NCBI GenBank assembly: GCA_040769985.1
Contig: JAXGJZ010000005.1
Location: 51,426-115,425 of the forward strand
Direction of reading: 5' to 3'
Origin: Desulfobacterales bacterium
GTDB taxonomy: Bacteria > Desulfobacterota > Desulfobacteria > Desulfobacterales > JAHDSC01
DNA length: 64,000 nt
Part shown: positions 1 through 64,000 of the stretch, one piece after another
Layout: each line of letters starts with the position of its first letter
How positions within the stretch are numbered: position 1 is the stretch's first letter
Translations under genes and position numbers: made by a program
Notes under the pieces: generated by a model
Told to the model about the DNA's origin: nothing
The model's database searches: none
What the model saw: only the letters and a program-made list of their open reading frames with translations

Positions 1-82
1 GGCAGGACCTTTTTATGACTTCTGAAAATGAACGTTTCATTTAAAATGGGGGCACATTGAGCATTTTTAACCGTACGATCGG

Positions 83-592
83 CTACACCGTTTTATCCTC
101 CGGTTCTTTTTCCTCTGCTTCGGTCTTTTCCTGATCAACACGAACCGTTTTTTTAGCTTTTTCTTTTGCTGGTTTTTTCTTTCCGGACGCCGTCTTTTCT
201 TTTATCTTAGTATCCTTTTTCTTTTTCCGACTCTTTTCGGGCGCCGCCAGTTCCACCAGAGAAATGCTGGCCGCATCGCCGGGACGCACCCCGATCTTTA
301 CCACCCGGGTATATCCTCCGGAAATGTTTCCATAGCGGTCTACAGCCTCATCAAAAAGCTTATAGACAACCTCTTTTTCTCTAATGACGGAAAGCACCTG
401 ACGTCTTGCGTGTAGATCTCCTCTTTTCGCAAGCGTAATCATTCGATCCGCCCATCGTTTCAATTCCTTCGCTTTCGCGTCCGTCGTTCGTATACGATCA
501 TGCTTGAACAGGGATGTAACAAGGTTTCTGAACATGGCGTCCCTGTGGCTGCTTGTTCGATTCAATTTTAGACCGGCTTTGTTATGTCTCAT
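83..592 (-). CDS. rplQ: 50S ribosomal protein L17 (bL17) with a Lys/Glu-rich C-terminal tail
   Basis: 169-aa ORF. N-terminus [24 protein letters not shown] is the bL17 signature. Lies directly after rpoA. Confidence 0.95.
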
Positions 593-600
593 ATGCGCAA

Positions 601-1620
601 CTACTCTCCTTCCTCTGCTTCTTCCTCAGGAGGCATAAATCCCTCAAGCTTCATCCCAAGAGAAAGGCCCATTTCACTTAAAACTTCCTTGATCTCATTC
701 AGAGACTTTCTCCCGAAATTCTTGGTCTTCAGCATTTCCGCTTCAGTTTTGGCAACGAGTTGATAAATTTTTAATATATTGGCATTTTTCAGGCAATTGG
801 CACTTCGAACCGAAAGCTCAAGTTCCTCGACGCTTCGGTAAAGATTTTCATTAAACCTCGGTTTTTGCTCTTCTTCCCCTTTTTTGGAGGGCTCAGGTTC
901 AAATTTTTCGTCGAAATTGATAAAAATACTCATCTGCTCTTTCAGAATCTTGGCCGCATAAGCAACCGCGTCTTCCGGTAATATGCTTCCGTCCGTCCAC
1001 ACCTCCAGGGTAAGTTTGTCATAATCGGTTCTTTGACCGACTCGTGCGTTACCAACCGTGTAGTTGACCCGTTGAATGGGCGAGAATACCGCATCAATCG
1101 GTATGGTTCCGATGGGAGCTTCCACATCCTTGTTTGCCTCAGCCAAAGAATACCCTTTTCCAACTTTTACGGTCATGGTCATCTTCAGATTTGCGCTGTC
1201 CGATAGGGTTGCAATATGCAAATCGGGATTGAGGATTTCGACCTTTCCATCATCGCTGGTGATCTGCCCCGCGTTCACCTCGCCCTCTCCCTTCGCATTA
1301 ATCCGAATGGTTTTCGGTTCCGGATCGGAAACCTTCAAGCGAACCTCTTTCAGGTTCAGTATAATTTCAGAGACATCTTCAAGTACACCCGGAATATAAG
1401 TAAATTCATGCATCACATCATCGAATTTAACCGAGACAATCGCCGAACCGTACAGAGAGGACAGTATGATCCGTCTTAAAGAATTCCCAATAGTTATGCC
1501 GAATCCTCTTTCAAGAGGTTCACAAACGAACTTTCCATAAGAAGGGGTACTGGTCGCCTCTACCATTTCCGGCTGTATCACTTCTTGCCAATTCATGTAC
1601 TTAAGTTCATTTGATGACAT
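601..1620 (-). CDS. rpoA: DNA-directed RNA polymerase subunit alpha
   Basis: 339 aa. NTD ([17 protein letters not shown]-like) and CTD ([16 protein letters not shown]) motifs. Canonical position after rpsD. Confidence 0.97.
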
Positions 1621-1749
1621 TATATTTAATCTCCAGGTTTTTTTTCAGAGGAATATCGCACGGAAAAAATATACATTCAGATCTCTCAGGCACAATATGC
1701 CGATATTCATACAGATGAATGGAATACCCGGCAAACAACCTTGTGTCTG

Positions 1750-2379
1750 TTATTTCGAATATAGTTCGACGATTAGTTGTTCCTGGATGGGCATGGTCAG
1801 ATCTTCTCGGGCGGGAAAACCTTTTACAACCCCCCGCATGTTATCTTTTTCCAGGTCAAGCCACTGAGGAACACCTCGCCGAACGACTGCATCCAGCGAA
1901 TCCCCAATCGCTTGAATCGCACGGCTTTTCTCTCTCAGTTCAACCACATCGCCGATACCGATCAAGTAGGAAGGGATGTTTACCTTCTTTCCATTGACCA
2001 TAAAATGTTTATGCAGTACATATTGACGTGCCTGGGTTCTGGAATTGGCAAACCCCAAACGATAAATCACATTATCGAGCCTCCGCTCCAGAAATGTAAG
2101 TAGATTCGTACCGGTTATACCTTTTTGACGATCCGCCCTTTCAAAAAACAGACGGAATTGTTTTTCGGAAAGACCGTAAATCCTTTTTACCTTTTGTTTT
2201 TCACGCAGCTGGACCCCGTAATCCGATATCTTTCCCCGACGACGCTGGCCATGTTGGCCCGGCGCGTAACTGCGTCGATCAAAGGCGCATTTGTCGGAAT
2301 AACATCGATCTCCTTTCAGAAACAATTTTATATTTTCGCGTCGGCATAGCCGGCACACCGAACCTGTGTATCGTGCCAA
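1750..2379 (-). CDS. rpsD: 30S ribosomal protein S4 (uS4)
   Basis: 209 aa. [16 protein letters not shown]-terminus. Alpha-operon order. Confidence 0.97.
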
Positions 2380-2471
2380 GTATTCCTCCCTTAACTTATT
2401 TATTTTTTTCGATTTTTATCGGTTACCCATGCCATTCGAACAACCCTTTTTCAGATACTACGGATCTGACT

Positions 2472-2858
2472 TTATACCCTCCGCCTTTTCGGAGGCCGGC
2501 AACCGTTATGGGGTATGGGGGTTACGTCCTTAATCATAAGGACATTGAATCCGGTCGCCTGCAACGCCCGGAGTGCGGATTCGCGACCGGCACCCGGCCC
2601 TTTGACGTACACCTCAACGTTTTTCATGCCTTGTTCCATCGCTTTTTTAGCGGCATCCTCTGCGGTTATCTGGGCCGCGAACGGGGTGCTCTTTCTCGAT
2701 CCCTTAAACCCCTGAACACCGGAACTCGACCACGCAATTACATTGCCGACCGGGTCGGTAATGGTAACAATGGTATTGTTGAATGTAGATTGGATATGAA
2801 CAACGCCGTTTGATATGTTCTTTTTTTCTTTCTTCTTGGTCCGGATTCTTCTTGCCAT
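2472..2858 (-). CDS. rpsK: 30S ribosomal protein S11 (uS11)
   Basis: 128 aa. [18 protein letters not shown] motif. Confidence 0.97.
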
Positions 2859-2946
2859 TTGTTAATTTCCTGTCTTCTGGTTTTTAAGCGAACTGCCTAA
2901 TGCGGCTGGATTTTTCGGAAATCTTCCGTCGATCTGCTGCGGGTAG

Positions 2947-3330
2947 TTACTTCTTCTTGGCGACACTTTTCTTTTTAACCGTGCTTCGTCTCGGTCCTTT
3001 TCGTGTTCGTGCGTTGGTGCTGGTTCGCTGGCCGCGCACGGGAAGCGCTTTTCTATGACGAAGTCCACGATAACAGCCGAGATCCATCAATCTTTTAATG
3101 TTCATGGAGACTTCGGTTCGAAGTTCACCTTCGACCTTGTATTCACCGTCGATAATCTTGCGGATATTGTTGACTTCGACCTCTGTTAAATCATCCGTCT
3201 TTGTATCCGGATCAATATTGAGCTTTGCAAGTATATTTCTGGAAATGGTCTGACCGATTCCATAAATGTAGGTCAACCCGATTTCGATCCTTTTGTTTCT
3301 CGGCAAATCTACGCCCGCAATTCTTGCCAA
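2947..3330 (-). CDS. rpsM: 30S ribosomal protein S13 (uS13), TTG start
   Basis: 127 aa, (M)[13 protein letters not shown]. Start codon reads TTG, with GGAGGG 7 nt upstream. Confidence 0.96.
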
Positions 3331-3344
3331 TGTTTATCCCTCCT

Positions 3345-3458
3345 CTATCCTTGCCGCTGTTTGTGCCGCTTGTTTTCGCAGATAATTCGTACGACTCCTT
3401 TTCTGCGGACAATTTTGCACTTGTTGCAAATCTTTTTCACGGATGCTCTGACTTTCAT
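3345..3458 (-). CDS. rpmJ: 50S ribosomal protein L36 (bL36)
   Basis: Hand-translated 37-aa [40 protein letters not shown]. Too short for the ORF track. Confidence 0.95.
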
Positions 3459-3521
3459 TTCGTTATCCCCTTTTAAGCGCCTGAAATTTAAATTTCAGGC
3501 ATCTTGGCTGACAAATTCTAT

Positions 3522-3740
3522 TTATTTCGACCGATAAACGATTCTGCCTCTCGACAGATCATACGGAGAAAGTTCAACCGTAACGATATCACCGGGCAAA
3601 ATTTTGATAAAATGCATACGCATCTTTCCCGAGATATGCGCGAGAACCTGATGCTTATTTTCCAACTCGACCTTGAACATCGCGTTGGGCAAAGTTTCAA
3701 CGACTTTTCCCTGCACCTTGATCGGCTCTTCCTTCGCCAT
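3522..3740 (-). CDS. infA: Translation initiation factor IF-1
   Basis: 72 aa. [35 protein letters not shown]1-like fold signature. Confidence 0.97.
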
Positions 3741-3748
3741 ATTCCCCC

Positions 3749-5065
3749 CTATCGTCGGCCCCTGATCCGACCCACGCCTTTTTTCAGGAAACCGTCATAG
3801 TGGCGAGTCAGCATGTGAGATTCCATCTGCGATATCGTATCAATGGCAACACCCACCACAATGAGAAGTGCCGTTCCTCCAAAGTAAAACGGCACGTTGA
3901 ACCGGGTAATTAACACCGAAGGCAGTACACATACCGCCGAAACATATATGGCGCCGCCCAAGGTGATACGGGTCAGAACCTTATCGATATAATCAGCGGT
4001 CCTCTTACCCGGTCGAATTCCGGGAATAAACCCGCCGAACTTTTTCATGTTATCCGCCACATCCGAAGGATTAAATGTCACAGCGGTGTAAAAGTAGCAA
4101 AAGAAAAATATAAATCCGACGTATAACAGTTCATAAATCACTTTGCCCGGCATCATGGCGTCTGCAACACTCTGCATCCAGGGAACTTTTATAAAACTGG
4201 CGATCGTAGCCGGGAACATGATGATGGACGACGCGAAAATCGGCGGTATCACCCCGGATGTATTGATTTTTAACGGAAGATGAGTACTTTGTCCGCCATA
4301 CATCCTTCGTCCGACAACGCGTTTCGCATATTGAACCGGTATCCGTCTTTGTCCCTGCTCGACAAAAATGATAACCCCGACAACGAGCAACATCAGAACG
4401 ATGAGAATCAGGATTGCGAATATTCCCATTTCCCCGGTGGAAAGAAGGCCGAAGGTATTTCCAATCGCATTGGGCATCCGGGCCACAATTCCTGCAAAAA
4501 TAATGAGCGAAATCCCATTCCCGATGCCACGTTCGGTGATCTGTTCACCGAGCCACATGATGAATGCGGTTCCCGCTGTCAGGGTAATTACGGTCATTAA
4601 CCTGAACTCCCAGCCCGGTTGTAGAACAACCGGAGCACCACCGGGAGAACTCATGCTTTCAAGACCGATACTGATACCGAATCCCTGTATGATACTCAGT
4701 ATCACCGTCCCGTAACGTGTATACTGGGTAATCTTTTTGCGACCCTGCTCACCTTCCTTTGATAAACGCTCAAGATGCGGTATAACAACCGTTAACAGTT
4801 GCAGGATAATGGAAGCGCTGATGTACGGCATGATACCCAAGGCAAAAACAGACAGTCTTTCAAGGGCGCCCCCCGAAAACATATCAAACAAACCCAGCAA
4901 GGTTCCTTTCGCCTGTGCGAAAAAAGAGGCTAGTGCAACGGTGTCTATACCCGGCGTCGGAACGTGCACCCCAATTCGATACACGCTCAAGAGTACAAAT
5001 GTATAAATGATTCTTTTTTTTAGTTCAGGTATTTTAAATACGTTTTGGAACCCGCCGACAACCAT
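3749..5065 (-). CDS. secY: Preprotein translocase subunit SecY
   Basis: 438 aa, polytopic membrane protein with typical SecY motifs. Follows rplO. Confidence 0.97.
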
Positions 5066-5067
5066 AA

Positions 5068-5508
5068 TTATATCGCCTCAACCTTACCCCCGGCAGCCTC
5101 AACCTTCATCCGTGCGGTCTTGCTAACGCAATGAATTTTAACGGTGACCGGAAATTTGATCTCACCGTGACCCAGCAGCTTTATGCCCTCTCTTTGTCCT
5201 TTCACGAGACCGGCTCGAATCAGTGCCGCTTCATCCACGGTAGTTCCGCTTTCAAATCTCGAAAGGTCCCGGATATTGATGATTGACAGGCTTTTTTTGA
5301 AAATGTTTGTAAAGCCGCGCTTGGGCAACCGACGGTGTATCGGCATCTGCCCTCCCTCAAACCCGGGGCGCACACCCCCTCCGCTGCGGCTCTTATGCCC
5401 TTTTGAGCCTCTTCCGGCAGTTTTGCCGTTTCCGGACGCGACTCCCCTTCCCAGACGCTTTCGGGATTTGCCGGAGCCCTTTCCCGGAGATAGTTCATTC
5501 AACTTCAT
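5068..5508 (-). CDS. rplO: 50S ribosomal protein L15 (uL15)
   Basis: 146 aa. Gly/Arg/Lys-rich N-terminus. spc-operon position. Confidence 0.95.
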
Positions 5509-5692
5509 TCATCTTCTCCTCAGCCCTTACTAAATGAGAAACAGTCCTGATCATCCCTCTTGTACTTGCGGTATCTTCAAGTTCAACGGTTCGGTTGAGC
5601 TTGGTCAAACCCATGCCGCGCAATACTCTTCGGTGCTTTTCCGGCTTTCCGATCATGCTTTTTACAAGCGTTATTTTCAGTATGCCCGTCAT
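5495..5692 (-). CDS. rpmD: 50S ribosomal protein L30 (uL30)
   Basis: 65 aa. LKITLVKSMIGKPEKHRRVLRGMGL motif. 14-nt overlap with rplO. Confidence 0.93.
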   Translation of the reverse strand: MTGILKITLVKSMIGKPEKHRRVLRGMGLTKLNRTVELEDTASTRGMIRTVSHLVRAEEKMNEVE

Positions 5693-5707
5693 TTATCTTT
5701 TCCTTGC

Positions 5708-6202
5708 TTATAAATCTTCCCCACGAATCCCACGCCTGGAAGCCACCTGTTCACGGCTCCGAAGCTGTTTAAGCCCCATTATGGTCGCTTTTACCACGTT
5801 ATGCGGATTACTTGATCCGATGCATTTGGTAAGAATATTCTGAATCCCGGCGGCCTCAAGCACCGCTCGGACCGCCCCGCCGGCAATAACACCGGTGCCT
5901 TTAGCGGCCGGCTTTAACAGAACTCTTCCGGCTCCGAATCTGCCAATAATTGTATAGGGAATTGTCCCTTCCACCAGCGGAACTTTAACCATCGCTTTTT
6001 TGGCTTTGTCCACACCCTTGCGAATCGCTTCGGGAACTTCTCCGGCTTTGCCGAGTCCGAACCCGACGCCACCTTCGCCGTCACCTACTACAACGATGGC
6101 ACTGAAACTGAAACGTCGACCCCCTTTTACGACTTTTGCCACCCGGCTAATGTGGACCACCTTGTCAATTAATTCACTTTCGCCTTTATCTTGTTTGAAC
6201 AA
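5708..6202 (-). CDS. rpsE: 30S ribosomal protein S5 (uS5)
   Basis: 164 aa. [24 protein letters not shown] motif. Confidence 0.97.
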
Positions 6203-6229
6203 GGTTCTGTCTCCTTCAATTTGAAATAA

Positions 6230-6598
6230 TTAAAATTCCAATCCCGCTTCGCGAGCACCATCGGAAACCGCTTTCACCCGCCCGTGATATAAAAAGCCGT
6301 TCCGGTCAAATATCACCTGTTTGACCCCTTTTTCGACGGCTCTCTCGGCCAGAAGCTTACCCACAAAGTGTGCAAGCGTTACTTTATTATCGAATTTGGG
6401 ATGCTCTTTGACCGCATTTTCCAAACTCGAGGCCGCGACAAGAGTATGACCGGAGGTGTCATCGATCACTTGGGCATAAATATGTCGCGAACTCCTAAAT
6501 ACACTCAGTCTCGGTCTTTGTTCCGTTCCGGACAATTTCTTCCGGATCCTTCTTTTTCTTTTTGATCGTGCTTCCTTTTTTATTTCTGAAGAACCCAT
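6230..6598 (-). CDS. rplR: 50S ribosomal protein L18 (uL18)
   Basis: ORF 6230..6637. The likely start is the internal ATG at 6598 ([21 protein letters not shown]), giving 122 aa. [20 protein letters not shown] motif. Confidence 0.93.
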
Positions 6599-6673
6599 AA
6601 CTAATATATCCTTACTTACAGGAATTAAAGGCCGCAAAATTTCTCGGCGCCTTGATCCTTATTTCGTCAATCC

Positions 6674-7213
6674 TTATTTGGTCCCTGTTTTTCCGGCTTT
6701 CCTCCGAATACTCTCTTCCGAATATTTGATCCCCTTTCCCTTATAAGATTCAGGGGGTCTTAATCTTCGGATCGCCGATGCCGTATGCCCCAGCATTTCT
6801 TTGTCAATCCCGGAGAGTTTGATGATTGTATTTTTTTCGATAGCCGCTGAAACACCCTTTGGAAGATCAAAGTTGATCGGATGCGAGTATCCGAGGCTGA
6901 ATTTAATCGCATTGCCGGTCAGTTCGGCCCGATACCCGATACCGTTGATTTCCAGAACCCTTTGAAAGCCCTCGCTGACGCCTTTTATCATATTTGCCAA
7001 GAGACTTCGAGTCAACCCTTGAAACGCCCGACTGTTCTTGTCTTCCTTGAGGTTGATGATACGCAGTAGTCCATCTTCCAAATTTAGTTCAACGGCAGGA
7101 TGAATTTGTCGGCTCAGGATCCCTTTTTCACCCTGTACGGTAATCATCCGGTCCTTGTAAGATACTTTCACCTTATCCGGAATTGTAATCGGTTTCTTCC
7201 CTACTCGAGACAT
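6674..7213 (-). CDS. rplF: 50S ribosomal protein L6 (uL6)
   Basis: 179 aa. MSRVGKKPITIP N-terminus. Confidence 0.97.
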   Translation of the reverse strand: MSRVGKKPITIPDKVKVSYKDRMITVQGEKGILSRQIHPAVELNLEDGLLRIINLKEDKNSRAFQGLTRSLLANMIKGVSEGFQRVLEINGIGYRAELTGNAIKFSLGYSHPINFDLPKGVSAAIEKNTIIKLSGIDKEMLGHTASAIRRLRPPESYKGKGIKYSEESIRRKAGKTGTK

Positions 7214-7228
7214 TGATTTCTCCTCACA

Positions 7229-7627
7229 CTACCATATATTGCAGAGAATTTCGCCCCCCAGATTCTCTTTTCTGGCCTGATGGTCCGTTATGATTCCCTT
7301 GGATGTCGATAAAATGGAAATTCCCATCCCGTTTAAAACCGGCTCGATGTCCTTGCTCTTCACATAGATCCGCCGACTCGGTTTACTGATTCGCCGAAGA
7401 CCGTAAATTGCATTTTCCTGCCCCGGACCATATTTGAGATAAACGCGCAAGATGCCCTGTTTGTTGTCTTTGATGAATTTATAGCCCTTGATATAGCCTT
7501 CATCCTTTAATACCATAGCCAAAGCGGTTTTCAGTTTTGAACCGGGTATATCGATACTGCTGAACTTCGCCTTCCCGGCATTTCTGATTCGAGTCAACAT
7601 ATCCGCGATTGGGTCGATTGTCGCCAT
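7229..7627 (-). CDS. rpsH: 30S ribosomal protein S8 (uS8)
   Basis: 132 aa. DPIADMLTRIRNA motif. Confidence 0.97.
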   Translation of the reverse strand: MATIDPIADMLTRIRNAGKAKFSSIDIPGSKLKTALAMVLKDEGYIKGYKFIKDNKQGILRVYLKYGPGQENAIYGLRRISKPSRRIYVKSKDIEPVLNGMGISILSTSKGIITDHQARKENLGGEILCNIW

Positions 7628-7700
7628 TGTTTTCTCCGTTATTCCTATTACTATTTTAAAAATTGATGGATTTAGGGTCTTTTTATTACCGGTTAAGATT

Positions 7701-7886
7701 TTACCAGCTTGATTTGATCACTCCTGGAAGCCTGCCTTGCGAGGCGAGGTCGCGAAAACAGATACGACAAATTCCAAATTTTCTCATAAAAGCTCTCGGC
7801 CTGCCGCAAATGGGGCAGCGATTGTATGACCTGGCTTTATACTTTGGGGCTCGCATTGCCTTGATTCTGAGAGATTTTTTTGCCAA
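7701..7886 (-). CDS. rpsN: 30S ribosomal protein S14, zinc-binding type Z (61 aa), TTG start
   Basis: The ORF track gives 7701..7934. The conserved (M)AKKSLRIKA start maps to TTG at 7886 behind [25 protein letters not shown] Cys motif. Confidence 0.9.
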
Positions 7887-7911
7887 CTCGTCCTCCTCCA
7901 CAATAAATTCA

Positions 7912-8451
7912 TTAACTTCTGAACGGCATGCCAAGCAGCTTAAGAAGTTCTTTTCCTTCTTCGTCCGTCTTTGCGGTTGTAATAATGGATATATTCAGCC
8001 CTTTAATCTTATCAATTTTATCATAATCGATCTCGGGAAAAATAATATGCTCCTTAACCCCGAGGGTGTAATTTCCCCGACCATCCAGCGCTTTCCCTGA
8101 AACCCCCCTGAAGTCCCGAACACGCGGAAGAGCAACGTTCACCAGCTTGTAATAAAAGTCGAACATTCTTTCGTGACGAAGGGTCACCATGCACCCGATC
8201 GGCATTCCTTCCCTCAACTTGAAGGCGGCGATAGATTTTTTTGCCCGGGTAATAACAGGTTTTTGCCCGGAAATTGCCTTCAGCTCTTCAACGGCCGAAT
8301 CCATCACCTTTATATTTTGAATGGCTTCGCCAAGGCCCATGTTGAGAACAATTTTTACAAGCTTCGGAACCTGCATCCTGTTCTTATATTGAAAGGTTTC
8401 AGCTAATCGAGGTGCAACCTCTTTTTCATAGTAAGTTTTCAATTGTGACAT
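7912..8451 (-). CDS. rplE: 50S ribosomal protein L5 (uL5)
   Basis: ORF 7912..8457. The second ATG (8451) has better spacing to [23 protein letters not shown] motif. Confidence 0.95.
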
Positions 8452-8472
8452 TATCATCCTCCGGCGTAAGAT

Positions 8473-8802
8473 CTAAGCCTCAATTAACTCGCCGCATTTT
8501 CTGCAAACCCGCACCTTTTTTCCGTCTTCCAGGTCCTTCATTTTAATACGAACCGGTTTCATGCACTTGTTGCACATCAACATCACGTTGGAAAAATGAA
8601 TCGGAGCCTCTTTCTCGATAATACCTCCCTGCCGACTTTTGCCCGAAGGTTTCGAATGGCGTTTAATGATGTTGATGTTTTCAACAAGAACGCGGTTGCT
8701 TTTCTTGACGACCTTAATCACCTTGCCGATCTTACCGCGGTCCTTGCCGGTTATAATTTTTACTTTATCGTCTTTTTTTAAATGACCGATTGTTTTCTTC
8801 AT
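8473..8802 (-). CDS. rplX: 50S ribosomal protein L24 (uL24)
   Basis: ORF 8473..8823. Likely start at [24 protein letters not shown] (KOW motif). Confidence 0.93.
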
Positions 8803-8842
8803 ACCCGATTCTCCATTGGGCAACCAAAAAGCTAATACACGC

Positions 8843-9211
8843 TTAAATAACTTCCGGTGCTAGCGAAATGATTTTCATGAATCTTTTGGCTCGCAGCTCC
8901 CTGGCTACAGGCCCGAATATTCGAGTTCCGATGGGCTCCCTGCCGGCGGTGATCAATACCGCTGAATTGTCATCAAATCTTATGTAGGATCCATCCGGCC
9001 TTCTGATTTCTTTTTTGGTGCGAACCACGACGGCCTTCATGACGTCTCCCTTTTTAACCTTTGCATTGGGTATCGCTTCCTTGATCGAAACAACAATGAT
9101 ATCCCCCACGCTGGCATAACGCCGCTGGGCTCCCCCGAGAACCTTGATGCAATATAAAACCTTCGCCCCGGAATTATCCGCTACCGTCAATCTAGTTTCT
9201 GTCTGAATCAT
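8843..9211 (-). CDS. rplN: 50S ribosomal protein L14 (uL14)
   Basis: 122 aa. [18 protein letters not shown]-terminus. Confidence 0.98.
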
Positions 9212-9229
9212 TTCCCTTTTCCTCTGAAA

Positions 9230-9487
9230 TCAAACTGCTTTTTCCAGTATCCGGGCGACGCGCCACCTCTTGGTCCTGCTGAGCGGTCTTGATTCGCTGA
9301 TCAATACCTTGTCGCCGATTTGACATTCGTTATTTTCATCGTGGGCAGCGTACTTTCCTCTTCTTCTGACATACTTTTGGTAAAATCGATCCTTTACCAA
9401 CCGCTCAACCACGACGATGACGGTTTTATCCATTTTGTTGCTCACAACGGTTCCAAATACTTGTCGATTTATTCCTCGTTTTTCCAT
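9230..9487 (-). CDS. rpsQ: 30S ribosomal protein S17 (uS17)
   Basis: 85 aa. GTVVSNKMDKTVIVVVER motif. Confidence 0.96.
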   Translation of the reverse strand: MEKRGINRQVFGTVVSNKMDKTVIVVVERLVKDRFYQKYVRRRGKYAAHDENNECQIGDKVLISESRPLSRTKRWRVARILEKAV

Positions 9488-9495
9488 GGCAGCTA

Positions 9496-9705
9496 CTATT
9501 CTTCACCTTTTTGTTTTTTAACGGCAGACTCGTTGAGTATGGTTGCTATTCGTGCGATATCTCTCTTTGTTTGCTTCATCTTGCCGGGGTTTTCGAGCTG
9601 GCCGATTGCATGCTGAAAACGAAGATTAAAAAGCTCCTGTTTAAGATCGGTCATTTTCCGCTTTTTTTCTTCCATGCTCATTTCTCTGATTTCGCTTGCT
9701 TTCAT
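9496..9705 (-). CDS. rpmC: 50S ribosomal protein L29 (uL29)
   Basis: 69 aa. ELFNLRFQHAIGQLENP motif. Confidence 0.95.
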   Translation of the reverse strand: MKASEIREMSMEEKKRKMTDLKQELFNLRFQHAIGQLENPGKMKQTKRDIARIATILNESAVKKQKGEE

Positions 9706-10121
9706 TAGATTACTTCACCCCTCTCAACAAATCTTGTTTTCACCGGGAGCTTGCTCGAAGCAAGCTTGAGAGCTTCCCGTGCCAGTTCCTTGGGAACGCC
9801 TTCCATCTCGTAAAGGATTCTTCCCGGACGAACAATCGCTTCCCAGCCTTCAGGGGGTCCTTTGCCTTTCCCCATTCGGACTTCCGCCGGTTTTTTCGTG
9901 AAAGGCTTGTCCGGAAATATCCGAATCCACATCTTGCCTCCTCTGCGGACATGTCGGGTCATGGCAATACGACCGGCTTCAATCTGCTTGGAACTGATCG
10001 CACCGCATTCCACCGCCTGCAGGCCGAATTCTCCGAAATTCAGCGTGCTTCCGCGACGAGCCACTCCCTTCATTCTTCCTTTCTGCTGTTTTCGAAATTT
10101 CACCTTCTTTGGACTCAGCAT
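9705..10121 (-). CDS. rplP: 50S ribosomal protein L16 (uL16)
   Basis: 138 aa. [20 protein letters not shown]-terminus. Confidence 0.98.
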
Positions 10122-10241
10122 GCCCTTGATCTCCTATCCTGCGGTACGGGTTACAAAATTTTTATTCGATCGGAACGGCCATCCTTCGATTCCACAATTT
10201 CGACATCCTTTTCCTCAATTGACCGTGAAACCCGGAACCGG

Positions 10242-10895
10242 CTATTTTCTTTCCATTTCAATTTGATCCTGCTTTAAAATTTCACCTTTAAAAACAAAGA
10301 CCTTAACACCGACAATTCCGTATGTCGTAGCGGCCTCTGTAAAGCCGTAATCAATATCCGCCCGAAGCGTGTGAAGAGGTACCCGTCCTTCTCTGTACCA
10401 TTCGGTTCTGGCCATTTCCGCCCCCCCCAAACGTCCGGAGCATATAATCTTCACTCCCTGGGCGCCAAACCGAATTGCGGATGAAACACCACGTTTCATG
10501 GCACGGCGAAACGCCACCCGACGGGTAATCTGCAACGCCACATTTTCAGCAACCAGTTGAGCATCGATCTCCGGTTTTCTGACCTCTTGAATATCAATCA
10601 GAACTTCTCTGGATATAAATTTTTCCAGTTCGTTCTTAAGCTGGGCGATTTCCGCGCCCTTTTTCCCGATAACAATCCCCGGTCTTGCCGTATATATTCG
10701 GAGCCTGACTCGCTTGGGCGACCTTTCGATCTCAATCCTGGAAACACCAGCGTGGTATAGTTTCTTCTTGATAAACTTCCGGAGATTGTAATCTTCGAGA
10801 ATGTAATCAGCATAATTCTTACCGGAATACCACCGTGATTCCCAAGTTTTAACGATTCTCAACCTCAATCCTATCGGATTTACTTTCTGGCCCAA
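10242..10895 (-). CDS. rpsC: 30S ribosomal protein S3 (uS3)
   Basis: 217 aa. [13 protein letters not shown]-terminus and KH domain. Confidence 0.98.
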
Positions 10896-10908
10896 GCTTT
10901 TACCTCCT

Positions 10909-11250
10909 TTATGACAACGAATCTTCAGCTAAGATGACAGTAATATGAGCAGTCCTTTTCAAAATCCTTGCTCCTCTTCCCCGTGCTCTGGCTCTGAAAC
11001 GTTTCAGCATGGGCCCGGGATCGACCATTATATTGCGGATAACCAGTGAATCGACGTCCATGTCGGGTTTCTGATCGGCGTTGGCTACAGCGGAACGAAC
11101 GACCTTTTCCACGATTCCAGCCGCCTTCTGCGGCATAAATTTCAATTTATCAAGAGCTGCCTCGACCGGCTTCCCCTTTACCGCATCAATCAACATGCGA
11201 ACCTTCTGGGGTGAAATACGAACATACCTTGATACAGCTTTAGCCTCCAT
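10909..11250 (-). CDS. rplV: 50S ribosomal protein L22 (uL22)
   Basis: 113 aa. [20 protein letters not shown] motif. Confidence 0.96.
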
Positions 11251-11398
11251 TACTGTTACTTCCTTTTTCCTTTATTTACGGATTCGTCGCAAGTCCGATT
11301 TCCGAGATGTTATGCATTTATTGTCATGCGTTTTGCGCTCGCCGTTTTTGCAATTATGCCTTTCTCATGTCGGTCTTTTTCGATATCGTCGGTTTTAC

Positions 11399-11677
11399 TT
11401 ATTTCAATTTCGATTTCTTGTCTCCGGCATGCCCGTAAAACGTTCGAGTGGGTGAAAATTCACCGAGCTTATGACCCACCATGTTTTCTGTAACAAAAAC
11501 CGGAATAAATTTTTTTCCATTATGAACAGCCAGTGTCGTTCCAACCATTTCAGGAATAATCGTTGACCGTCTGGACCAAGTCTTGATGACCCTGCTGATT
11601 CGAGCATCTTGGGCCGTCATAACTTTCTTCAACAGCTTTGGCTCAATGTAAGGACCTTTTTTTAGCGACCGAGGCAT
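11399..11677 (-). CDS. rpsS: 30S ribosomal protein S19 (uS19)
   Basis: 92 aa. [20 protein letters not shown]-terminus. Confidence 0.98.
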
Positions 11678-11720
11678 ATAATAAATACTCCTAATGCTGT
11701 TTTAGTGACCTTTATTTCTT

Positions 11721-12548
11721 TTATTTCTTTCCACGCTTTTTAACAATATACTTATCGCTCTTCCTTTTATTTCTAGTTTTAAAACCCTTCGTCGGTTTAC
11801 CCCACGGGGTACATGGGTGTCGTCCGCCGGAAGATCTTCCTTCTCCACCGCCCATTGGATGATCCACCGGGTTCATCGCAACACCTCGAACTTTGGGCCG
11901 CCTGCCAAGCCAGCGTTTTCGACCCGCCTTCCCAAGGGAAATGTTTTCATGAACAACGTTTCCGAGTTGCCCGATCGTGGCTTTACAATTTTGCAGCACC
12001 ATTCGGACCTCTCCGGACGGAAGCTTTATGAGGGCGTAGCGGTCTTCCTTTGCCATTAATTGTGCAAAAGTTCCCGCGCTTCTTACAATCTGCCCCCCTT
12101 TTCCCTGACGCAGTTCAATATTATGAATATGGGTGCCCAGAGGGATATTACTCAAAGGAAGCGTGTTGCCGGGTTTAATATCCGCATCCGGTCCCGACAT
12201 GACCACATCATTCACCGAAAGATTCAGCGGAGCCAGAATATATCGCTTTTCACCATCCACATAGTATAAAAGGGCGATTCTTGCACTGCGGTTCGGATCA
12301 TATTCGATTCGCGCAACCCTTGCCGGAATTCCGATTTTATCCCGCTTGAAATCAATGATCCGATAGTGCCGCCGGTGTCCCCCTCCGCGATGTCGACAGG
12401 TGATCCGGCCGTTTACATTTCGACCACCATTTTTCTTGATCACCCGCAATAGACTTTTCTCGGGTTTTTCGCTGGTAACATCCTCAAATGTTGAATATAC
12501 TTGAAATCTTCGACCGGGAGATGTCGGCTTTACTTTCTTTACTGACAT
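11721..12548 (-). CDS. rplB: 50S ribosomal protein L2 (uL2)
   Basis: ORF 11721..12560. Likely start [17 protein letters not shown] at 12548. [13 protein letters not shown] motif. Confidence 0.97.
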
Positions 12549-12636
12549 TATAAGCCTCACTTATCAATCATTCCGCCGAATGCGATCCTGTTGGCGGTTT
12601 TCAACGGACGACTGCGAATAAACAACGGATAGCGAA

Positions 12637-12924
12637 CTAAACTCCTTCAAAAAAATCAATTCGTTGACCAGGCATCAACTTTACTACCGCTTTTTTCCAG
12701 TCTTTCCGTTTACCTAAAATTCGACCTCTTCGCTTGACCTTACCCTTAATGTTCATTGTTTGCACATTGGCAACCCTGACATTAAATATATTTTCGATAG
12801 CCCTTTTGATTTCAACTCGGTTTGCCCTTGGATCCACCTCAAACGAAACCTGATTTGTAAGCTCTTTTTGTATATTCGTTTTCTCAGTGATCAAAGGCCG
12901 TTTAATAATTTCGTACCGAATCAT
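12637..12924 (-). CDS. rplW: 50S ribosomal protein L23 (uL23)
   Basis: 95 aa. [11 protein letters not shown] motif. 4-nt overlap with the rplD stop. Confidence 0.96.
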
Positions 12925-13544
12925 GCGAGCAGCCTCCTTTCAATATCGCTGATTGAAGACTCCAGCAAAACCAGGCTTCTATATTTGAGAATGTCATATA
13001 CATTCAAACCATCACATCTAAGCACTTTCACGTCCGGAAGGTTCCGGGATGAAAGTTCCAGCTTTTCGTCCTTTTTATCCGTTATGATCAAGGCGTTTTT
13101 TACTTTCAATGCATTGACCACTTCCAGAAACCTCTTGGTTTTAATCTGATTCAGTTCAAGGCGATCCAGCACGACAAGATTGTTTTCCTGCAATTTGGAA
13201 CTCAACGCCATTTTTAGAGCGAGCCTTCTTATCCTTTTTGGAACCCGGTAAACATATGACCTGGGATCCGGCCCGAAAACCACTCCCCCTCCCCTGAGCA
13301 GGGGGGATTTAATATCACCCCGGCGAGCCCTGCCGGTTCCTTTCTGGCGAAAAAGCTTCCTTCGGCTGCCGCTGACATCGCTTCGATGTTTTACCGCTGC
13401 AGACCCGGCCCTTCTGCAAGCCAGTTGCATTTTTACAACCTCGTGCAAAACACTCGACTTAACGGGCACATTGAAAACCGTATCCGCAAGATCGACCTGG
13501 GTTACCTTTTCTCCAACACTATTTAGAACATCTACAACTGCCAT
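12921..13544 (-). CDS. rplD: 50S ribosomal protein L4 (uL4)
   Basis: ORF 12921..13604. Conserved start [14 protein letters not shown] at 13544, preceded by [21 protein letters not shown] motif. Confidence 0.95.
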
Positions 13545-13650
13545 AATTTTCCTCGATAATCCGTTTGGACCGCTTGCGGCGAAGAACCGTGAAAATGCGG
13601 CCAATGAATCATTTCATCCGTCGGGCCTTTTTCTTCGGCCCCAGCCGACA

Positions 13651-14289
13651 TCATGCCTTTTTCCCAACCTTGGTTTTCTTAATCTCGATAAGCCCCGACC
13701 GGGAGCCCGGTATCGCGCCTTTTAGCAGAATAAGATTCTCTTCGGGCCTTATATCGACGATTTCAAGGTTCTTGATCGTTTTTTTCTGATTCCCATATTG
13801 CCCGGGCATTTTTTTGCCCTTGAGAACCCTGGAAGGCCAAGCACTGCAACCAATAGACCCAGGCACTCTATGGCTTTTGCATCCATGGGTATCCGGACCT
13901 CCGTGAAATCCGTGCCGTTTCACAACGCCTGCAAAACCTCTGCCCTTGGTACGGCCCGTAATATCGATCTTCTCCCCTACCTTGAATATGTCCAGGGTAA
14001 CTTCCTGCCCTAGCTGGTAACCCTCCGGATTATCCACCGAAAATTCCCGCATGAATGCGAAAACGCCTTCGCCGCTTTTTTTAAAATGCCCCCGCAACGG
14101 TTTGTTGACACGAGATTTTTTTTTCTCGCCAAAGCCAAGTTGAAGGGCATTGTATCCATCCGCGGCGATTGTTTTAACCTGAGTCACCACGCAGGGGCCT
14201 ACCTGCAGTACGGTCACCGGCAGGCACTTGCCTTCCGGCGTAAACAGGTTCGTCATCCCTAATTTTTTCCCTAACAATCCTTTACACAT
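13651..14289 (-). CDS. rplC: 50S ribosomal protein L3 (uL3)
   Basis: 212 aa. [14 protein letters not shown]-terminus. Confidence 0.97.
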
Positions 14290-14486
14290 AACGTCAACTT
14301 GTTCCTTCTCGATTTTAGAGGAACCGATTCAGTTTTTTTCGCATTTTGGGCGGAATGCTCAAAAAAACAACAAATTGGTTTTCTCCCCATGGTTCACCTC
14401 GGGGAATGCGATTGCTGTTTTCGGTTCTCTGCAGATCGAGGCTTTTCGGATTTATCAAGCCATCAATCTCTGTATGATTTCAAACA

Positions 14487-14792
14487 CTATAATTTTATCT
14501 CTACATCGACTCCGGGAGAAAGATCCAGTTTCATCAAGGCGTCCACTGTTTGTTGCGTCGGCTCTAGGATATCCAGAAGTCGCTTGTGTGTTCTAATCTC
14601 AAACTGCTCTCTGGATTTCTTATCAATGTGGGGAGATCGAAGGACACAATACTTATTAATCCGAGTCGGAAGGGGTATGGGACCTACGACTTTGGCTCCT
14701 GTTTTTTTGGCCGTATCAAAAATATCCGCAGCCGATTGATCCAGAAGCTTATGATCATATGCCTTGAGTCTGATCCTGATTTTCGAGTTCAT
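14487..14792 (-). CDS. rpsJ: 30S ribosomal protein S10 (uS10)
   Basis: ORF 14487..14822. Likely start [18 protein letters not shown] at 14792 (101 aa). Confidence 0.96.
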
Positions 14793-14813
14793 TATCATTA
14801 TTTTGTTTGTTCC

Positions 14814-16022
14814 TTTATTCAATTATATCGCTGACCACTCCCGCACCCACCGTGCGTCCACCTTCCCTGATCGCAAACCGGAGCTCTTTCTCCATCGCAA
14901 TCGGGGTGATCAACTCCGCCGAAATCGTTACGTTGTCGCCCGGCATGATCATCTCCACACCTTCCGGCAACTGCAACACCCCCGTTACATCCGTCGTCCG
15001 AAAATAAAACTGCGGCCGGTAACCATTGAAAAACGGCGTGTGACGACCCCCTTCCTCCTTGCTCAATATGTAAACCTCCGCCTTGAACTTCGTGTGGGGG
15101 GTGATCGACCCGGGAACCGCTACCACCTGCCCTCGCTCAACTTCCTCACGCTTCGTTCCCCGTAGCAAAATCCCAATGTTGTCTCCCGCTCGACCCTCGT
15201 CCAGCAACTTCCGGAACATCTCCACACCCGTACACACCGTCTTGGCCGTCGGTCGAATCCCGATAATCTCTACCTCGTCGCCAACCTTGATCACTCCACG
15301 CTCGACTCGACCCGTTACCACCGTCCCCCGTCCCGATATGCTGAATACATCCTCTATCGGCATCAAAAACGGCTTGTCTATGTCCCGCTCCGGCTCCGGA
15401 ATAAAAGAGTCAATCGCGTCCATCAACTCAAAAATACACTTGGCTTCCGCACTCCCCGGATCGTCGCTCTCCAACGCCTTTAAGGCACTGCCCCGAACAA
15501 TCGGCGTGTCGTCGCCCGGAAACCCATACTTGTCCAGTAACTCCCGAAGCTCCAACTCCACCAACTCCACCAACTCCTCGTCATCCACCATGTCGCACTT
15601 GTTTAAAAATACCACAATCCGAGGAACCCCAACCTGACGCGCAAGCAATATGTGCTCACGGGTCTGCGGCATCGGTCCGTCATCGGCACCTACCACCAGT
15701 ATCGCTCCATCCATCTGCGCCGCTCCCGTAATCATGTTCTTAATGTAATCCGCATGACCCGGACAGTCTACATGCGCATAGTGACGCTTGCTCGTCTCAT
15801 ACTCAACATGCGCCGTCGCAATCGTTATCCCACGCGCCTTCTCCTCCGGCGCCTTGTCTATCTGATCAAACGGAACAAAATGCGCCAAACCCTTCAACCC
15901 TAAATGCTTGGTGATCGCTGCCGTTAACGTCGTCTTCCCATGATCGATATGCCCGATCGTACCTACATTTACATGCGGCTTCTTCCGCTCAAATTTCTCC
16001 TTCGCCATCTCGTCGCCCTCCT
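14814..16022 (-). repeat. tuf duplication, copy 1 of a ~1209-bp direct repeat that appears identical
   Basis: The boundary bases were aligned by hand and identity breaks at 14813/29839 and 16023/31049. Identical ORF translations in several frames on both strands imply nucleotide identity across the block. Confidence 0.9.
14815..16008 (-). CDS. tuf: Elongation factor Tu, copy 1 (str-operon copy)
   Basis: 397 aa from [33 protein letters not shown] lies 8 nt upstream of the ATG at 16008. The 6-aa upstream extension in the ORF track (to 16026) lies outside the duplicated block and is not in copy 2. Protein is identical to copy 2. Confidence 0.98.
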
Positions 16023-16083
16023 TCATCTGAAAGGTGTATCGCGCATTTCCAGAGCCCGCTCGATCCGATCCGTCTTATATATC

Positions 16084-16554
16084 CTACCATCGGAAGTGAG
16101 CAAATGCCTTGTTGGCCTCCGCCATCTTATGGGTATCTTCTTTTTTCTTGACGGAAGCTCCCCGATTGTTGGCGGCATCCAAGAATTCCCCTGCAAGCTT
16201 GCCGGCCATGCTTTTTTCCGACCGATTCTTCGCATAGCCGATTATCCATCGGATCGCCAAAGCCGTTCGCCGGGAAGGCCGTATCTCCGTCGGCACTTGA
16301 TATGTCGAACCGCCGACTCGCCGCGATTTCACTTCGATCACCGGTCTCACATTGTCAACCGCGTTTTCAAAAATCTTCAGCGGTGATTCTTTTGTTTTTT
16401 CATCAATGATATCAAACGAATCATACAGTATCGATTCCGCCGTGCTCTTTTTTCCGTCACGCATGATCGCATTTATAAATTTTGACACCAACCTGCTGTT
16501 ATGCTTCGAATCCGGTATGATTCTTCGCTCAGGGACTTCTCTTCTTCTTGGCAT
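16084..16554 (-). CDS. rpsG: 30S ribosomal protein S7 (uS7)
   Basis: 156 aa. [17 protein letters not shown] ... AFAHFRW. Confidence 0.98.
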
Positions 16555-16748
16555 ATCCTATATCACCTTTTATTGATTCATTCGAGATCTTTGCATCGTG
16601 CTCCCATTCGTCCGGTTATTGTATTGCGCTTTCTTCGAACGGAAACGAAATGGAGCATTTTTAAAGGTCTCCATTCGGAAACTTAAAAAATTTAGGAATT
16701 GGAGATTAACAAATCCCTCAATCCCTAAGTCACCGAATTTCAATCCAT

Positions 16749-17120
16749 TTACTTGGGTTTCTTTGCGCCGTATTTCGATCGGCCCTGCTTTCGATCCTCC
16801 ACTCCCAGCGTATCAAGCGTTCCCCGAATGATATGATAACGCACACCGGGCAAATCCTTCACTCGCCCGCCCCGCACCAAGACCACGGAATGCTCCTGAA
16901 GGTTATGGCCAATGCCGGGAATGTAAGCGGTTACCTCAATCCCACTCGTCAACCGAACCCTTGCGACCTTGCGTAGCGCGGAATTGGGTTTCTTAGGGGT
17001 TGAGGTATACACACGGGTACAAACCCCTCTTTTTTGGGGAGCCCCCCTCAGCGCCGGTGTAGCGCTCTTTTTCTTGGCTCTTTCCCTGCCCTTTCGAACT
17101 AACTGGTTGATTGTCGGCAT
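16749..17120 (-). CDS. rpsL: 30S ribosomal protein S12 (uS12)
   Basis: 123 aa. [13 protein letters not shown]-terminus. [13 protein letters not shown] motif. Confidence 0.98.
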
Positions 17121-17301
17121 ATTTTCCCCTTGCCACCTGATGATTTCACAGCTTTGAAATTTTTAACAGGTCTCATTTTGTAAATGCATTTCCGAATCTT
17201 GGTAAAAGATTCCGTTTTTTATACGTGAAGCAGCGTAATGTCAAGCCTTTTGTGAAAAAATCACGTTGTTTTCAAAAATCCGGTGGACTTTCCGGATCCG
17301 T

Positions 17302-20300
17302 TCAGCCGGTTTTCACGTCCACTTCGCTGTAGGCAGGGTTGCCGGTTCCTGCTGGTATAATCCTGCCCATGATAACGTTTTCTTTAAGTCCACGCAGATG
17401 ATCAACGGCACCGGAAATACTGGCATCGGTCAACACCTTGGTGGTCTCCTGGAACGACGCGGCGGAAATAAAACTATCGGTGCTCAGCGACGCCTTGGTA
17501 ATACCCAGGATAAGAGGTTCGGCGACAGCCGGTTTTCCGCCTTTTTCAATCACTTCTTTATTAGCTTCCTCAAATTGTGTTCTGTTTACCTGCTCTTCAG
17601 CTATAAACTCCGTATCACCGGCATCGAGGACCTTAACCCGCTTCATCATCTGGCGGACAATCACCTCGATGTGCTTGTCATTTATCCGAACGCCCTGCAA
17701 TCGATAGACTTCCTGAACCTCATCAACCAGGTACCTGGCCAATGCGACTTCCCCTTTGATATTCAAAATGTCCTGAGGATTCGCCGAGCCGCTGATCAGA
17801 GGTTCGCCGGCCCGCACATAGTCCCCTTCATATACATTAATATGCTTGCCGCGAGGAATCAGATATTCTTTTTTTTCGCCCACATCAACGGGTGTCACCG
17901 TTACCTTCTGCTTGCCTTTCTTGGTGCTTTTTGAAATCGAGGCATAACCGTTGATTTCACTCAACACGGTGGTCTCTTTCGGCTTGCGCACCTCAAAAAG
18001 TTCCGCAACCCTGGGAAGCCCTCCGGTGATATCCTTGGTCTTGGTTGTCGCCCTAGGCAACTTTGCAATCACATCTCCGGCTTTCACCTCACCGCCTTCC
18101 TCAACGAGTAAAATCGCATCCACGGGAAGCATGTATCGCGCAACTCCGGAAGACGAAGGCAGTTGAAGAGTTTTACCTTCCTTGTCCTTTATGGATATCC
18201 GGGGACGTACCTCGGAGCTTCTGGATTCGATAATCATGCGGCTGGACTTCCCCGTGACCGGATCCACCTTTTCCTGCATCGTTTTTCCGATCTCTATGTC
18301 GCCGAACTTCACAATTCCGTTGACCCCTGTAATAATCGGAGTCGTAAAGGGGTCCCAGGTTGCCAGGAGATCGCCGGCCTTAACCTCCTGTCCGTCCTTC
18401 ACCATAATATGGGCGCCGTAAATAACCGGAAACCGCTCCCGTTCCCGTCCGGTTTCACCGACGATGCTGAATTCACCGCCCCGTCGATTCATTACCACCA
18501 GCTTCTTTTCCGCGTTTTCAACCACATTGAGTTCACCAAACTTGATCGTACCGTCGACTCTGGCTCGTATGTCCGCCTGCTCGACCCGACGGCTGGCGGT
18601 TCCACCGATGTGAAATGTGCGCATGGTCAGCTGGGTTCCCGGTTCACCGATTGATTGAGCCGCCAGAATGCCGACCGCCTGCCCGATTTCAATGGGCCGC
18701 CCGTGGGAAAGGTCCCGCCCGTAACACTTTATACAAACGCCGTGCTTGGTATTGCAGGTCAGAACCGATCGGATTTTAAGACTCGCGATTCCTGCGTCTT
18801 CGATTCGTATGACCGCTTCTTCATCAATCTCATCCCCTGCCTTAACGATCACTTCATCGGTAAACGGATCAAGAATATCCTCAATGGCGAAACGCCCCAG
18901 GATTCGTTCTCCCAGACGCTGGATGACTTCACCGCCTTCAACCAAAGCCTCGACTTCCACTCCCATCATGGTACCGCAATCCTCCTGCATGACCGCGCAG
19001 TCCTGGGCGACATCGGCGAGCCGACGCGTGAGATACCCCGAATTTGCCGTTTTCAGCGCGGTGTCGGCAAGACCTTTTCTGGCCCCGTGAGTGGAAATAA
19101 AATATTGAAGTACGGAAAGCCCTTCCCTGAAATTTGCGGTAATCGGTGTTTCAATTATTTCGCCGGATGGTTTTGCCATCAATCCACGCATCCCCGCCAG
19201 CTGACGCATCTGATCCTTGCTGCCTCTTGCCCCGGAATCCGCCATCATGTAAATGGGATTAAAACTTTCATGGGTAATCGTTTTGCCTGCTTCATCCAGT
19301 ACCGGATTGCCGTCCTTGTCGGTCAGCGCAACCATTTTCATGGATTTCATCATCTCGTTTGCCACATCGTCGGTTGCCTTTGCCCATATGTCCACAACTT
19401 TATTGTATTTTTCTCCTTGAGTGATAAGCCCTTCCGTATACTGCCGTCCGATTTCAATCACCTGCTTTTCCGCCGATTCGAGAATATCTTTTTTTGCGGA
19501 AGGAATGATCATGGCATCAATCGAAATGGAGAGCCCGCCTTCGGTCGCACACCGATACCCGAGATCTTTCAAACGGTCGGAAAGGATAACCGTTGCCTTC
19601 GGCCCAAGATTTCGATAGGCGTAATCCACCAGATCCCGCATGGCTTTTTTATCCATCACACGATTGACGGCATCAAAAGGAATCTCCGGCCGCCTGCTCA
19701 CCACTTCAAAAAGGTGATAGGCTTCATCCGCGCAAACGATATCGCTGATCTCTCCCTGTTCAAGGGCAAAAACGGCCTCAACCACCTCTTCATTGACCGG
19801 AAATATCCGCTGAAACTCGTCTTTCCGCAACAGCCCGATGCCCCCCTTATCTTCTCGATCGGGACTTTTTGAATATTGCTTCACCATGTCCGTAAAAACG
19901 GCACCGCCCCGGATCCGATCAAGAACGGATATAGCCTCATCCTCGGTATCAACCATGATATGGCGCATACTCAAAACGCTTGCCTTGGGTATAATTTCCC
20001 ATAACAGGGTTCGCCCGACCGTGGTATCGACCCGCTTTCCATCCATGCGAACGACAATTTTGGCATGAAGATCAACCGCGCCGGCATCGTAAGCGGATCG
20101 GACCTCTCCGGGATTAGCGAATATCTTGTTTTCCCCCTTGGCGCCCTCGATGCTTCTTGTCATATAGTAAATTCCAAGTACGATGTCCTGGGTCGGAACA
20201 ATAATCGGACTCCCGTTCGCCGGGGAAAGAATATTGTTGCTTGACAACATCAGCACCCGGGCTTCTATCTGGGCCTCAACGGAAAGGGGAATATGAACCG

Positions 20301-21699
20301 CCATCTGATCGCCGTCAAAGTCGGCATTGAAAGCCGTGCAAACAAGCGGATGAAGCTGAATGGCCTTTCCTTCGATCAGGGTCGGCTCAAAGGCCTGAAT
20401 CCCGAGTCGATGAAGAGTCGGTGCACGGTTTAAAAGAACCGGATATTCCTTCACCACTTCATCCAGGGTATCCCAGACTTCCGGGACCTCTCGTTCCACA
20501 AGTTTTTTGGCGCTTTTAACGGTGGAAACAAGGCCTTTCTGTTCCAAGCGATAATAAACAAAGGGTTTAAACAGCTCCAGTGCCATCTTTTTAGGTAATC
20601 CGCACTGATGCAACCGGAGATTCGGACCTACCGTAATAACGGTTCGCCCTGAATAGTCGACCCGCTTGCCCAGCAGGTTCTGACGGAAACGGCCCTGCTT
20701 TCCTTTCAAGGTGTCACTCAAAGATTTCAACGGCCGTTTGTTTGATCCCGTAATCACCCGGCCGTGCCGTCCGTTGTCAAACAAAACATCGACCGATTCC
20801 TGAAGCATCCGCTTTTCGTTGCGAACGATAATTTCAGGCGCCTTGAGATCGATCAGCCGCTTTAAGCGATTATTGCGGTTAATAACCCTGCGATACAAGT
20901 CATTGAGATCAGAGGTGGCGAATCGACCTCCTTCGAGGGGAACGAGCGGTCGCAAATCCGGAGGAAGAACCGGAATCACATCCATGATCATCCATGCGGG
21001 ATCAATTCCGCTGCGCCTGAATGCATCGACGATTTTTAGTCGTTTGGCCAGTTTTTTACGTTTTGAGTCCGAACCGGATGAACGAATCTCTTCTCTCAAT
21101 TCCTTGTAGATTGCATCCAGGTCCAACTGTTTCAGCAATACCTTGACCGCCTCGGCACCGACCCCTGCTTCAAAGCCGGTTCCATAAGTTTCAACGGCCT
21201 CCCGATACTTTTCGTCCGATAAAAGCTGTCCGCGTGATAAGCCCGTATCCTTGGGATCCGTCACGATGTAACTGTCAAAGTAGAGAACCTTCTCCATATT
21301 CTTGAGCGTGATATCCAGAAGGTTTCCGATCTTGCTCGGAAGACTCTTCAAAAACCATATATGAGATACGGGTGTAGAAAGTTCAATATGCCCCATCCGT
21401 TCTCTTCTTACCTTGGATTGAATTACCTCCACTCCGCACTTTTCACAAATCACTCCCCTGTGCTTCATCCGCTTGTACTTACCGCAATTGCATTCGTAAT
21501 CCTTGGTAGGACCAAAAATCTTGGCACAAAACAGGCCGTCTCTCTCCGGCTTAAAGGTTCGGTAATTGATCGTTTCCGGCTTTTTTATCTCTCCGTGCGA
21601 CCATTGACGAATCTGATCCGATGACGCCAGTGCAATTTTAACCCCGGAATAAAGCCTGGGATCGGTTGGCTTGGCGAAGAAATCGTATAAGGTTTCCAT
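17302..21699 (-). CDS. rpoC: DNA-directed RNA polymerase subunit beta-prime, carrying an extra parvulin-like insertion
   Basis: 1465 aa. Zn-finger [28 protein letters not shown] at residues 458-469. Bridge helix/trigger loop with a proteobacterial SI3-like insert. See the separate feature for the insert at residues 573-671. Confidence 0.98.
19687..19983 (-). other. In-frame ~99-aa parvulin (PpiC-type PPIase)-like domain within rpoC (residues ~573-671)
   Basis: Segment [99 protein letters not shown]. It sits between ...LWEIIPK and [16 protein letters not shown], which are contiguous in E. coli beta-prime as I recall it. The motif order matches parvulins: xHIxV, GxxF..yS, GGxxG, F.l..Ge.S, yHl.ev..R. 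Confidence 0.7.
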
Positions 21700-21710
21700 C
21701 TTTGTTCTAT

Positions 21711-24700
21711 TTATCCTTTTCTTTCCAAAAGGTTGACGTCCAGGCCCAAACTTTGCAATTCCTTCGTCAGAACCCTGAAAGATTCAGGCAGCCCCGGTTC
21801 CAGCAAGTTTTGACCTTTTACGATTTTTTCATACATGCGGGTCCGGCCCACCATGTCATCGGATTTGACGGTCAAAAACTCCTGCAGTGCATAAGCGGCA
21901 CCATATGCTTCCATTGCCCAGACTTCCATTTCACCGAGCCGCTGGCCTCCGAACTGGGCCTTACCGCCCAAAGGCTGCTGCGTCACGAGAGAGTATGGTC
22001 CGATGGATCGGGCATGAATCTTGTCATCAACCAGGTGATGAAGCTTCAGCATATACATGGTTCCAACGGTAATCTTTTCTCGAAAAGGCTCCCCGGTTAG
22101 ACCATCGTACAAAGTGGCCTGGCCGGACGAACTCAGCCCGGCCTCCTCCAACAGCGCTTTGATCTCGGTCTCTTTCGCTCCGTCAAAAACAGGGGTTGCC
22201 ATAAATACGCCATCAGTGTAATGCATGGCAAAAGAGCGCACCTGTTTGTCATCAAGCGCGTCGATCATTTTCTGGTCCGAAGATCCGGTGAAAACCCGTT
22301 TCATCTTTGCTTTCAGTTCCTTGAGCTTGTTTTCCTTGAGCAACGCATTGAGCTGGTTGCCCAAGCCTTTTGCCGCGTTCCCCAGGTGAATTTCCAGAAC
22401 CTGGCCGACATTCATTCGAGAAGGCACGCCGAGAGGATTCAAAACCATATCAACCGGGGTCCCATCCTCGAAATAAGGAAGATCTTCCTGTGGCAGGATT
22501 CTTGAAACCACACCCTTATTGCCGTGACGACCGGCCATTTTGTCTCCGACCGAAAGTTTTCGCTTCATCGCCACATAGATCTTGACCATTTTTATGACGC
22601 CGGGGGGCAGTTCGTCACCCCTTTCATATCGACCGATCTGCCGTTCAAAATTCTTTCTGCAAAGCTCACATTGATCCCGGTATTTCTCAAGGATATCATG
22701 AACCTGTTCGGACATCCGTGGATCTTGCAGCACGACTCCTTCGAGCTGGGCCGGTGAAATCTGTGCAAGGATCCCGGGCTCAATCCGTCCGCCCTTGGGT
22801 AATAAGATCTTTTTTCCTTTTTTCAGGGGGCTGCCGCATGTTTGTCCCACGATGAGCGTTTCCAGTTGGCTGCGCGCAATGTCTTCAATGACCCGAAGTT
22901 CCTCGTCCCGGTTTCTTTCAAACGAAAAAATTTCCGCGTCTTCAATCGCTCGAGCCCGATCATCCTTTTCAATCCCCCGCCTTGAAAAAACCTTGGCATC
23001 GATTATAATTCCTTCAATACCCGGCGGTACGCGCAAAGAGGTATCTTTCACATCACCGGCCTTCTCACCGAATATGGCCCGAAGAAGTTTCTCTTCGGGT
23101 GAAAGCTGGGTTTCCCCTTTCGGAGTGATCTTACCGACAAGGATATCGCCTGCAACGACTTCCGCTCCGAGTCGGATGATTCCGCTTTCATCCAGGTCCT
23201 TCAGGGCTTCGTCACCTACATTCGGAATGTCTCGTGTAATTTCTTCCTTTCCGAGCTTTGTATCTCTGGCAACGATTTCAAATTCTTCGATGTGAACCGA
23301 TGTGTAAACGCCGTCCCGCACCAGTCTTTCACTGACCAGTATCGAATCTTCAAAATTATAGCCGCCCCATGGCATAAAAGCCACCGTTATATTTTTACCG
23401 AGGGCAAGTTCGCCCATATCCGTCGCAGGGCCATCGGCAATAATCTCTCCGGCCTTCACATATTGCCCCTTTCCGACAATGGGACGCTGATTGAAGCAGG
23501 TATTCTGATTGGATCGAATAAATTTCGAAAGGTTGTAAATCGTTACATTTTTTTGTAACGAATCGTCAGAAGGCGCATGTTTCAGCACGATGCGGGATGC
23601 ATCCACCGAAACCACCACTCCATCCCGTTCAGCAACGATTGAAACGCCCGAGTCTTTTGCAACTACACCCTCGATACCCGTTCCGACCAGCGGAGCTTGA
23701 TTGACCAGAAGGGGAACGGCCTGTCTCTGCATGTTCGACCCCATCAATGCCCGGTTTGCGTCATCATTTTCAAGGAATGGGATCAGGGAGGCGGAAGCGC
23801 TTACCAACTGGTTTGGAGAAATGTCCATCAGCTCGATCTCTTCGCGTTTCATCATCATCATCTCACCGGCCACCCGGGAAGTAACCAGCGGATTGATGTA
23901 TCGTCCCTTGTCATCCACCGGGGCATTGGCCTGGGCAATGGGATGCTCTTTTTCTTCAAAAGCGCTCAGGAACTTGACCTCGTTGGTTACAACGCCGTCT
24001 TTTACAACACGGTAGGGAGTTTCAATAAAACCATAATCATTGACCCGGGCATAAGTGCTCAACGAAACGATCAGGCCGATGTTGGGCCCTTCCGGGGTTT
24101 CTATGGGACATATTCGTCCGTAGTGGGATGGATGTACGTCCCTCACCTCGAATCCTGCACGCTCCCGGGTGAGACCCCCCGGACCCAGCGCGCTAAGCCG
24201 CCGCTTATGTGTCGTTTCGGAAAGCGGGTTGGTCTGGTCCATAAACTGGCTGAGTTGGCTGGTCCCGAAAAATTCTTTGATCACAGCGGATACGGGTTTC
24301 GGATTGACCAGATCATGAGGCATCAGCGCATCGACTTCCTGGAGGCTCATTCGCTCTTTGATGGCGCGTTCCATTCGAACCAGACCAATACGATACTGAT
24401 TCTCTATCAGTTCGCCGACGGCACGTACCCGTCGATTGCCGAGATGATCGATGTCATCCACGGGTCCCTGGGTATCCCGAAGCTCTATCAGTGTTTTTGC
24501 GGTAAGCAGTATATCTTCTTTCCTAAGCGTGGTCACATGTACCGGTGTGTTGATTTCGAGACGAAGATTGATCTTCAGGCGTCCCACACCGGAAAGATCA
24601 TAGTATGAAGATTTAAAAAACAGGTGATCCACGAAATCTTGAGCTACCTCGGGCGTTGCGGGATTGCCGGGCCGGAGTCTTTTGTATATCTCAATCAGCG

Positions 24701-25808
24701 CTTCATCTTTTGTCTCGACCTTGTCCAGCAGAAGGGTCTTTCGTATCGAATCACTGGCGGACATTCCGTCAATCGCAAGCAAATCGAATTCGGTGATACC
24801 CGCATCTCTTAATTTCGAAAGGTTTTCCTCATCCAGCACATCATTGGCGTTTACAATCAGTTCATTGTTTTGCGGATTGACGATTCTGAATGCAAAAACA
24901 CCCCCCAGAATATCTTCGGTATCAATCGGAATTTTTTCCAACCCGGCGGATTTCATCAATTTTATCACCCGCTGAGTAAACATTCTTCCTTTTTTCAGGA
25001 TGACGTCGCCGGTTCCAGGGTCAATGATATCGCGGCTTGCACGCTGCCCCTTCAGCAAATCTTCATTGAATATCTTGAAGAAACGCTGGCCCTGGGCGAC
25101 AATCTTCTCCGTTTTATAAAAATAAGTCAGAATATCTTCGGTATTATAGCCGAAGGCTTTGAAAAGAAGCGTGATTGGGAATTTGCGCCGCCTGTCGATT
25201 CGGATATATACGATATCCTTCGGATCAACTTCCATGTCGATCCATGATCCGCGAACCGGTATGATGCGGGAGGCATAAATGACCTTGCCGCTCGAATGCG
25301 TCTTTCCCTTGTCATGATCGAAAAACACTCCCGATGACCGGTGGAGTTGACTTACCACCGCCCGTTCCGTACCATTGATGATGAAAGTACCTTTTTCGGT
25401 CATCAATGGTATGGTGCCGAAATAAATCTCTTGTTCCTTTATATCACGGATATTGGATACTCCCGTCTCCTTATCCAGATCATATACAACCAACCGGACC
25501 GTGATACGTACAGGCAGTTCATAAGTCATTCCCCGATCGATGCATTCTACTAAACTGTATTTTATTTCGCCGAACCGATAGGATACAAATTCCAGGGAAG
25601 CACTTCCGGTAAAATCTTTTATCGGAAAAACAGACTTGAAAACCGCCTGCAACCCGATATCCTCACGTTTTTCCTGTGGAACGTCCAGTTGCAGAAACCG
25701 CCTGTAGGACTCCCGCTGGACTCCGATCAGGTCGGGGATATCAACAATCTTTTGAATTTTTCCGAAATTTTTTCTTATACGTCTAATTGCCAAAGGGCTT
25801 TCCGACAT
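21711..25808 (-). CDS. rpoB: DNA-directed RNA polymerase subunit beta
   Basis: ORF 21711..25910. The conserved N-terminus (RKNFGKI) favours the ATG at 25808 ([18 protein letters not shown]), with GGAG 5 nt upstream. 1365 aa. Confidence 0.97.
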
Positions 25809-25989
25809 GGCATCTCCAAAATTTACGGGTTCAGGATTACGGGTCATGGGTCGCAGGCAAACGGAGGGAAAAAATTCAAAACGATATATAATGATCCGGG
25901 TTGAATCCAAATGCCCCGACGTTATCGCCTATACCCATTCCCCATAACCTGTCGCCTCGTTTTTATTCGCCTTCCCCACAATTACCCGT

Positions 25990-26014
25990 CCCGCTTCTGA
26001 AATGCCGAAGCGGG
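25990..26014 (-). promoter_or_regulatory. GC-rich stem-loop in the rplL-rpoB spacer (candidate attenuator)
   Basis: 8-bp stem CCCGCTTC/GAAGCGGG with a 9-nt loop, inside the 327-nt rplL-rpoB spacer. No clear U-run. Confidence 0.3.
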
Positions 26015-26103
26015 GCCGGAATGAAAAATGGTGAGGGAGAACCGCGCCGAAGCTCGGCATAGCGAAAGATCAAATCGGCTGCGGCACACTTTGCGTACAC
26101 TTC

Positions 26104-26121
26104 GTCCCGCCTCGGCGGGAC
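26104..26121 (-). promoter_or_regulatory. GC-rich stem-loop just downstream of rplL (candidate partial terminator/attenuator)
   Basis: 7-bp stem GTCCCGC/GCGGGAC with a 4-nt loop, 15 nt after the rplL stop. An rplL-rpoB attenuator is known in other bacteria. Confidence 0.35.
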
Positions 26122-26135
26122 TGCGGGAAGATTTT

Positions 26136-26519
26136 TTACTTCAGCTCAACCTGGGCACCCGCCCCTTCAAGCTGGCTCTTTATCTTTTCAGCCTCTTCTT
26201 TAGGAATGCCCTCCTTAACCGGCTTTGGCGCCTCTTCAACAAGGGCCTTTGCATCCTTCAGCCCAAGCCCGGTAATCGCTCTTACCTCTTTAATGACCTG
26301 GATTTTCTTGTCACCGGCAGCGGTGAGAATAACGTCAAATTCCGTTTTCTCTTCTGCCGGAGCCGCGGCGCCTTCTGAGGGTCCCGCGGCCATCATGGCA
26401 ACGGGAGCCGCGGCAGAGACACCGAATTTCTCTTCCATTTCCTTAACCAGCTCCGACAGTTCCAGAACCGACATGTTTGCTATAAAATTGATTACATCCT
26501 CTTTGGTAATATCCGCCAT
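26136..26519 (-). CDS. rplL: 50S ribosomal protein L7/L12 (bL12)
   Basis: ORF 26136..26558. Conserved start [13 protein letters not shown] at 26519 (127 aa). Ala-rich hinge. [27 protein letters not shown]-terminus. Confidence 0.97.
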
Positions 26520-26617
26520 TTTGTTTTTCCTCCAATTCGGGCAAGTGGTCGATTTCATGGCCGTTATGTTCCTTCAACCACTTGTAATTTTTAAATATTT
26601 ACATATCAGCCGTTTTA

Positions 26618-27139
26618 TCAGGCCGTCTCTTTTTGACTTTTTATTGCCTGTAAGACATTCAAGAGCCGCTTCGGCACATCGTTCAGCGCCCTTACGAATG
26701 ATGTGGGAACCGCATTCATAACCGATAGAACCTTGCCAAGCAATACTTCCCGCGAAGGAAGCTCTGACAACGCTTTGATTGCTCTGAAATCCAGCAACTT
26801 GCCCTTCAGAACGCCGGCTTTTATCTGAAGATGCGGATTCGTCTTTGCAAACTCGGTCAACACCCGTGCAGGCGCAACCGGATCTTCAAAGCTTAACGCA
26901 ACGGCGCTCGGCCCTTTAAAAGTGTCCCGGATCAAGGCGACATCGGTCTTTTCAGAAGCTCGGACAAGAAGGGTATTTTTGACCACTTTGTATTCGATGT
27001 TGGCTTCCCGCAGCTTGCTTCGCAATTCATTGATCGTCGTAACGTTCAAACCTTTATAATCAGTGAGTATGACGACCTTGGACTTTAAAAATTTTTCATG
27101 AAGATCCTGAACAATGCTTTTCTTTTCATCCAGATTCAT
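26618..27139 (-). CDS. rplJ: 50S ribosomal protein L10 (uL10)
   Basis: ORF 26618..27223. Likely start MNLDEKKSIVQDLHEKF at 27139 (173 aa). Confidence 0.95.
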   Translation of the reverse strand: MNLDEKKSIVQDLHEKFLKSKVVILTDYKGLNVTTINELRSKLREANIEYKVVKNTLLVRASEKTDVALIRDTFKGPSAVALSFEDPVAPARVLTEFAKTNPHLQIKAGVLKGKLLDFRAIKALSELPSREVLLGKVLSVMNAVPTSFVRALNDVPKRLLNVLQAIKSQKETA

Positions 27140-27313
27140 GACTCTATTCCACCTCCTTCCTGTTTCTGTAAAAACCGGAGGTAACAACGTTACCAATGCA
27201 AACCTGTCTCTGTAGGCCGGCAATGCCGTTTAAACACAATTGCACCTACGGTCTTTGACAGAGAGATTATATTTGAACCGATTAATTAGAATATATAAAT
27301 GGTGAATTTCCTT
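27140..27313 (-). promoter_or_regulatory. Structured rplJ 5' leader (candidate L10/L12 autoregulatory leader)
   Basis: 174-nt rplA-rplJ spacer. Contains the perfect hairpin GGTAAC-GTT-GTTACC and a longer imperfect helix (CTCTGTC...GACAGAG, read on the minus strand). The function is an analogy to known L10 leaders and was not tested. Confidence 0.3.
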
Positions 27314-28018
27314 TTACTTGACCAAATCTTTCATGCTGGCGGCCTCTATCTTGATCCCCGGGCCCATCGTTGTAGATACGGCGATGCTTTTAAGATAGGT
27401 TCCCTTGCTGGATGGAGGTTTGAGTCTTACAATGGTTTCCAGGAAGGCACTTATATTCTGCAAAATTTTCTCCGCCCCAAAAGAAACCTTTCCCATCGGG
27501 GCGTGAACAATTCCAGCTTTTTCGACCCGAAAATCTATTTTCCCCGCCTTCAGCTCATTGATGGCTCTTGGAATATCAAAGGTAACGGTCCCGGTTTTCG
27601 CATTGGGCATCAGGCCTCTCGGACCCAGGAGTTTTCCTATTTTGCCCACGGCCCCCATCATATCGGGAGTGGCGATGGCTTTATCGAAGTCAAACCACCC
27701 ACCTTTGATCTTTTCTATCAGATCATCGTTGCCGACAAAATCCGCCCCGGCATCGAGCGCCTCTTTTTCTTTCTCTCCTTTTGCAAACACGAGAACCCGG
27801 ACTTCTTTGCCCAGCCCGTTCGGCAAAATAACCGTCCCGCGGACCATCTGGTCGGCGTGCCTTGGATCCACGCCAAGGCGGACGGATATATCAACCGTTT
27901 CATCAAACTTGGTATACGAAGAATCTAAGGCCTTCTTTATAGCCTCGGCGATATCATATCTTGTCCCTGTATCCGCCTTTTTTTTCGATTCCAAATATTT
28001 TTTACCCCGCTTCGGCAT
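27314..28018 (-). CDS. rplA: 50S ribosomal protein L1 (uL1)
   Basis: ORF 27314..28030. Likely start [14 protein letters not shown] at 28018. Confidence 0.96.
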
Positions 28019-28041
28019 CTTTTTATTCACTCCTTTTCGCT

Positions 28042-28464
28042 TTAGACAATCTCGATCCCCATACTTCGAGCCGTTCCCTCTACTATCCGTCTGGCCGCAT
28101 CCAGATCGGCAGCGTTTAAATCGACCATTTTTTGTTTGGCGATTTCTTCCACCTGCTTTTGAGTAACCTGACCGACCTTTTCGCGTTTCGGATTTCCGGA
28201 ACCCTTTGCTATCTTTGCAGCCTTCTTCAAAAGCACGGATGCCGGCGGTGTCTTCGTTATAAATGTAAAGGATCGATCCTGATAAACCGTTATGACCGCA
28301 GGTATGATCATTCCCTCGTCGTTTGCGGTTCTTGCATTAAACGCCTTACAAAAATCCATTATATTGACGCCATGTTGCCCCAAGGCGGGACCAATCGGAG
28401 GAGATGGGTTGGCTTTACCAGCCTCTACCTGCAGTTTGATCTGTGCTATAACCTTTTTTGCCAT
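28042..28464 (-). CDS. rplK: 50S ribosomal protein L11 (uL11)
   Basis: 140 aa. [28 protein letters not shown] motif. Confidence 0.98.
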
Positions 28465-28484
28465 TTTTATATTCTCTCCTGAAT

Positions 28485-29015
28485 TTATAGCTTTGTAACT
28501 TGTACGAAATCCAATTCCACCGGGGTTGATCGCCCGAATATACTTACTAAAACCTTTATTTTACCTTTTTCGGGATTTACTTCTTCAACAATACCATTAA
28601 AATTTGTAAACGGTCCGTCAATAACGCGAACCTCATCTCCGGCTTCGAAAAAGTATTTCGGCTTTGGTTTCAGTTTTCCGGCCTCCATTCGACTCAAAAT
28701 TTGTTCCGCTTCCTGGTCGGAGAGGGGAACGGGCTTATCTCTGCCTCCTAAAAATCCGGTGACCTTTGCCGTATCATTGACGATATGCCAAGTTTCATCA
28801 TCCAGTTCCATCTTGACCAGGATGTATCCGGGATAAAACTTACGGGACGATGTCTTTCTTCTACCTTTTACAAGCTCCACGATTTGCTCGGTCGGCACAA
28901 TGACCTCTCCGAACTTTTCAGGATGAGGGGAGGTAGATATTCGTTCTTCCAGGGCTAATTTGACCTTGTTTTCAAATCCCGAATAAACATGGACGATATA
29001 CCATTTAAGGGTCAC
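28485..29015 (-). CDS. nusG: Transcription termination/antitermination factor NusG
   Basis: 176 aa. [18 protein letters not shown] start. KOW ([11 protein letters not shown]). Confidence 0.97.
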
Positions 29016-29033
29016 TTTCTATTTCTCCTCATT

Positions 29034-29438
29034 CTACTGAAGAACGATTCGGAAGAGGCTGGACAAACCGATATCAACGATGCCAAGAAAAAGCGATATG
29101 ATCATGACAAGTATAATAACAACCGCCGTGGAGCCGATCGTCTGCTTTCGCGAGGGCCATGTGACCTTTTTAAGCTCCATCTTGACTTCTCTCAGAAACT
29201 GCAGGCTTTTTTCAAAGAAGTTTTTTTCCTGTTTCACCCGTAGCGGTTTGGACGCGCTCATCGGTGTTTTCTGGGATGGGGTAATCTTTTTCTGTAGATC
29301 CTTTACCGGCTCGGAAAAAGCTGCCGTGTTGTTAATAGCGGAATCATTCTTTTCCTCCGTCGAGATTTCAGAGGAAGCAGCTTGCTTCTTTTTTTTTTTG
29401 GTCTTACCCAGATCTTTTTTTCTTAATAGTCGTCCCAT
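29034..29438 (-). CDS. secE: Preprotein translocase subunit SecE with a long Lys-rich N-terminal extension
   Basis: The ORF-track version (to 29567) reads through tRNA-Trp. The ATG at 29438 follows AGGAG (4-nt spacer). C-terminal FLREVKMELKKVTWPSRKQTIGSTAVVIILV TM segment is the SecE signature. Confidence 0.88.
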   Translation of the reverse strand: MGRLLRKKDLGKTKKKKKQAASSEISTEEKNDSAINNTAAFSEPVKDLQKKITPSQKTPMSASKPLRVKQEKNFFEKSLQFLREVKMELKKVTWPSRKQTIGSTAVVIILVMIISLFLGIVDIGLSSLFRIVLQ

Positions 29439-29537
29439 TTCACTCCTAAAATGGTAAAAGCTCATGGTTGAGGATTGCATTGGGGAATCCGCCCCTCCCC
29501 AGAATTTCAACCACTGAGCTTTCCCTTTAAAATGATT

Positions 29538-29613
29538 TGGCAGGCCAGGAGGGATTCGAACCCCCAACCCCCGGATTTGGAGTCCGACGCTCTACCGTTA
29601 GAGCTACTGGCCT
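29538..29613 (-). tRNA. tRNA-Trp (anticodon CCA)
   Basis: Hand-folded cloverleaf AGGCCAG..CTCCAAA anticodon loop..GGTTCGAATCC..CTGGCCTGCCA. Canonical position between rpmG and secE. Confidence 0.92.
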
Positions 29614-29672
29614 GCATAATCGATTTCAAAGTAACCGGTCCGGTTTCTATATTGTTCCGTTCATGAGGGCGA

Positions 29673-29822
29673 TTACTTGGTTTCTTTGTGAAGGGTATGC
29701 CTTCTGCAGAACCTGCAATATTTTTTAAATTCCAGCTTATCCGGCGTTGTTCGTTTATTTTTTGTCGTGGTATAATTTCTATTTTTACACTCGGTGCATG
29801 CTAGGGTTACAATCGTTCTCAC
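29673..29822 (-). CDS. rpmG: 50S ribosomal protein L33 (bL33), GTG start
   Basis: Hand-translated 49-aa ORF (M)[48 protein letters not shown]. Below the ORF-track size cut-off. Confidence 0.93.
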
Positions 29823-29839
29823 CAGCCGACTCCTTCACA

Positions 29840-31048
29840 TTTATTCAATTATATCGCTGACCACTCCCGCACCCACCGTGCGTCCACCTTCCCTGATCGC
29901 AAACCGGAGCTCTTTCTCCATCGCAATCGGGGTGATCAACTCCGCCGAAATCGTTACGTTGTCGCCCGGCATGATCATCTCCACACCTTCCGGCAACTGC
30001 AACACCCCCGTTACATCCGTCGTCCGAAAATAAAACTGCGGCCGGTAACCATTGAAAAACGGCGTGTGACGACCCCCTTCCTCCTTGCTCAATATGTAAA
30101 CCTCCGCCTTGAACTTCGTGTGGGGGGTGATCGACCCGGGAACCGCTACCACCTGCCCTCGCTCAACTTCCTCACGCTTCGTTCCCCGTAGCAAAATCCC
30201 AATGTTGTCTCCCGCTCGACCCTCGTCCAGCAACTTCCGGAACATCTCCACACCCGTACACACCGTCTTGGCCGTCGGTCGAATCCCGATAATCTCTACC
30301 TCGTCGCCAACCTTGATCACTCCACGCTCGACTCGACCCGTTACCACCGTCCCCCGTCCCGATATGCTGAATACATCCTCTATCGGCATCAAAAACGGCT
30401 TGTCTATGTCCCGCTCCGGCTCCGGAATAAAAGAGTCAATCGCGTCCATCAACTCAAAAATACACTTGGCTTCCGCACTCCCCGGATCGTCGCTCTCCAA
30501 CGCCTTTAAGGCACTGCCCCGAACAATCGGCGTGTCGTCGCCCGGAAACCCATACTTGTCCAGTAACTCCCGAAGCTCCAACTCCACCAACTCCACCAAC
30601 TCCTCGTCATCCACCATGTCGCACTTGTTTAAAAATACCACAATCCGAGGAACCCCAACCTGACGCGCAAGCAATATGTGCTCACGGGTCTGCGGCATCG
30701 GTCCGTCATCGGCACCTACCACCAGTATCGCTCCATCCATCTGCGCCGCTCCCGTAATCATGTTCTTAATGTAATCCGCATGACCCGGACAGTCTACATG
30801 CGCATAGTGACGCTTGCTCGTCTCATACTCAACATGCGCCGTCGCAATCGTTATCCCACGCGCCTTCTCCTCCGGCGCCTTGTCTATCTGATCAAACGGA
30901 ACAAAATGCGCCAAACCCTTCAACCCTAAATGCTTGGTGATCGCTGCCGTTAACGTCGTCTTCCCATGATCGATATGCCCGATCGTACCTACATTTACAT
31001 GCGGCTTCTTCCGCTCAAATTTCTCCTTCGCCATCTCGTCGCCCTCCT
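29840..31048 (-). repeat. tuf duplication, copy 2 of a ~1209-bp direct repeat that appears identical
   Basis: Offset of exactly 15026 nt from copy 1. Includes the stop codon plus 1 nt, and 14 nt of 5' UTR with the AGGAGG SD. Confidence 0.9.
29841..31034 (-). CDS. tuf: Elongation factor Tu, copy 2 (tRNA-tuf-secE-nusG copy)
   Basis: 397 aa, identical to copy 1. Preceded by the Thr-Tyr-Gly-Thr tRNA cluster, as in the E. coli tufB operon. Confidence 0.98.
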
Positions 31049-31136
31049 CTGGCTAATGATCTTGAAATCCTAACGATATCACATAACCCCGGCAAAACAA
31101 TTATCCGGGCCTGTCCGTACCCGGCAACCTGAAAAA

Positions 31137-31213
31137 TGGAGCCCACGACCGGAATCGAACCGGTGAACCTCTTCCTTACCAAGGAAGCGCTCTACCTACT
31201 GAGCTACGTGGGC
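31137..31213 (-). tRNA. tRNA-Thr (anticodon GGT)
   Basis: GCCCACGTAGCTCAGTAGGTAGAGC..CTTCC-TTGGTAA-GGAAG..ACCGGTTCGATTCCGGT..CGTGGGCTCCA. Confidence 0.9.
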
Positions 31214-31241
31214 GTTATTTTGATGTTTTTTCGGCTCGGCT

Positions 31242-31317
31242 TGGAGCGGGAGACGGGGCTCGAACCCGCGACATCCAGCTTGGAAGGCTGAAGCTCTACC
31301 AACTGAGCTACTCCCGC
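31242..31317 (-). tRNA. tRNA-Gly (anticodon TCC)
   Basis: GCGGGAGTAGCTCAGTTGGTAGAGC..CTTCCAA loop..GCGGGTTCGAGCCCCGT..CTCCCGCTCCA. Confidence 0.9.
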
Positions 31318-31457
31318 GATTGTCCGCCTGTTTTCTTAGCCCGATAAAACATAAAAAGTCGTATTAAGTTTTCCTCAAAACAGCGCAGTAAGATCTATGC
31401 AGGAAGCCATGTAGTGCTGGAGACCTTATCATAACGTCCATTTTTGCATCCGGGTCA

Positions 31458-31552
31458 GGCTTGAAATTTAAACTTTGAAATAATTGATGTATTCCTTCAG
31501 CAAAAGCGCCTTCCCTGAACTTGCACGAAATTGAACACTTTTCAAAAGTCTC
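31458..31552 (-). repeat. ~93-bp intergenic repeat, copy A (most diverged)
   Basis: Hand alignment to copy B (same orientation) gives roughly two-thirds identity. Shared blocks: attccttc/acg, ttcc(c)t(c)gaa, gaac-a-ttttcaaa. Lies in the 294-nt tRNA-Tyr/tRNA-Gly spacer. Confidence 0.5.
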
Positions 31553-31611
31553 TGTTTGTGTCGACCCCGATATACCAATCGAAATCTCCTACATACAGCT
31601 TACTATGAGGG

Positions 31612-31696
31612 TGGTGGTGGGGGGAGGATTCGAACCTCCGAAGGCTTCGCCGACAGATTTACAGTCTGTTCCCTTTGGCCGCTCGGGAACCCCACC
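31612..31696 (-). tRNA. tRNA-Tyr (anticodon GTA), long variable arm
   Basis: GGTGGGGTTCCCGAGCGGCCAAAGGGA..ACTGTAAATC..variable arm..GGAGGTTCGAATCCTCC..CCCCACCACCA, 85 nt. Confidence 0.9.
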
Positions 31697-31714
31697 GGTT
31701 CGGTAAAAACATGA

Positions 31715-31787
31715 AGCCAGCGGAGGGACTTGAACCCCCGACCCACTGATTACAAATCAGTAGCTCTACCGACTGAGCTACGCTGGC
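31715..31787 (-). tRNA. tRNA-Thr (anticodon TGT), CCA not encoded
   Basis: GCCAGCGTAGCTCAGTCGGTAGAGC..ACTGA-TTTGTAA-TCAGT..GGGGGTTCAAGTCCCTC..CGCTGGCT. Confidence 0.88.
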
Positions 31788-31860
31788 CTGCAATCACAAT
31801 CCGTGCTTTTCTTGTTGAAGCTTTTGGCCTAAAACCTGTTTCGGCTCATCTCGGCATCAG

Positions 31861-31953
31861 GCTCAAATTCTAAACCTAAAATACGCAATAAATTCCTTAC
31901 GAAAAACGATCGTCTTCCTCGAATTTCGTTGAAAACGAACATTTTTCAAAGAC
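31861..31953 (-). repeat. ~93-bp intergenic repeat, copy B
   Basis: Its reverse complement aligns with copy C. The core ttcgaggaagacgatcgtttttc is identical (23 nt), then ..aatttattgcgtatt. Ends 73 nt upstream of tRNA-Thr(TGT). Confidence 0.7.
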
Positions 31954-32202
31954 CCCATTTATTGAAATTCACCTCCGAAAAATTGAATTCCAATACAAAT
32001 CGTGAGTCTTTAACAATCTTTTTGAGAAATATCAAGCTCTAATTTTTGGAATTATACATGGATGATGGAAAATTAAACAGTATTTTTCCTTTTTTTTTTA
32101 TAGATCTCGACTTTTTCTCTAATTTTCGCTCTAATTCATTTTTTTGAAAATCAGCATGGGTTTTCAGGGGATAAAATCTTGACAAGGATCTTCACATCTG
32201 AT

Positions 32203-32236
32203 TTATCAGCAGCGGTGAGCTGCTGATAAACTTTTT
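32203..32236 (+). terminator. Perfect 11-bp stem-loop followed by a T-run (orphan terminator-like element)
   Basis: TTATCAGCAGC-GGTGA-GCTGCTGATAA then ACTTTTT. No plus-strand gene lies upstream. TTGACA at 32179-32184. Confidence 0.4.
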
Positions 32237-32445
32237 AAAAATGATGTTCAGAACATCCAAGGATTTTAAACCGGATCGTGCCTGATTACTTTAATGCTTC
32301 GAAATTGTCAAGCGCGGTGGAGGCGCCACCTCCTATCAAAACTCTTTGAGCTTCGATCCATCGAAACCGGAAAATTCAACACTGATAAAACCGGTAGCCG
32401 ATTTATTTTTTTGGTTCTTGGATCGGTTCCGCCGCAAAAAAATCA

Positions 32446-32539
32446 GACTTTTTAAAAATTCTCGATTTCACCGAAGTTCGAGGAAGACGATCGTTTTTCT
32501 TAAGAAATTTATTGCGTATTGCAGAATTTAAATTTGAAC
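32446..32539 (+). repeat. ~93-bp intergenic repeat, copy C (inverted relative to A and B)
   Basis: See copy B. B and C form an inverted pair around a 492-bp AT-rich ORF-less core (31954-32445). Confidence 0.7.
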
Positions 32540-32864
32540 CGGACCCATAAACAGGGAGAAGAATGGCATTAGACCTTGGTGCCTGGATCCGACAGAACCG
32601 ATCACTCAATGCTGTTGCGGTTTACGAATGGAAAGATCCGGTTAATCGTCACGATAAGGGTTAACCTTTCGGCTGAAACGGACGATATCCAAACCTAGCG
32701 GTAACATTCATTGAATTTAGAAGTCTTCCAATCCCCCAAGCCAAACGATATCTTCCTTAAAAGGGCGATAAAGTGTTTTTATTCTTTTTAATGGGGCCAA
32801 ATCGAGATTGTGCCTTGTGGGTAGATCCCTAATTTTATTTTCAAATTTTGATAAGGATTTTGTT

Positions 32865-34721
32865 ATGACGAACCTGCGTATTACCTGTAGCTTTTTTCTG
32901 ATGGTTTTATTATGCGGTTGCATACACAATTTAAATGATTCCGCTTTAGTAGCGGATGAAAAATCGCCTGACGCGGTTTCACGGGAAAACTCCAATGCCT
33001 CTTATTGTCAGTTTGATTATCAGAATGATGATCCCATGTTTTTTCCGAACATAACACAGGCCGATTCCTCTGTACCCGACAATTCTACGGAAGAAGTGGA
33101 TCCAATGGAAGGCACGGAATCAGAGGGTGAAGATTCCGAGAAGGGGTCTGACCTTACAAAGAAAACGCAATCCATTCTCGACGAAGCCCTGGATCTTTGC
33201 CGGGTATCCCAGGATTACTGGCAAAAAGGAGAATTGGAAAAGGCGATCGAGGCACTGGATCAGGCTTATTCCCTGATTCTTGAAGTGGATGTGAATGACC
33301 GATCCAAGTTCATCCAGCAAAAAGAAGATCTTCGTTTCATGATATCAAAACGGATCCTTGAAATATACGCGTCCCGCCATATCGTTGTTAACGGAAATCA
33401 TAATGCCATTCCCCTCGTGATTAACAAACACGTTCAGTCTGAAATCGATTCGTTTACCAAAGGAAATGAAAAGGAATTTTTTATTGAATCCTACAAACGT
33501 TCCGGAAAGTACCGTGCTCGCATGGCGGAAGAACTCAAACAAGCGGGTCTTCCGGTGGAATTGTCCTGGCTCCCCCTGATCGAAAGCGGATTCAAGGCCA
33601 AAGCGCTTTCATCCGCAAGAGCGCTGGGCCTCTGGCAGTTTATACCATCGACCGGATACAAATTCGGACTGAAACGGGACACGTTCATTGATGAACGCCT
33701 TGACCCTGAAAAATCAACAAGGGCCGCCATTGATTATCTGAAAGAGCTTCATCAGATGTTTGGAGATTGGTCAACGGTTCTGGCGGCTTATAACTGCGGC
33801 GAAGGAAAAGTGCTGCGGGTGATCCGAGATCAAAACGTTAATTATCTCGACAACTTCTGGGACCTTTATGAACGGCTCCCGCGGGAAACCGCAAGATATG
33901 TCCCCAGATTCCTTGCCACCCTTCATATCGTCGGTTGCCCGGAAAAATACGGTCTTGATCAAATCGATATCTGCTCTCCCCTCGTATATGAGACGGTAAT
34001 CGTCTCGAAACAAATCCATTTCAAGGATATATCAAGAAAAACCGGAATTTCCGAACTCCTGTTAAAAGAGTTGAACCCGGAACTTCGTTATAACATATTG
34101 CCGAACGATAAGTATGTTCTAAAAATCCCTTCCGGCAACCAGGATCTGTTGCTTGCCAATCTCGATGAAATACCCGTCGTATCCACCCCAAGGCCCGCCT
34201 TCGTGAATCACCGGGTCAGATCCGGCGAGACCTTGTCTTCCATCGCCATGCGATACCGCACAAGCGTCCAGAATATCGCCCGGGCAAACAACCTGCATCG
34301 AAAAAACTATATCGTAACTGGAAAAGTACTCAAAATTCCCGCGAAAGGAGGCATTTCATATCCCCCCCTTCCTTCTGAAAAAACCGATCCGAAAATGTGT
34401 AAAAATGATGGGAAACACATCGTAAAGAGCGGCGACTCTCTCTGGAATATCGCCAAGCGATATGGGACAACCACTCAAAAAATCTGCGGAGTGAACAATC
34501 TTTCAAGCACCAACCTAACGATCGGGCAGATATTGAAGATTCCCGGATGCGAAAACGAAAAACCGGTGCCTTCCGGGTCCAAAACCTATCGGGTCAAACG
34601 CGGAGATAGTCCATTCAAGATCGCGCAACAATACAATATGTCTCTGGAACAATTGTTGAACCTGAACAACCTGACACAAAACAGCAAGATTTATCCCGGC
34701 CAGAAACTTTATACCGAATAA
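32865..34721 (+). CDS. Lipoprotein lytic transglycosylase (MltD-like SLT domain) with three C-terminal LysM repeats
   Basis: ORF 32808..34721. Start at ATG 32865, preceded by AAGGA. Signal/lipobox LMVLLCGC. SLT core LPLIESGFKAKALSSARALGLWQFIPSTG. Three LysM units (HRVRSGETLSSIA.., HIVKSGDSLWNIA.., YRVKRGDSPFKIA..). Confidence 0.9.
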   Translation: MTNLRITCSFFLMVLLCGCIHNLNDSALVADEKSPDAVSRENSNASYCQFDYQNDDPMFFPNITQADSSVPDNSTEEVDPMEGTESEGEDSEKGSDLTKKTQSILDEALDLCRVSQDYWQKGELEKAIEALDQAYSLILEVDVNDRSKFIQQKEDLRFMISKRILEIYASRHIVVNGNHNAIPLVINKHVQSEIDSFTKGNEKEFFIESYKRSGKYRARMAEELKQAGLPVELSWLPLIESGFKAKALSSARALGLWQFIPSTGYKFGLKRDTFIDERLDPEKSTRAAIDYLKELHQMFGDWSTVLAAYNCGEGKVLRVIRDQNVNYLDNFWDLYERLPRETARYVPRFLATLHIVGCPEKYGLDQIDICSPLVYETVIVSKQIHFKDISRKTGISELLLKELNPELRYNILPNDKYVLKIPSGNQDLLLANLDEIPVVSTPRPAFVNHRVRSGETLSSIAMRYRTSVQNIARANNLHRKNYIVTGKVLKIPAKGGISYPPLPSEKTDPKMCKNDGKHIVKSGDSLWNIAKRYGTTTQKICGVNNLSSTNLTIGQILKIPGCENEKPVPSGSKTYRVKRGDSPFKIAQQYNMSLEQLLNLNNLTQNSKIYPGQKLYTE

Positions 34722-35202
34722 TCTTCGCTGGATCACCCCGGGGTGTAAAGGATAAGATTGTTTGAAAATGCTCAATTTCGGTCAGGTTCAAGGAAGACGG
34801 CAATTTGCACCGCGGGAATACATTATGTATTTCGAAGATTTAACTCAGACTCCATCGTGAAAAGCCTAAAAACTTTAATGGAAAAGACAGTTTCGAAAAA
34901 AGCTTCCGAAAGTAATACGCGTGAGTCCTGAAAAATGAAAAATAGGTTCTTGAACGTCGCAATAGCAAAGGATGAAACGCAACACCGCATCTATGTTTTT
35001 TGCAAAGATTTTCGAAAAGGAGACTGACCCTGGAACCGGAGGAAAAAAGGCGTGGCAAAAGGGTCTCTTGAAACCAATTTGAATTCTGAGACCTTTCCAT
35101 AATTTCTCCTTTCTGCCGGTTTCTCCATTCATAAAGGAAAAATCAGTATTTTTCCCTTGATTAAAACTTCCTTTTTTTGAATAATCACTCGCCATATGAC
35201 TC

Positions 35203-35278
35203 GCCCCCGTAGCTCAGTGGATAGAGCAATGGATTCCTAATCCATGTGCCGCAGGTCCGATTCCTGCCGGGGGCACCA
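35203..35278 (+). tRNA. tRNA-Arg (anticodon CCT); its 3' 47 nt form attL
   Basis: GCCCCCGTAGCTCAGTGGATAGAGCA-ATGGA-TTCCTAA-TCCAT-GTGCC-GCAGGTCCGATTCCTGC-CGGGGGCACCA. Confidence 0.93.
35232..35278 (+). repeat. attL core (47-bp direct repeat, inside the intact tRNA-Arg)
   Basis: gattcctaatccatgtgccgcaggtccgattcctgccgggggcacca, identical to 43293-43339. Confidence 0.92.
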
Positions 35279-35289
35279 ATAAAATCAAA

Positions 35290-35320
35290 GGCTTACGGTT
35301 AAATGCTGTAAGCCTTTTTT
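35290..35320 (+). terminator. Rho-independent terminator for tRNA-Arg, encoded by the island side of attL
   Basis: GGCTTAC-11 nt-GTAAGCC followed by TTTTTT, 12 nt after the CCA end. Confidence 0.65.
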
Positions 35321-35332
35321 GTTTAATGGCGG

Positions 35333-35359
35333 TTCCAGTCCCGCTATAGTCCCGCTTTT
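35333..35359 (+). repeat. 27-bp direct repeat, left copy (candidate integrase arm-type site)
   Basis: ttccagtcccgctatagtcccgctttt, identical to 43150-43176. Contains a tandem GCGGGACT half-site on the minus strand. Confidence 0.6.
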
Positions 35360-35386
35360 GGAAAAAATTAAGCTTGTCCACCAAAT

Positions 35387-35410
35387 AAAAAAGCGGGATA
35401 TTAACCCCGC
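35387..35410 (-). terminator. Rho-independent terminator (island operon, distal)
   Basis: Minus strand reads GCGGGG-TTAATAT-CCCGC-TTTTTTATTT. Confidence 0.6.
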
Positions 35411-35491
35411 TTTCTCTAAAAATTAACTCTCAATTTTGCTATCGAATCGGTTACAACTTTTACCTGCCTGATGATTTTTTCCGCCAAAAGC

Positions 35492-35513
35492 AAAAAAGCG
35501 GGACAATCCCGCC
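35492..35513 (-). terminator. Rho-independent terminator (island operon, proximal)
   Basis: Minus strand reads GGCGGGA-TTG-TCCCGC-TTTTTTGC, about 170 nt after the last island ORF. Confidence 0.65.
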
Positions 35514-35684
35514 TTTCTGCAATGAATCTTCGTAAATTCAAACTGTTTCGCCGTTATTGGCCAAAAACGGCTTAGCCATTTGGCGTATGAGAAACGATCT
35601 ACTTTCAGCCCATATCAAGGTATGGCCTTTTTATTTTATCCCCTTAAAACGTGAATCATACGGCCTTGATTTGTTCGTCATGGC

Positions 35685-36041
35685 TCATTGTATGCGTCCA
35701 TGAACAAAAACACAGATATTTCCGGCTCCTGAAGTGTCAAGCGTCAAAGCTGTTCCCGGTGAAAGCGCCATTCCGCCCCTGGTGGTGAAGCCCCATTGAA
35801 GGGTCGTATTTTCCGCCATTGCAAGCGGTCCGATAAGCGCCGATGTCACCGCCGCGCCTGTTTTTCCTTGGCCGATTGTCACGGTCAAAGTCGCGCCAAC
35901 ATTTACCATTAGATGATCCACAAAAATTGATTTCCCTGAAACCGCTGCCACAAGTTCTTCACAGCCGCTTGCATCCGCCGATACTCCATTGACAATGAAT
36001 CCGAATTCCCCCGCCTGTGGTGTCGTGATTGAAATTGCCAT
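35685..36041 (-). CDS. Island orphan protein, 118 aa, Gly/Ala/Thr/Val-rich (probably all-beta)
   Basis: ATG preceded by GGAGGAATT. No motif I recognise. Last gene before the terminators. Confidence 0.6.
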   Translation of the reverse strand: MAISITTPQAGEFGFIVNGVSADASGCEELVAAVSGKSIFVDHLMVNVGATLTVTIGQGKTGAAVTSALIGPLAMAENTTLQWGFTTRGGMALSPGTALTLDTSGAGNICVFVHGRIQ

Positions 36042-36157
36042 AATTCCTCCGTTTGTTTTTTTGTTTTTGAGTAAAGCGCGGCGTTCTGGACGGTGAACCC
36101 CGCGCTCTTATCGCCGTGCCAACTCCCATATTGTTTCACGGCGAATCGATACGCGGC

Positions 36158-36880
36158 TTATCGCCGCAATACTTTCTTAATCTTTTCCAGTGTTTTTCCA
36201 ATCTTCCAGTCCATTTCATCGTCCGAAGGTAAAAGGTCCCTGGCGCTGGGTAGCTTTGAACCTGGAATAGGTCGGCTGCCGGTGGTTTCGGTGAATTCGT
36301 CAATATTCGGTACGTCGGCTCGAAGCTGTTCAATTTTTTCAATATTCAATTCCGGTTCAAGTTTCATTGACTCCAAGGTCTTGATTGCATTCCGGCAATA
36401 CGCCAAAGCCTTGACAATCGCCTTCTGATTGCTGGCCGCCGTGGTTTTTTCGGTCATGTCGATTAGGTTTTGTTTTTTTCCTTCAAATCTTGCGGAAGGC
36501 TTAATCTGCATAAACTTTGCATGAAGGCCTCGAAAAAGCTCAATTTCGCGGTCAATCCGGCTGTCGGCGCTGTTTAGCAACTCGGCTTCCAGGTTTCCAA
36601 TCAAGTTTTCCGTGAAAAGGCGTTTGCTGATGGTTTCGGCCTTCTTTCGGGTGATCTCGGCTCTAAGCTTTTGCGCTCTGGCTTCGATCTCTCTTAATTC
36701 CTGTTCTTCCTTTTCCGCGACGGTGTAAGGCGTCGGCAATTCGGACAATTCGGCTTTCAATTCGGCAATTTTGGAAGCGGCTTCTGTTCTCTTTTTCAAC
36801 AATTCGGCGGCCTTTTCCGCCAAAATTTGTTGCGTTAGCGGGTGGCCTTCGATTGTTTTTAGCAATTCTTTTGAGTCCAT
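36158..36880 (-). CDS. Island orphan protein, 240 aa, predicted coiled-coil
   Basis: Long heptad-like Glu/Lys/Leu/Ala stretches (KIAELKAELSEL.., EIEARAQKLRAEITRKKAE). Tight spacing with the upstream gene. Confidence 0.6.
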   Translation of the reverse strand: MDSKELLKTIEGHPLTQQILAEKAAELLKKRTEAASKIAELKAELSELPTPYTVAEKEEQELREIEARAQKLRAEITRKKAETISKRLFTENLIGNLEAELLNSADSRIDREIELFRGLHAKFMQIKPSARFEGKKQNLIDMTEKTTAASNQKAIVKALAYCRNAIKTLESMKLEPELNIEKIEQLRADVPNIDEFTETTGSRPIPGSKLPSARDLLPSDDEMDWKIGKTLEKIKKVLRR

Positions 36881-36886
36881 AGGCGT

Positions 36887-37156
36887 TTATTTTCCTTTCG
36901 TTTTTGATGTTTTTTCATAATCTTTCATGGCTTGTGGCTTTTCGCCTGGTCGAAGTGGCATATATCCAAATACGCCTGGGATTCTTGGAATTCCCTGGAG
37001 GCTCAAAATATATTCCCGATTCTCGAACCAAGCTGCCTTTCTGTGTGAGTCTGATTCAAAAGGCATCACGTTGCCAAGGCACCATCCATAAATGAGATGT
37101 TCGATTTGTCGGCCGGTAAGTCCTTGATTAATTTTAGATTTCATTAAAATTGTCAT
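36887..37156 (-). CDS. Island orphan protein, 89 aa
   Basis: ORF 36887..37189. The ATG at 37156 overlaps the upstream stop as TAATG (translational coupling). Confidence 0.5.
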   Translation of the reverse strand: MTILMKSKINQGLTGRQIEHLIYGWCLGNVMPFESDSHRKAAWFENREYILSLQGIPRIPGVFGYMPLRPGEKPQAMKDYEKTSKTKGK

Positions 37157-37488
37157 TAGTTCCTCTTGTTTTTTTTTGCTTGTTCCCAATACGTCGGTCG
37201 GCCTGGTCCCCTGGTCGCCGTGTTGTCTGTTTCAAGCTTTAATTGTTTCATGGCGCTTAGAAATTGGCTCTGTGCATCCCTTATTGTCGCCAGTAGCGGG
37301 TGCGCCTTCGTTCCGCCCCGGTCGCCTTGAACGGTCATTCCTTCCGCTCGAACAATGGCCATTGCCGAATGTTTAAGGTCGTAGGCTTCCAAAGCCGCGT
37401 CCAGAATCGCCAATGAAGCGTCGTCGGCGAATTCAAATTGTTCCAAGATTGATTTTTTGAGCTTTTCCGCCTTTTCTGATAGTTCCAT
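37156..37488 (-). CDS. Phage small-terminase-like protein (P27 / Terminase_4-like)
   Basis: Core DDASLAILDAALEAYDLKHSAMAIVRAEGMTVQGDRGGTKAHPLLATIRDAQSQFLSAMKQLKL. It follows the D..L...c.ay....a...i..eG......G....hP......a......l..lgL pattern of P27-family TerS, recalled from memory. Start at either 37488 or 37506. Confidence 0.5.
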   Translation of the reverse strand: MELSEKAEKLKKSILEQFEFADDASLAILDAALEAYDLKHSAMAIVRAEGMTVQGDRGGTKAHPLLATIRDAQSQFLSAMKQLKLETDNTATRGPGRPTYWEQAKKNKRN

Positions 37489-37611
37489 GTGTCCTCCTTT
37501 TGGCAATAAAGGAAAAAAATAAATGCGTTTTCGTTGAAGGAGCCACCCGGTTAACCCGCTTGAAAGCTCCTATGATTTAACCCCCCCTATCCACCTGTTA
37601 TTATTCCATAA

Positions 37612-38064
37612 TCAGAATGGAATGTTTTCCCATTCAAGAAGTTTTCTTTTTATTGCTTTTTCGTCAACTTCGATGGTCTTCTGCCTGTTCACCCAGCGAA
37701 GGCATTCCACTAAAAACTTTTTCACCGTCGCCGGTGGTGTCCCGTTTCGGATCTGCAATCTAATCGCCGGATCGCCGCTGATGAGTTCGGCGGTGCTTCC
37801 TGACAGTGTGACGTTTTCCATTTCTTCCCCGGTGCATATGTTTTCGTGCCGATTGCAAAGGATGAGCTGATAAAAATATCCAATCCGCCTATCCGTGTCC
37901 GTCATGCGTTTCAGTAATTGGATTCGTTCCGGTTCGTTCCGATAGCCGCGCAAATCGAGAAAGCCGTCACGTTCGCCGTTTAAAAGCCTGAAGAAATCAC
38001 TGAAACTGATCGTGATTGATTCTGCCTGTAAATCATCCTCGTTGATGTTTAGTTGTACCTGCAT
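37612..38064 (-). CDS. Island orphan protein, 150 aa
   Basis: Intact ORF in the co-directional array. No recognisable motif. Confidence 0.5.
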   Translation of the reverse strand: MQVQLNINEDDLQAESITISFSDFFRLLNGERDGFLDLRGYRNEPERIQLLKRMTDTDRRIGYFYQLILCNRHENICTGEEMENVTLSGSTAELISGDPAIRLQIRNGTPPATVKKFLVECLRWVNRQKTIEVDEKAIKRKLLEWENIPF

Positions 38065-38091
38065 TGTTTATTTATCCTTCCTATGTTTTAT

Positions 38092-38418
38092 TTATATTCT
38101 TTCGCTTTTCCTTGGCCGCCATATATTTAAAAGAAACATTAAGCCTTCGTCCTTGGTCTTTTCGGTGATAATGCCGGACCGATAGCCGCGCATTAAAATC
38201 ATGTATCGCTGGGTAAATTCCACGTTTGATAAAAAGCGCCTGGTGTCTATGGTCGTGACCTGGTCAAGAAGTGCCTGCTTCAATAGCCTTGCCTTGTGTG
38301 TTTTTGCATATTCAACCGCCTTCCTGGCTTCGTCCGGGTGCAGCTTAGACAGTCCCTTGATTTTCAACTTGCCGTTTTCAAGGTCCGCTGTGATGGATAG
38401 TTCGGAAAAAATATTCAT
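38092..38418 (-). CDS. Island orphan protein, 108 aa (N-terminus weakly resembles a TubC-N-type docking motif)
   Basis: ADLENGKLKIKGLSKLHPDEARKAVEYAKTHKARLLKQAL resembles the G.L.y....L.pe....l..hK..Ll..L motif. Weak. Confidence 0.45.
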   Translation of the reverse strand: MNIFSELSITADLENGKLKIKGLSKLHPDEARKAVEYAKTHKARLLKQALLDQVTTIDTRRFLSNVEFTQRYMILMRGYRSGIITEKTKDEGLMFLLNIWRPRKSERI

Positions 38419-38430
38419 AGTTCCACCTCA

Positions 38431-38628
38431 TCAATTTGTTTCGGTGACGATATGACGATGGTGATAAAACGTCCGGCTTTCGTCCTGCCGATAGACAAAT
38501 TGATTCCGGTTTTTCTCAAAAAACTGGCTGCTCGTTTCAGTCGCCTTGACAGTGCATTTGCGCCTTTCGGCCATGTTTTTTCTTTTCTGGTGCTTTCGGG
38601 TTCTCTTTCGTTCAGTTTTGCTTAACAA
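38431..38628 (-). CDS. Island small basic protein, 65 aa or shorter
   Basis: Arg/Lys-rich N-terminus. The real start may be MAERRKC (38574). Coding status is uncertain. Confidence 0.3.
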   Translation of the reverse strand: MLSKTERKRTRKHQKRKNMAERRKCTVKATETSSQFFEKNRNQFVYRQDESRTFYHHRHIVTETN

Positions 38629-38678
38629 AGAATGTACATAGCAATATAACCCTTTAATTTTTTTTTATTTCTCTTTAT

Positions 38679-39896
38679 CTATGTATATTCTTTGTGAAGC
38701 AAGCCCGGTATTCCGTCAAAAATTTCAGACCCACCGATGAGATCAACCCCTTTTTGAGATAGCTGCCATGTCCAAGCTGCGGTTTCGCCAGTGCCGTCCA
38801 GATCCTGATTCAACAATCCAATGGAGGCAAGGTCTTCAAGAATGACCTTTGCCGTTGTTGCGGGCATCCCGGTTGTTTTTGCGATTTCTTTTGTTTTCCG
38901 CCATTCGGACAGCACTTCAAAAACCTTTTCAACCCACAGACTTTGAATAATTTTCAACCGGTGCTTGCTGATTAAATCTCTCCCGATTTTTTTCACGGTT
39001 TCATATATGGATTCATCGATGCACTTTTTGCCACGAACACACGCCAGCGCCATCCCCATTTGTAGAAATTGCTTCGCCAGTCGCGCCGGGCCTTCCGGTT
39101 CGGGCTGATATTGGATGCACTGTGTCCGATAATCCCGTTCGACAACACACCGCCCATATGCGCAAAATACCGCAAGAGTCACTATCAGGGATTCAACATC
39201 TTCCGGAGTTTGCTCAAACTGGATGCTTTCCGCGTCAAACTGGTTTACAAATTTATGAACCGCATCCCTGATTTCTTTGCGCATGAGAGTTTCTTTTCCC
39301 ACATTTTTGATAGCTTTCATTCCCATGTGGTATTCATCTCTTGTATTACTTCGATACAAAAGGAATCGATCCCCCATTGAGCCAATGACGGAATAGTGCC
39401 GGTCGTAAACTGGAGTGCATGCCCCCATAAACCCCACATGGCCCTGCCAATCAATTTTCACGCCCGTTCCGAAAGCTTTAGAATAACTACCGTCGTAAAC
39501 CTCTCTAAGCTGTGCAAGAATCTCCTGCTGCTGTTCGCTTCGCATGGAAAGCACTGTGGTAAAATCTTTCAGTACAAGCGTTTTGTCATTCAGTTTTGGC
39601 AGTAAAGACGGTTGCGGTGTGCTTTTCGTCGGTTTTTGACCACTGATTAGAGTTGAAGGCGTTAACGATGAAAGGAAGCAAGTTTGCGGGTGCCCTTCAA
39701 ACCCACGCAATAACTCTGTCTTAGTAGTCGAGGGTGGAGCAATAAACAACATCCATAAAGGATCGGTTTGGAACTGATTTGCCAAATGGACGGCAAGCAT
39801 AACGTCAATCACGGTGTCGTCTTCTATGAAAAGATGTTTTTTAATTACCGTTTTTAGAGTTTCTAAAGGAAATTTTAATCCGTTTTCGTGTTCCAC
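38679..39896 (-). CDS. AAA+-like protein with degenerate Walker A (APPSTTKT) and a C-terminal winged-helix; putative replication initiator/helicase-loader-like protein
   Basis: FIAPPSTTKTELL at residues 51-63 mirrors GPPGTGKT with all Gly replaced. LVLKDFT is Walker-B-like. C-terminal KEIAKTTGMPATTAKVILEDLASIGLL is wHTH-like. Directly follows the primase and overlaps it by 56 nt. Confidence 0.5.
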   Translation of the reverse strand: MEHENGLKFPLETLKTVIKKHLFIEDDTVIDVMLAVHLANQFQTDPLWMLFIAPPSTTKTELLRGFEGHPQTCFLSSLTPSTLISGQKPTKSTPQPSLLPKLNDKTLVLKDFTTVLSMRSEQQQEILAQLREVYDGSYSKAFGTGVKIDWQGHVGFMGACTPVYDRHYSVIGSMGDRFLLYRSNTRDEYHMGMKAIKNVGKETLMRKEIRDAVHKFVNQFDAESIQFEQTPEDVESLIVTLAVFCAYGRCVVERDYRTQCIQYQPEPEGPARLAKQFLQMGMALACVRGKKCIDESIYETVKKIGRDLISKHRLKIIQSLWVEKVFEVLSEWRKTKEIAKTTGMPATTAKVILEDLASIGLLNQDLDGTGETAAWTWQLSQKGVDLIGGSEIFDGIPGLLHKEYT

Positions 39897-40824
39897 TTTC
39901 GGGGTCTCCTCGTTTTACGAAAATTAAGCCTGTTGATGTCTGTAACTGCTGCTTCACCGCATCGATTCCTTCAAGTGCATATAAGTCATTAAAGTCGCTC
40001 GGCTTCGTGGCAACATCCTTAAAGCGCGGTGCGGCAACCTTGCCCTTGACAGCCAAGGCCGCCTGTCGTGCCTTGCTAAGTCCAGGATTTCCTTCGGTCC
40101 ATCGGTCGTCATCCGCGCAAACGACGATTTCAGCTTTTGGGTATTTCTGCCGGATCGTTCGCGCAACTGGAAGAAGGTTTCCCGCGTCGAAGGCAATTAT
40201 CGTATGGCCGCCTGTAGCCATGTGAACGGCCGCCGTAGTTGCGAAGCCTTCGCCAATATAAACGGTGTCGCCGTTGCCTGGGATCTCAAAGAAGTGTCCG
40301 GCCTTTTGTCCACCAGGGAGAAAGCGTTTCGTTCCGTCGCCTGAAATAAACTGTAAGGTTCGGATCGTCCCGCTTGCGTCCCGTGCCGGAATGATAAGCC
40401 GTCCGTCCTTGGCAACCCGCAAACCACCATAAGCTTGAACCCGCTTCTTTCGTAAATACTGGTGATCGGTCGCCGGTGTTGAGTGATCCCATATCCGCAA
40501 GGCTTTTTCGGCTGCTGCCTTGTGGATTCGCGCTTGCTCTGCTTCCCGGATTTGCTTTTGTTGTTCAATCCGTCGTAGGAAGTCTTCTCGTTCTTCCGGT
40601 GAAAGCTCGGATTGCTTTTTTTGACACCAAGTGAAGGATTCCCCGGCCTTCCAATCGCCGAAGCTTCCCGCTGGAATTCCGTCACCGTGTAAACAATACC
40701 AACCATCGGGGTTTTTACTTCCGTTCGGTCGGAAACGGTGGAGGCATCCGTCCGGGATTATTTCTTCCTGAAGGTCAATACCAGCCGCCGCCATTGCTTC
40801 CCTGAATTGTCCAAGCTCGATCAT
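39841..40824 (-). CDS. Phage/plasmid-type DNA primase (COG4643-like N-terminal domain plus Toprim domain)
   Basis: IIPDGCLHRFRPNGSKNPDGWYCLHGDGIPAGSFGDWKAGESFTWC N-domain. Toprim core VYIGEGFATTAAVHMATG..IAFDAGNL..IVVCADDD..NPGLSKARQAA. The ATG at 40824 lies 1 nt after the upstream stop. A TTG alternative is at 40836. Confidence 0.85.
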   Translation of the reverse strand: MIELGQFREAMAAAGIDLQEEIIPDGCLHRFRPNGSKNPDGWYCLHGDGIPAGSFGDWKAGESFTWCQKKQSELSPEEREDFLRRIEQQKQIREAEQARIHKAAAEKALRIWDHSTPATDHQYLRKKRVQAYGGLRVAKDGRLIIPARDASGTIRTLQFISGDGTKRFLPGGQKAGHFFEIPGNGDTVYIGEGFATTAAVHMATGGHTIIAFDAGNLLPVARTIRQKYPKAEIVVCADDDRWTEGNPGLSKARQAALAVKGKVAAPRFKDVATKPSDFNDLYALEGIDAVKQQLQTSTGLIFVKRGDPESGTRKRIKISFRNSKNGN

Positions 40825-40825
40825 G

Positions 40826-41065
40826 TTAGGACTCAACCTTCAGACGGTCAGCGAGCCATTGACAAAATGACGGGGTCAAATAAGCGATTTTCCGGCCCGA
40901 TCTGATTCGGCCGCCCGGTCCCTTTTTTTGGCTGTCAAGGTTCGCCAAATACTTCGGACTAAGAAGCCCTCCGGTGACGCGTTCAGCTTCTTTTCGGCTA
41001 ATACAGAACGGAAAAGTTTTTTGAATTGATTCTAAGATACTGGAATAATTGATGTTTTGTGACAT
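40826..41065 (-). CDS. Small HTH DNA-binding protein (AlpA/excisionase-like)
   Basis: 79 aa from the ATG at 41065 (GGGAGG 7 nt upstream). ISRKEAERVTGGLLSPKYLANLDS...GRKIAYLTPSFCQWL resembles excisionase-family HTH. Its position between int and the primase is typical. Confidence 0.45.
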   Translation of the reverse strand: MSQNINYSSILESIQKTFPFCISRKEAERVTGGLLSPKYLANLDSQKKGPGGRIRSGRKIAYLTPSFCQWLADRLKVES

Positions 41066-41149
41066 GATATTACCTCCCAAATGTTATTTAACCACTTTTG
41101 GGAAGCAATATAACGTATGGTAATCCCGGCTAATGGATAGCCGGGATTT

Positions 41150-41788
41150 TTATTTTGCAGATTTTTTGATTTTTTTCTTCAATGTGGTATATCTGGTTTG
41201 GAAGGATTTAAATGAAGTGGCTCGTTCCTTGCCGCTTTTTGTTTTCCAATAAATTGTCCATTGTCGTGTATCGCCTGATCCGTCGTCGATTTCCTGAACG
41301 ATATCGTTTTCTGATAGTTCGGTCCACAGCTCTTTTGCCGAAGGGTGTCGGCCATGTTCGGAAAAGTACTTCCGCCAAAGTGAAAGCATCTCTTCGCTTA
41401 ATGCGTCCAAGCGCTCGCGTTTCGGCGCTTCGATGAAGGGCTTCACTCGTAGATAGGAATTCCAACCTACAAGGTTAAGCCAATCACTGTAAGCGTTTTC
41501 AAAAGCGGAAATATGTTCCTGAAAAAGCGTGCTGTTTTCTTTGAGTATTGAAAGAACATCTTCCGCCGATAACAAGAATTTCAAAGTCGCTTCGGTCCCG
41601 CTGTGGCCTTTTCCGTTTGTCCTTTGATATTCGCATTCAAGATATTGTTCTATCGGCTGGATTATTTCCCTCTCGATGGTCTGATTCAAACAGGTACGCC
41701 GGTCTTTAGGTGGGATCTCGATAAGCTCGTTAAGGATGGATAACAGATTTTCAAATTCTCCGGGGTCAAGCAGATGGTCAAGATTCAT
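41150..41788 (-). CDS. Island orphan protein, 212 aa
   Basis: ORF 41150..41884. The plausible start is MNLDHLLDPGEF at 41788. Acidic/helical. No recognisable motif. Confidence 0.5.
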   Translation of the reverse strand: MNLDHLLDPGEFENLLSILNELIEIPPKDRRTCLNQTIEREIIQPIEQYLECEYQRTNGKGHSGTEATLKFLLSAEDVLSILKENSTLFQEHISAFENAYSDWLNLVGWNSYLRVKPFIEAPKRERLDALSEEMLSLWRKYFSEHGRHPSAKELWTELSENDIVQEIDDGSGDTRQWTIYWKTKSGKERATSFKSFQTRYTTLKKKIKKSAK

Positions 41789-41895
41789 AATTTGCGCGTC
41801 CCTCTTCGCGTCCCTTCGTTTGGTGGTGTGTGCCTTGCCGGTCGGGTGAAGGTGTCCCGATTTTCCGCCCGTCGGCGTAGGCAAGGCAAGTGTAG

Positions 41896-43116
41896 TTATT
41901 TTATACTTAGAATTTTATTTTGCTCATTTTTTGATTTATTGATTTTTTCCTGCAACCCATTGACGGCATTTTGTAATGTCGATTCGCTCAAGTGACTGTA
42001 TCTTTCGGTCTGGCTCAACGTCCGATGTCCAAGAAGCTCTTTGACGGCATAAAGGCTGACTCCGCTTTCCACCAGCCACGAAGCGTATGAATGCCGAAGA
42101 GCATGAAAGACAACCCTTTGCCTTTTGTCGGCAATTCCGGCATTGAGTTTCAGGTCCTTGACAGTTCGTTGAAAGACGTTTGATATCCGTTCTATTTTTT
42201 TCCCATGCCGATCTGGAAAAACAAATTCATGTTTTTTCCCGTGATCCATTTCTTGGAGCATGGTTTTCAAGTCGCCGGTCATGTACGCCGTCCGGGTCCT
42301 GCTGTTCTTGGTATCTCGGAGTGTCAAAAGGCCTCGATCGATATCAACATCGCCCCAGGTCAAAGCGAAAATTTCACCCGCTCTTAAGCCGGAATGAAGG
42401 CTTAGAAGCGCCATTCGGTAAGTCTGAAGGCTTCGGCTTTTCAAGCTTTCAAGCAGCTTGTCGGCTTCTTCGTGTGTCAGGAACCTTAAGCGCCTGTTGT
42501 CCACCTTGGGGAGTCGAACCCTCCTTGTCGGTGGTTCGGTATTGACCAGGCCGTCCCGGCGCGCCAAATTCCAAACTTGGCGGATAATGGCTGTTATGTA
42601 TTCAATTGTACGTGCGGATCGTCCAGCGTCCAGCAAATTCTTTTTGATCTGCTCGATGTTAAAAGGCGACACCTTCCCAAGTGGGATATCGCCAATAACG
42701 GGCTCGATCCACCTGGTGTAATAAATTTCCTCCGCTTTACAGGTTGAGGCTTTTTTCGATAATTTTGATATCGGAAAATAGGTTTCCAGCCAAAACCGCT
42801 GGAAAGTGACATTGCGCTGTTTATCTTGTCTGGCCTCTTCGTCTTCGGCTTTTTTAATTTCTCTTTTTTCCGCCAAAGTTTGGGGACCGTCACCGACCTT
42901 CCGGTTCTCTTTCAATTCCCTTGCCCTGTCGTAAGCCTTCGCCGCCGTCCAGCCCTCCGAAGACCAACCCAGGCCTTCTTCCTTATCTTTCAGCTTGTCG
43001 CCTTCCCGGACCTTGTATCGAATGGTGAAATATCGATCCTTTTGGATCCCATTTTTCCGGGTCGGGTGTTCCCGATATCTTACACCTGGAAAATTTGTCC
43101 TGGTCCATTTTGCCAT
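41896..43116 (-). CDS. int: Tyrosine recombinase / phage integrase
   Basis: ORF 41896..43149. Start MAKWTRTNFPGVRYREHPTRK at 43116, behind AAGGAA. Catalytic signature LRAGEI...HALRHSYASWLV...LLGHRTLSQTERYSHL (R, HxxR, H, Y). Confidence 0.93.
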   Translation of the reverse strand: MAKWTRTNFPGVRYREHPTRKNGIQKDRYFTIRYKVREGDKLKDKEEGLGWSSEGWTAAKAYDRARELKENRKVGDGPQTLAEKREIKKAEDEEARQDKQRNVTFQRFWLETYFPISKLSKKASTCKAEEIYYTRWIEPVIGDIPLGKVSPFNIEQIKKNLLDAGRSARTIEYITAIIRQVWNLARRDGLVNTEPPTRRVRLPKVDNRRLRFLTHEEADKLLESLKSRSLQTYRMALLSLHSGLRAGEIFALTWGDVDIDRGLLTLRDTKNSRTRTAYMTGDLKTMLQEMDHGKKHEFVFPDRHGKKIERISNVFQRTVKDLKLNAGIADKRQRVVFHALRHSYASWLVESGVSLYAVKELLGHRTLSQTERYSHLSESTLQNAVNGLQEKINKSKNEQNKILSIK

Positions 43117-43149
43117 GATCTTTTTCCTTTTGATTTCGTTCGGTGTCAT

Positions 43150-43176
43150 TTCCAGTCCCGCTATAGTCCCGCTTTT
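43150..43176 (+). repeat. 27-bp direct repeat, right copy (candidate arm-type site / int operator)
   Basis: Identical 27-mer, 34-60 nt upstream of the probable int start (43116) and 116 nt from the attR core. Confidence 0.6.
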
Positions 43177-43292
43177 TTGTCTGAAACAGGGTGTTTTTAA
43201 ATGATGTCTTGTGAAGGTAATATATATCTAACTTATGGAAATGTCAAGTGTTTTGTGTGCTTGTGGGATAGTATGTGAAAGTGCCGAATACA

Positions 43293-43339
43293 GATTCCTA
43301 ATCCATGTGCCGCAGGTCCGATTCCTGCCGGGGGCACCA
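43293..43339 (+). repeat. attR core (47-bp direct repeat, orphan 3' tRNA-Arg fragment)
   Basis: Same 47 nt as attL. The sequence upstream of it does not match the tRNA 5' half. Confidence 0.92.
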
Positions 43340-43674
43340 GCCCAATCATTCTGTGTCGATCCTATTTTTGCTTCCATTCGCTTCAAAAATCGCATTCTAA
43401 AGCCTGCAATCCGCCTCCTATCTAAACGGTTTCATGAGATGTGGGGGTATATATATTTTGAGTTGGTCATGTGATCGGGGAATCGTTCTTGAAGCGCTGA
43501 AATCAAAGAACTCCCCGCCTGCTGATCTGTTTAAGGGTTGCGGACGGTCTAAAATACCCAAGCTCTCTATCTTGTCTTCAGCCGGATTGTTTTTTTCCAT
43601 AAGTCATCCATGGGTTTTCGGTATTGAGCCTCGTCCTGCCCCTGCATTTCGACTTGAGCTTCTATTCTCAGTCA

Positions 43675-45138
43675 TTACGAACGACGGCTTCCCTTTCCGA
43701 TTTGGATTATTTTGAGCGAATCCGTTCCATTCATTTTGTTTCTCGATTCGCATTCCACAAGAATCACGCGCTCATCTCTTTCCAACAATCCTGAATCATC
43801 CATGAATTTAATAAGCTGATCAACCGAAAGATGATTTATATTGTTTTCCATGCAAACCGGGTAAACCCCGCACGACAGTGTCAGGGACTGATTTGCTTTT
43901 TTGTCGCCGCCAAAAGAAAGTATCCAGCAATCGGGTTTAAACCGGGAGATCAGTCTCGGACCACCCCTTCTTTTCGTGCGAGTCAGTATATAGCGTACTT
44001 TTAAGGCTCGGGCGGCTTCAACGGCATTCATGGAAACGATATCCTGAGTGGTTATACTGCTTGGGGTCCGATGCGCTTTGAAGTATGCAGGCAAATCGGA
44101 TAATGCTCTTATCGCACCTCTTTCACGCTCGGCAGAGGCTGCAATTTTAGCCATCATCTCAACCGCTTCGACAGGATACCGCCCTATGGCCGTCTCTTCG
44201 GATAACATCAACGCATCCGTGCCATCCAGAATCGCATTCGCCACATCGGAAACCTCGGCACGGGTCGGTCGAATGTTTTCCGTCATGGATACCAGCATTT
44301 GTGTAGCGGTTATCACCGGACGACCTAAAAGATTTGCCTTGTGGATAAGTTTTTTCTGAACCACCGGCACCTCTTCCAAAGGGATCTGCACTCCCAGGTC
44401 ACCTCGGGCGATCATGACAGCATCCGCCTCAGCCAGTATCCCATCAAAATCTCTTACGGCCTCCTCTCGTTCAATTTTAGCCACCACATAAACGGGTTTT
44501 TTTCTTTTTTCTGCAAACTCCCTCACTTTGATTATGTCATCCGCTGTTTCTGCAAATGAAACGCCCAAGGCATCGATCCCCTCCCGTAATGCAAAATCAA
44601 CATACTCGAGGTCCGAATCCGAAACCGCATCGGCAAAAATTCTTACTCCTGGAAGACTGAGACCTTTATAGGAAAGAAGTGGACCGCTGATAAGTGTGCG
44701 ACAGAAAACCTCATCTCCCGATATCCTCTCTACCTCGAGCTGTATAAATCCGTCATTGAGAAAGATACGGCTTCCCGGGCTTACGCTTTCAGACAATCTG
44801 CCGTAGTCAACCGGTATGTGGTTCGATGTGCCGAGAATGTCTCTGGTGGTCAAGACTACCTGATCCCCCTTTTCAAATGCAATCGGTTCACTCCGGAGTT
44901 TACCGATGCGTATCTTGGGACCGGGAAGGTCCGCCATGATCATGCAATGGCGCTGAATCTTAGCAGCCACCGTGCGTATCCGTCGGATATCCTCCTTATG
45001 TCCCTGCAAAGTTCCATGGGCAAAATTCAGCCGTGCCACATTCATTCCCTGTAGAATAAGCCGTTCCAAAACAGCCTCTGAGCGGGAGGCCGGGCCTATG
45101 GTGCAGACAATCTTGGTTTTATGAGTCGGCAACTTCAC
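43675..45138 (-). CDS. pyk: Pyruvate kinase
   Basis: ORF 43675..45225. KTKIVCTIGPAS start region. GTG at 45138 is preceded by GGAGGA (6-nt spacer), giving 487 aa. MVARGDLG-like IARGDLGVQIP motif. Confidence 0.93.
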   Translation of the reverse strand: MKLPTHKTKIVCTIGPASRSEAVLERLILQGMNVARLNFAHGTLQGHKEDIRRIRTVAAKIQRHCMIMADLPGPKIRIGKLRSEPIAFEKGDQVVLTTRDILGTSNHIPVDYGRLSESVSPGSRIFLNDGFIQLEVERISGDEVFCRTLISGPLLSYKGLSLPGVRIFADAVSDSDLEYVDFALREGIDALGVSFAETADDIIKVREFAEKRKKPVYVVAKIEREEAVRDFDGILAEADAVMIARGDLGVQIPLEEVPVVQKKLIHKANLLGRPVITATQMLVSMTENIRPTRAEVSDVANAILDGTDALMLSEETAIGRYPVEAVEMMAKIAASAERERGAIRALSDLPAYFKAHRTPSSITTQDIVSMNAVEAARALKVRYILTRTKRRGGPRLISRFKPDCWILSFGGDKKANQSLTLSCGVYPVCMENNINHLSVDQLIKFMDDSGLLERDERVILVECESRNKMNGTDSLKIIQIGKGSRRS

Positions 45139-45619
45139 GGCAAATCCTCCTTGCTTCCGTCTCTTCGGTTTGAACCTTTTGAACAGCTCGGAAAGCAGGA
45201 GAGGGGTAGGCTTCCTGCCGTCCAAGGTATCGGCAAGATGTGGGAATCTCTATGGTTATGAACCGTAAACGGATTCGAACCGGGGTAAAATTTTTTTGAT
45301 AACCGCCTTGAGTGAAAAAACCAAGGCTAACCCTTCTGATCCCGGCGTCATGAGCAGCGGGGGCCCCGCAACACCGGACCGCATGGACGCCCGTGGTATA
45401 GGAAACGGCTTGGGCCCCGACCTTGCTGACGATCGGTACAGCCTGCGACATTTTCCGATACCATCAAAGCACCTGCGACGCCGAGCGAAATGACCAGCAA
45501 CCACCCGCTTTTTACAAGGATGGTCCTTTCTCGTTATTGCCGGGCATTTTCTTTTGCCCCTTTTTCCGGAAATATAGTTTGACTGTTCGGATCAACAGGG
45601 ATAGAGCGAACCATCCAAA

Positions 45620-46088
45620 TTAAAAGTTTAAAGGGATGCCCGCATAAAGGCCACGAAAACCCAGAGTCATGAGGAGGAGAAGCAGAGCCGCAGAACCCGT
45701 GATCTTGGCCTCCACATGACCGATTCGCCGGTGCTCGGTCAAGGCCGCCCCCACGGTGTATAGCCGACTCGTATCGTCCCTGTTCCGGCACGGCCCATAC
45801 TCCCTGCATGTATTCTCCCGTCACGCAACGCCGTCCGCGACGGCTATCTTTGCAAGCATCATGGGGCCGTTCCATTCAAAAACCCTGACTCCCGCCTCAA
45901 GCAAAGGCTCGGTACCCGGACCTTGATATCGCCCGCAGGACAGGGATCTCCGTTAATCCAGGAACCAGCATACCGTTCTCTCTGACGAGAGGTGCGCCCG
46001 CGGCCCTGGAAAAAACCTGTTCCGCCGGATTACGACTCGGCGGCAATGCTGAAGATTGAAAATTCAAAGACGAGTAACCACGCATCAT
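45620..46088 (-). pseudogene. Possible remnant of a phospholipase-D/cardiolipin-synthase-family gene (frame-disrupted, GC-rich)
   Basis: Hand translation gives ..[31 protein letters not shown]-.., resembling the LLeaGV.iyey...mlHaK..vvDg region of the second HKD motif with His lost. There is a frame change relative to the upstream 63-aa ORF and an in-frame stop. No intact ORF is present. Confidence 0.25.
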
Positions 46089-46298
46089 CCTAAATTACCC
46101 GTTTTCTTCTTTTCCGTTTATCCTTGTCGGCAATTATCCAACCATCGTCCAAAATCGGTTTTCAACGGTGGTGATTCAATGAAGATTTGAAAAAAAGTCC
46201 TTACGGTCGAAGATCTCCCACAGCTTGCCGCGGGATTCTTCAATTTTATATATTTTTTAATATGTCATTTCAATATGATAGATATTCAGAGTATCCGC

Positions 46299-48089
46299 CT
46301 AAGATGGTTGAAACGGAAAGAACCATGCAATCAGCGGAACAGCCACAAGCACAACCACAATGGACAAGGGCAAGCCCAGACGCCAGTAATCGCCGAACTT
46401 GTAGCCGCCGGGAGCCATCACCAGAGCGTTGGACTGATGACCGATAGGCGTTAAAAACGCACAGGAAGCGCCAATGGCCACGGCCATCAACAACGGATCG
46501 ACCGAAACCCCCATGCCGTGGGCCAAACTGATCGCAATAGGCGCCATCAGCACCGCGGCGGCGGCGTTGTTGACGACGTTGGAAAGCAGCATGGTGCCGA
46601 CCATGAGTACCGTCAGCGTAACCAAGGGTGTAAATCTTTCGGACAGCAGCATCATATTGTCGGCGATCAACTGTGCGCCGCCGGTAGTCTCTAAAGCGTG
46701 ACCTATCGGAAACATGGCGCCGAGAAGCACAATGATTGGCCAATCGATGCTTTCATAAATTTCCTTCATAGAAATCAGTTTGGCCAGCACCATAATAATG
46801 ACCGCGGCTGAAAAAGCGATCTGGACCGGTAGAATGTTGAGTGCCGCCGTTGTCATGGCTGCGGCAAAAATCGACACCGCCATCACAATTTTCTTCGGCT
46901 TGACAAACCGGATACCGCGTTCGGCCAGCGGCAGGCACCCCAAAGTCGCCAGAGCCTCCTTGATCGCATCCTCTTTGCCCTGCAGCAGAAGAATGTCTCC
47001 CACAGCAAATCGAATTTTGCCCAACCGGGATTTGAGTCTTTGTCCCAGACGCGCCACGGCGAGCAAATTGACACCGAAATTACTGCGCAGCCTCATGCCG
47101 ATGGCCGTTTGCCCGGGCAGGATCGAGTGAGGTGTGACAACCGCTTCAATAATTCGGATATCGTCCGATTCCAGAGCATCCATGTGCTTCTCTTGGTTTG
47201 CGGCAAGCTCCAACCCCAGTCCATCAACAAGCGCTTTTAAATCTTCGGAATCGGCTTCGACCAGAAGGATGTCGCCGGCTTGTATGACATCATACCAAGA
47301 AGGCGCCGGGATATGACGATCACCGCGAACCAGCCCCACTACCACCGCATCCATGTCTTTGGCCATCTCCGAAGTCAGTTGGTACAGTGTTTGTCCGACG
47401 ATTTTGGCATTCTCTGGAACAACCACCTCTGCGATATAATCTTCAATCTTAAACAGCTCACCGGATTCAGCGCCGGCTTCGCGATGGGGCGTCAGCCGCC
47501 AGCCGATCAGTGCGATGAAAATCACCCCGACAACGGCTACACCGGCACCCACCGGAGTAAATTGGAACATGCCGAACGGGGCCGCGCCCGCCTGAGTGCG
47601 ATAGGCGGCGATAATGATGTTGGGCGGCGTACCGATCAGAGTGATCAGCCCGCCGATCAACGAGCCGAAAGCCAACGGCATGAGCAGCAGGGAGGGTGAT
47701 CGACCGCTCTGGCGGGAAATCCAAATCGCCACGGGCATTAGGAGCGCCAATGCGCCGACGTTATTCATGAAAGCGGAGCACAAGGCTACGATACCGGTCA
47801 AAGTGGCAACCTGCACCGTCAAACGAGACCCAACTTTGGCCAGGTAGCGCGACAGGGCGTCCACCACTCCGGCATTGAGCAGTCCGCGAGTGATAACCAA
47901 GACATCGGCGACCGTTATGACCGCTGGATGTCCGAAACCCAAGAAAACCTCACCGGCGGGCACCAATCCAGCCAGAAAAACCATCAGTAAAGCTGCCAGG
48001 GATACGATATCGTACCGCCAGCGCCCCCACACGAACAGGGTAAGGGAAACCAAGAGAATCGTAAAAACCGCGCCTTGATCAACCGTCAT
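46299..48089 (-). CDS. SLC13/DASS-type anion permease with central tandem TrkA-C (RCK_C) domains
   Basis: 596 aa. N- and C-terminal polytopic halves flank two soluble repeats (IAEVVVPENAKIVGQTL.., IIEAVVTPHSILPGQT..). Confidence 0.85.
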   Translation of the reverse strand: MTVDQGAVFTILLVSLTLFVWGRWRYDIVSLAALLMVFLAGLVPAGEVFLGFGHPAVITVADVLVITRGLLNAGVVDALSRYLAKVGSRLTVQVATLTGIVALCSAFMNNVGALALLMPVAIWISRQSGRSPSLLLMPLAFGSLIGGLITLIGTPPNIIIAAYRTQAGAAPFGMFQFTPVGAGVAVVGVIFIALIGWRLTPHREAGAESGELFKIEDYIAEVVVPENAKIVGQTLYQLTSEMAKDMDAVVVGLVRGDRHIPAPSWYDVIQAGDILLVEADSEDLKALVDGLGLELAANQEKHMDALESDDIRIIEAVVTPHSILPGQTAIGMRLRSNFGVNLLAVARLGQRLKSRLGKIRFAVGDILLLQGKEDAIKEALATLGCLPLAERGIRFVKPKKIVMAVSIFAAAMTTAALNILPVQIAFSAAVIIMVLAKLISMKEIYESIDWPIIVLLGAMFPIGHALETTGGAQLIADNMMLLSERFTPLVTLTVLMVGTMLLSNVVNNAAAAVLMAPIAISLAHGMGVSVDPLLMAVAIGASCAFLTPIGHQSNALVMAPGGYKFGDYWRLGLPLSIVVVLVAVPLIAWFFPFQPS

Positions 48090-48683
48090 ATGAATTGTGC
48101 TCCTCTTACGGAACAGTGCCGGGGAGAAGGTTACGATTTTTGTTTCTGAAGCGTAATTTTGGCAGGAGCAGGTTAATTTGTCAAAATAAAACGAAAGGAT
48201 AGGATATGTGCGATATCACCACGGAAAAAATAGCCGGTCATCGATCCTGGTTGAAAAATAAACATTGGGGAATTCAAAAATCCGAGAAATGAGATGTTCA
48301 TGAAATTTTGAGTAGGTCCGCCCGGTATCCCTCAGGTGCCGTTTCCTAATGTTAACCCCGCTAATCAATAGACAAAATTTGAAAGTCGCCGTAATCGCTG
48401 AAGGATCAGAAAAATGTGAGGCTTTTGCTGTGGAACGACCATGATTTTAAGTCCACCTTTGCCTAGAACGAAACCGGGTTTGCCGGAGATCGATATGCCG
48501 TAATATTTTTTCGATGACTTATTTGTTCCTCAATGAAACGGATGGCTTACAGTCCCCGCATACCCGGTTGCTGAAATTGCAGTAACACCGGACCATCCAA
48601 GCCTGCCGGCAGGCGGCAGACAGATTGTTTCCTGATCCACGCGCCGCGGGTTTGATTCCAACAGGAGCACCGGTTCGTTCTAA

Positions 48684-50057
48684 TCAGACCTGATTCTCAA
48701 CGTCCGAACGGATTTCGGACACCTTGATTCCGAACTTTTTAATTTTATAATGAATGGCCCTGCGGCTGATCCCGAGCAGCTTTGCGGCATCCTTTTGTAT
48801 GCCTCCGGTCTGCTTTAAGGCGCGCAGAATCGTGTTGCGTTCGCTTTCTTCCAAGGAAAACGGATTCACCGGGGATACGGCCTTTGAAGGGGCTGCCGGA
48901 AGACCCGTAAGATGGAGGGCGCTGGGGTCCAGGGCGCCGTTTTTGCATAGAACAATCCCGGCTTCCAAAGCATTCTTAAGTTCCCGAACGTTGCCCGGCC
49001 AAGGGTAATTGCAAATCCATTCAATGGTTTCCGGCAACAGGCTGACGGAGGGAATCTTCTGACTCATGCAAAACCCTTCCACAAACTCCTGTGCCAAAAG
49101 CGGAATATCTTCCTTTCGTTCTCGAAGCGGCGGAATTTTCAGTGTGACCACCCGCAGCCGGTAGTAAAGATCCTCGCGGAAATTGCCGGCTTCTATACCT
49201 TCAAGCAAATTGGAATTCGTAGCCGAAATGACCCTGCAGTCAACCGGTATTTCCTTAACATCTCCTATTTTTCTAATTTTCCGTTCCTCTAGAAACCGGA
49301 GAAGGCGGATTTGCATTTCATTAGAAATGTTGCCGATTTCATCCAGGAAAAGCGTGCCGCGATCCGCCGCCTCGATTAAACCCTTTTTATCGCGTATCGC
49401 GTGCGTAAACGAACCTCTTAAATGTCCAAAAAGTTCGCTTTCCAGCAGGCCGGTAGGTGTGGACCCGCAATTCACGGCGATAAAGGGAAAATCCCGACGC
49501 AATCCGCATTGATGGATCATTCGCGCCACCCGTTCTTTTCCCACCCCGCTTTCCCCGAGGATCAGGACGTTGACATTGCTGGCGGCCACTCTTCTGACAA
49601 GGTCATAAAGTTCTCTCATTACAGAACTTTTACCCTTGTAAAGCAGATCATCTTCTACGGAGGTATCATCCTGGACAACGCGTAACGATACACCGTCGAG
49701 AATCTCTCGGAGCTTGGTGAGCAAATCATGCCCGTGGAAAGGTTTGGCCAGGTAATCCACCGCGCCTGCCTTAACCGCACATACAGCCTCAGGTATGGTT
49801 CCATAAGCCGTCAGGAAAATTACGGGAAGTCCGGGACAGATCACTCGGGCTTCGGTAAATAGTTCCATACCGTTCATCCCCGGCATCTTCATATCCGAAA
49901 TCATCAGATCTACATGCTGCGATTTAAGGATTCCAAGCGCATTCATGGCATCCGCAGCCTTGTGCACCCTAAACCCGGCTGAAGAAAGCCTGGCTTCCAA
50001 AACCTCCAGGACATTCATATCATCATCGACTATAAGGAGGGATTGCTGAGAATTCAA
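48684..50057 (-). CDS. Sigma-54-dependent response regulator (NtrC family)
   Basis: Receiver (LLIVDDD..DLMISDMKMPGMNG). AAA+ (GESGVGKE, ESELFGH, RFLEERKIRKIGD). C-terminal Fis-type HTH. Confidence 0.93.
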   Translation of the reverse strand: MNSQQSLLIVDDDMNVLEVLEARLSSAGFRVHKAADAMNALGILKSQHVDLMISDMKMPGMNGMELFTEARVICPGLPVIFLTAYGTIPEAVCAVKAGAVDYLAKPFHGHDLLTKLREILDGVSLRVVQDDTSVEDDLLYKGKSSVMRELYDLVRRVAASNVNVLILGESGVGKERVARMIHQCGLRRDFPFIAVNCGSTPTGLLESELFGHLRGSFTHAIRDKKGLIEAADRGTLFLDEIGNISNEMQIRLLRFLEERKIRKIGDVKEIPVDCRVISATNSNLLEGIEAGNFREDLYYRLRVVTLKIPPLRERKEDIPLLAQEFVEGFCMSQKIPSVSLLPETIEWICNYPWPGNVRELKNALEAGIVLCKNGALDPSALHLTGLPAAPSKAVSPVNPFSLEESERNTILRALKQTGGIQKDAAKLLGISRRAIHYKIKKFGIKVSEIRSDVENQV

Positions 50058-50080
50058 AATACACTCCTTTTCACGACTTC

Positions 50081-50758
50081 TTAAGGGGAAGACATCTCTT
50101 TCTTTTTTTCTTGCATCTTTTGATCGATGGCCTCAAAAGATGCAATTTGGTCTTTAAGAATTTGAATTTCTTTCCCCATCATTTCATTTTGTTGTTTCAA
50201 GATCGAATTTTCCGACTCAAGCGATTTGAGTTTATCCCTCAGATACTGTATCTCTTGTTCCCTTGACTGGACCGCCCCGAAAAAGCCGAGGTTTTCTTTT
50301 GATTGCGAAACCCCTTCGAACTTCTCCCGGTTGATTATCTGTAAGAAAATGCCTTGTATAAAAGGGTTAATCATTCGTGGATCCTCATCCTTCATCTCAA
50401 CAGAAATCATTCGGGTCCACGAATTCCAGAGAATCATTGCATCCTTGTATTCATCCGCATTTTCGGCCAGAACCAATCGGGTGCATGCCAGTCCGTACAT
50501 GGCCCCTCTACGGATCAGTTCGTCTTCGGAATGTCGCAGTTGTTCATAAATATCAGTCGCCTGATTATAATCGTTTTGCTGAAAGGCTCGGTTTGCTTTC
50601 TTTAAAATTGCCCAATTATCATTACACCGAGTTGTTTCTTGTTTAATTACCCGGCTGGTTTCGATAAAAGTGCAACACGGAATAACCATGACGCCAGCTA
50701 ATAAAGCTACAAAAGATGAAAAACTCAAAACCGCCTTAATCATCCGTGTTCCATTCAT
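50081..50758 (-). CDS. Exported hypothetical protein with a C-terminal coiled-coil, encoded between the kinase and the regulator
   Basis: N-terminal signal-like segment (AVLSFSSFVALLAGVMVIPCC). TPR-like middle. Heptad-rich tail (LKSLESENSILKQQNEMMGKEIQILKDQIASFE). Confidence 0.65.
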   Translation of the reverse strand: MNGTRMIKAVLSFSSFVALLAGVMVIPCCTFIETSRVIKQETTRCNDNWAILKKANRAFQQNDYNQATDIYEQLRHSEDELIRRGAMYGLACTRLVLAENADEYKDAMILWNSWTRMISVEMKDEDPRMINPFIQGIFLQIINREKFEGVSQSKENLGFFGAVQSREQEIQYLRDKLKSLESENSILKQQNEMMGKEIQILKDQIASFEAIDQKMQEKKKEMSSP

Positions 50759-50832
50759 GGTTAAAAATTTTCGTTTTGAAACGCCTCAAATCAAATGCAA
50801 TTCAATGCATGTTCGGCTTTTATCACGATTTC

Positions 50833-52389
50833 TCAAACAACTCGGCTTTGCGTTTCTTCGCAGGCGGAGGGAAGCGTGAAAAAAAATGTGCTTCCCTTCC
50901 CGACTTTGCTATTGACCCATACGTTCCCGTTATGGGCCTGAACAATTCGTTTTGTTATATTCAGCCCCAATCCAACCCCACTCATATGATCTCTCGCACC
51001 CGGCGATTGATAATACTTGTTGAATATCAGAGATTGTTCTTCCTTCGGGATACCCGGGCCGTTATCTGAAACCGAAAACCGCAGGTTTCCCGCGGCATCA
51101 TCCAAGCCTGAACACACGGTCACCTTACTGCCGGGAGGTGAAAACTTGATTGCGTTATCCAGCAGGTTTATAAAGACTCGCTGCAGGTACTCAGGATCCC
51201 CCATCAGATTGGGAAGGCCGGGACTTATCTGCACCTCGATATTGATATTTTTCACCTCTGCCGCGGGGTTGAGCTTATAAATACACTTGGAGACGAAAAG
51301 AGCGGTTTCGATGGATGTGGGCTTTATTTCCAGTGCACCGGATTCAAGGCGGGAGACCTGCATCAAATGATTCAGCAATTCACAAATCCGGCCGATTTCC
51401 ACGCTGGCAATCTCAAGAAACTTTCTTTGTCGCTGGTTAATGCCACCCATGATCTCTTCCGCAATCATATTCACCGATTCTCGGATAGAGGTCAAGGGCG
51501 TTCTTATTTCGTGGCTCAACATGGAAATAAAATCCGAGCGCATTCGCTCTTCTTCTTTCAAACGCACGGCCATCTCATTGAAAGCGCCCGCCAATTGCCC
51601 GAATTCATCTTTCGATCGCACGACAATAGGCTCGCTGTATCGCTCTTGGGAGATCGATTTGATTCCGGCGCTAAGCTCACGAAGCGGCCGGATCATCGAG
51701 TAAGCCAGAAAAATTATTCCAACCAGACCCACAAGGCTTGAAATTCCTAAACCGATTAAACCATTTTGAGCAGAGATTCGTCCCTGGCGATTCAGTTCAT
51801 GGATTGCGGATGTGATATCCTGCTCATTTTCGATCCGGGCCGCGGAAATCTCTTGAATCCATTTATTGATGACCGGCTCCGGAATCCACAGCAGCTCAGC
51901 CGGTTCATCCTCTTTCAAATTTCCTAATTTATCCGAAAAATTTTTATAATTTTCATAAAGCCGTTTCCACTGCGGGGAGACCGCCATTCCCATGGATTCC
52001 AGTTGAATGATCCCGATCAGATTAATTTCGAAGTCTTTTTGTGCCGAAAGAAAATAGTGGAGATAATCTTCTTTTTTCAACAAATGATATTTTTTGTCGT
52101 TTTCCTCCATATTAAGCAAGTTCTCGATCATCTTTTTGGAAATAGACGATATCTTGGTGTTTTTATTTACAATATCTTCGGATAATTTAACGATTTCCTG
52201 AAAATTGATGTAGAGGACCAGGATTGTTCCATAGAATATGAGCAGGGTTATAAAAAACCATACAAACAACTTGCTTGTTATTCCATATTTTGGTTTCACA
52301 CTTGGACCCTTCTTAATAATGCCGGAGCACGGTAAAGGACAAGGCCCCCGGCTACGAAAACCGACAACCCACTTCTTGAAAAAAACCAT
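50833..52389 (-). CDS. Sensor histidine kinase (TM-sensor-HAMP-HisKA-HATPase_c)
   Basis: H-box FISMLSHEIRTPLTSI. N/G boxes LDNAIKFSP, SDNGPGIP, GVGLGL. The true start may be GTG at 52299. Confidence 0.92.
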   Translation of the reverse strand: MVFFKKWVVGFRSRGPCPLPCSGIIKKGPSVKPKYGITSKLFVWFFITLLIFYGTILVLYINFQEIVKLSEDIVNKNTKISSISKKMIENLLNMEENDKKYHLLKKEDYLHYFLSAQKDFEINLIGIIQLESMGMAVSPQWKRLYENYKNFSDKLGNLKEDEPAELLWIPEPVINKWIQEISAARIENEQDITSAIHELNRQGRISAQNGLIGLGISSLVGLVGIIFLAYSMIRPLRELSAGIKSISQERYSEPIVVRSKDEFGQLAGAFNEMAVRLKEEERMRSDFISMLSHEIRTPLTSIRESVNMIAEEIMGGINQRQRKFLEIASVEIGRICELLNHLMQVSRLESGALEIKPTSIETALFVSKCIYKLNPAAEVKNINIEVQISPGLPNLMGDPEYLQRVFINLLDNAIKFSPPGSKVTVCSGLDDAAGNLRFSVSDNGPGIPKEEQSLIFNKYYQSPGARDHMSGVGLGLNITKRIVQAHNGNVWVNSKVGKGSTFFFTLPSACEETQSRVV

Positions 52390-53332
52390 GCTGTCCAGGA
52401 AAAACGGCCTTTCTTTCGAAGCAATTTCAGAACCTCCCTTCGGCCTCCGATCTCTGTTTTGCTGTTTTGGTGCGAGGCGTTCCCTACTGAAAATATTCTA
52501 TGAATTTCTTCAGTTGAACGCATTGTCGAGCCTTGATCGTAAGTCCGACGGAACGGAACGACTTCCATGCGAATTCTTTTTCAGCAATCGATTCCAAACA
52601 ATCCGGTGGCGTGATTTCAACGGATTCGACAGAAATTCCGGAAAGAACGTTTCCATCTTATGCAACTGCTTTTTCCGTATCCGATAGGGTTGATCGGCCG
52701 GACTGATCCACAAGTGGGAATTTGAGACACTCTCTTTGGCTCCGGCTCACCTTTTTGTATTAACTCGAAATGATGAGGGACTTCTGATCCTTTTTCGGAA
52801 AGTTTGTTTTACCGGTTCCCATCCGCAACCCGTTTTTCGAATGGATGCATTGTTCACTAACAGAAAAACCAGGTCGAGTCAATGCGACAACAGATGCCGA
52901 ATCCAGATCTGTGGAGTAATTAGCGACGGCAGAATGAACACCGAATTCGATGAAATCTTTTAAGCAATGCCCGGTATCTTCGAAAAATCTTTGTGTTTTT
53001 CACTTTTTGCCGAAAAGTATCAAAGGCTTCAGCTTTTGAAAAGATTCGAATGAAGCGTAACCAACCGAAAGACGAAAGTCACGGCCTCCCCGATGTTCTT
53101 CCGATATCTCCGATACCCACGCATCTCCGCAGCGTGTTAGTTGTTTCAATACACCATCTCTTGCTCATCAACTGCGATGCAACTTATAGTATTTACATCC
53201 GCTTTGCACCTGTGGTAAGTTGATCCGCATTTTTTGGGTGTTTTCAAATGCCGCAGGAAAAATCGTTCGAAGGGATCTTGTCATCGGCCACATAAACGCC
53301 CGGGAATTCGGTTGAAAGGACTCGCTGTTGCG

Positions 53333-54562
53333 ATGATAAGCAAAGACCGCAAAGTTGAGCTGCTGGCCCCTGCCGGAAATTTTGAAAAGCTTGAAATTGC
53401 CATCCACTATGGCGCGGATGCGGTCTACCTGGGAGGCAAAGATTTCAACCTGAGAAATTTTTCCGAAAATTTCACCATGGAAGAAATCCAAGAGGCAGTT
53501 AATTTTGCCCGCCGATGCAATGTTAAGGTTTATGTTGCATGTAACATTTATGCCAGAAATTGCGAGATCAAATTAATCAGAAATTATTTTTATAAGCTGG
53601 GAGAAATACGACCGGACGCTTTAATCGTCGCCGACCCCGGAATATTTTTACTGGCACGAGGTATTCTTCCGCAAGTTCCGATCCATCTGAGCACCCAGGC
53701 CAATACAACCAATTATAACAGTATTATATTCTGGGAAAATCTCGGTATCAAAAGAATCAATGTCGCCAGGGAAATATCGTTGAAAGAAATAAAGGAGATT
53801 GCCTCACATAGCTCGGTGGAACTGGAAGCTTTCGTTCATGGAGCGATGTGCATTTCTTATTCGGGACGATGTCTTCTCAGCAGTTTTATGGCAAACCGGG
53901 AGGGAAACCGTGGTTTGTGCTGTCATCCCTGCAGGTGGAACTATGCCGTTGTTGAAGAGACACGGCCCGGCCGGTATTTCCCGATTTCAGAAGATAACCG
54001 CGGCAGTTACATATTTAACTCGAGGGATCTTTGCATGATAGAGCATGTTCCAGAAATGATTGAAGCCGGTATTTGCTCTCTTAAAATTGAGGGGAGAATG
54101 AAGGGAATCAACTATGTCGCATCCGCTGTAAAGGTTTACCGGGAGGCAATCGATTCCTATTATACGAACCCGAATTCATATACGGTTAAAAATAGCTGGG
54201 TGGAAGAGCTTGCTGAAATAAGCTGCAGGGGTTACTGCACCGGCTTCTATTTCAATGACCCCGGAGAGGTCTCCCCGAATTATGCCGAGTGCAAATATGC
54301 GCCGCACCGCATCTTTGTCGGAAAAGTAATCGATGCGGACGGTTTGGGAGGAACTCATATAGATGTTCGTAACAAAATTTGTAAAGGAGACGTCCTTGAG
54401 ATTCTGAAAAGACGCGGTCCTGTATTAAAAGATAAAATCAACGAAATTATCGATTCCGATGGGCACCCAATCCCTTTTGCCCAACCCGGGAGCCGGGCAA
54501 CCGTTTTCGTTTCAAACTCCTGCGAGCCGAATGATTTGCTCAGACGGCCGGATCCCGGTTGA
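53333..54562 (+). CDS. Peptidase U32 family protein
   Basis: ORF 53234..54562. Conserved start region MISKDRKVELLAPAGNFEKLEIAIHYGADAVYLGG at 53333. EAFVHGAMCISYSGRCLLS motif. Confidence 0.9.
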   Translation: MISKDRKVELLAPAGNFEKLEIAIHYGADAVYLGGKDFNLRNFSENFTMEEIQEAVNFARRCNVKVYVACNIYARNCEIKLIRNYFYKLGEIRPDALIVADPGIFLLARGILPQVPIHLSTQANTTNYNSIIFWENLGIKRINVAREISLKEIKEIASHSSVELEAFVHGAMCISYSGRCLLSSFMANREGNRGLCCHPCRWNYAVVEETRPGRYFPISEDNRGSYIFNSRDLCMIEHVPEMIEAGICSLKIEGRMKGINYVASAVKVYREAIDSYYTNPNSYTVKNSWVEELAEISCRGYCTGFYFNDPGEVSPNYAECKYAPHRIFVGKVIDADGLGGTHIDVRNKICKGDVLEILKRRGPVLKDKINEIIDSDGHPIPFAQPGSRATVFVSNSCEPNDLLRRPDPG

Positions 54563-54860
54563 TCATGGGCATAATCCCTTTTCAGAATATGGGATGTTCT
54601 TCCGGTTCCGACCAAACCTGAAATTCGATACGGCTTGCATTCATCGGATAAGGCCGGCAAGGACCGGGTGTTTTTCAGTTTAAACCGACGGCATTGAATC
54701 CGTGGATTTTTTGACACGAAGAAATAACGAAAACATTTGAAAGCACCCCCTTCCGGTCCGAACAGGGATTGCTTCCAAATGGAAATGTCGACGAATCTTT
54801 CACGGCATTCATCCCAACTTTCCGGATGAAACATACGCTGCTGCCCCAACCATTATTTCA

Positions 54861-56819
54861 ATGAGATTTGTCATTCGAAAGAAAGCGGTTTTTTTGCCGG
54901 GGATCATTGTCAGCATCCTTGTCGGGATGCTGACCGGCGCATTTATTGCGTTTACCCACGATCTTCCCCAGATCCGGTCTCTGGAGACGTTCGAGCCATC
55001 CGCTATCACCCGAATTTATTCGGCTGACAACATTCTCCTGGCCGAACTTTTCGTTGAAAAAAGAGAGCCGGTGCCCCTTGACGTGATACCGGATCGTCTG
55101 AAACAGGCACTGATCGCAACGGAGGACAGGAACTTTTACAAGCACTGCGGGGTTGATCTAAAAGGAATTCTAAGAGCGGTTGTCAAAAACATTTTCGCAG
55201 GAAAGTTTGCGGAAGGGGCAAGCACGATTACCCAGCAACTGGCAAAAACCCTCTTCCTGACGCCGAGAAAAACCCTGGTTCGAAAAATCAAAGAAGCCGT
55301 TCTATCCTTTCAACTCGAGCGTCGCTATACGAAAAATGAGATACTGGAACTTTATCTGAATCAGATATACCTGGGTAGCGGTGCATACGGGGTCGAATCG
55401 GCAGCCAGAATTTTTTTCGGAAAATCGGTAAAAGACTTGAGTCTTTCTGAATGCGCTCTCGTTGCAGCAATGCCGAAAGCACCTTCGCGTTTTTCTCCCC
55501 TTGTCAATATGGATCTGGCAATCAAGCGTCGAAACATCGTTTTAAAGCAAATGCGGAATACCGGCATTATTGGTGAAGATGATTACCACCTATCTTTGAA
55601 AGAGCTCCCGACTGTCGGAAAGCAGGGGAAGATATCCGTCCATGCCCCTTACTTTGTGGAATATGTAAAGGATTTTCTTGAAGAGGCCTTGGGTTCATCA
55701 AAACTTTATAAGGGCGGCCTCACCGTTTTTACGACGCTTTCTTTTGATTTGCAGGAGGCGGCCGAGAAAGCGGCGGATAGAGGAATCGATGCACTTGAAA
55801 AAAGAATGAAGCGGAACGGGGTAAAAACCATTTCCCCTCAATGTGCCCTGATCGCTCTGGATGTCAAAACCGGCGGGATTCTCTCCATGGTCGGAGGCAT
55901 CCATTTTAACGAAAGTCCATTCAATAGAGCCTCCGATGCAAGGAGACAGCCCGGATCCGCATTTAAACCAATCGTCTATGCCCATGCTGTTGAAAACGGT
56001 TTCACCCAGAACATGACCTTACGGGATGCCCCCGTAAGCTTTAAAGGAGGAGAAAAGGGAAAGGATTGGAGCCCGGAAAATTTTTCCGGAACGTATGAAG
56101 GCGACATGACCCTCAGAAAAGCGCTTGCTCTTTCGAAGAATATACCGGCGATCCGACTGATCGAGATATTGGGGCCATCTTCGGTGACCCGGTTTGCCAA
56201 TTCACTCGGAATCGAATCTCCGCTTTCCCCGAATCTCTCTCTTGCCCTCGGCACGTCGGAGGTAACACTTTTGGAATTGACCTCCGCCTATGCCGTTTTT
56301 GCCAACAGAGGCAAAATGATTAAGCCGTTTGGCGTGGTTCAGGTAGTCGACAGCGCAGGTCGTATCGTCTGGAGCGTAAAACCCCGGCAGAAAACCGCTA
56401 TGTCACGCACCGGTGCGGCAATCATAACAGACATGCTTGGCGCTGTCGTGACGGAAGGCACCGGAAAAAAAGCGCAGATTCTCGGACGCCCCATGGCCGG
56501 AAAAACCGGAACAACCGATACCTATAAGGATGCGCTTTTTATCGGTTTCTCGCCCTCTGTCGCAACCGGCGTATGGGTAGGTCAGGATGCTTTCACGACG
56601 TTGGGCGATGGGGAAACCGGTGCCATGGCGGCTCTTCCGATATGGATCGAATTCATGTCAAAAGCGATCTGCGGCAATTCTCATCAATATTTTGACCTTC
56701 CGGATGATATGGTACAGGTGTGTATGGATCCTTCCACCGGTTCCAGGATGCCGATGGATTCACCGCGTTCCGTCCGGGCGCTTTTTAAGATAGGAACCGA
56801 ACCCAAATCAAACCAATGA
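54861..56819 (+). CDS. mrcA: Penicillin-binding protein 1A family (bifunctional glycosyltransferase/transpeptidase)
   Basis: 652 aa. GT51 motifs (ATEDRNFYKHCGVD, GASTITQQLAK, RKIKEA). TPase motifs (SAFKP, SKN, KTGTT). Confidence 0.93.
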   Translation: MRFVIRKKAVFLPGIIVSILVGMLTGAFIAFTHDLPQIRSLETFEPSAITRIYSADNILLAELFVEKREPVPLDVIPDRLKQALIATEDRNFYKHCGVDLKGILRAVVKNIFAGKFAEGASTITQQLAKTLFLTPRKTLVRKIKEAVLSFQLERRYTKNEILELYLNQIYLGSGAYGVESAARIFFGKSVKDLSLSECALVAAMPKAPSRFSPLVNMDLAIKRRNIVLKQMRNTGIIGEDDYHLSLKELPTVGKQGKISVHAPYFVEYVKDFLEEALGSSKLYKGGLTVFTTLSFDLQEAAEKAADRGIDALEKRMKRNGVKTISPQCALIALDVKTGGILSMVGGIHFNESPFNRASDARRQPGSAFKPIVYAHAVENGFTQNMTLRDAPVSFKGGEKGKDWSPENFSGTYEGDMTLRKALALSKNIPAIRLIEILGPSSVTRFANSLGIESPLSPNLSLALGTSEVTLLELTSAYAVFANRGKMIKPFGVVQVVDSAGRIVWSVKPRQKTAMSRTGAAIITDMLGAVVTEGTGKKAQILGRPMAGKTGTTDTYKDALFIGFSPSVATGVWVGQDAFTTLGDGETGAMAALPIWIEFMSKAICGNSHQYFDLPDDMVQVCMDPSTGSRMPMDSPRSVRALFKIGTEPKSNQ

Positions 56820-57096
56820 AACTCCTGAAAATTTTTTGGAAAAAGGATATGATATCATTGACAGAAACAAAAATTCTGTGGAAAATAGAAGGTTCAGAAA
56901 GGTGCCCGTCCCTGGTTGATTCCTGGAGGGGAGCCTTTTTAAAAATGCTCCGTTTGGTTCCGGTTCAAGAAAACCGCCAATTGTTAACTACACGAACAAA
57001 TTGAGGGTTTCAGGAATGAAAATCTGAGTCGGAGCAGAAACCGGGCGAAAGACGGCTTTAGGCTAAGGGCACTTGATCGTATTCCGGAACAGGAAC

Positions 57097-57582
57097 ATGC
57101 CGATTATGGTTCGAAAAGCAACAATACGAGATATAGGCGCGATTCACAAACTTCTTCATATGTATGGCGTGAAAGGAGAACTCCTTCCACGCCCGCTGAG
57201 CAATCTATATGATCATGTCCGAGATTTTTCCGTCTACGCGGATCCCGGGGACAACAGGGTTTTAGGCTGCTGCGCCCTGCAATTTTGCTGGGAAGACCTG
57301 GCTGAGATCCGATCTTTGGCGGTACATCCCGATTATGTAAAAAGAAAAATCGGTTCCAAACTCGTTGAAACCGCCCTCTCGGAAGCCGCATCGTTTAATA
57401 TAAAAAAGGTGTTTGCACTGACTTACCAACCCGATTTTTTCAGAAAATTCGGTTTCAAAAAAATTGATCGGTCGGAACTTCCGTTGAAAATCTGGTCGGA
57501 TTGTATCATGTGCGTCAAGTTTCCGAACTGCGACGAAACGGCTATGATGCTGGAAATGGACTCACTCATTACGAGTAGATAA
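57097..57582 (+). CDS. GNAT-family N-acetyltransferase (short ArgA-like type)
   Basis: ORF 57073..57582. Start MPIMVRKATIRDIGAI. AEIRSLAVHPDYVKRKIGSKLV acetyl-CoA motif. Confidence 0.85.
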   Translation: MPIMVRKATIRDIGAIHKLLHMYGVKGELLPRPLSNLYDHVRDFSVYADPGDNRVLGCCALQFCWEDLAEIRSLAVHPDYVKRKIGSKLVETALSEAASFNIKKVFALTYQPDFFRKFGFKKIDRSELPLKIWSDCIMCVKFPNCDETAMMLEMDSLITSR

Positions 57583-58630
57583 TGTTAAATGGAAGCGGTG
57601 GATATTTCCACACCCCGGGTTTGGGCATGATGTGTTGCCCCCCTACGGTCAACCAGTACAAGTCCGACTTGAGTTCCCGCAATTTACTATCATCCGGCGG
57701 CCTGGCATAATTGGTGTAGGAATAGGTAGCCTGAAATATGCAGATTCCGTCTTTTTCTTCCCGTGCGATCTCATAGTTTTTCTTAAACGTTCGCAGAACC
57801 ATATTATTTGCCTCTGCAATCTGCTCCATCTCATGTTCGGTGAATTTCATCAGAACCGCCTTGGAAACCCCCCTTTCGGAAATTCTGATCAGCGCCCGGG
57901 TTTCGCTGCTTCCCGCATACACCGTGGTGATGCATTGAATCCGCTTCAGATATTGGGAGGCCACCACGGCGGCCGTTCGTCTGCCGCCCGCCATAACCGG
58001 CACTCCGTAATACTCGAAAAATTTTTTCTGGACGTCTTCCGCATACTTGTCGCCTTTTTCATAGATATCTTTTGAAATATAGCGAAGATTTCTAGCCAGA
58101 TCCTCCGCCGCATCAGAAATCGGCCAGTCGATTTTTACATGAAAATGCGATAGAACATACCGATCTCGTGCCCTGCTGGCCGAGTCTCTTTGAATCAGGA
58201 GCGCATAATCCACAGGGAGCAGCATTTTTAAAAAATTATAAAACTGAATGGACTCCAGGTACTTCTGGCTCCTGTCAAAGCTGTTTGAAATGGGAAGCAT
58301 TTGGGAGGTGAGAAGGTTCGACTTGGTCGTCTGATTGACATCAAGAAATCTTATATACTTTTTATAGGCGGCCGGAATGGTATCTTCTACGAAAATCACC
58401 AGGAAAGCGTTTTGAGATTCATATTCAAGGTCCGGAATCCGCGCACGTGGTTTGAGCTCGCGTTTTTCTACAAATGGATACGGAATGTTTTTCGCGAGAA
58501 AATTTTGATAAGAATCCGACAGCGCATATTGAAACATGAACTGGTCCAATTGGTCCCTCAAGAGCTCATAATAGGAACGCCTGAGTCGGTTTGCCTGACT
58601 GAGTTCTTCCCTGACACTCCAAAAAGCCAA
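57569..58630 (-). CDS. Hypothetical protein, 353 aa, no recognisable domain
   Basis: Long intact ORF with ordinary composition. Overlaps the GNAT 3' end convergently by 14 nt. Confidence 0.6.
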   Translation of the reverse strand: MAFWSVREELSQANRLRRSYYELLRDQLDQFMFQYALSDSYQNFLAKNIPYPFVEKRELKPRARIPDLEYESQNAFLVIFVEDTIPAAYKKYIRFLDVNQTTKSNLLTSQMLPISNSFDRSQKYLESIQFYNFLKMLLPVDYALLIQRDSASRARDRYVLSHFHVKIDWPISDAAEDLARNLRYISKDIYEKGDKYAEDVQKKFFEYYGVPVMAGGRRTAAVVASQYLKRIQCITTVYAGSSETRALIRISERGVSKAVLMKFTEHEMEQIAEANNMVLRTFKKNYEIAREEKDGICIFQATYSYTNYARPPDDSKLRELKSDLYWLTVGGQHIMPKPGVWKYPPLPFNIIYS

Positions 58631-58898
58631 TTTAATCTCCTATTCGATCCGTTTAAACGTTACGTTCGGTCCCCCGGAACTTTCTGCCCCAGAGCTTTCG
58701 GTTCCTGCTTCAAAAATATTTTTTCCCGCGACCGGGCGGAATGAAATAAAAAGTTTGTCCCCCCAACAAGATCGGCTGCCAAAGAGAAATTCGGTACAAA
58801 TATATCAACCGCCCCAAAGATGTCCGTCGTCATCGATATCACCAATTGATTGATAAAAGGCCGAAACCGGATCCCCGTTTCTCAGCCGTTTTCCAATA

Positions 58899-60095
58899 TT
58901 ATGATATACCTGCCTCCGCCTCATCGAGAGCCGCCACCGCCGGCAGTGTTTTCCCTTCCAGCAGTTCGAGAAATGCGCCGCCGCCTGTCGAAATGTAGGT
59001 AATTCGATCGGACTCGCCTGCCTTGTGTATGGCGGCATCCGTGTCGCCGCCGCCGACAATAGAAAGGGCATAGGAATCGGCCACGCTGTGGGCCATCGCC
59101 ATCGTTCCCCTGCTGAAAGCATCCATTTCAAATACACCCAGAGGGCCGTTCCAGACAATTGTCTTGGCATCATGCAACACTTCCGAATAAAGCAGGGACG
59201 TGGCCGGTCCGATATCCAGAGCCATCCAGGAGGATGGGATTTCCTGTATCGGTACGATTTTGACTTCCGCTTTTGGATCAAAGCCGGAGGCCGCCACCGC
59301 ATCTACGGGAAGATAAAATTTTATTCCGTTTTTCTTGGCTTTTTGCATCACCGATCGAGCAACATCGATAAGATCTTCCTCGACGCTGGAAGCACCCATA
59401 CCGAATCCCTTACTTTTCAAAAAAGTGTTGGCCATGGCACCACCGACGATAAACTTGTCAACATGCTCCAGCATGTTTTCCAATGCTCCGATTTTGCTCG
59501 ATACTTTCGCTCCCCCCACAATCGCTACAAGGGGACGCTGAGGGGACGTCATGGCTTTTTTAAAATAATCGATTTCTTTTTGAAGCAGAAAGCCGGCCAC
59601 GGATATGGGTACGAACTTCGTAATGGCGACTACCGATGCATTGCTGCGATGAGATACCGCGAAAGCATCATTCACGTATACATCGCAGAAAGCGGCAAGA
59701 TCTTTTGCAAATCCATCATCATTTTTTTCCTCCTCGGGATGGAATCGCAAATTCTCTAGAAGAAGCACGTCGCCTTCGACCATTCCGGACACCAGCGCTT
59801 TTATGTCGGGCCCAATACAGCCCGGAGCCATCTTCACTTCTTTTTCAAGAAGCCGGCCCAAACGTTTCGCCACCGGAGAAAGGCTGAATTCCGGAACGAC
59901 CTTTCCTTTCGGTCTGCCCAGATGCGATGCAATAATCAGTTTTGCCCTGTTGTCCAGAGCATATTTAAGGGTCGGCAAAACAGCCCGTATCCGGGAATCA
60001 TCCGCAATATTCTGGTACTCATCCAAGGGAACATTAAAATCGACCCGTATAAATACTTTTTTGCCTGAAATCGATATATCTTTGATCGTTTTCAT
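58899..60095 (-). CDS. pgk: Phosphoglycerate kinase
   Basis: 398 aa. [11 protein letters not shown] and GGGDT signatures. Confidence 0.97.
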
Positions 60096-60391
60096 ACTTC
60101 CCTCCTTTGATGCACCGTTCTAATTTTTTCGGTCATCCTTCTGTTAAGGTCTTTCTTTTGAGACCATCTTTCCAAAAAAGTAATGATACCCGACTGATAA
60201 GCCCTGTCTACAATTTCCTCCTTTATTTTCAATCCACCGATACCTTCCATGGCGGATCGTAAGCATTCTGTTTTGTACAAACAGGCAAAGCAGGCATGAG
60301 GTGTAATTCGAAAGCCATCCCTTCCTTTCGGGAAAACAATATCAAGATCCCCGAAGCAGGAGGGGATTTTTTTTTCTTCCTGGTCGATCAT
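60092..60391 (-). CDS. Small Cys-containing protein (99 aa), translationally coupled to pgk
   Basis: Its stop overlaps the pgk start as ATGA. Cys pattern C12-x21-C34-x2-C37-x5-C43. Confidence 0.55.
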
Positions 60392-60476
60392 CCGTCGACG
60401 CCTGAATTCCCTTACTGGTTGATGATTTTACATCTCTTCCTTTGATCAAAAAATTCGCGCCCGCCTCGCATTTCCG

Positions 60477-61241
60477 TTACTCGGGCCTGTTTCGAGTCTC
60501 ATATTCACGATTCATCTGAGAGATATATCCCTGATCCGCAAAGCTGAAATACCGGTTATCACCGATGATAAGATGTTCATGAACGGTTATCCCCAGCATC
60601 CGACAGGCAAAAAGAAGCTGACGGGTGATAGAGATATCTTCCCCGGATGGCATCGGGTCACCGGAAGGATGATTATGCGTAAAAATCAACGCCGCACTAT
60701 GGTGGTTCAACGCGGCAAGCACCACCTCCCTCGGATAAACCGAACTCGCCGTCAAGGTGCCCTCAAAGAGCGTCTCGGCTGCGATCACCTTGTTTTTGGC
60801 GTCCAGAAAAATGGCTTTGAAACACTCCCGGGTCTTATCCCTCATCGTGTGATAGAGATAATCGAACAGGTCTTTGGAATTGTTTAAGGCTTCCTTCCCT
60901 ATAAGTTTTTTTTTGAGATACCGGTCGGCAACCGCCTTAATCAGCTTGATCCCCAATATGTTTCGGGCGCCTAATCCTTCAATTTCACAAAGGTCGCTAG
61001 CGGAAGCCTCAAGCACACCCTGCAGAGTTTTGAACCTATTCATGGCCTCTTTGGCCGCCTCCTTGCAGTCCTTCCTCGGAGTGGCAAGGGTTAAAAGCAG
61101 TTCAATCACCTCATAATCATGGAATCCGGACAAACCGGAGGATAGAAATTTGTCCCGCAGTCTTTTCCTGTGACCCACTCCCTTTTGTTTCGAATCGCAA
61201 ACCGCGGACTCCGGGTTATATGTGGTGTGTTCCGGTTTCAT
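60477..61241 (-). CDS. radC: RadC-family JAB/MPN-domain protein
   Basis: HhH region (LLTLATPRKDCKEAAKEAM). JAMM motif (ALIFTHNHPSGDPMPSGED). Confidence 0.92.
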   Translation of the reverse strand: MKPEHTTYNPESAVCDSKQKGVGHRKRLRDKFLSSGLSGFHDYEVIELLLTLATPRKDCKEAAKEAMNRFKTLQGVLEASASDLCEIEGLGARNILGIKLIKAVADRYLKKKLIGKEALNNSKDLFDYLYHTMRDKTRECFKAIFLDAKNKVIAAETLFEGTLTASSVYPREVVLAALNHHSAALIFTHNHPSGDPMPSGEDISITRQLLFACRMLGITVHEHLIIGDNRYFSFADQGYISQMNREYETRNRPE

Positions 61242-61312
61242 TCCCTCTCGCAGTCTTGATCATAAGCCTCATATTGCAGCCGGAATACAGGGGTCAATAT
61301 TGCCGGGGCTGC

Positions 61313-62347
61313 CTACCGATCATCCATTTCCTGTTTGAGATCTCGGGTCATCAACCGATGCAAGGCCTCTCCCGGAGAAACATCATCATACAGAATATGA
61401 TAAATCTCGTGCGAAATGGGCATTTCGACACCCAGTTTTCGGGATAGATTGTAAACGGATTTCGCTGTCTTCACACCCTCTGCCACCATGCGCATTTCGG
61501 ACAGAATCTCATTGAGCCGCTTACCTTGTCCGATCTTTTTTCCCACGGTGTGATTTCTGCTGAGATCTCCCGTGCAAGTCAATATAAGGTCTCCAAGACC
61601 GGCCAATCCGACAAAGGTCCTCGGGTTGGCACCAAGCCTCAGACCCAGGCGTCGCATTTCCGTAAGCCCTCTTGTTATCAGGGCCGCCCGCGTATTTAAT
61701 CCAAGGCCGAGTCCATCGATGATACCGGCGGCGATGGCGATAACATTCTTAACCGCACCACCCAATTCAACTCCGATCATATCATCATTCGTGTAAACCC
61801 TGAAAAAAGGAGTGGCAAAAATTTCCTGGATGAAGCCTGCCACGCAGGGATTTTTTGAGGCCACGGTAACCGCTGTAGGAACATTACCCGCAACTTCGCG
61901 TGCAAAGCTAGGACCCGAGAGAACCGCAAACCGGTTTTCAGGAATATCGCACAGAACCTCTTTAAGCACACCGGACATGGTTAAATGGGTAATGTTTTCT
62001 ATTCCTTTGGATGCCGATACGATGATCATTTCTTTTGACACATAGGCTGAAATCTTATCAGCGGTTTCCCTCATCACATGCGAGGGGACAACGATCAGCA
62101 AAACGTTTTTTCCTGAAACCACGCTGGAAATATCATTGGACGGAAACAGGTTTGTCGAAAGTGAAAAACCGGGTAGAAATACCTTGTTCTCCCGGTACCT
62201 TTCGATTTGCTCTTTCACTTCCTTTTCAAAAACCCAATGGCTTACTTTCAATCCCTTGTTCGCAAGAAGATTGGCAAGAGCGGTGCCCCAACTTCCAGCC
62301 CCCACTACACCCATACGTACATCATTTATGTTGATTCCGTTATTCAT
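61313..62347 (-). CDS. gpsA: NAD(P)H-dependent glycerol-3-phosphate dehydrogenase
   Basis: 344 aa. VVGAGSWGTALANLLA Rossmann motif. GLGDLILTCTGDLSRN motif. Confidence 0.96.
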   Translation of the reverse strand: MNNGININDVRMGVVGAGSWGTALANLLANKGLKVSHWVFEKEVKEQIERYRENKVFLPGFSLSTNLFPSNDISSVVSGKNVLLIVVPSHVMRETADKISAYVSKEMIIVSASKGIENITHLTMSGVLKEVLCDIPENRFAVLSGPSFAREVAGNVPTAVTVASKNPCVAGFIQEIFATPFFRVYTNDDMIGVELGGAVKNVIAIAAGIIDGLGLGLNTRAALITRGLTEMRRLGLRLGANPRTFVGLAGLGDLILTCTGDLSRNHTVGKKIGQGKRLNEILSEMRMVAEGVKTAKSVYNLSRKLGVEMPISHEIYHILYDDVSPGEALHRLMTRDLKQEMDDR

Positions 62348-62407
62348 AGGATGGTTATCCGTTGATTTCCCCCCCCTAAAAAAGACCGTTCAGGGGGAGG
62401 AAGCATC

Positions 62408-64000
62408 TCATTCTTCCCTTTCCGCCAGGCCTGCCGCACCGGTTACCCGCTCTCCAGGTTCGATATCAATAAGCCGGACGCCCTGGGTATTACGACTGAT
62501 CACCGAAATACCATGGATGGGCATCCGTATGATTTTTCCCGTGTCCGTCATAAGCATCAGATCGTCAAGTTCGTCGACCAGGAGGATGGCAACCACCTGA
62601 CCGTTTCGTTCACTGGTTTTGATGGTTATGACTCCCCTACCCCCCCGTTTCTGGATCGGGTACTCATCAATCGAGGTCCTCTTTCCATACCCTTTTTCGG
62701 TGGCCGTAAAAAGCGTCTGGCCATGGCTCAAAACTTCCATTCCGACAATTCGATCTCCGTTCGCAAGTGTCATTCCACGCACCCCCCTGGCACTGCGACC
62801 ACTGGGGCGAACGTCGGATTCATGGAAGCGGATGGATTTTCCCGACGCGGAACCTAAAAATACATTCCGGGTTCCATCCGTAATTCTCACCGCAATCAAT
62901 TCGTCTTCCGGCAACAAATTCAAAGCGATGATTCCTCCGGACCTGGGACGGCTGAAAGCCATTAAATCCGTTTTTTTGATCAATCCGTGTTTCGTAGCCA
63001 TGATAATATGGTATCCGGGATCAAATGAGGGGACATCAAGCACTGCGGTCAGTTTTTCATCCTTGCCGAAGTTAAGCAGGTTGACAATGGCTTTCCCTCG
63101 ACTCTGCCGGCTCGCCTGAGGAATATCATAAACCTTGCACCAGTAAACCTTCCCCAGATTGGTGAAAAAGAGAAAGGTGTGATGCGTGGAAGCGACAAAA
63201 AGATGTTCGACGAAATCTTCCTCTTTTGTTCCCATCGCCGTTTTCCCTTTGCCTCCCCGTCGCTGGCTCTGATAAAGTGTAATGGGGTTTCGTTTGATAT
63301 AGCCGCTGTTGGAAATGGTCACGACCATATCCTCTTCAACGATCATATCTTCAATGGTCAACTCTTTCGTCGCTTCGGCGATTTCCGTTCGGCGGGGGTC
63401 TCCGAATTCTTTTTGTATCTCGGAAAGTTCGTCCTTCACGATATTCAGAACCACGTGCTCACTGGCGAGTATTTCTTTGAATTTGGCAATATCCTTGAGA
63501 ATGCTTTCATATTCTTCCAGTATCTTTTTCTGCTCGAGTCCGGTCAACCGTTGTAGCCGCATGTCTAAAATTGCCTGTGCCTGAATCGGCGTGAGGCCGA
63601 AGCTTTCAATCAGGCCATCCTTGGCTTCATTCGGCGTTTTTGATTTACGAATCAGGGCAACCACCGCATCCAGGTTCTCCAGCGCAATTTTTAGGCCTTC
63701 AAGAATATGGGCGCGTGCCTCGGCCTTTTTCAGATCGTAGCGGGTCCTCCGGATGATGATTTCCTTTCGGTGAAGGATGAAATACTGGAGGAGTTCTTTA
63801 AGGCTCAAAATCTGGGGACGCTTATTGACAACACAGAGAAAGATAATACCGAAACTCGTCTCCATCTGGGTGAACTTGTAAAGCTGATTGACAACCACGC
63901 CGGGCACCTGATCTTTTTTAAGGGCCAGCACGATTCGCATTCCCTCTCTGTCTGATTCATCTCTTACATATTTCACCCCTTCGATCTGTTTGTTCTTCAT
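62408..64000 (-). CDS. gyrA: DNA gyrase subunit A, C-terminal ~530 aa (5' end lies beyond the window)
   Basis: Tower/coiled-coil region and beta-pinwheel CTD with the GyrA box (QRRGGKGKTAM). The ORF is open to the window edge. Confidence 0.95.
   Translation of the reverse strand: MKNKQIEGVKYVRDESDREGMRIVLALKKDQVPGVVVNQLYKFTQMETSFGIIFLCVVNKRPQILSLKELLQYFILHRKEIIIRRTRYDLKKAEARAHILEGLKIALENLDAVVALIRKSKTPNEAKDGLIESFGLTPIQAQAILDMRLQRLTGLEQKKILEEYESILKDIAKFKEILASEHVVLNIVKDELSEIQKEFGDPRRTEIAEATKELTIEDMIVEEDMVVTISNSGYIKRNPITLYQSQRRGGKGKTAMGTKEEDFVEHLFVASTHHTFLFFTNLGKVYWCKVYDIPQASRQSRGKAIVNLLNFGKDEKLTAVLDVPSFDPGYHIIMATKHGLIKKTDLMAFSRPRSGGIIALNLLPEDELIAVRITDGTRNVFLGSASGKSIRFHESDVRPSGRSARGVRGMTLANGDRIVGMEVLSHGQTLFTATEKGYGKRTSIDEYPIQKRGGRGVITIKTSERNGQVVAILLVDELDDLMLMTDTGKIIRMPIHGISVISRNTQGVRLIDIEPGERVTGAAGLAEREE

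Follow-up and report, generated by a model that had tools for sequence, protein, structure and literature searches.

An in-frame insert in RNA polymerase β′

The window, a stretch of 64,000 nucleotides from a Desulfobacterales bacterium, carries rpoC in the native gene order nusG-rplKAJL-rpoB-rpoC-rpsL-rpsG-tuf. The rpoC product scores 1760.9 bits against NCBIfam TIGR02386, Pfam recognizes Rpb1 domains 1-5, and its NADFDGD motif begins at residue 458. Within this gene lies a clean, in-frame insert of 99 codons encoding a domain of parvulin fold (Table 1). The initial annotation had drawn the insert and its two histidines, as well as NADFDGD, at these same residues; its quoted residues are identical to the translation, and the minus strand is the sole correction.

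Alignment with 78 distinct β′ sequences of solved structure, all of which lack the insert, defines its limits. Homology stops at K572 and returns at I673, the counterparts of which in Xanthomonas and Pseudomonas β′ are residues 586 and 588 (~585-587 in E. coli). Since K572 and I673 are matched to neighbouring target residues, the segment is a pure insertion between flanks that are contiguous in other β′ subunits, as originally proposed. The Pfam Rpb1_3 domain is cut in two at profile position 81 of 162, residues 489-573 matching positions 1-81. Models of cyanobacterial rpoC1 match up to residue ~560 and those of rpoC2 from 677/678, thereby bracketing the insert.

In proteobacterial β′, the boundary between domains bD4 and uD3 lies at about residue 572 (PMC11515920), and the rpoC1/rpoC2 junction of cyanobacteria, which has the rim helix downstream of it, is placed "before conserved region E". 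The seam is where the bacterial-specific β′-bD4 ends and the universal pore-1 domain β′-uD3 picks up again, past the catalytic barrel and ~60 residues upstream of the secondary-channel rim helices. In the AF2 model, the first strand of the insert begins two residues past the seam and the last stops one residue short of it, so the domain is attached essentially without linkers, like the parvulin domains of PrsA and SurA. An AF2 model of the insert together with its flanks (residues 489-760) has a pLDDT of 46.

Table 1. Positions in the window of rpoC, its insert, the flanking seam and selected insert residues
Feature	Position	Strand	Basis
rpoC, RNA polymerase β′ subunit, host of the insert	17302..21699	-	ORF of 1465 aa; TIGR02386; Pfam Rpb1 domains 1-5
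Flank on the N-terminal side, to residue 572: the first half of Pfam RNA_pol_Rpb1_3 (pore 1), which contains bacterial domain β′-bD4	19984..20235	-	Pfam split; alignment to solved β′; domain table of PMC11515920
Parvulin (PpiC/Rotamase)-fold insert, residues 573-671, 99 aa	19687..19983	-	Pfam PF00639; PrsA sequence matches; AF2; Foldseek
C-terminal seam E672-I673, return of β′ homology (EIPFDAVN..., conserved region E side)	19681..19686	-	Second HMMER stretch; rpoC2 models
His580, insert position 8, first His of dual-histidine motif	19960..19962	-	Aligned to His of PrsA SHILV
Ser612, insert position 40, site of catalytic Cys/Asp in active parvulins	19864..19866	-	Aligned to Asp of PrsA YSxD
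Asp614, insert position 42, conserved acid two residues past the canonical catalytic position	19858..19860	-	Conservation
Asp627-Glu628-Phe629, DEF motif specific to the family, on an additional short helix that follows strand 2 and precedes helix 4 (substrate-pocket region)	19813..19821	-	Fragments; AF2; HMMER
Ala657, insert position 85, site of Pin1 Thr152 in the catalytic H-bond network	19729..19731	-	Alignment with the PrsA and Par10 motif T-x-x-G-Y-H
His662, insert position 90, second His of dual-histidine motif	19714..19716	-	Aligned to His of PrsA GYHII

The insert has a parvulin fold

The parvulin/PpiC-like signature first read from the translation is borne out by Pfam, whose thresholds for parvulin/PpiC-type membership the insert passes. 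Searched alone, it scores 40.7 bits (E=4.9e-10) against PF00639 Rotamase, for which the gathering cut-off is 21.7, and 32.8 bits against PF13616, with a cut-off of 22.5; on full-length RpoC the PF00639 score is 34.4 bits. A sequence search of the PDB with the insert matches PrsA parvulins, and a profile built from the family reaches E values down to 4e-12 against parvulins of the PrsA/SurA/PpiD type. Automatic Pfam annotation of the RpoC protein already marks Rotamase.

An AF2 model from a seven-sequence alignment has pLDDT values of 87-96 across the insert, with elements ordered E-H-H-H-E-(H)-H-E-E. It shows the four-stranded antiparallel sheet and helices of the parvulin fold (β-α3-β-α-β2). 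The top Foldseek matches among solved structures are all parvulins (PrsA, SurA, Par14, and Pin1), with a probability of 1.00 and TM scores of up to 0.85 on the target; prediction and structural search, both suggested with the initial annotation, agree with its fold assignment. The identity of the insert as a parvulin-fold domain is close to certain.

The pocket loop holds a family-specific insertion of 5-6 residues (5 relative to PrsA by HMMER) at the DEF motif, which AF2 places in an extra helix at residues 64-70 of the model. Glu and Phe of this motif are invariant in 10 fragments found independently of the DNA pattern used in the genome scan described below. The mean net charge is -7.1 for the insert vs +0.9 for its flanks, and length variants of -3, +8, and +26 aa occur in the family.

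The active site departs from the canonical tetrad

The dual-histidine motif is present, H580 and H662 aligning to the corresponding histidines of PrsA. Among 117 species, 100 have His at position 8 of the insert, 11 have Arg, and 6 have Gln, and a histidine occupies position 90 in every independent fragment that extends that far. The remaining tetrad positions differ. Read from the sequence, the tetrad here is H-S-A-H, in which neither the canonical Cys/Asp (Pin1 C113, Par14 D74) nor the Thr/Ser (Pin1 T152) is present, and the active site is non-canonical. Position 40 is S in 49 of the 117 species, A in 33, G in 16, H in 9, and D in 7, with Cys in none; position 85 is A in 57, S in 25, F and I in 9 each, and T in 6. 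The full canonical tetrad occurs in a single species of the 117. The claim that both active-site histidines are retained therefore stands for H580 and H662 and does not extend to the other tetrad residues, Ser612 and Ala657. Because these replace tetrad residues and vary within the family, "PPIase-like" is an apt description of the domain, with "PPIase" unproven.

An acidic residue lies nearby. Position 42 is Asp in 104/117 species, and 110/117 have an acid somewhere in positions 40-42. Asp at position 40 and Asp at position 42 are anticorrelated and largely mutually exclusive (Fisher p=1.4e-4, counting species without correction for phylogeny). Conservation of Asp42 and its anticorrelation with Asp40 suggest that the catalytic acid may only have shifted, which would speak for genuine catalysis and not just binding; Asp614 is possibly this displaced, putative catalytic acid. 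The hydrophobic pocket (I621, L624, F629, and F633) is conserved in the family, and arginine occupies insert position 7 in 86% of the 117 species. G47, G50, E56, F57, H90, and F92 were set by the search pattern that defined the 117-species set, so their invariance within that set is not independent evidence.

The insert is ancient and under purifying selection

Genomes were scanned with a hand-designed, strict degenerate DNA pattern, which has only one match in the window, the insert itself; a tblastn search of the 64-kb window found no second parvulin gene. At least 120 species-representative genomes of Desulfobacterales have a homologous insert, in each case at this rpoC seam; among the matches listed, nearly all are labelled with Desulfobacterales families, and Desulfobacter, Desulfobacula, and Desulfobacterium do not appear. 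The insert is a trait of the whole sulfate-reducing order Desulfobacterales and is not peculiar to one genome; the lineage specificity initially suggested is thus order-wide. An apparent second lineage, labelled Nitrospinaceae, is 93% identical to a Desulfobacteraceae genome and was set aside as mislabelled or misbinned. The apparent rarity in a word-indexed protein search, which returned 1-4 short fragments, reflects a limit of the index, as the collection contains the full-length protein.

The identical 1465-aa protein appears in at least 10 contigs from at least six samples, assembled independently in four sources (JGI, Logan, DRR, and NCBI). These independent assemblies, together with the homologous inserts in other species, show that the insert is not an assembly artefact. 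An intein or other mobile element was likewise rejected: Pfam detects no Hint or intein domain, the +1 residue is Glu672 instead of Cys, Ser, or Thr, no junction repeats were found at the insert, and third-position composition is that of the host (GC3 of 0.556 in the insert and 0.557 in the rest of rpoC), as is overall GC.

In all 117 species examined, the insert is in frame and free of stops despite saturation at synonymous sites. Its dN/dS values of 0.19-0.37 compare with 0.09-0.17 in the adjacent core flanks; it evolves at ~2x the flank rate, and its divergence correlates with that of the core (Spearman 0.59). It lies in frame between normally contiguous β′ blocks and is inherited vertically within one lineage. 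The data show a single ancient insertion into β′ of the Desulfobacterales ancestor, retained since under purifying selection; both its distribution and the selection on it are nearly certain. The search for a close free-standing donor parvulin returned none, the best candidates being at most ~38% identical and from unrelated phyla, so no origin can be named.

Relation to known β′ inserts and parvulins

Like the β′ inserts already described (β′i2 of Thermus; β′i6/SI3 of E. coli and cyanobacteria), the domain is in frame, clade-restricted, vertically inherited, and lodged in a surface loop between conserved blocks. It differs in site and fold. The 2024 catalogue of β′ insertions (PMC11515920) has seven sites, at which the only modules are HABAS, BEAN, and sLC, and the terms PPIase, parvulin, and rotamase are absent from its text and supplements. 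The nearest catalogued site is "the middle of bD4", whereas the present seam is the C-terminal edge of bD4, and the fold is that of a parvulin instead of HABAS/SBHM, BEAN/BBM2, or sLC. The insert matches none of the catalogued modules and sits at an uncatalogued site, in keeping with the earlier view that it is unlike known β′ inserts. No parvulin or PPIase-type insert in any RNA polymerase was found described in the literature searched, in which the insert catalogue covered was that of 2024. The initial annotation had named three outcomes that would speak against it, namely no rotamase match, an insert already known, and an artefact; all three turned out in its favour.

Among parvulins, PrsA, SurA, and PpiD (PF00639, PF13616, and PF13145) share with the insert the order of strands and helices and the adjacent N and C termini leading into a host protein; SurA P1 and PpiD also share the degeneracy of its catalytic residues. 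Their host is a periplasmic or extracytoplasmic chaperone scaffold, whereas here it is the cytoplasmic catalytic subunit of RNA polymerase (RNAP). The catalytic loop reads S-x-D in place of D/C-x-S, and the insert differs further in the additional short helix with its invariant EF beside the pocket and in its strongly acidic net charge. E. coli Par10 (PpiC), matched at E=6.8e-5, is similarly a single parvulin of ~92-99 aa with a short β1-α1 loop and no phosphate-binding loop; it is, however, free-standing and has a catalytic Cys, whereas the insert is covalently embedded in β′ with Ser, Ala, or Gly at that position.

Pin1 and Ess1, which act on the CTD of the largest Pol II subunit, offer a parallel in that a parvulin fold is tied to the largest RNAP subunit, β′ being the homologue of Rpb1. 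The insert has no WW domain by Pfam and no catalytic Cys, and its short, acidic β1-α1 loop (VDTEDEA) contrasts with the basic phosphate-binding loop of Pin1/Ess1; the association is by fusion instead of binding, in bacteria, which have no CTD. The features of a phospho-specific parvulin of the Pin1/Ess1 type are absent, and the resemblance is analogy, not membership. The split of β′ into rpoC1 (γ/β′1) and rpoC2 (β′2) in cyanobacteria and chloroplasts falls at the same seam, but there the chain is broken, whereas here it is unbroken and gains a folded domain.

Possible roles of the insert

Domain maps and the cyanobacterial split suggest that the insert projects from the outer surface of RNAP on the secondary-channel side, where it could act as a tethered module for recognition of proline or peptide. 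The conserved pocket, the two histidines, and the acid at positions 40-42 would together bind an Xaa-Pro or hydrophobic segment of a partner protein, for instance another part of RNAP close by or a transcription factor. The surface, with a mean net charge of about -7, is strongly acidic, which argues for a protein ligand over nucleic acid. Isomerase catalysis would be weak or altered instead of canonical, because the tetrad Cys/Asp and Thr are replaced by residues that vary between species. As a mechanism, such a tethered binding module with weak or altered catalysis is a tentative proposal drawn from sequence features, to which we give somewhat less than an even chance; the explanation as a whole, combining the ancient parvulin insertion with the tethered module, seems to us about evenly balanced between right and wrong.

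That the insert is instead a fully active embedded prolyl isomerase, switching Xaa-Pro bonds between cis and trans in transcription factors or RNAP by analogy with Ess1/Pin1 on the CTD, with Asp614 as the putative catalytic acid, is a reading we consider rather doubtful. Both histidines, the conserved pocket hydrophobics, the near-ubiquitous acid at positions 40-42 with its largely exclusive D40/D42 alternation, and purifying selection on the insert are consistent with it; moreover, active parvulins of the PrsA type are its best matches in both sequence and structure, and transcription-related clients are known for E. coli PpiC. Against these stand the near absence of the canonical tetrad, with the Thr152 equivalent mostly Ala, the replacement of the first His by Arg or Gln in 17/117 species, the family-specific insertion in the pocket loop, and a D40/D42 statistic that counts raw species; in addition, the comparably degenerate parvulin domains SurA P1 and PpiD are not known to be active. 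In a more specific form, Desulfobacterales RNAP would possess its own working prolyl isomerase beside the secondary-channel rim, with a relocated catalytic Asp (S-x-D for D-x-S), acting on a proline of β′ or of a transcription factor (Gre/DksA-type, NusG, Rho, or sigma). We regard this form as unlikely. If it were true, prolyl isomerisation would time or switch bacterial transcription from within the enzyme, and the insert would be a fused bacterial counterpart of the control of Pol II by Ess1/Pin1.

Two further readings assign the domain no part in the transcription cycle or no specific function. It might serve in cis as a folding or assembly aid for the large β′ chain or its subunit junctions: in E. 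coli lacking all cytoplasmic PPIases, RpoB and RpoC are among the aggregating proteins, and β/β′ co-purify with PpiB (PMC7353009). The nearest relatives, PrsA and SurA, are foldase or chaperone parvulins, and the seam joins two halves that fold separately in cyanobacteria. Nothing, however, marks Desulfobacterales RNAP as harder to fold, the rigid, linker-less attachment restricts reach along the chain, and a conserved acidic surface is atypical for chaperones, which makes this role improbable in our view. Several lineage-specific RNAP inserts of E. coli are dispensable in vitro, and the domain could similarly be a tolerated passenger in a permissive surface loop, whose clean removal is unlikely and on which selection acts only for foldedness that spares an essential enzyme. 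The permissiveness of the seam (cyanobacteria break the chain nearby, and archaea and bacteria each have their own uD3 inserts), the faster evolution of the insert, the drift of its catalytic residues, and the tolerated length variants agree with such a passenger; its persistence in frame and stop-free in 117/117 species across saturating synonymous divergence and the conservation of non-core features (D42 in ~90%, R7, the DEF motif, and the net acidic charge) argue against it, and we judge it improbable. As for an artefact or mobile element, be it an assembly chimera, an intein, or a cassette acquired by recent transfer, the initial impression of extreme rarity, a first word-indexed search having yielded one 130-aa fragment, was the point in its favour; the recurrence across contigs and species, the host-like composition, the missing intein signs, and a divergence that follows the core gene already refute it, and the chance that it is nevertheless correct is negligible.

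Significance

To our knowledge, the lineage-specific inserts of bacterial RNAP characterised so far all belong to a few non-enzymatic, β-rich modules (SBHM/HABAS, BBM2/BEAN, and sLC). A domain from an enzyme/chaperone family fixed in the RNAP catalytic subunit of an entire, environmentally dominant order of sulfate reducers is a different kind of accretion. It constitutes a natural "Rosetta-stone" fusion tying parvulins to transcription, a connection for which the earlier bacterial support consists only of pull-downs of free PpiC. Amenable to deletion or mutation in recombinant RNAP, the domain offers an experimentally tractable handle on whether prolyl isomerisation or proline recognition regulates transcription in bacteria. 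The insert also serves as a clean molecular synapomorphy of the clade. With an archaeal insert, a bacterial insert, the cyanobacterial split, and now a parvulin, the bD4/uD3 seam is a general hotspot of β′ remodelling.

Parvulin-fold domain within RNA polymerase β'

The 1465-residue reading frame is a genuine rpoC, as indicated by its NCBIfam TIGR02386 score (1760.9 bits) and its canonical nusG-rplK-rplA-rplJ-rplL-rpoB-rpoC-rpsL-rpsG-tuf locus. Translation of the minus strand reproduces exactly the coordinates and 99-residue sequence of the initial annotation, with NADFDGD starting at residue 458 and His580 and His662 where it had placed them. The in-frame insertion that it claimed is borne out by a search of residues 434-800 against all solved structures, in which 78 distinct β' sequences match in two pieces. 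Homology runs as far as K572 (…[14 protein letters not shown]), then restarts at I673 (IPFDAVN…). The counterparts of these two residues in Xanthomonas and Pseudomonas β' are 586 and 588 (about 585-587 in E. coli), which makes the segment an outright insertion of about 99 residues rather than a divergent stretch.

By both sequence and fold, the insert belongs to the parvulin family. Alone, it scores 40.7 bits against Pfam Rotamase PF00639 (E=4.9e-10; gathering cut-off 21.7) and 32.8 bits against PF13616 (cut-off 22.5), in agreement with the proposed rotamase homology. Among solved structures, PrsA foldase parvulin domains come closest in sequence, ahead of an archaeal parvulin, SurA, Par10, Par14, and Pin1. 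An AlphaFold model, built from seven sequences only, reaches pLDDT 87-96 across the insert and orders its elements as strand, three helices, strand, helix, and two strands. The top Foldseek matches in the PDB are all parvulins (PrsA, SurA, Par14, PpiD, Pin1, and Ess1; probability 1.00; TM ≤0.85 on the target), which upholds the parvulin fold for the predicted structure. In the model, only two residues lie between K572 and the start of strand 1, and the last strand stops one residue before the seam, so the domain is plugged into a loop essentially without linkers. The adjacent N and C termini of parvulins make such plugging possible, and PrsA and SurA carry parvulin domains likewise. Between strand 2 and helix 4, the RpoC inserts have an additional short helix, specific to this family, with an 'EF' pair that is invariant, including in fragments recovered independently of the DNA pattern used for genome searches.

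Coordinates of the rpoC insert, neighboring features, and insert length variants
Feature	Location	Strand	Remark
tuf	14815-16026	-	one of two copies
rpsG	16084-16554	-
rpoC, RNA polymerase β', 1465 aa	17302-21699	-	ORF and TIGR02386
RpoC residues ~1096-1306	~17780-18415	-	weak Pfam matches
Parvulin insert, 99 aa	19687-19983	-	translation
Insert position 42	19858-19860
Insert position 40	19864-19866
Hairpin before the seam, residues ~534-572	19984-20100	-
tuf	29841-31034	-	one of two copies
125-aa insert variant	L115:375-809	+	rpoC locus of another species
125-aa insert variant	L124:1732-2166	+	rpoC locus of another species
107-aa insert variant	L027:3824-4204	-	rpoC locus of another species
96-aa insert variant	L008:579-926	-	rpoC locus of another species

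Insertion site and comparison with known β' inserts

Within the Pfam pore-1 domain RNA_pol_Rpb1_3, the insertion falls at profile position 81 of 162, dividing the domain in two. In the catalogue of Alvarez-Carreño et al. 2024 (PMC11515920), the bacterial-specific β'-bD4 is nested within the universal β'-uD3, which restarts at residue 572 in proteobacterial β' with E. coli-like numbering; this restart point is exactly the seam of the insert. Archaeal uD3 holds a different insert (aD2) (PMC11515920). Cyanobacterial split-gene models also bracket the insert, with rpoC1/gamma matching until about residue 560 and rpoC2 from about 677; in the cyanobacterial polymerase structure, the rpoC1/rpoC2 junction precedes conserved region E, and the rim helix, bridge helix, and trigger loop all follow it. 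Taken together, the bD4/uD3 boundary, the archaeal insert, and the cyanobacterial split show the seam to be permissive; it separates the catalytic barrel from the rim helices of the secondary channel. Judged by the offset to E. coli numbering, those helices should start about 60 residues after the insert. From domain maps and the cyanobacterial split, the insert probably lies on the outer surface, on the secondary-channel side; the AlphaFold model of the insert in its β' context is poor (pLDDT 46).

Compared with β' of Xanthomonas, Pseudomonas, and E. coli, the β-hairpin preceding the seam has about 13 residues fewer, so this lineage has a trimmed bD4 next to the point of parvulin addition.

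The insert falls within the definition of a lineage-specific RNA polymerase insertion. As the initial annotation had supposed, it differs in type from the catalogued β' inserts, containing no HABAS/SBHM, BEAN/BBM2, or sLC module. Its site is not among the seven catalogued β' insertion sites (PMC11515920). That article and its supplements hold no parvulin or rotamase term and no 'Desulfo' entry, and the full text of about 8 million papers and preprints, a scope that excludes Lane & Darst 2010, yielded no account of RpoC carrying a parvulin or rotamase domain. Automatic annotation already assigns PF00639 to the 1465-residue RpoC, so the fact is present in databases, though undescribed in the literature found. 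The insert is a lineage-specific β' insertion whose fold, that of an enzyme and chaperone family, has no precedent among those catalogued.

Distribution, ancestry, and selection

The identical 1465-residue protein occurs on at least 10 contigs from six samples (two JGI metagenomes, three Logan/SRA runs, and the NCBI MAG GCA_035387425.1, 'Desulfobacterales bacterium'), which counters an assembly artefact. An exhaustive HMMER search over 1.84 billion cluster representatives recovered RpoC fragments of other organisms, in each of which a homologous insert occupies the same junction; these inserts are 44-51% identical, with nearly invariant flanks. A word-indexed protein search missed both the full-length RpoC and its cluster representative, although the collection contains them; for domains within long proteins, a lack of matches in such a search is no sign of rarity.

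An insert-specific degenerate DNA pattern, with one match in the window and 0 expected by chance, gave at least 120 matches across 185,579 species-representative genomes. All listed matches place the insert at this same rpoC seam, with the reading frame kept and no stop codons. Their record titles name Desulfobacterales, Desulfobacteraceae, Desulfococcaceae, Desulfosarcina, Desulfatitalea, Desulfatibacillum, Desulfonema limicola, Desulfosalsimonadaceae, Desulfatirhabdiaceae, and an Olavius Delta-3 symbiont. One match titled 'uncultured Nitrospinaceae bacterium' (L025, CAXMTB010000006.1) shares 93% identity over its rpoC segment with a Desulfobacteraceae MAG (L093); its label probably stems from misbinning or misnaming, and Nitrospinaceae was rejected as a second lineage.

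Median dN/dS (Nei-Gojobori, 111 gap-free species) is 0.19-0.37 for the insert versus 0.09-0.17 for 143 flanking codons, and non-synonymous distances of insert and core are correlated (Spearman 0.59). GC3 is 0.556 in the insert and 0.557 in the remaining rpoC, no junction repeats were found at the insert ends, and the closest free-standing parvulins, from unrelated phyla, share about 38% identity or less. These sequence comparisons point to one ancient acquisition, inherited vertically and still under purifying selection, which is about half as stringent as that on the adjacent core.

Active site and proposed function

Using HMMER alignments to PrsA and a gap-free Par10 register (our alignment), the catalytic tetrad (His, Cys/Asp, Thr/Ser, His) was set at insert positions 8, 40, 85, and 90, corresponding to H580, S612, A657, and H662. 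Across 117 species, position 8 is H in 100, R in 11, and Q in 6; position 40 is S in 49, A in 33, G in 16, H in 9, and D in 7, with no Cys; and position 85 is A in 57, S in 25, and T in 6. Both active-site histidines are thus kept in the window, as first noted, but not across the family, where the first is R or Q in 17/117. The full tetrad is intact in a single species (1/117), and the insert lacks the canonical catalytic tetrad of parvulins. The hydrophobic pocket is conserved (49 I/L, 52 L/F, 57 F, and 61 F/Y), as are many fold-defining residues left free in the search pattern (G27 98%, F30 94%, S38 94%, L74 92%, and A17 90%). At positions 40-42, canonical parvulins have [C/D]-x-S, whereas the RpoC inserts have [S/A/G]-x-D, with Asp42 in 104/117 species. 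Asp40 and Asp42 seldom occur together (both in 2, Asp40 alone in 5, Asp42 alone in 102, neither in 8; Fisher p=1.4e-4, kinship ignored, several Asp40 cases being close relatives), and 110/117 species have an acid within positions 40-42. This pattern suggests that the catalytic acid may have migrated two residues rather than been lost. The insert is consistently acidic (mean net charge -7.1 versus +0.9 for the flanks), and its short, acidic β1-α1 loop excludes a Pin1-type phospho-specific parvulin.

The insert is a folded, rigidly attached parvulin-fold domain, under selection, at a permissive β' seam. We tentatively favor, at somewhat less than even probability, a putative polymerase-tethered peptide-binding module: protruding near the secondary-channel side, its hydrophobic pocket, His pair, and nearby acid would recognize an Xaa-Pro or hydrophobic peptide of a protein partner, with weak or altered isomerase catalysis. 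A truly catalytic embedded PPIase, for which the relocated acid and the PrsA-like affinities speak, is somewhat less likely; the tetrad is rarely complete.

Circumstantial support for a parvulin-transcription connection comes from E. coli, where NusG, Rho, SuhB, and RpoA co-purify with PpiC, a free-standing parvulin, and RpoB and RpoC aggregate once all six cytoplasmic PPIases are deleted (PMC7353009). A cis-acting aid to folding or assembly is improbable, and a tolerated passenger, in a domain under purifying selection, slightly more so. An artefact or mobile element, given the recurrence across samples and the ends free of junction repeats, has a negligible chance of being correct.

Neighboring genes and length variation

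The two tuf genes, about 15 kb apart and encoding 100% identical EF-Tu proteins, flank the nusG-rpl-rpoBC-rpsLG block. The rpsG-tuf gap is only about 57 nt and lacks fusA, the usual str operon being rpsL-rpsG-fusA-tuf; either a genuine rearrangement or a collapsed tuf repeat in the metagenome assembly could account for this. Elsewhere in RpoC, weak Pfam matches to Biotin_lipoyl_2, Peptidase_M23, RPOC_hybrid, Apocytochr_F_C, and RnfC_N are the expected signature of ordinary barrel-sandwich-hybrid (HABAS/SBHM) modules of β'.

Insert length varies in a few genomes. Two, one labelled Desulfatirhabdiaceae, carry a charged 26-residue extension in the α1-α2 region, another is longer by 8 residues, and one has a shortened catalytic loop. 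The helix 1-helix 2 loop is itself a site of further accretion.

Follow-up and report, generated by a model that had tools for sequence, protein, structure and literature searches.

The 8,061-bp interval between an intact tRNA-Arg(CCT) gene and an orphan copy of its 3' end is, in our judgement, likely an integrative, helper-dependent phage satellite of the PICI kind, for which we infer helper dependence, induction and packaging. It would most likely spread by hijacking a helper phage. As a kind of element it is ordinary, but it lies in the genome of an uncultured bacterium labelled 'Desulfobacterales bacterium' / Thermodesulfobacteriota, a phylum without a described case, and its nearest relative belongs to a Smithella MAG. 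Proteobacteria and Firmicutes account for more than 99.9% of the PICIs known (PMC10085698).

ARAGORN and a repeat search of the whole 64-kb stretch of DNA analysed here (the window) agree with the original prediction that the tRNA gene and the orphan copy of its last 47 nt bracket about 8 kb (Table 1). The two 47-nt copies are identical and, by our own estimate from 4^47, the chance recurrence of an exact 47-mer in 64 kb is negligible. The insertion lies in the 3' 47 nt of the tRNA gene, which is regenerated, and the flanks hold housekeeping genes for an SLT/LysM transglycosylase and pyruvate kinase.

Table 1. Features of the element, with window coordinates, strand and supporting evidence.
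Feature	Position	Strand	Evidence
tRNA-Arg(CCT), intact; last 47 nt (35232-35278) form the attL core	35203..35278	+	ARAGORN; exact repeat; single copy kept at empty site
tRNA terminator supplied by the element, hairpin and T-run	35287..35323	+	fold -18.4 kcal/mol, z -5.3
P' arm: 27-nt motif TTCCAGTCCCGCTATAGTCCCGCTTTT with two tandem AGTCCCGCT sites	35333..35359	+	repeat search; candidate integrase arm-type sites
Two intrinsic terminators in tandem at the end of the late operon (about 35417->35388, 35517->35490)	35388..35517	-	RNA folds with U-runs
orf12, 118 aa, all-beta jellyroll	35685..36041	-	AF2 and Foldseek, gene position
orf11, 240 aa, N-terminal coiled coil and conserved C-terminal domain	36158..36880	-	own family
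orf10, 89-100 aa, abuts terS stop codon	36887..37189	-	95% identical in L064, 98% in L127
terS, small terminase subunit, P27 / Terminase_4 family	37156..37506	-	Pfam 3e-9; phrog_83
orf8, 150 aa, first gene of conserved late cassette	37612..38064	-	95% identical in L064, 51% in L128
orf7, 108 aa, orphan	38092..38418	-	no family match
orf6, 65 aa, doubtful as gene	38431..38628	-	overlaps conserved inverted repeat
Candidate origin: 24-nt inverted repeat (38618-38641 / 38679-38702), 37-nt AT-rich spacer	38618..38702	.	straddles orf5 stop codon and 'orf6' start
orf5, 405 aa, MCM-like AAA+ ATPase (predicted) with C-terminal winged helix	38679..39896	-	AF2 and Foldseek, homologue motifs
Toprim DNA primase	39841..40836	-	Toprim_3 1.9e-8; phrog_2249 'DNA primase' 2.7e-79
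orf3, AlpA/excisionase-type wHTH	40826..41080	-	family profile (transitive assignment)
orf2, 212-244 aa, orphan; accessory slot between int and regulator	41150..41884	-	no family match
Tyrosine integrase (int) with ~105-aa N-terminal extension	41896..43149	-	Phage_integrase 1.6e-32; phrog_1 7e-63
P arm: second copy of 27-nt tandem arm-type motif, directly upstream of int start codon	43150..43176	+	repeat search
Promoter-like site for int: TTGACA, 17 nt, TATATT; 11/12 matches	43219..43247	-	consensus match only
attR core, orphan copy of last 47 nt of tRNA-Arg	43293..43339	+	exact repeat

The empty attB that the original prediction proposed looking for was found in the same species (L001, GCA_018432925.1), where window positions 34578-35278 are joined to 43293-43838 precisely across a single 47-mer, and a Logan contig (L008) carries the same junction. 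An identical pyruvate kinase is present in ten Logan contigs, seven of which break inside the attR core. Nor is the 8 kb a conserved fixture of the locus, the alternative that had been weighed: some strains have an empty site, and a different mosaic element occupies the same attB in L128. The insertion is strain-polymorphic, present in some strains and absent from others of the same species, and the element is recently mobile. The precise same-species empty site, the intact and identical att cores and the intact arm repeats argue against a larger prophage that lost its structural genes and decayed to a remnant, as do the ORFs, which are intact, close-packed, co-directional and end in terminators, and the several independent relatives that share the 8-11 kb size and gene set, two of them assembled as circles. 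Such a remnant would account for the phage-type genes inside (int, primase, MCM-like protein, terS and a head-module protein) and for the occurrence of the MCM-like protein in 30-75-kb IMG/VR phage contigs too, but we consider it highly improbable.

The interval is filled by twelve ORFs, all on the minus strand as predicted, though orf6 is probably not a gene because its start overlaps a conserved inverted repeat. The tyrosine integrase, Toprim primase and P27-like TerS were all recovered by profile searches. PICIs have been defined by five core components plus forbidden components, and by that definition the int, alpA-like, pri-rep and terS genes make four of the five, with none of the forbidden ones (PMC10085698). 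Of the PICI/P4-type layout first proposed, the PICI-like part stands while the P4-like part does not, homologues of Psu, Sid, delta, epsilon and alpha being absent in Pfam and PHROGs searches. No TerL, portal, capsid, tail, holin, relaxase or defence family was found in the element at E<=0.1 with Pfam, PHROGs, NCBIfam and PADLOC, nor any T4CP or oriT-associated family in profile searches at the same threshold; the two other identities raised at the outset, a small prophage and an integrative mobilizable element, thereby lack their structural or terL genes and their relaxase. The suggestion that some genes have anti-phage activities was not borne out by these searches, and no co-resident helper prophage was found within the window. 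In the element no lysis gene was detected, no repressor or helper-sensing gene is recognisable, and neither a pac nor a cos site was found. The largest unassigned ORFs are 240-244 aa, too short for an MCP, portal or TerL, and structural families went undetected. An autonomous minimal virus or phage-plasmid making its own particles would be in keeping with some relatives having an HK97 MCP, in certain cases along with a prohead protease, but for the element itself this is exceedingly unlikely.

Exact AGTCCCGCT sites occur only four times in the 64 kb, as the P' arm pair and a pair at 43154-43173. The arm motif is unchanged (100% identity) in L126 and L128, the former at a tRNA-Asn, and is different in L064, whose integrase is another one; L012 has an analogous layout of arm sites. 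Residues 66-338 of lambda Int align to residues 106-380 of the element integrase, and the N-terminal extension is likely to be an arm-binding domain. The terminator supplied to the tRNA is identical after tRNA-Asn in L126 and missing from the empty site. No match to orf2 was found in any library searched (including Pfam, PHROGs, NCBIfam and PADLOC) or in related loci. For orf3 the predicted AlpA-like HTH was reached through its family profile, which matches RdfS (8dgl) at 3.4e-7 and an AlpA protein (8c3t) at 0.016, and six of eight aligned family members match HTH_17; orf3 itself has no direct Pfam match, neither AlpA nor HTH_17, and the assignment is transitive. Its true start is likely to be the ATG at 41065, which is preceded by a GGGAGG ribosome-binding site.

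The primase has a 71% identical copy in a Smithella locus (L016). The AAA+-like/wHTH protein of the original prediction proved to be MCM-like when the AF2 model of orf5 (pLDDT 88.7, pTM 0.89) was compared using Foldseek, with MCM2-7, SsoMCM and BchI as the best matches (E 7e-9 to 1e-6), while the profile match to the C-terminal wHTH is weak. The family has at least 514 homologues, without a Pfam domain, and shows an invariant P-loop-like APPSxxKTE and an LVLKDF motif. From this model orf5 is probably a replication initiator or helicase. In L012-L020 and L039-L041 the inverted repeat recurs beside the orf5 homologue, at its stop codon or immediately past it, with the consensus GCTTAACAArGAATATACATAG and a spacer of 34-49 nt that is 60-84% AT; a repeat score of at least 14 was reached by 9 of 50 test segments versus none of 145 controls. 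We regard this site as a candidate origin of replication. Of the small orphans, orf7 has a 99% identical copy in L129.

The genes from orf8 to orf12 form a late cassette. No family match was found for orf8 with Pfam, PHROGs, NCBIfam and PADLOC among the searches. The TerS scores 37.6 bits against a Terminase_4 cutoff of 24.7 and only 13 homologues were found; in the five contexts examined this subfamily was met only in satellite-type surroundings, namely a second satellite-like island (L064), small islands with an adjoining HK97 capsid gene (L065 and L067), one short contig fragment (L066) and a distant copy on a circular contig (L040). In L128, orf10 and terS have together been exchanged for another allele. 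The orf11 family comprises 259 cluster representatives at E<=1e-3, about 240 aa long and aligning end to end, and gave nothing but coiled-coil noise in PDB and PHROGs. It is restricted to satellite-type late cassettes in the loci fetched, and we hypothesise that it remodels the helper capsid. None of the 91 homologues of orf12 is annotated. Its AF2 model (pLDDT 79) resembles the KHP40 cement protein (TM 0.53), the HFTV1 turret and many Caudovirales proteins of about 110 aa in Foldseek, the PDB matches being weak (E about 5e-3). An HK97 MCP is on the same contig as the orf12 homologue in 47 of 56 IMG/VR loci, upstream of it in all 47 but the circular L080, and in phage L070 the homologue precedes the head-tail adaptor in a tailed-phage head module. 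In small islands, orf12 homologues adjoin HK97 MCP genes. Since jellyroll homologues sit in phage head modules, orf12 is probably a capsid accessory (decoration/cement-like) protein, judging from a moderate-confidence model and gene position. The two predicted tandem terminators were confirmed as hairpins with U-runs on the minus strand (-22 and -19.6 kcal/mol, z -2.9 and -4.8), and are kept in L064, L126 and L128.

The late cassette (orf8-terS-orf10-orf11-orf12) is 86.7% identical at the nucleotide level over 2,689 bp to that of L064, which has a P4-type integrase, a D5 helicase and a DnaG primase and is inserted at tRNA-Met. It is also found in L126 (tRNA-Asn), L127 and L128, and is shuffled between elements with different integrases, replication modules and tRNA targets. 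Kept at 87-98% and co-inherited across different early modules, the cassette would seem to be under selection and functional. Bounded relatives measure 8.5, 8.6 and 9.4 kb, and relatives of 8-11 kb often have an HK97 capsid gene, two being circular virome contigs. These two, L040 and L080 from IMG/VR (about 10 and 11 kb), are taken to have assembled as circles because of their 119-nt terminal overlaps; both have int, primase, terS and MCP, with an orf5 homologue in L040 and an orf12 homologue in L080, and portal, terL and tail genes are absent among their identifiable proteins. L080 also has a tRNA 3' fragment, consistent with attP. A single HK97-type MCP gene, with portal and terL neither called nor detected, is found in each of L012, L040, L065, L067, L068 and L080, and in L040, L065, L067 and L080 a P27-type terS is next to it or close by.

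These relatives bear on a further explanation, a non-satellite integrative island (an integrative mobilizable element or self-replicating genomic island) moving by conjugative mobilisation, vesicles or transformation, with terS and orf12 as cargo or relics. Integration and replication modules alone would suit a mobilizable element too, no helper phage was identified, neither an excised circle nor a packaged form of this copy was seen, and the primase very weakly matches the C-terminal part of TIGR02760 TraI (22 bits versus a cutoff of 930). The conservation and co-inheritance of the terS-bearing cassette, the capsid genes and circular contigs among the relatives, and the absence of mobilisation families noted above all speak against such an island, which we consider unlikely. 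For the satellite reading no cultured system provides an anchor, since orf5, terS, orf11 and orf12 had no match in 50,697 GenBank phage records, a point in which the element differs from PICIs.

As a satellite the element may work as follows. Int would bind the core derived from the tRNA and, at either end, the tandem AGTCCCGCT arm sites, and upon helper infection or induction the orf3 wHTH, as excisionase and/or activator, would act with Int to excise a circle. The primase and MCM-like protein would replicate this from the inverted-repeat/AT-rich site right after orf5. The element's TerS with the helper's TerL would then package satellite DNA, while the orf12 jellyroll protein, and possibly the coiled-coil orf11, may bind or remodel helper HK97-type capsids to fit a genome of about 8 kb, the part that Psu and Sid play in P4. 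The helper would supply the tail, portal, TerL and lysis functions.

A co-directional layout without a Stl-type divergent repressor is typical of Gram-negative PICIs, and the element likewise is co-directional with no obvious repressor of this type. It resembles these PICIs (e.g. EcCICFT073, as modelled by SatelliteFinder, PMC10085698) in its 8 kb size, att-flanked integration, gene order (int, accessory slot, AlpA-type regulator, primase/replicase, terS, accessory genes) and lack of tail, holin, portal and adaptor genes. It differs in host phylum, in a replicase that is an unannotated, predicted MCM-like AAA+/winged-helix protein with its own candidate inverted-repeat origin, in having no recognisable capsid-morphogenesis homologue, and in a late cassette that includes a novel family of 240-aa proteins and a jellyroll protein that is probably a head accessory. 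The capsid homologue Ccm is encoded by cos-type SaPIs, SaPIbov5 among them; SaPIbov5 has no TerS of its own and uses the helper's cos site. The single HK97-type MCP gene of the element's relatives is comparable to this 'capsid morphogenesis' component, also found in proteobacterial PICIs, whereas the element itself has no MCP homologue and has a P27-family TerS.

The likeness to P4 is one of functional analogy only. Both integrate at a tRNA, and the primase, NTPase and winged helix of the element, split over two genes, parallel the P4 alpha primase-helicase with its ori-binding domain. The small putative decoration protein and the ~240-aa protein that could redirect capsid size would, in hypothetical capsid roles, parallel the Psu decoration protein and the Sid external scaffold; P4, however, has no TerS. 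With cfPICIs the element shares the left-hand int-regulator-primase module and terS, but it has none of the capsid, protease, portal, head-tail adaptor/connector and terL genes that cfPICIs require (PMC10085698). Marine VEIMEs and PICMIs are environmental satellites of uncultured hosts recognised from sequence (PMC9618062, PMC10803314), and the element resembles them in its tyrosine integrase, AlpA and primase/helicase, with TerS in some of them. VEIMEs are defined by encapsidation as concatemers and have no capsid genes (PMC9618062, PMC10803314); encapsidated forms of them have been found, whereas the element's family is known here from sequence alone. In that family, genes for an MCP and a head-accessory protein are frequent, and they suggest that capsids are remodelled instead of DNA being packaged as concatemers.

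The intact tRNA-Arg(CCT) gene and the orphan copy of its 3′ end, which had been predicted to bracket the element, were recovered by ARAGORN and a repeat finder. The two copies of the 47-nt core, which includes the CCA, are identical, and from start to start the element measures 8,061 bp. It lies between genes for a SLT/LysM transglycosylase and a pyruvate kinase, the rest of the window being an rpoBC/tuf/ribosomal-protein region without prophage. The RpoC of the window is identical to HPA15745.1, a protein labelled ‘Desulfobacterales bacterium’, and for its EF-Tu the cluster representative comes from a Thermodesulfobacteriota bacterium. By exact look-up the same pyruvate kinase was found in GCA_018432925.1, on a locus (L001) where the gap between the pyruvate kinase and transglycosylase genes is only 0.9 kb. 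In BLASTN this locus matches window positions 34578-35278 at 100% and 43293-43838 at 99.8%, and the two matches overlap by exactly the 47-nt core, giving a precise empty attB. The empty site that the original prediction had suggested looking for is therefore present in L001, and the same junction is seen in L008, a Logan contig from SRR27676576. Seven of ten other contigs with this pyruvate kinase end within the core, at 43310, as would be expected if the assembly graphs branch there because the site is polymorphic. On a JGI contig (L128) with the same chromosomal context, the tRNA-Arg beside a Thr/Tyr/Gly/Thr tRNA cluster, a different mosaic element occupies the same attB. Given the empty sites and this other occupant, the 8 kb cannot count as conserved at this locus, conservation there being one of the findings that would have spoken against the original prediction; the element is a precise, polymorphic and recently mobile insertion. 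Twelve minus-strand ORFs fill the interval, as originally counted, although orf6 (65 aa, no homologues), the start of which lies inside one arm of an inverted repeat, is probably not a gene. The two tandem intrinsic terminators proposed after the last gene were borne out by RNA folding, each giving a strong minus-strand hairpin with a U-run behind it.

Features of the element and its ends, with positions in the window
Feature	Position	Remarks
tRNA-Arg(CCT)	35203-35278	ARAGORN
47-nt core repeat	35232-35278 and 43293-43339	repeat finder
27-nt motif TTCCAGTCCCGCTATAGTCCCGCTTTT	35333-35359 and 43150-43176	just inside both ends
24-nt inverted repeat	38618-38641 / 38679-38702	37-nt spacer, 84% AT; straddles orf5 stop codon

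Three of the proposed gene functions were confirmed directly by profile matches: the tyrosine integrase (Phage_integrase, 1.6e-32; phrog_1, 7e-63), the Toprim primase (Toprim_3, 1.9e-8; phrog_2249 DNA primase, 2.7e-79) and the P27-like small terminase, TerS (Terminase_4, 37.6 bits against a cutoff of 24.7). The AlpA-like HTH label given to orf3 can be kept at the superfamily level but has no direct match behind it, orf3 alone matching no family, and none in Pfam at E<=0.1. A profile made from orf3, its tblastn- or phmmer-supported relatives (in L012, L016, L020 and L040) and three positional analogues matched the recombination directionality factor RdfS (8dgl) at 3.4e-7 and an AlpA-family protein (8c3t) at 0.016, and six of its eight members matched Pfam HTH_17. 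This wHTH protein is a candidate excisionase, activator or both. In agreement with the absences noted originally, no ORF matched a large terminase, portal, capsid, tail or holin, nor a relaxase or coupling-protein (T4CP) family, at E<=0.1 in Pfam, PHROGs, NCBIfam or PADLOC. The sole relaxase-related signal was a sub-threshold match (22 bits) of the primase to the C-terminal part of TIGR02760. Searches of the 8,061-bp element with Pfam and PHROGs likewise found no structural, TerL or lysis module such as prophages have, and its largest unassigned ORF is no longer than 244 aa. The suggestion that orphan ORFs could encode anti-phage activities was not borne out: no defence system was found at E<=0.1 and PADLOC gave just coiled-coil or wHTH noise, on which ground a defence function was rejected.

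By the definition of de Sousa et al, a PICI has an integrase, a regulator (a homologue of alpA, merR or stl), a primase-replicase, an optional capsid-morphogenesis gene and TerS, while tail, holin, portal and head-tail connector or adaptor genes are forbidden; a PICI without the capsid-morphogenesis gene is of Type B (PMC10085698). The element has an integrase, a primase-replicase (the Toprim protein and the orf5 fold) and TerS, a putative regulator is recognised through the AlpA/HTH_17 likeness of the orf3 family profile, not of orf3 alone, and no forbidden component was found at E<=0.1 in Pfam or PHROGs. No capsid-related family was matched by any ORF, so that orf11 and orf12 are candidates for the optional component by analogy only. 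With orf3 counted as the regulator it has four of the five components and is the equivalent of a Type B PICI, as judged by Pfam/PHROG matches against the published definition. The original assignment was to PICI/P4-type satellites, of which the PICI core content stands, whereas no ORF matched psu, delta, sid, epsilon or alpha, which with int and alpA are the core genes of P4-like satellites, in Pfam, PHROG or NCBIfam. Since neither these P4 genes nor the capsid, protease, portal, head-tail adaptor/connector and terL genes of cfPICIs were found, the element is neither P4-like nor a cfPICI, and it differs from integrative mobilizable or conjugative elements in having no relaxase or T4CP family. 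VEIMEs, environmental satellites from marine viromes, are without capsid genes and are packaged as concatemers (PMC9618062). More than 99.9% of the PICIs in the set of de Sousa et al are from Proteobacteria or Firmicutes (PMC10085698). A full-text literature search found no paper linking phage satellites with Desulfobacterota, Thermodesulfobacteriota, Smithella or Syntrophales, in keeping with the earlier view that such elements are essentially uncharacterised in sulfate-reducer-type lineages. What is new here is a PICI-type architecture made from unannotated gene families, in a phylum without described examples.

Two sets of genes, int/orf3/orf5 and terS/orf12, link the element to relatives, which measure 8-11 kb and adjoin tRNA genes in the same polarity. 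Many have a single HK97 MCP gene, which in the IMG/VR contig L040 is fused to a prohead protease; among the genes detected or called in the family elements examined there was none for a portal, TerL or tail. L040 and a second IMG/VR contig, L080, have 119-nt terminal overlaps and were thus assembled as circles, L080 having a tRNA 3′ fragment beside int, as in an attP. TerS has only 13 detectable homologues, and the contexts of three were looked up together with that of a fourth, more distant terS on L040. One of these, L064, is a second element of GCA_018432925.1, the strain with the empty tRNA-Arg site. Its integration site is tRNA-Met, the two copies of its 100-nt att repeat being 8,566 bp apart, and its early genes are for an integrase of the P4 type, a helicase of the D5 type and a primase of the DnaG type. 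Its late proteins are 95% (orf8), 91% (terS), 95% (orf10), 73% (orf11) and 88% (orf12) identical to those of the window, and the two late cassettes share 86.7% nucleotide identity over 2,689 bp, terminators included. Close to this tRNA-Met satellite, about 0.5 kb beyond its att repeat, is a CBASS-like defence pair of SMODS and SLATT_4 genes (L064:1366-3047). The cassette also terminates elements in L126 (at tRNA-Asn), L127 and L128, and is found behind two unrelated integrase/replication sets at three tRNA targets. In L128, orf8, terS and orf10 have been swapped jointly for divergent alleles while orf11 (74%) and orf12 (96%) are retained; between the conserved orf8-like and orf11 genes (L128:3060-3662) lie another P27-like terS allele, of 100 aa, and another partner, of 94 aa. 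The late cassette is exchanged modularly between elements. The pattern suggests that orf8-terS-orf10 may be a packaging-specificity unit and orf11-orf12 a separate capsid-related one, and that packaging specificity is swappable at the same tRNA-Arg attB between populations.

We consider it likely, with good confidence, that the element is a phage satellite. It might instead be an integrative island unrelated to phages, the remnant of a prophage or an autonomous mini-virus, but all three fit less well with intact ends, with independent relatives of consistent size, with the lack of any structural gene among those found and with a late cassette that is both conserved and shuffled among elements. 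A helper for the satellite was sought through the TerS homologues, but L064, L065, L067 and L040 are small islands or a circular contig of ~10 kb and not a full phage, and L066 is too short to judge. Amongst GenBank phages there was no match for orf5, terS, orf11 or orf12.

The orf11 protein belongs to a family of its own, with 259 cluster representatives of ~240 aa that align end to end and an N-terminal half that is coiled coil; exact look-up of orf11 returned only one 1.3-kb contig. The possibility that it is a hidden capsid or scaffold protein was looked into, and the profile gave just coiled-coil noise (HA2, M protein) against the PDB and PHROGs. An HMM of the family alignment (A4) had no match in 56 phage/satellite loci, even at E<=50; both this alignment and a second one (A5) were too divergent to scan loci with. 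For orf12 there are 91 homologues, none annotated, and 36 members gave no Pfam or PDB sequence match, which leaves the fold and gene position as the informative properties. The orf12 model is an all-beta jellyroll (pLDDT 79) with weak similarity to the KHP40 trimeric cement protein and the HFTV1 turret protein, and it resembles many ~110-aa Caudovirales proteins. Of the 56 IMG/VR loci with an orf12 homologue, 47 have a detected HK97-type major capsid gene on their contig; this gene is upstream of the homologue in all but one, the circular L080, where it is downstream. The homologue directly follows the capsid gene in small islands (e.g. L068, L069, L071, L087 and L117), is 1-4.6 kb downstream in other contigs, and in a full phage (L070) comes before the head-tail adaptor, head-closure and tail-terminator genes. 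Immediately behind its major capsid gene this phage has an inserted gene for an HNH homing endonuclease (L070:7940-8632). The closest orf12 homologue (P0141, 92% identical) is at another satellite end, beside tRNA-Asn. From the model and the gene position, orf12 is predicted with moderate confidence to be a capsid accessory protein, either decoration or cement, while the specific capsid roles of orf11 and orf12 are proposed tentatively and may well be otherwise.

The 405-aa orf5 protein had been described as AAA+-like with a wHTH, which agrees with a weak C-terminal wHTH match in the profile search and with the AAA+/winged-helix fold of its AlphaFold model (pLDDT 88.7, pTM 0.89). The model resembles MCM2-7 and SsoMCM in their AAA+ and winged-helix part, as well as BchI, all of the PS1 beta-hairpin group, with E-values of 7e-9 to 1e-6 and a probability of 1.0, but with a TM of only 0.45-0.5 and 11-15% identity; the MCM N-terminal domain is absent. 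We call orf5 a putative MCM-like AAA+/winged-helix protein, for which ATPase or helicase activity is at most predicted. Its family has at least 514 matches, all annotated ‘hypothetical’ and without a Pfam domain, and an invariant atypical P-loop, APPSxxKTE. Members come from small islands and from IMG/VR phage contigs of 30-75 kb, and range over Thermodesulfobacteriota, Nitrospinaceae, Ignavibacteriales, Omnitrophota, Actinomycetota, CPR bacteria and DPANN archaea. At 31-35% identity the family is seen at loci L028-L037 in Actinomycetota, CPR (Terrybacteria, Saccharibacteria) and DPANN (Nanoarchaeota, Woesearchaeota). The primases paired with it are of the Toprim (window), AEP-TOTE (L013, L014) and PriCT (L040) types. 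The island most closely related to the element is that of an uncultured Smithella MAG, with identities of 92% for orf5 and 71% for the primase. Close orf5 homologues (75-79% identical) are found in elements that have an AEP-TOTE primase and a GpA_ATPase-type large terminase (L013:7392-9095, L014:5501-7099). The first is a putative ~12.7-kb element, its size judged from the gene span to the flanking tRNA-Arg, and no capsid gene is among those called on the 9.4-kb contig of the second; these may be satellites bringing their own TerL.

The layout of the inverted repeat at the end of orf5 is found again at, or within ~40 nt of, the stop codon of orf5 homologues in L012-L020 and L039-L041, with the arm consensus GCTTAACAArGAATATACATAG and a spacer of 34-49 nt that is 60-84% AT. 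Scores of >=14 were reached by 9 of the 50 downstream segments in a scripted comparison and by 0 of 145 control segments. Our interpretation is that the repeat would be an initiator-binding site with an unwinding element, i.e. a candidate origin, probably inherited or travelling together with the initiator gene. This inverted repeat at the stop codon of the MCM-like gene recurs in many otherwise mosaic elements, and more distant relatives have a different repeat, of the TTTCCCGAAA type. CGAAAG is not enriched over the window as a whole, and its four clustered copies near the candidate origin, having been noticed post hoc, are not claimed as iterons.

Each 27-nt motif at the ends contains two tandem AGTCCCGCT sites, and these four are the only exact AGTCCCGCT sites in the 64-kb window. 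Ahead of the part of the integrase that can be aligned to lambda Int residues 66-338 there is an N-terminal stretch of ~105 residues, the expected place for an arm-binding domain, and for this reason the end motifs are read as candidate arm-type Int sites. On the attR side the motif lies between a sigma-70-like promoter (11/12 matches) and the int start codon, 5-25 nt ahead of the latter, a position that makes autoregulation of int possible. The same end geometry is found in a distant relative from a 5.77-Mb genome (L012), in which the copies of a 47-nt core from tRNA-Phe are spaced by 8,519 bp and a tandem motif of another sequence, two copies of TCCTTGTACA, lies just inward of each end. From the tRNA CCA onwards, a stretch of ~110 nt with the tRNA terminator hairpin and the arm motif is essentially identical in the window (35279-35386), L126 (1990-2100) and L128 (5180-5285). 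In L126 the adjoining tRNA is Asn(GTT), not Arg, while in L064, with its other integrase type, this stretch differs. This suggests that closely related integrases may have switched tRNA target by altering the core alone, which stays a lead because the L126 contig is without its integrase.

As a satellite, the element would be excised through the action of Int and the wHTH protein at its arm and core sites. The inverted repeat next to orf5 would serve the primase and the MCM-like initiator as the start of replication. Induction by a helper and high-frequency packaging and transfer in particles of helper origin, by which PICIs are defined biologically, would be expected of it, with support that is indirect only, from the circular IMG/VR relatives and the strain polymorphism. 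Its TerS would redirect the terminase of a helper, an HK97-type tailed phage on which the element would depend, and orf12, perhaps with orf11, would bind or remodel the capsid. A wider proposal, which we think rather unlikely, is that of an undescribed modular satellite lineage of Thermodesulfobacteriota and neighbouring phyla. It would be defined by a self-contained initiator-origin unit (the MCM-like protein and the adjacent inverted-repeat/AT-rich site) moving among the phages and satellites of bacteria, CPR and DPANN archaea; by a swappable late cassette constituting a new hijacking strategy (TerS with co-varying orf8 and orf10, a novel 240-aa capsid-remodelling factor and a satellite-encoded capsid decoration protein); and by an integrase lineage retargeting between tRNA-Arg and tRNA-Asn by core exchange, with identical arm sites. 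Almost all known phage satellites are from Proteobacteria and Firmicutes, and this well-delimited, recently mobile example extends the concept to uncultured anaerobic Thermodesulfobacteriota, a phylum with few cultured phages. Satellites can be expected to occur widely, which makes this one a solid lead and not a surprise, and its value is in specific parts that can be put to the test: as handles it offers exact att junctions, the arm sites, the candidate origin and a conserved five-gene late cassette, and three sizeable unannotated protein families, those of the MCM-like initiator, orf11 and orf12. The module swapping within one species shows a route by which such elements diversify, and the initiator-plus-origin unit may help in annotating many ‘hypothetical’ phage and satellite genes.

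Between orf2 and orf3 (41021-41156) there is a perfect 11-bp-stem hairpin, followed by a T-run on the plus strand only, and near it a weak plus-strand promoter-like site (41021-41049); together these could give a ~100-nt RNA antisense to the orf3 start. A regulatory role is not claimed, as the hairpin is not conserved in relatives. In the Smithella element two direct repeats of CCCTGAAAATACGC lie upstream of the orf3 homologue (L016:4250-4330) and may be an operator.
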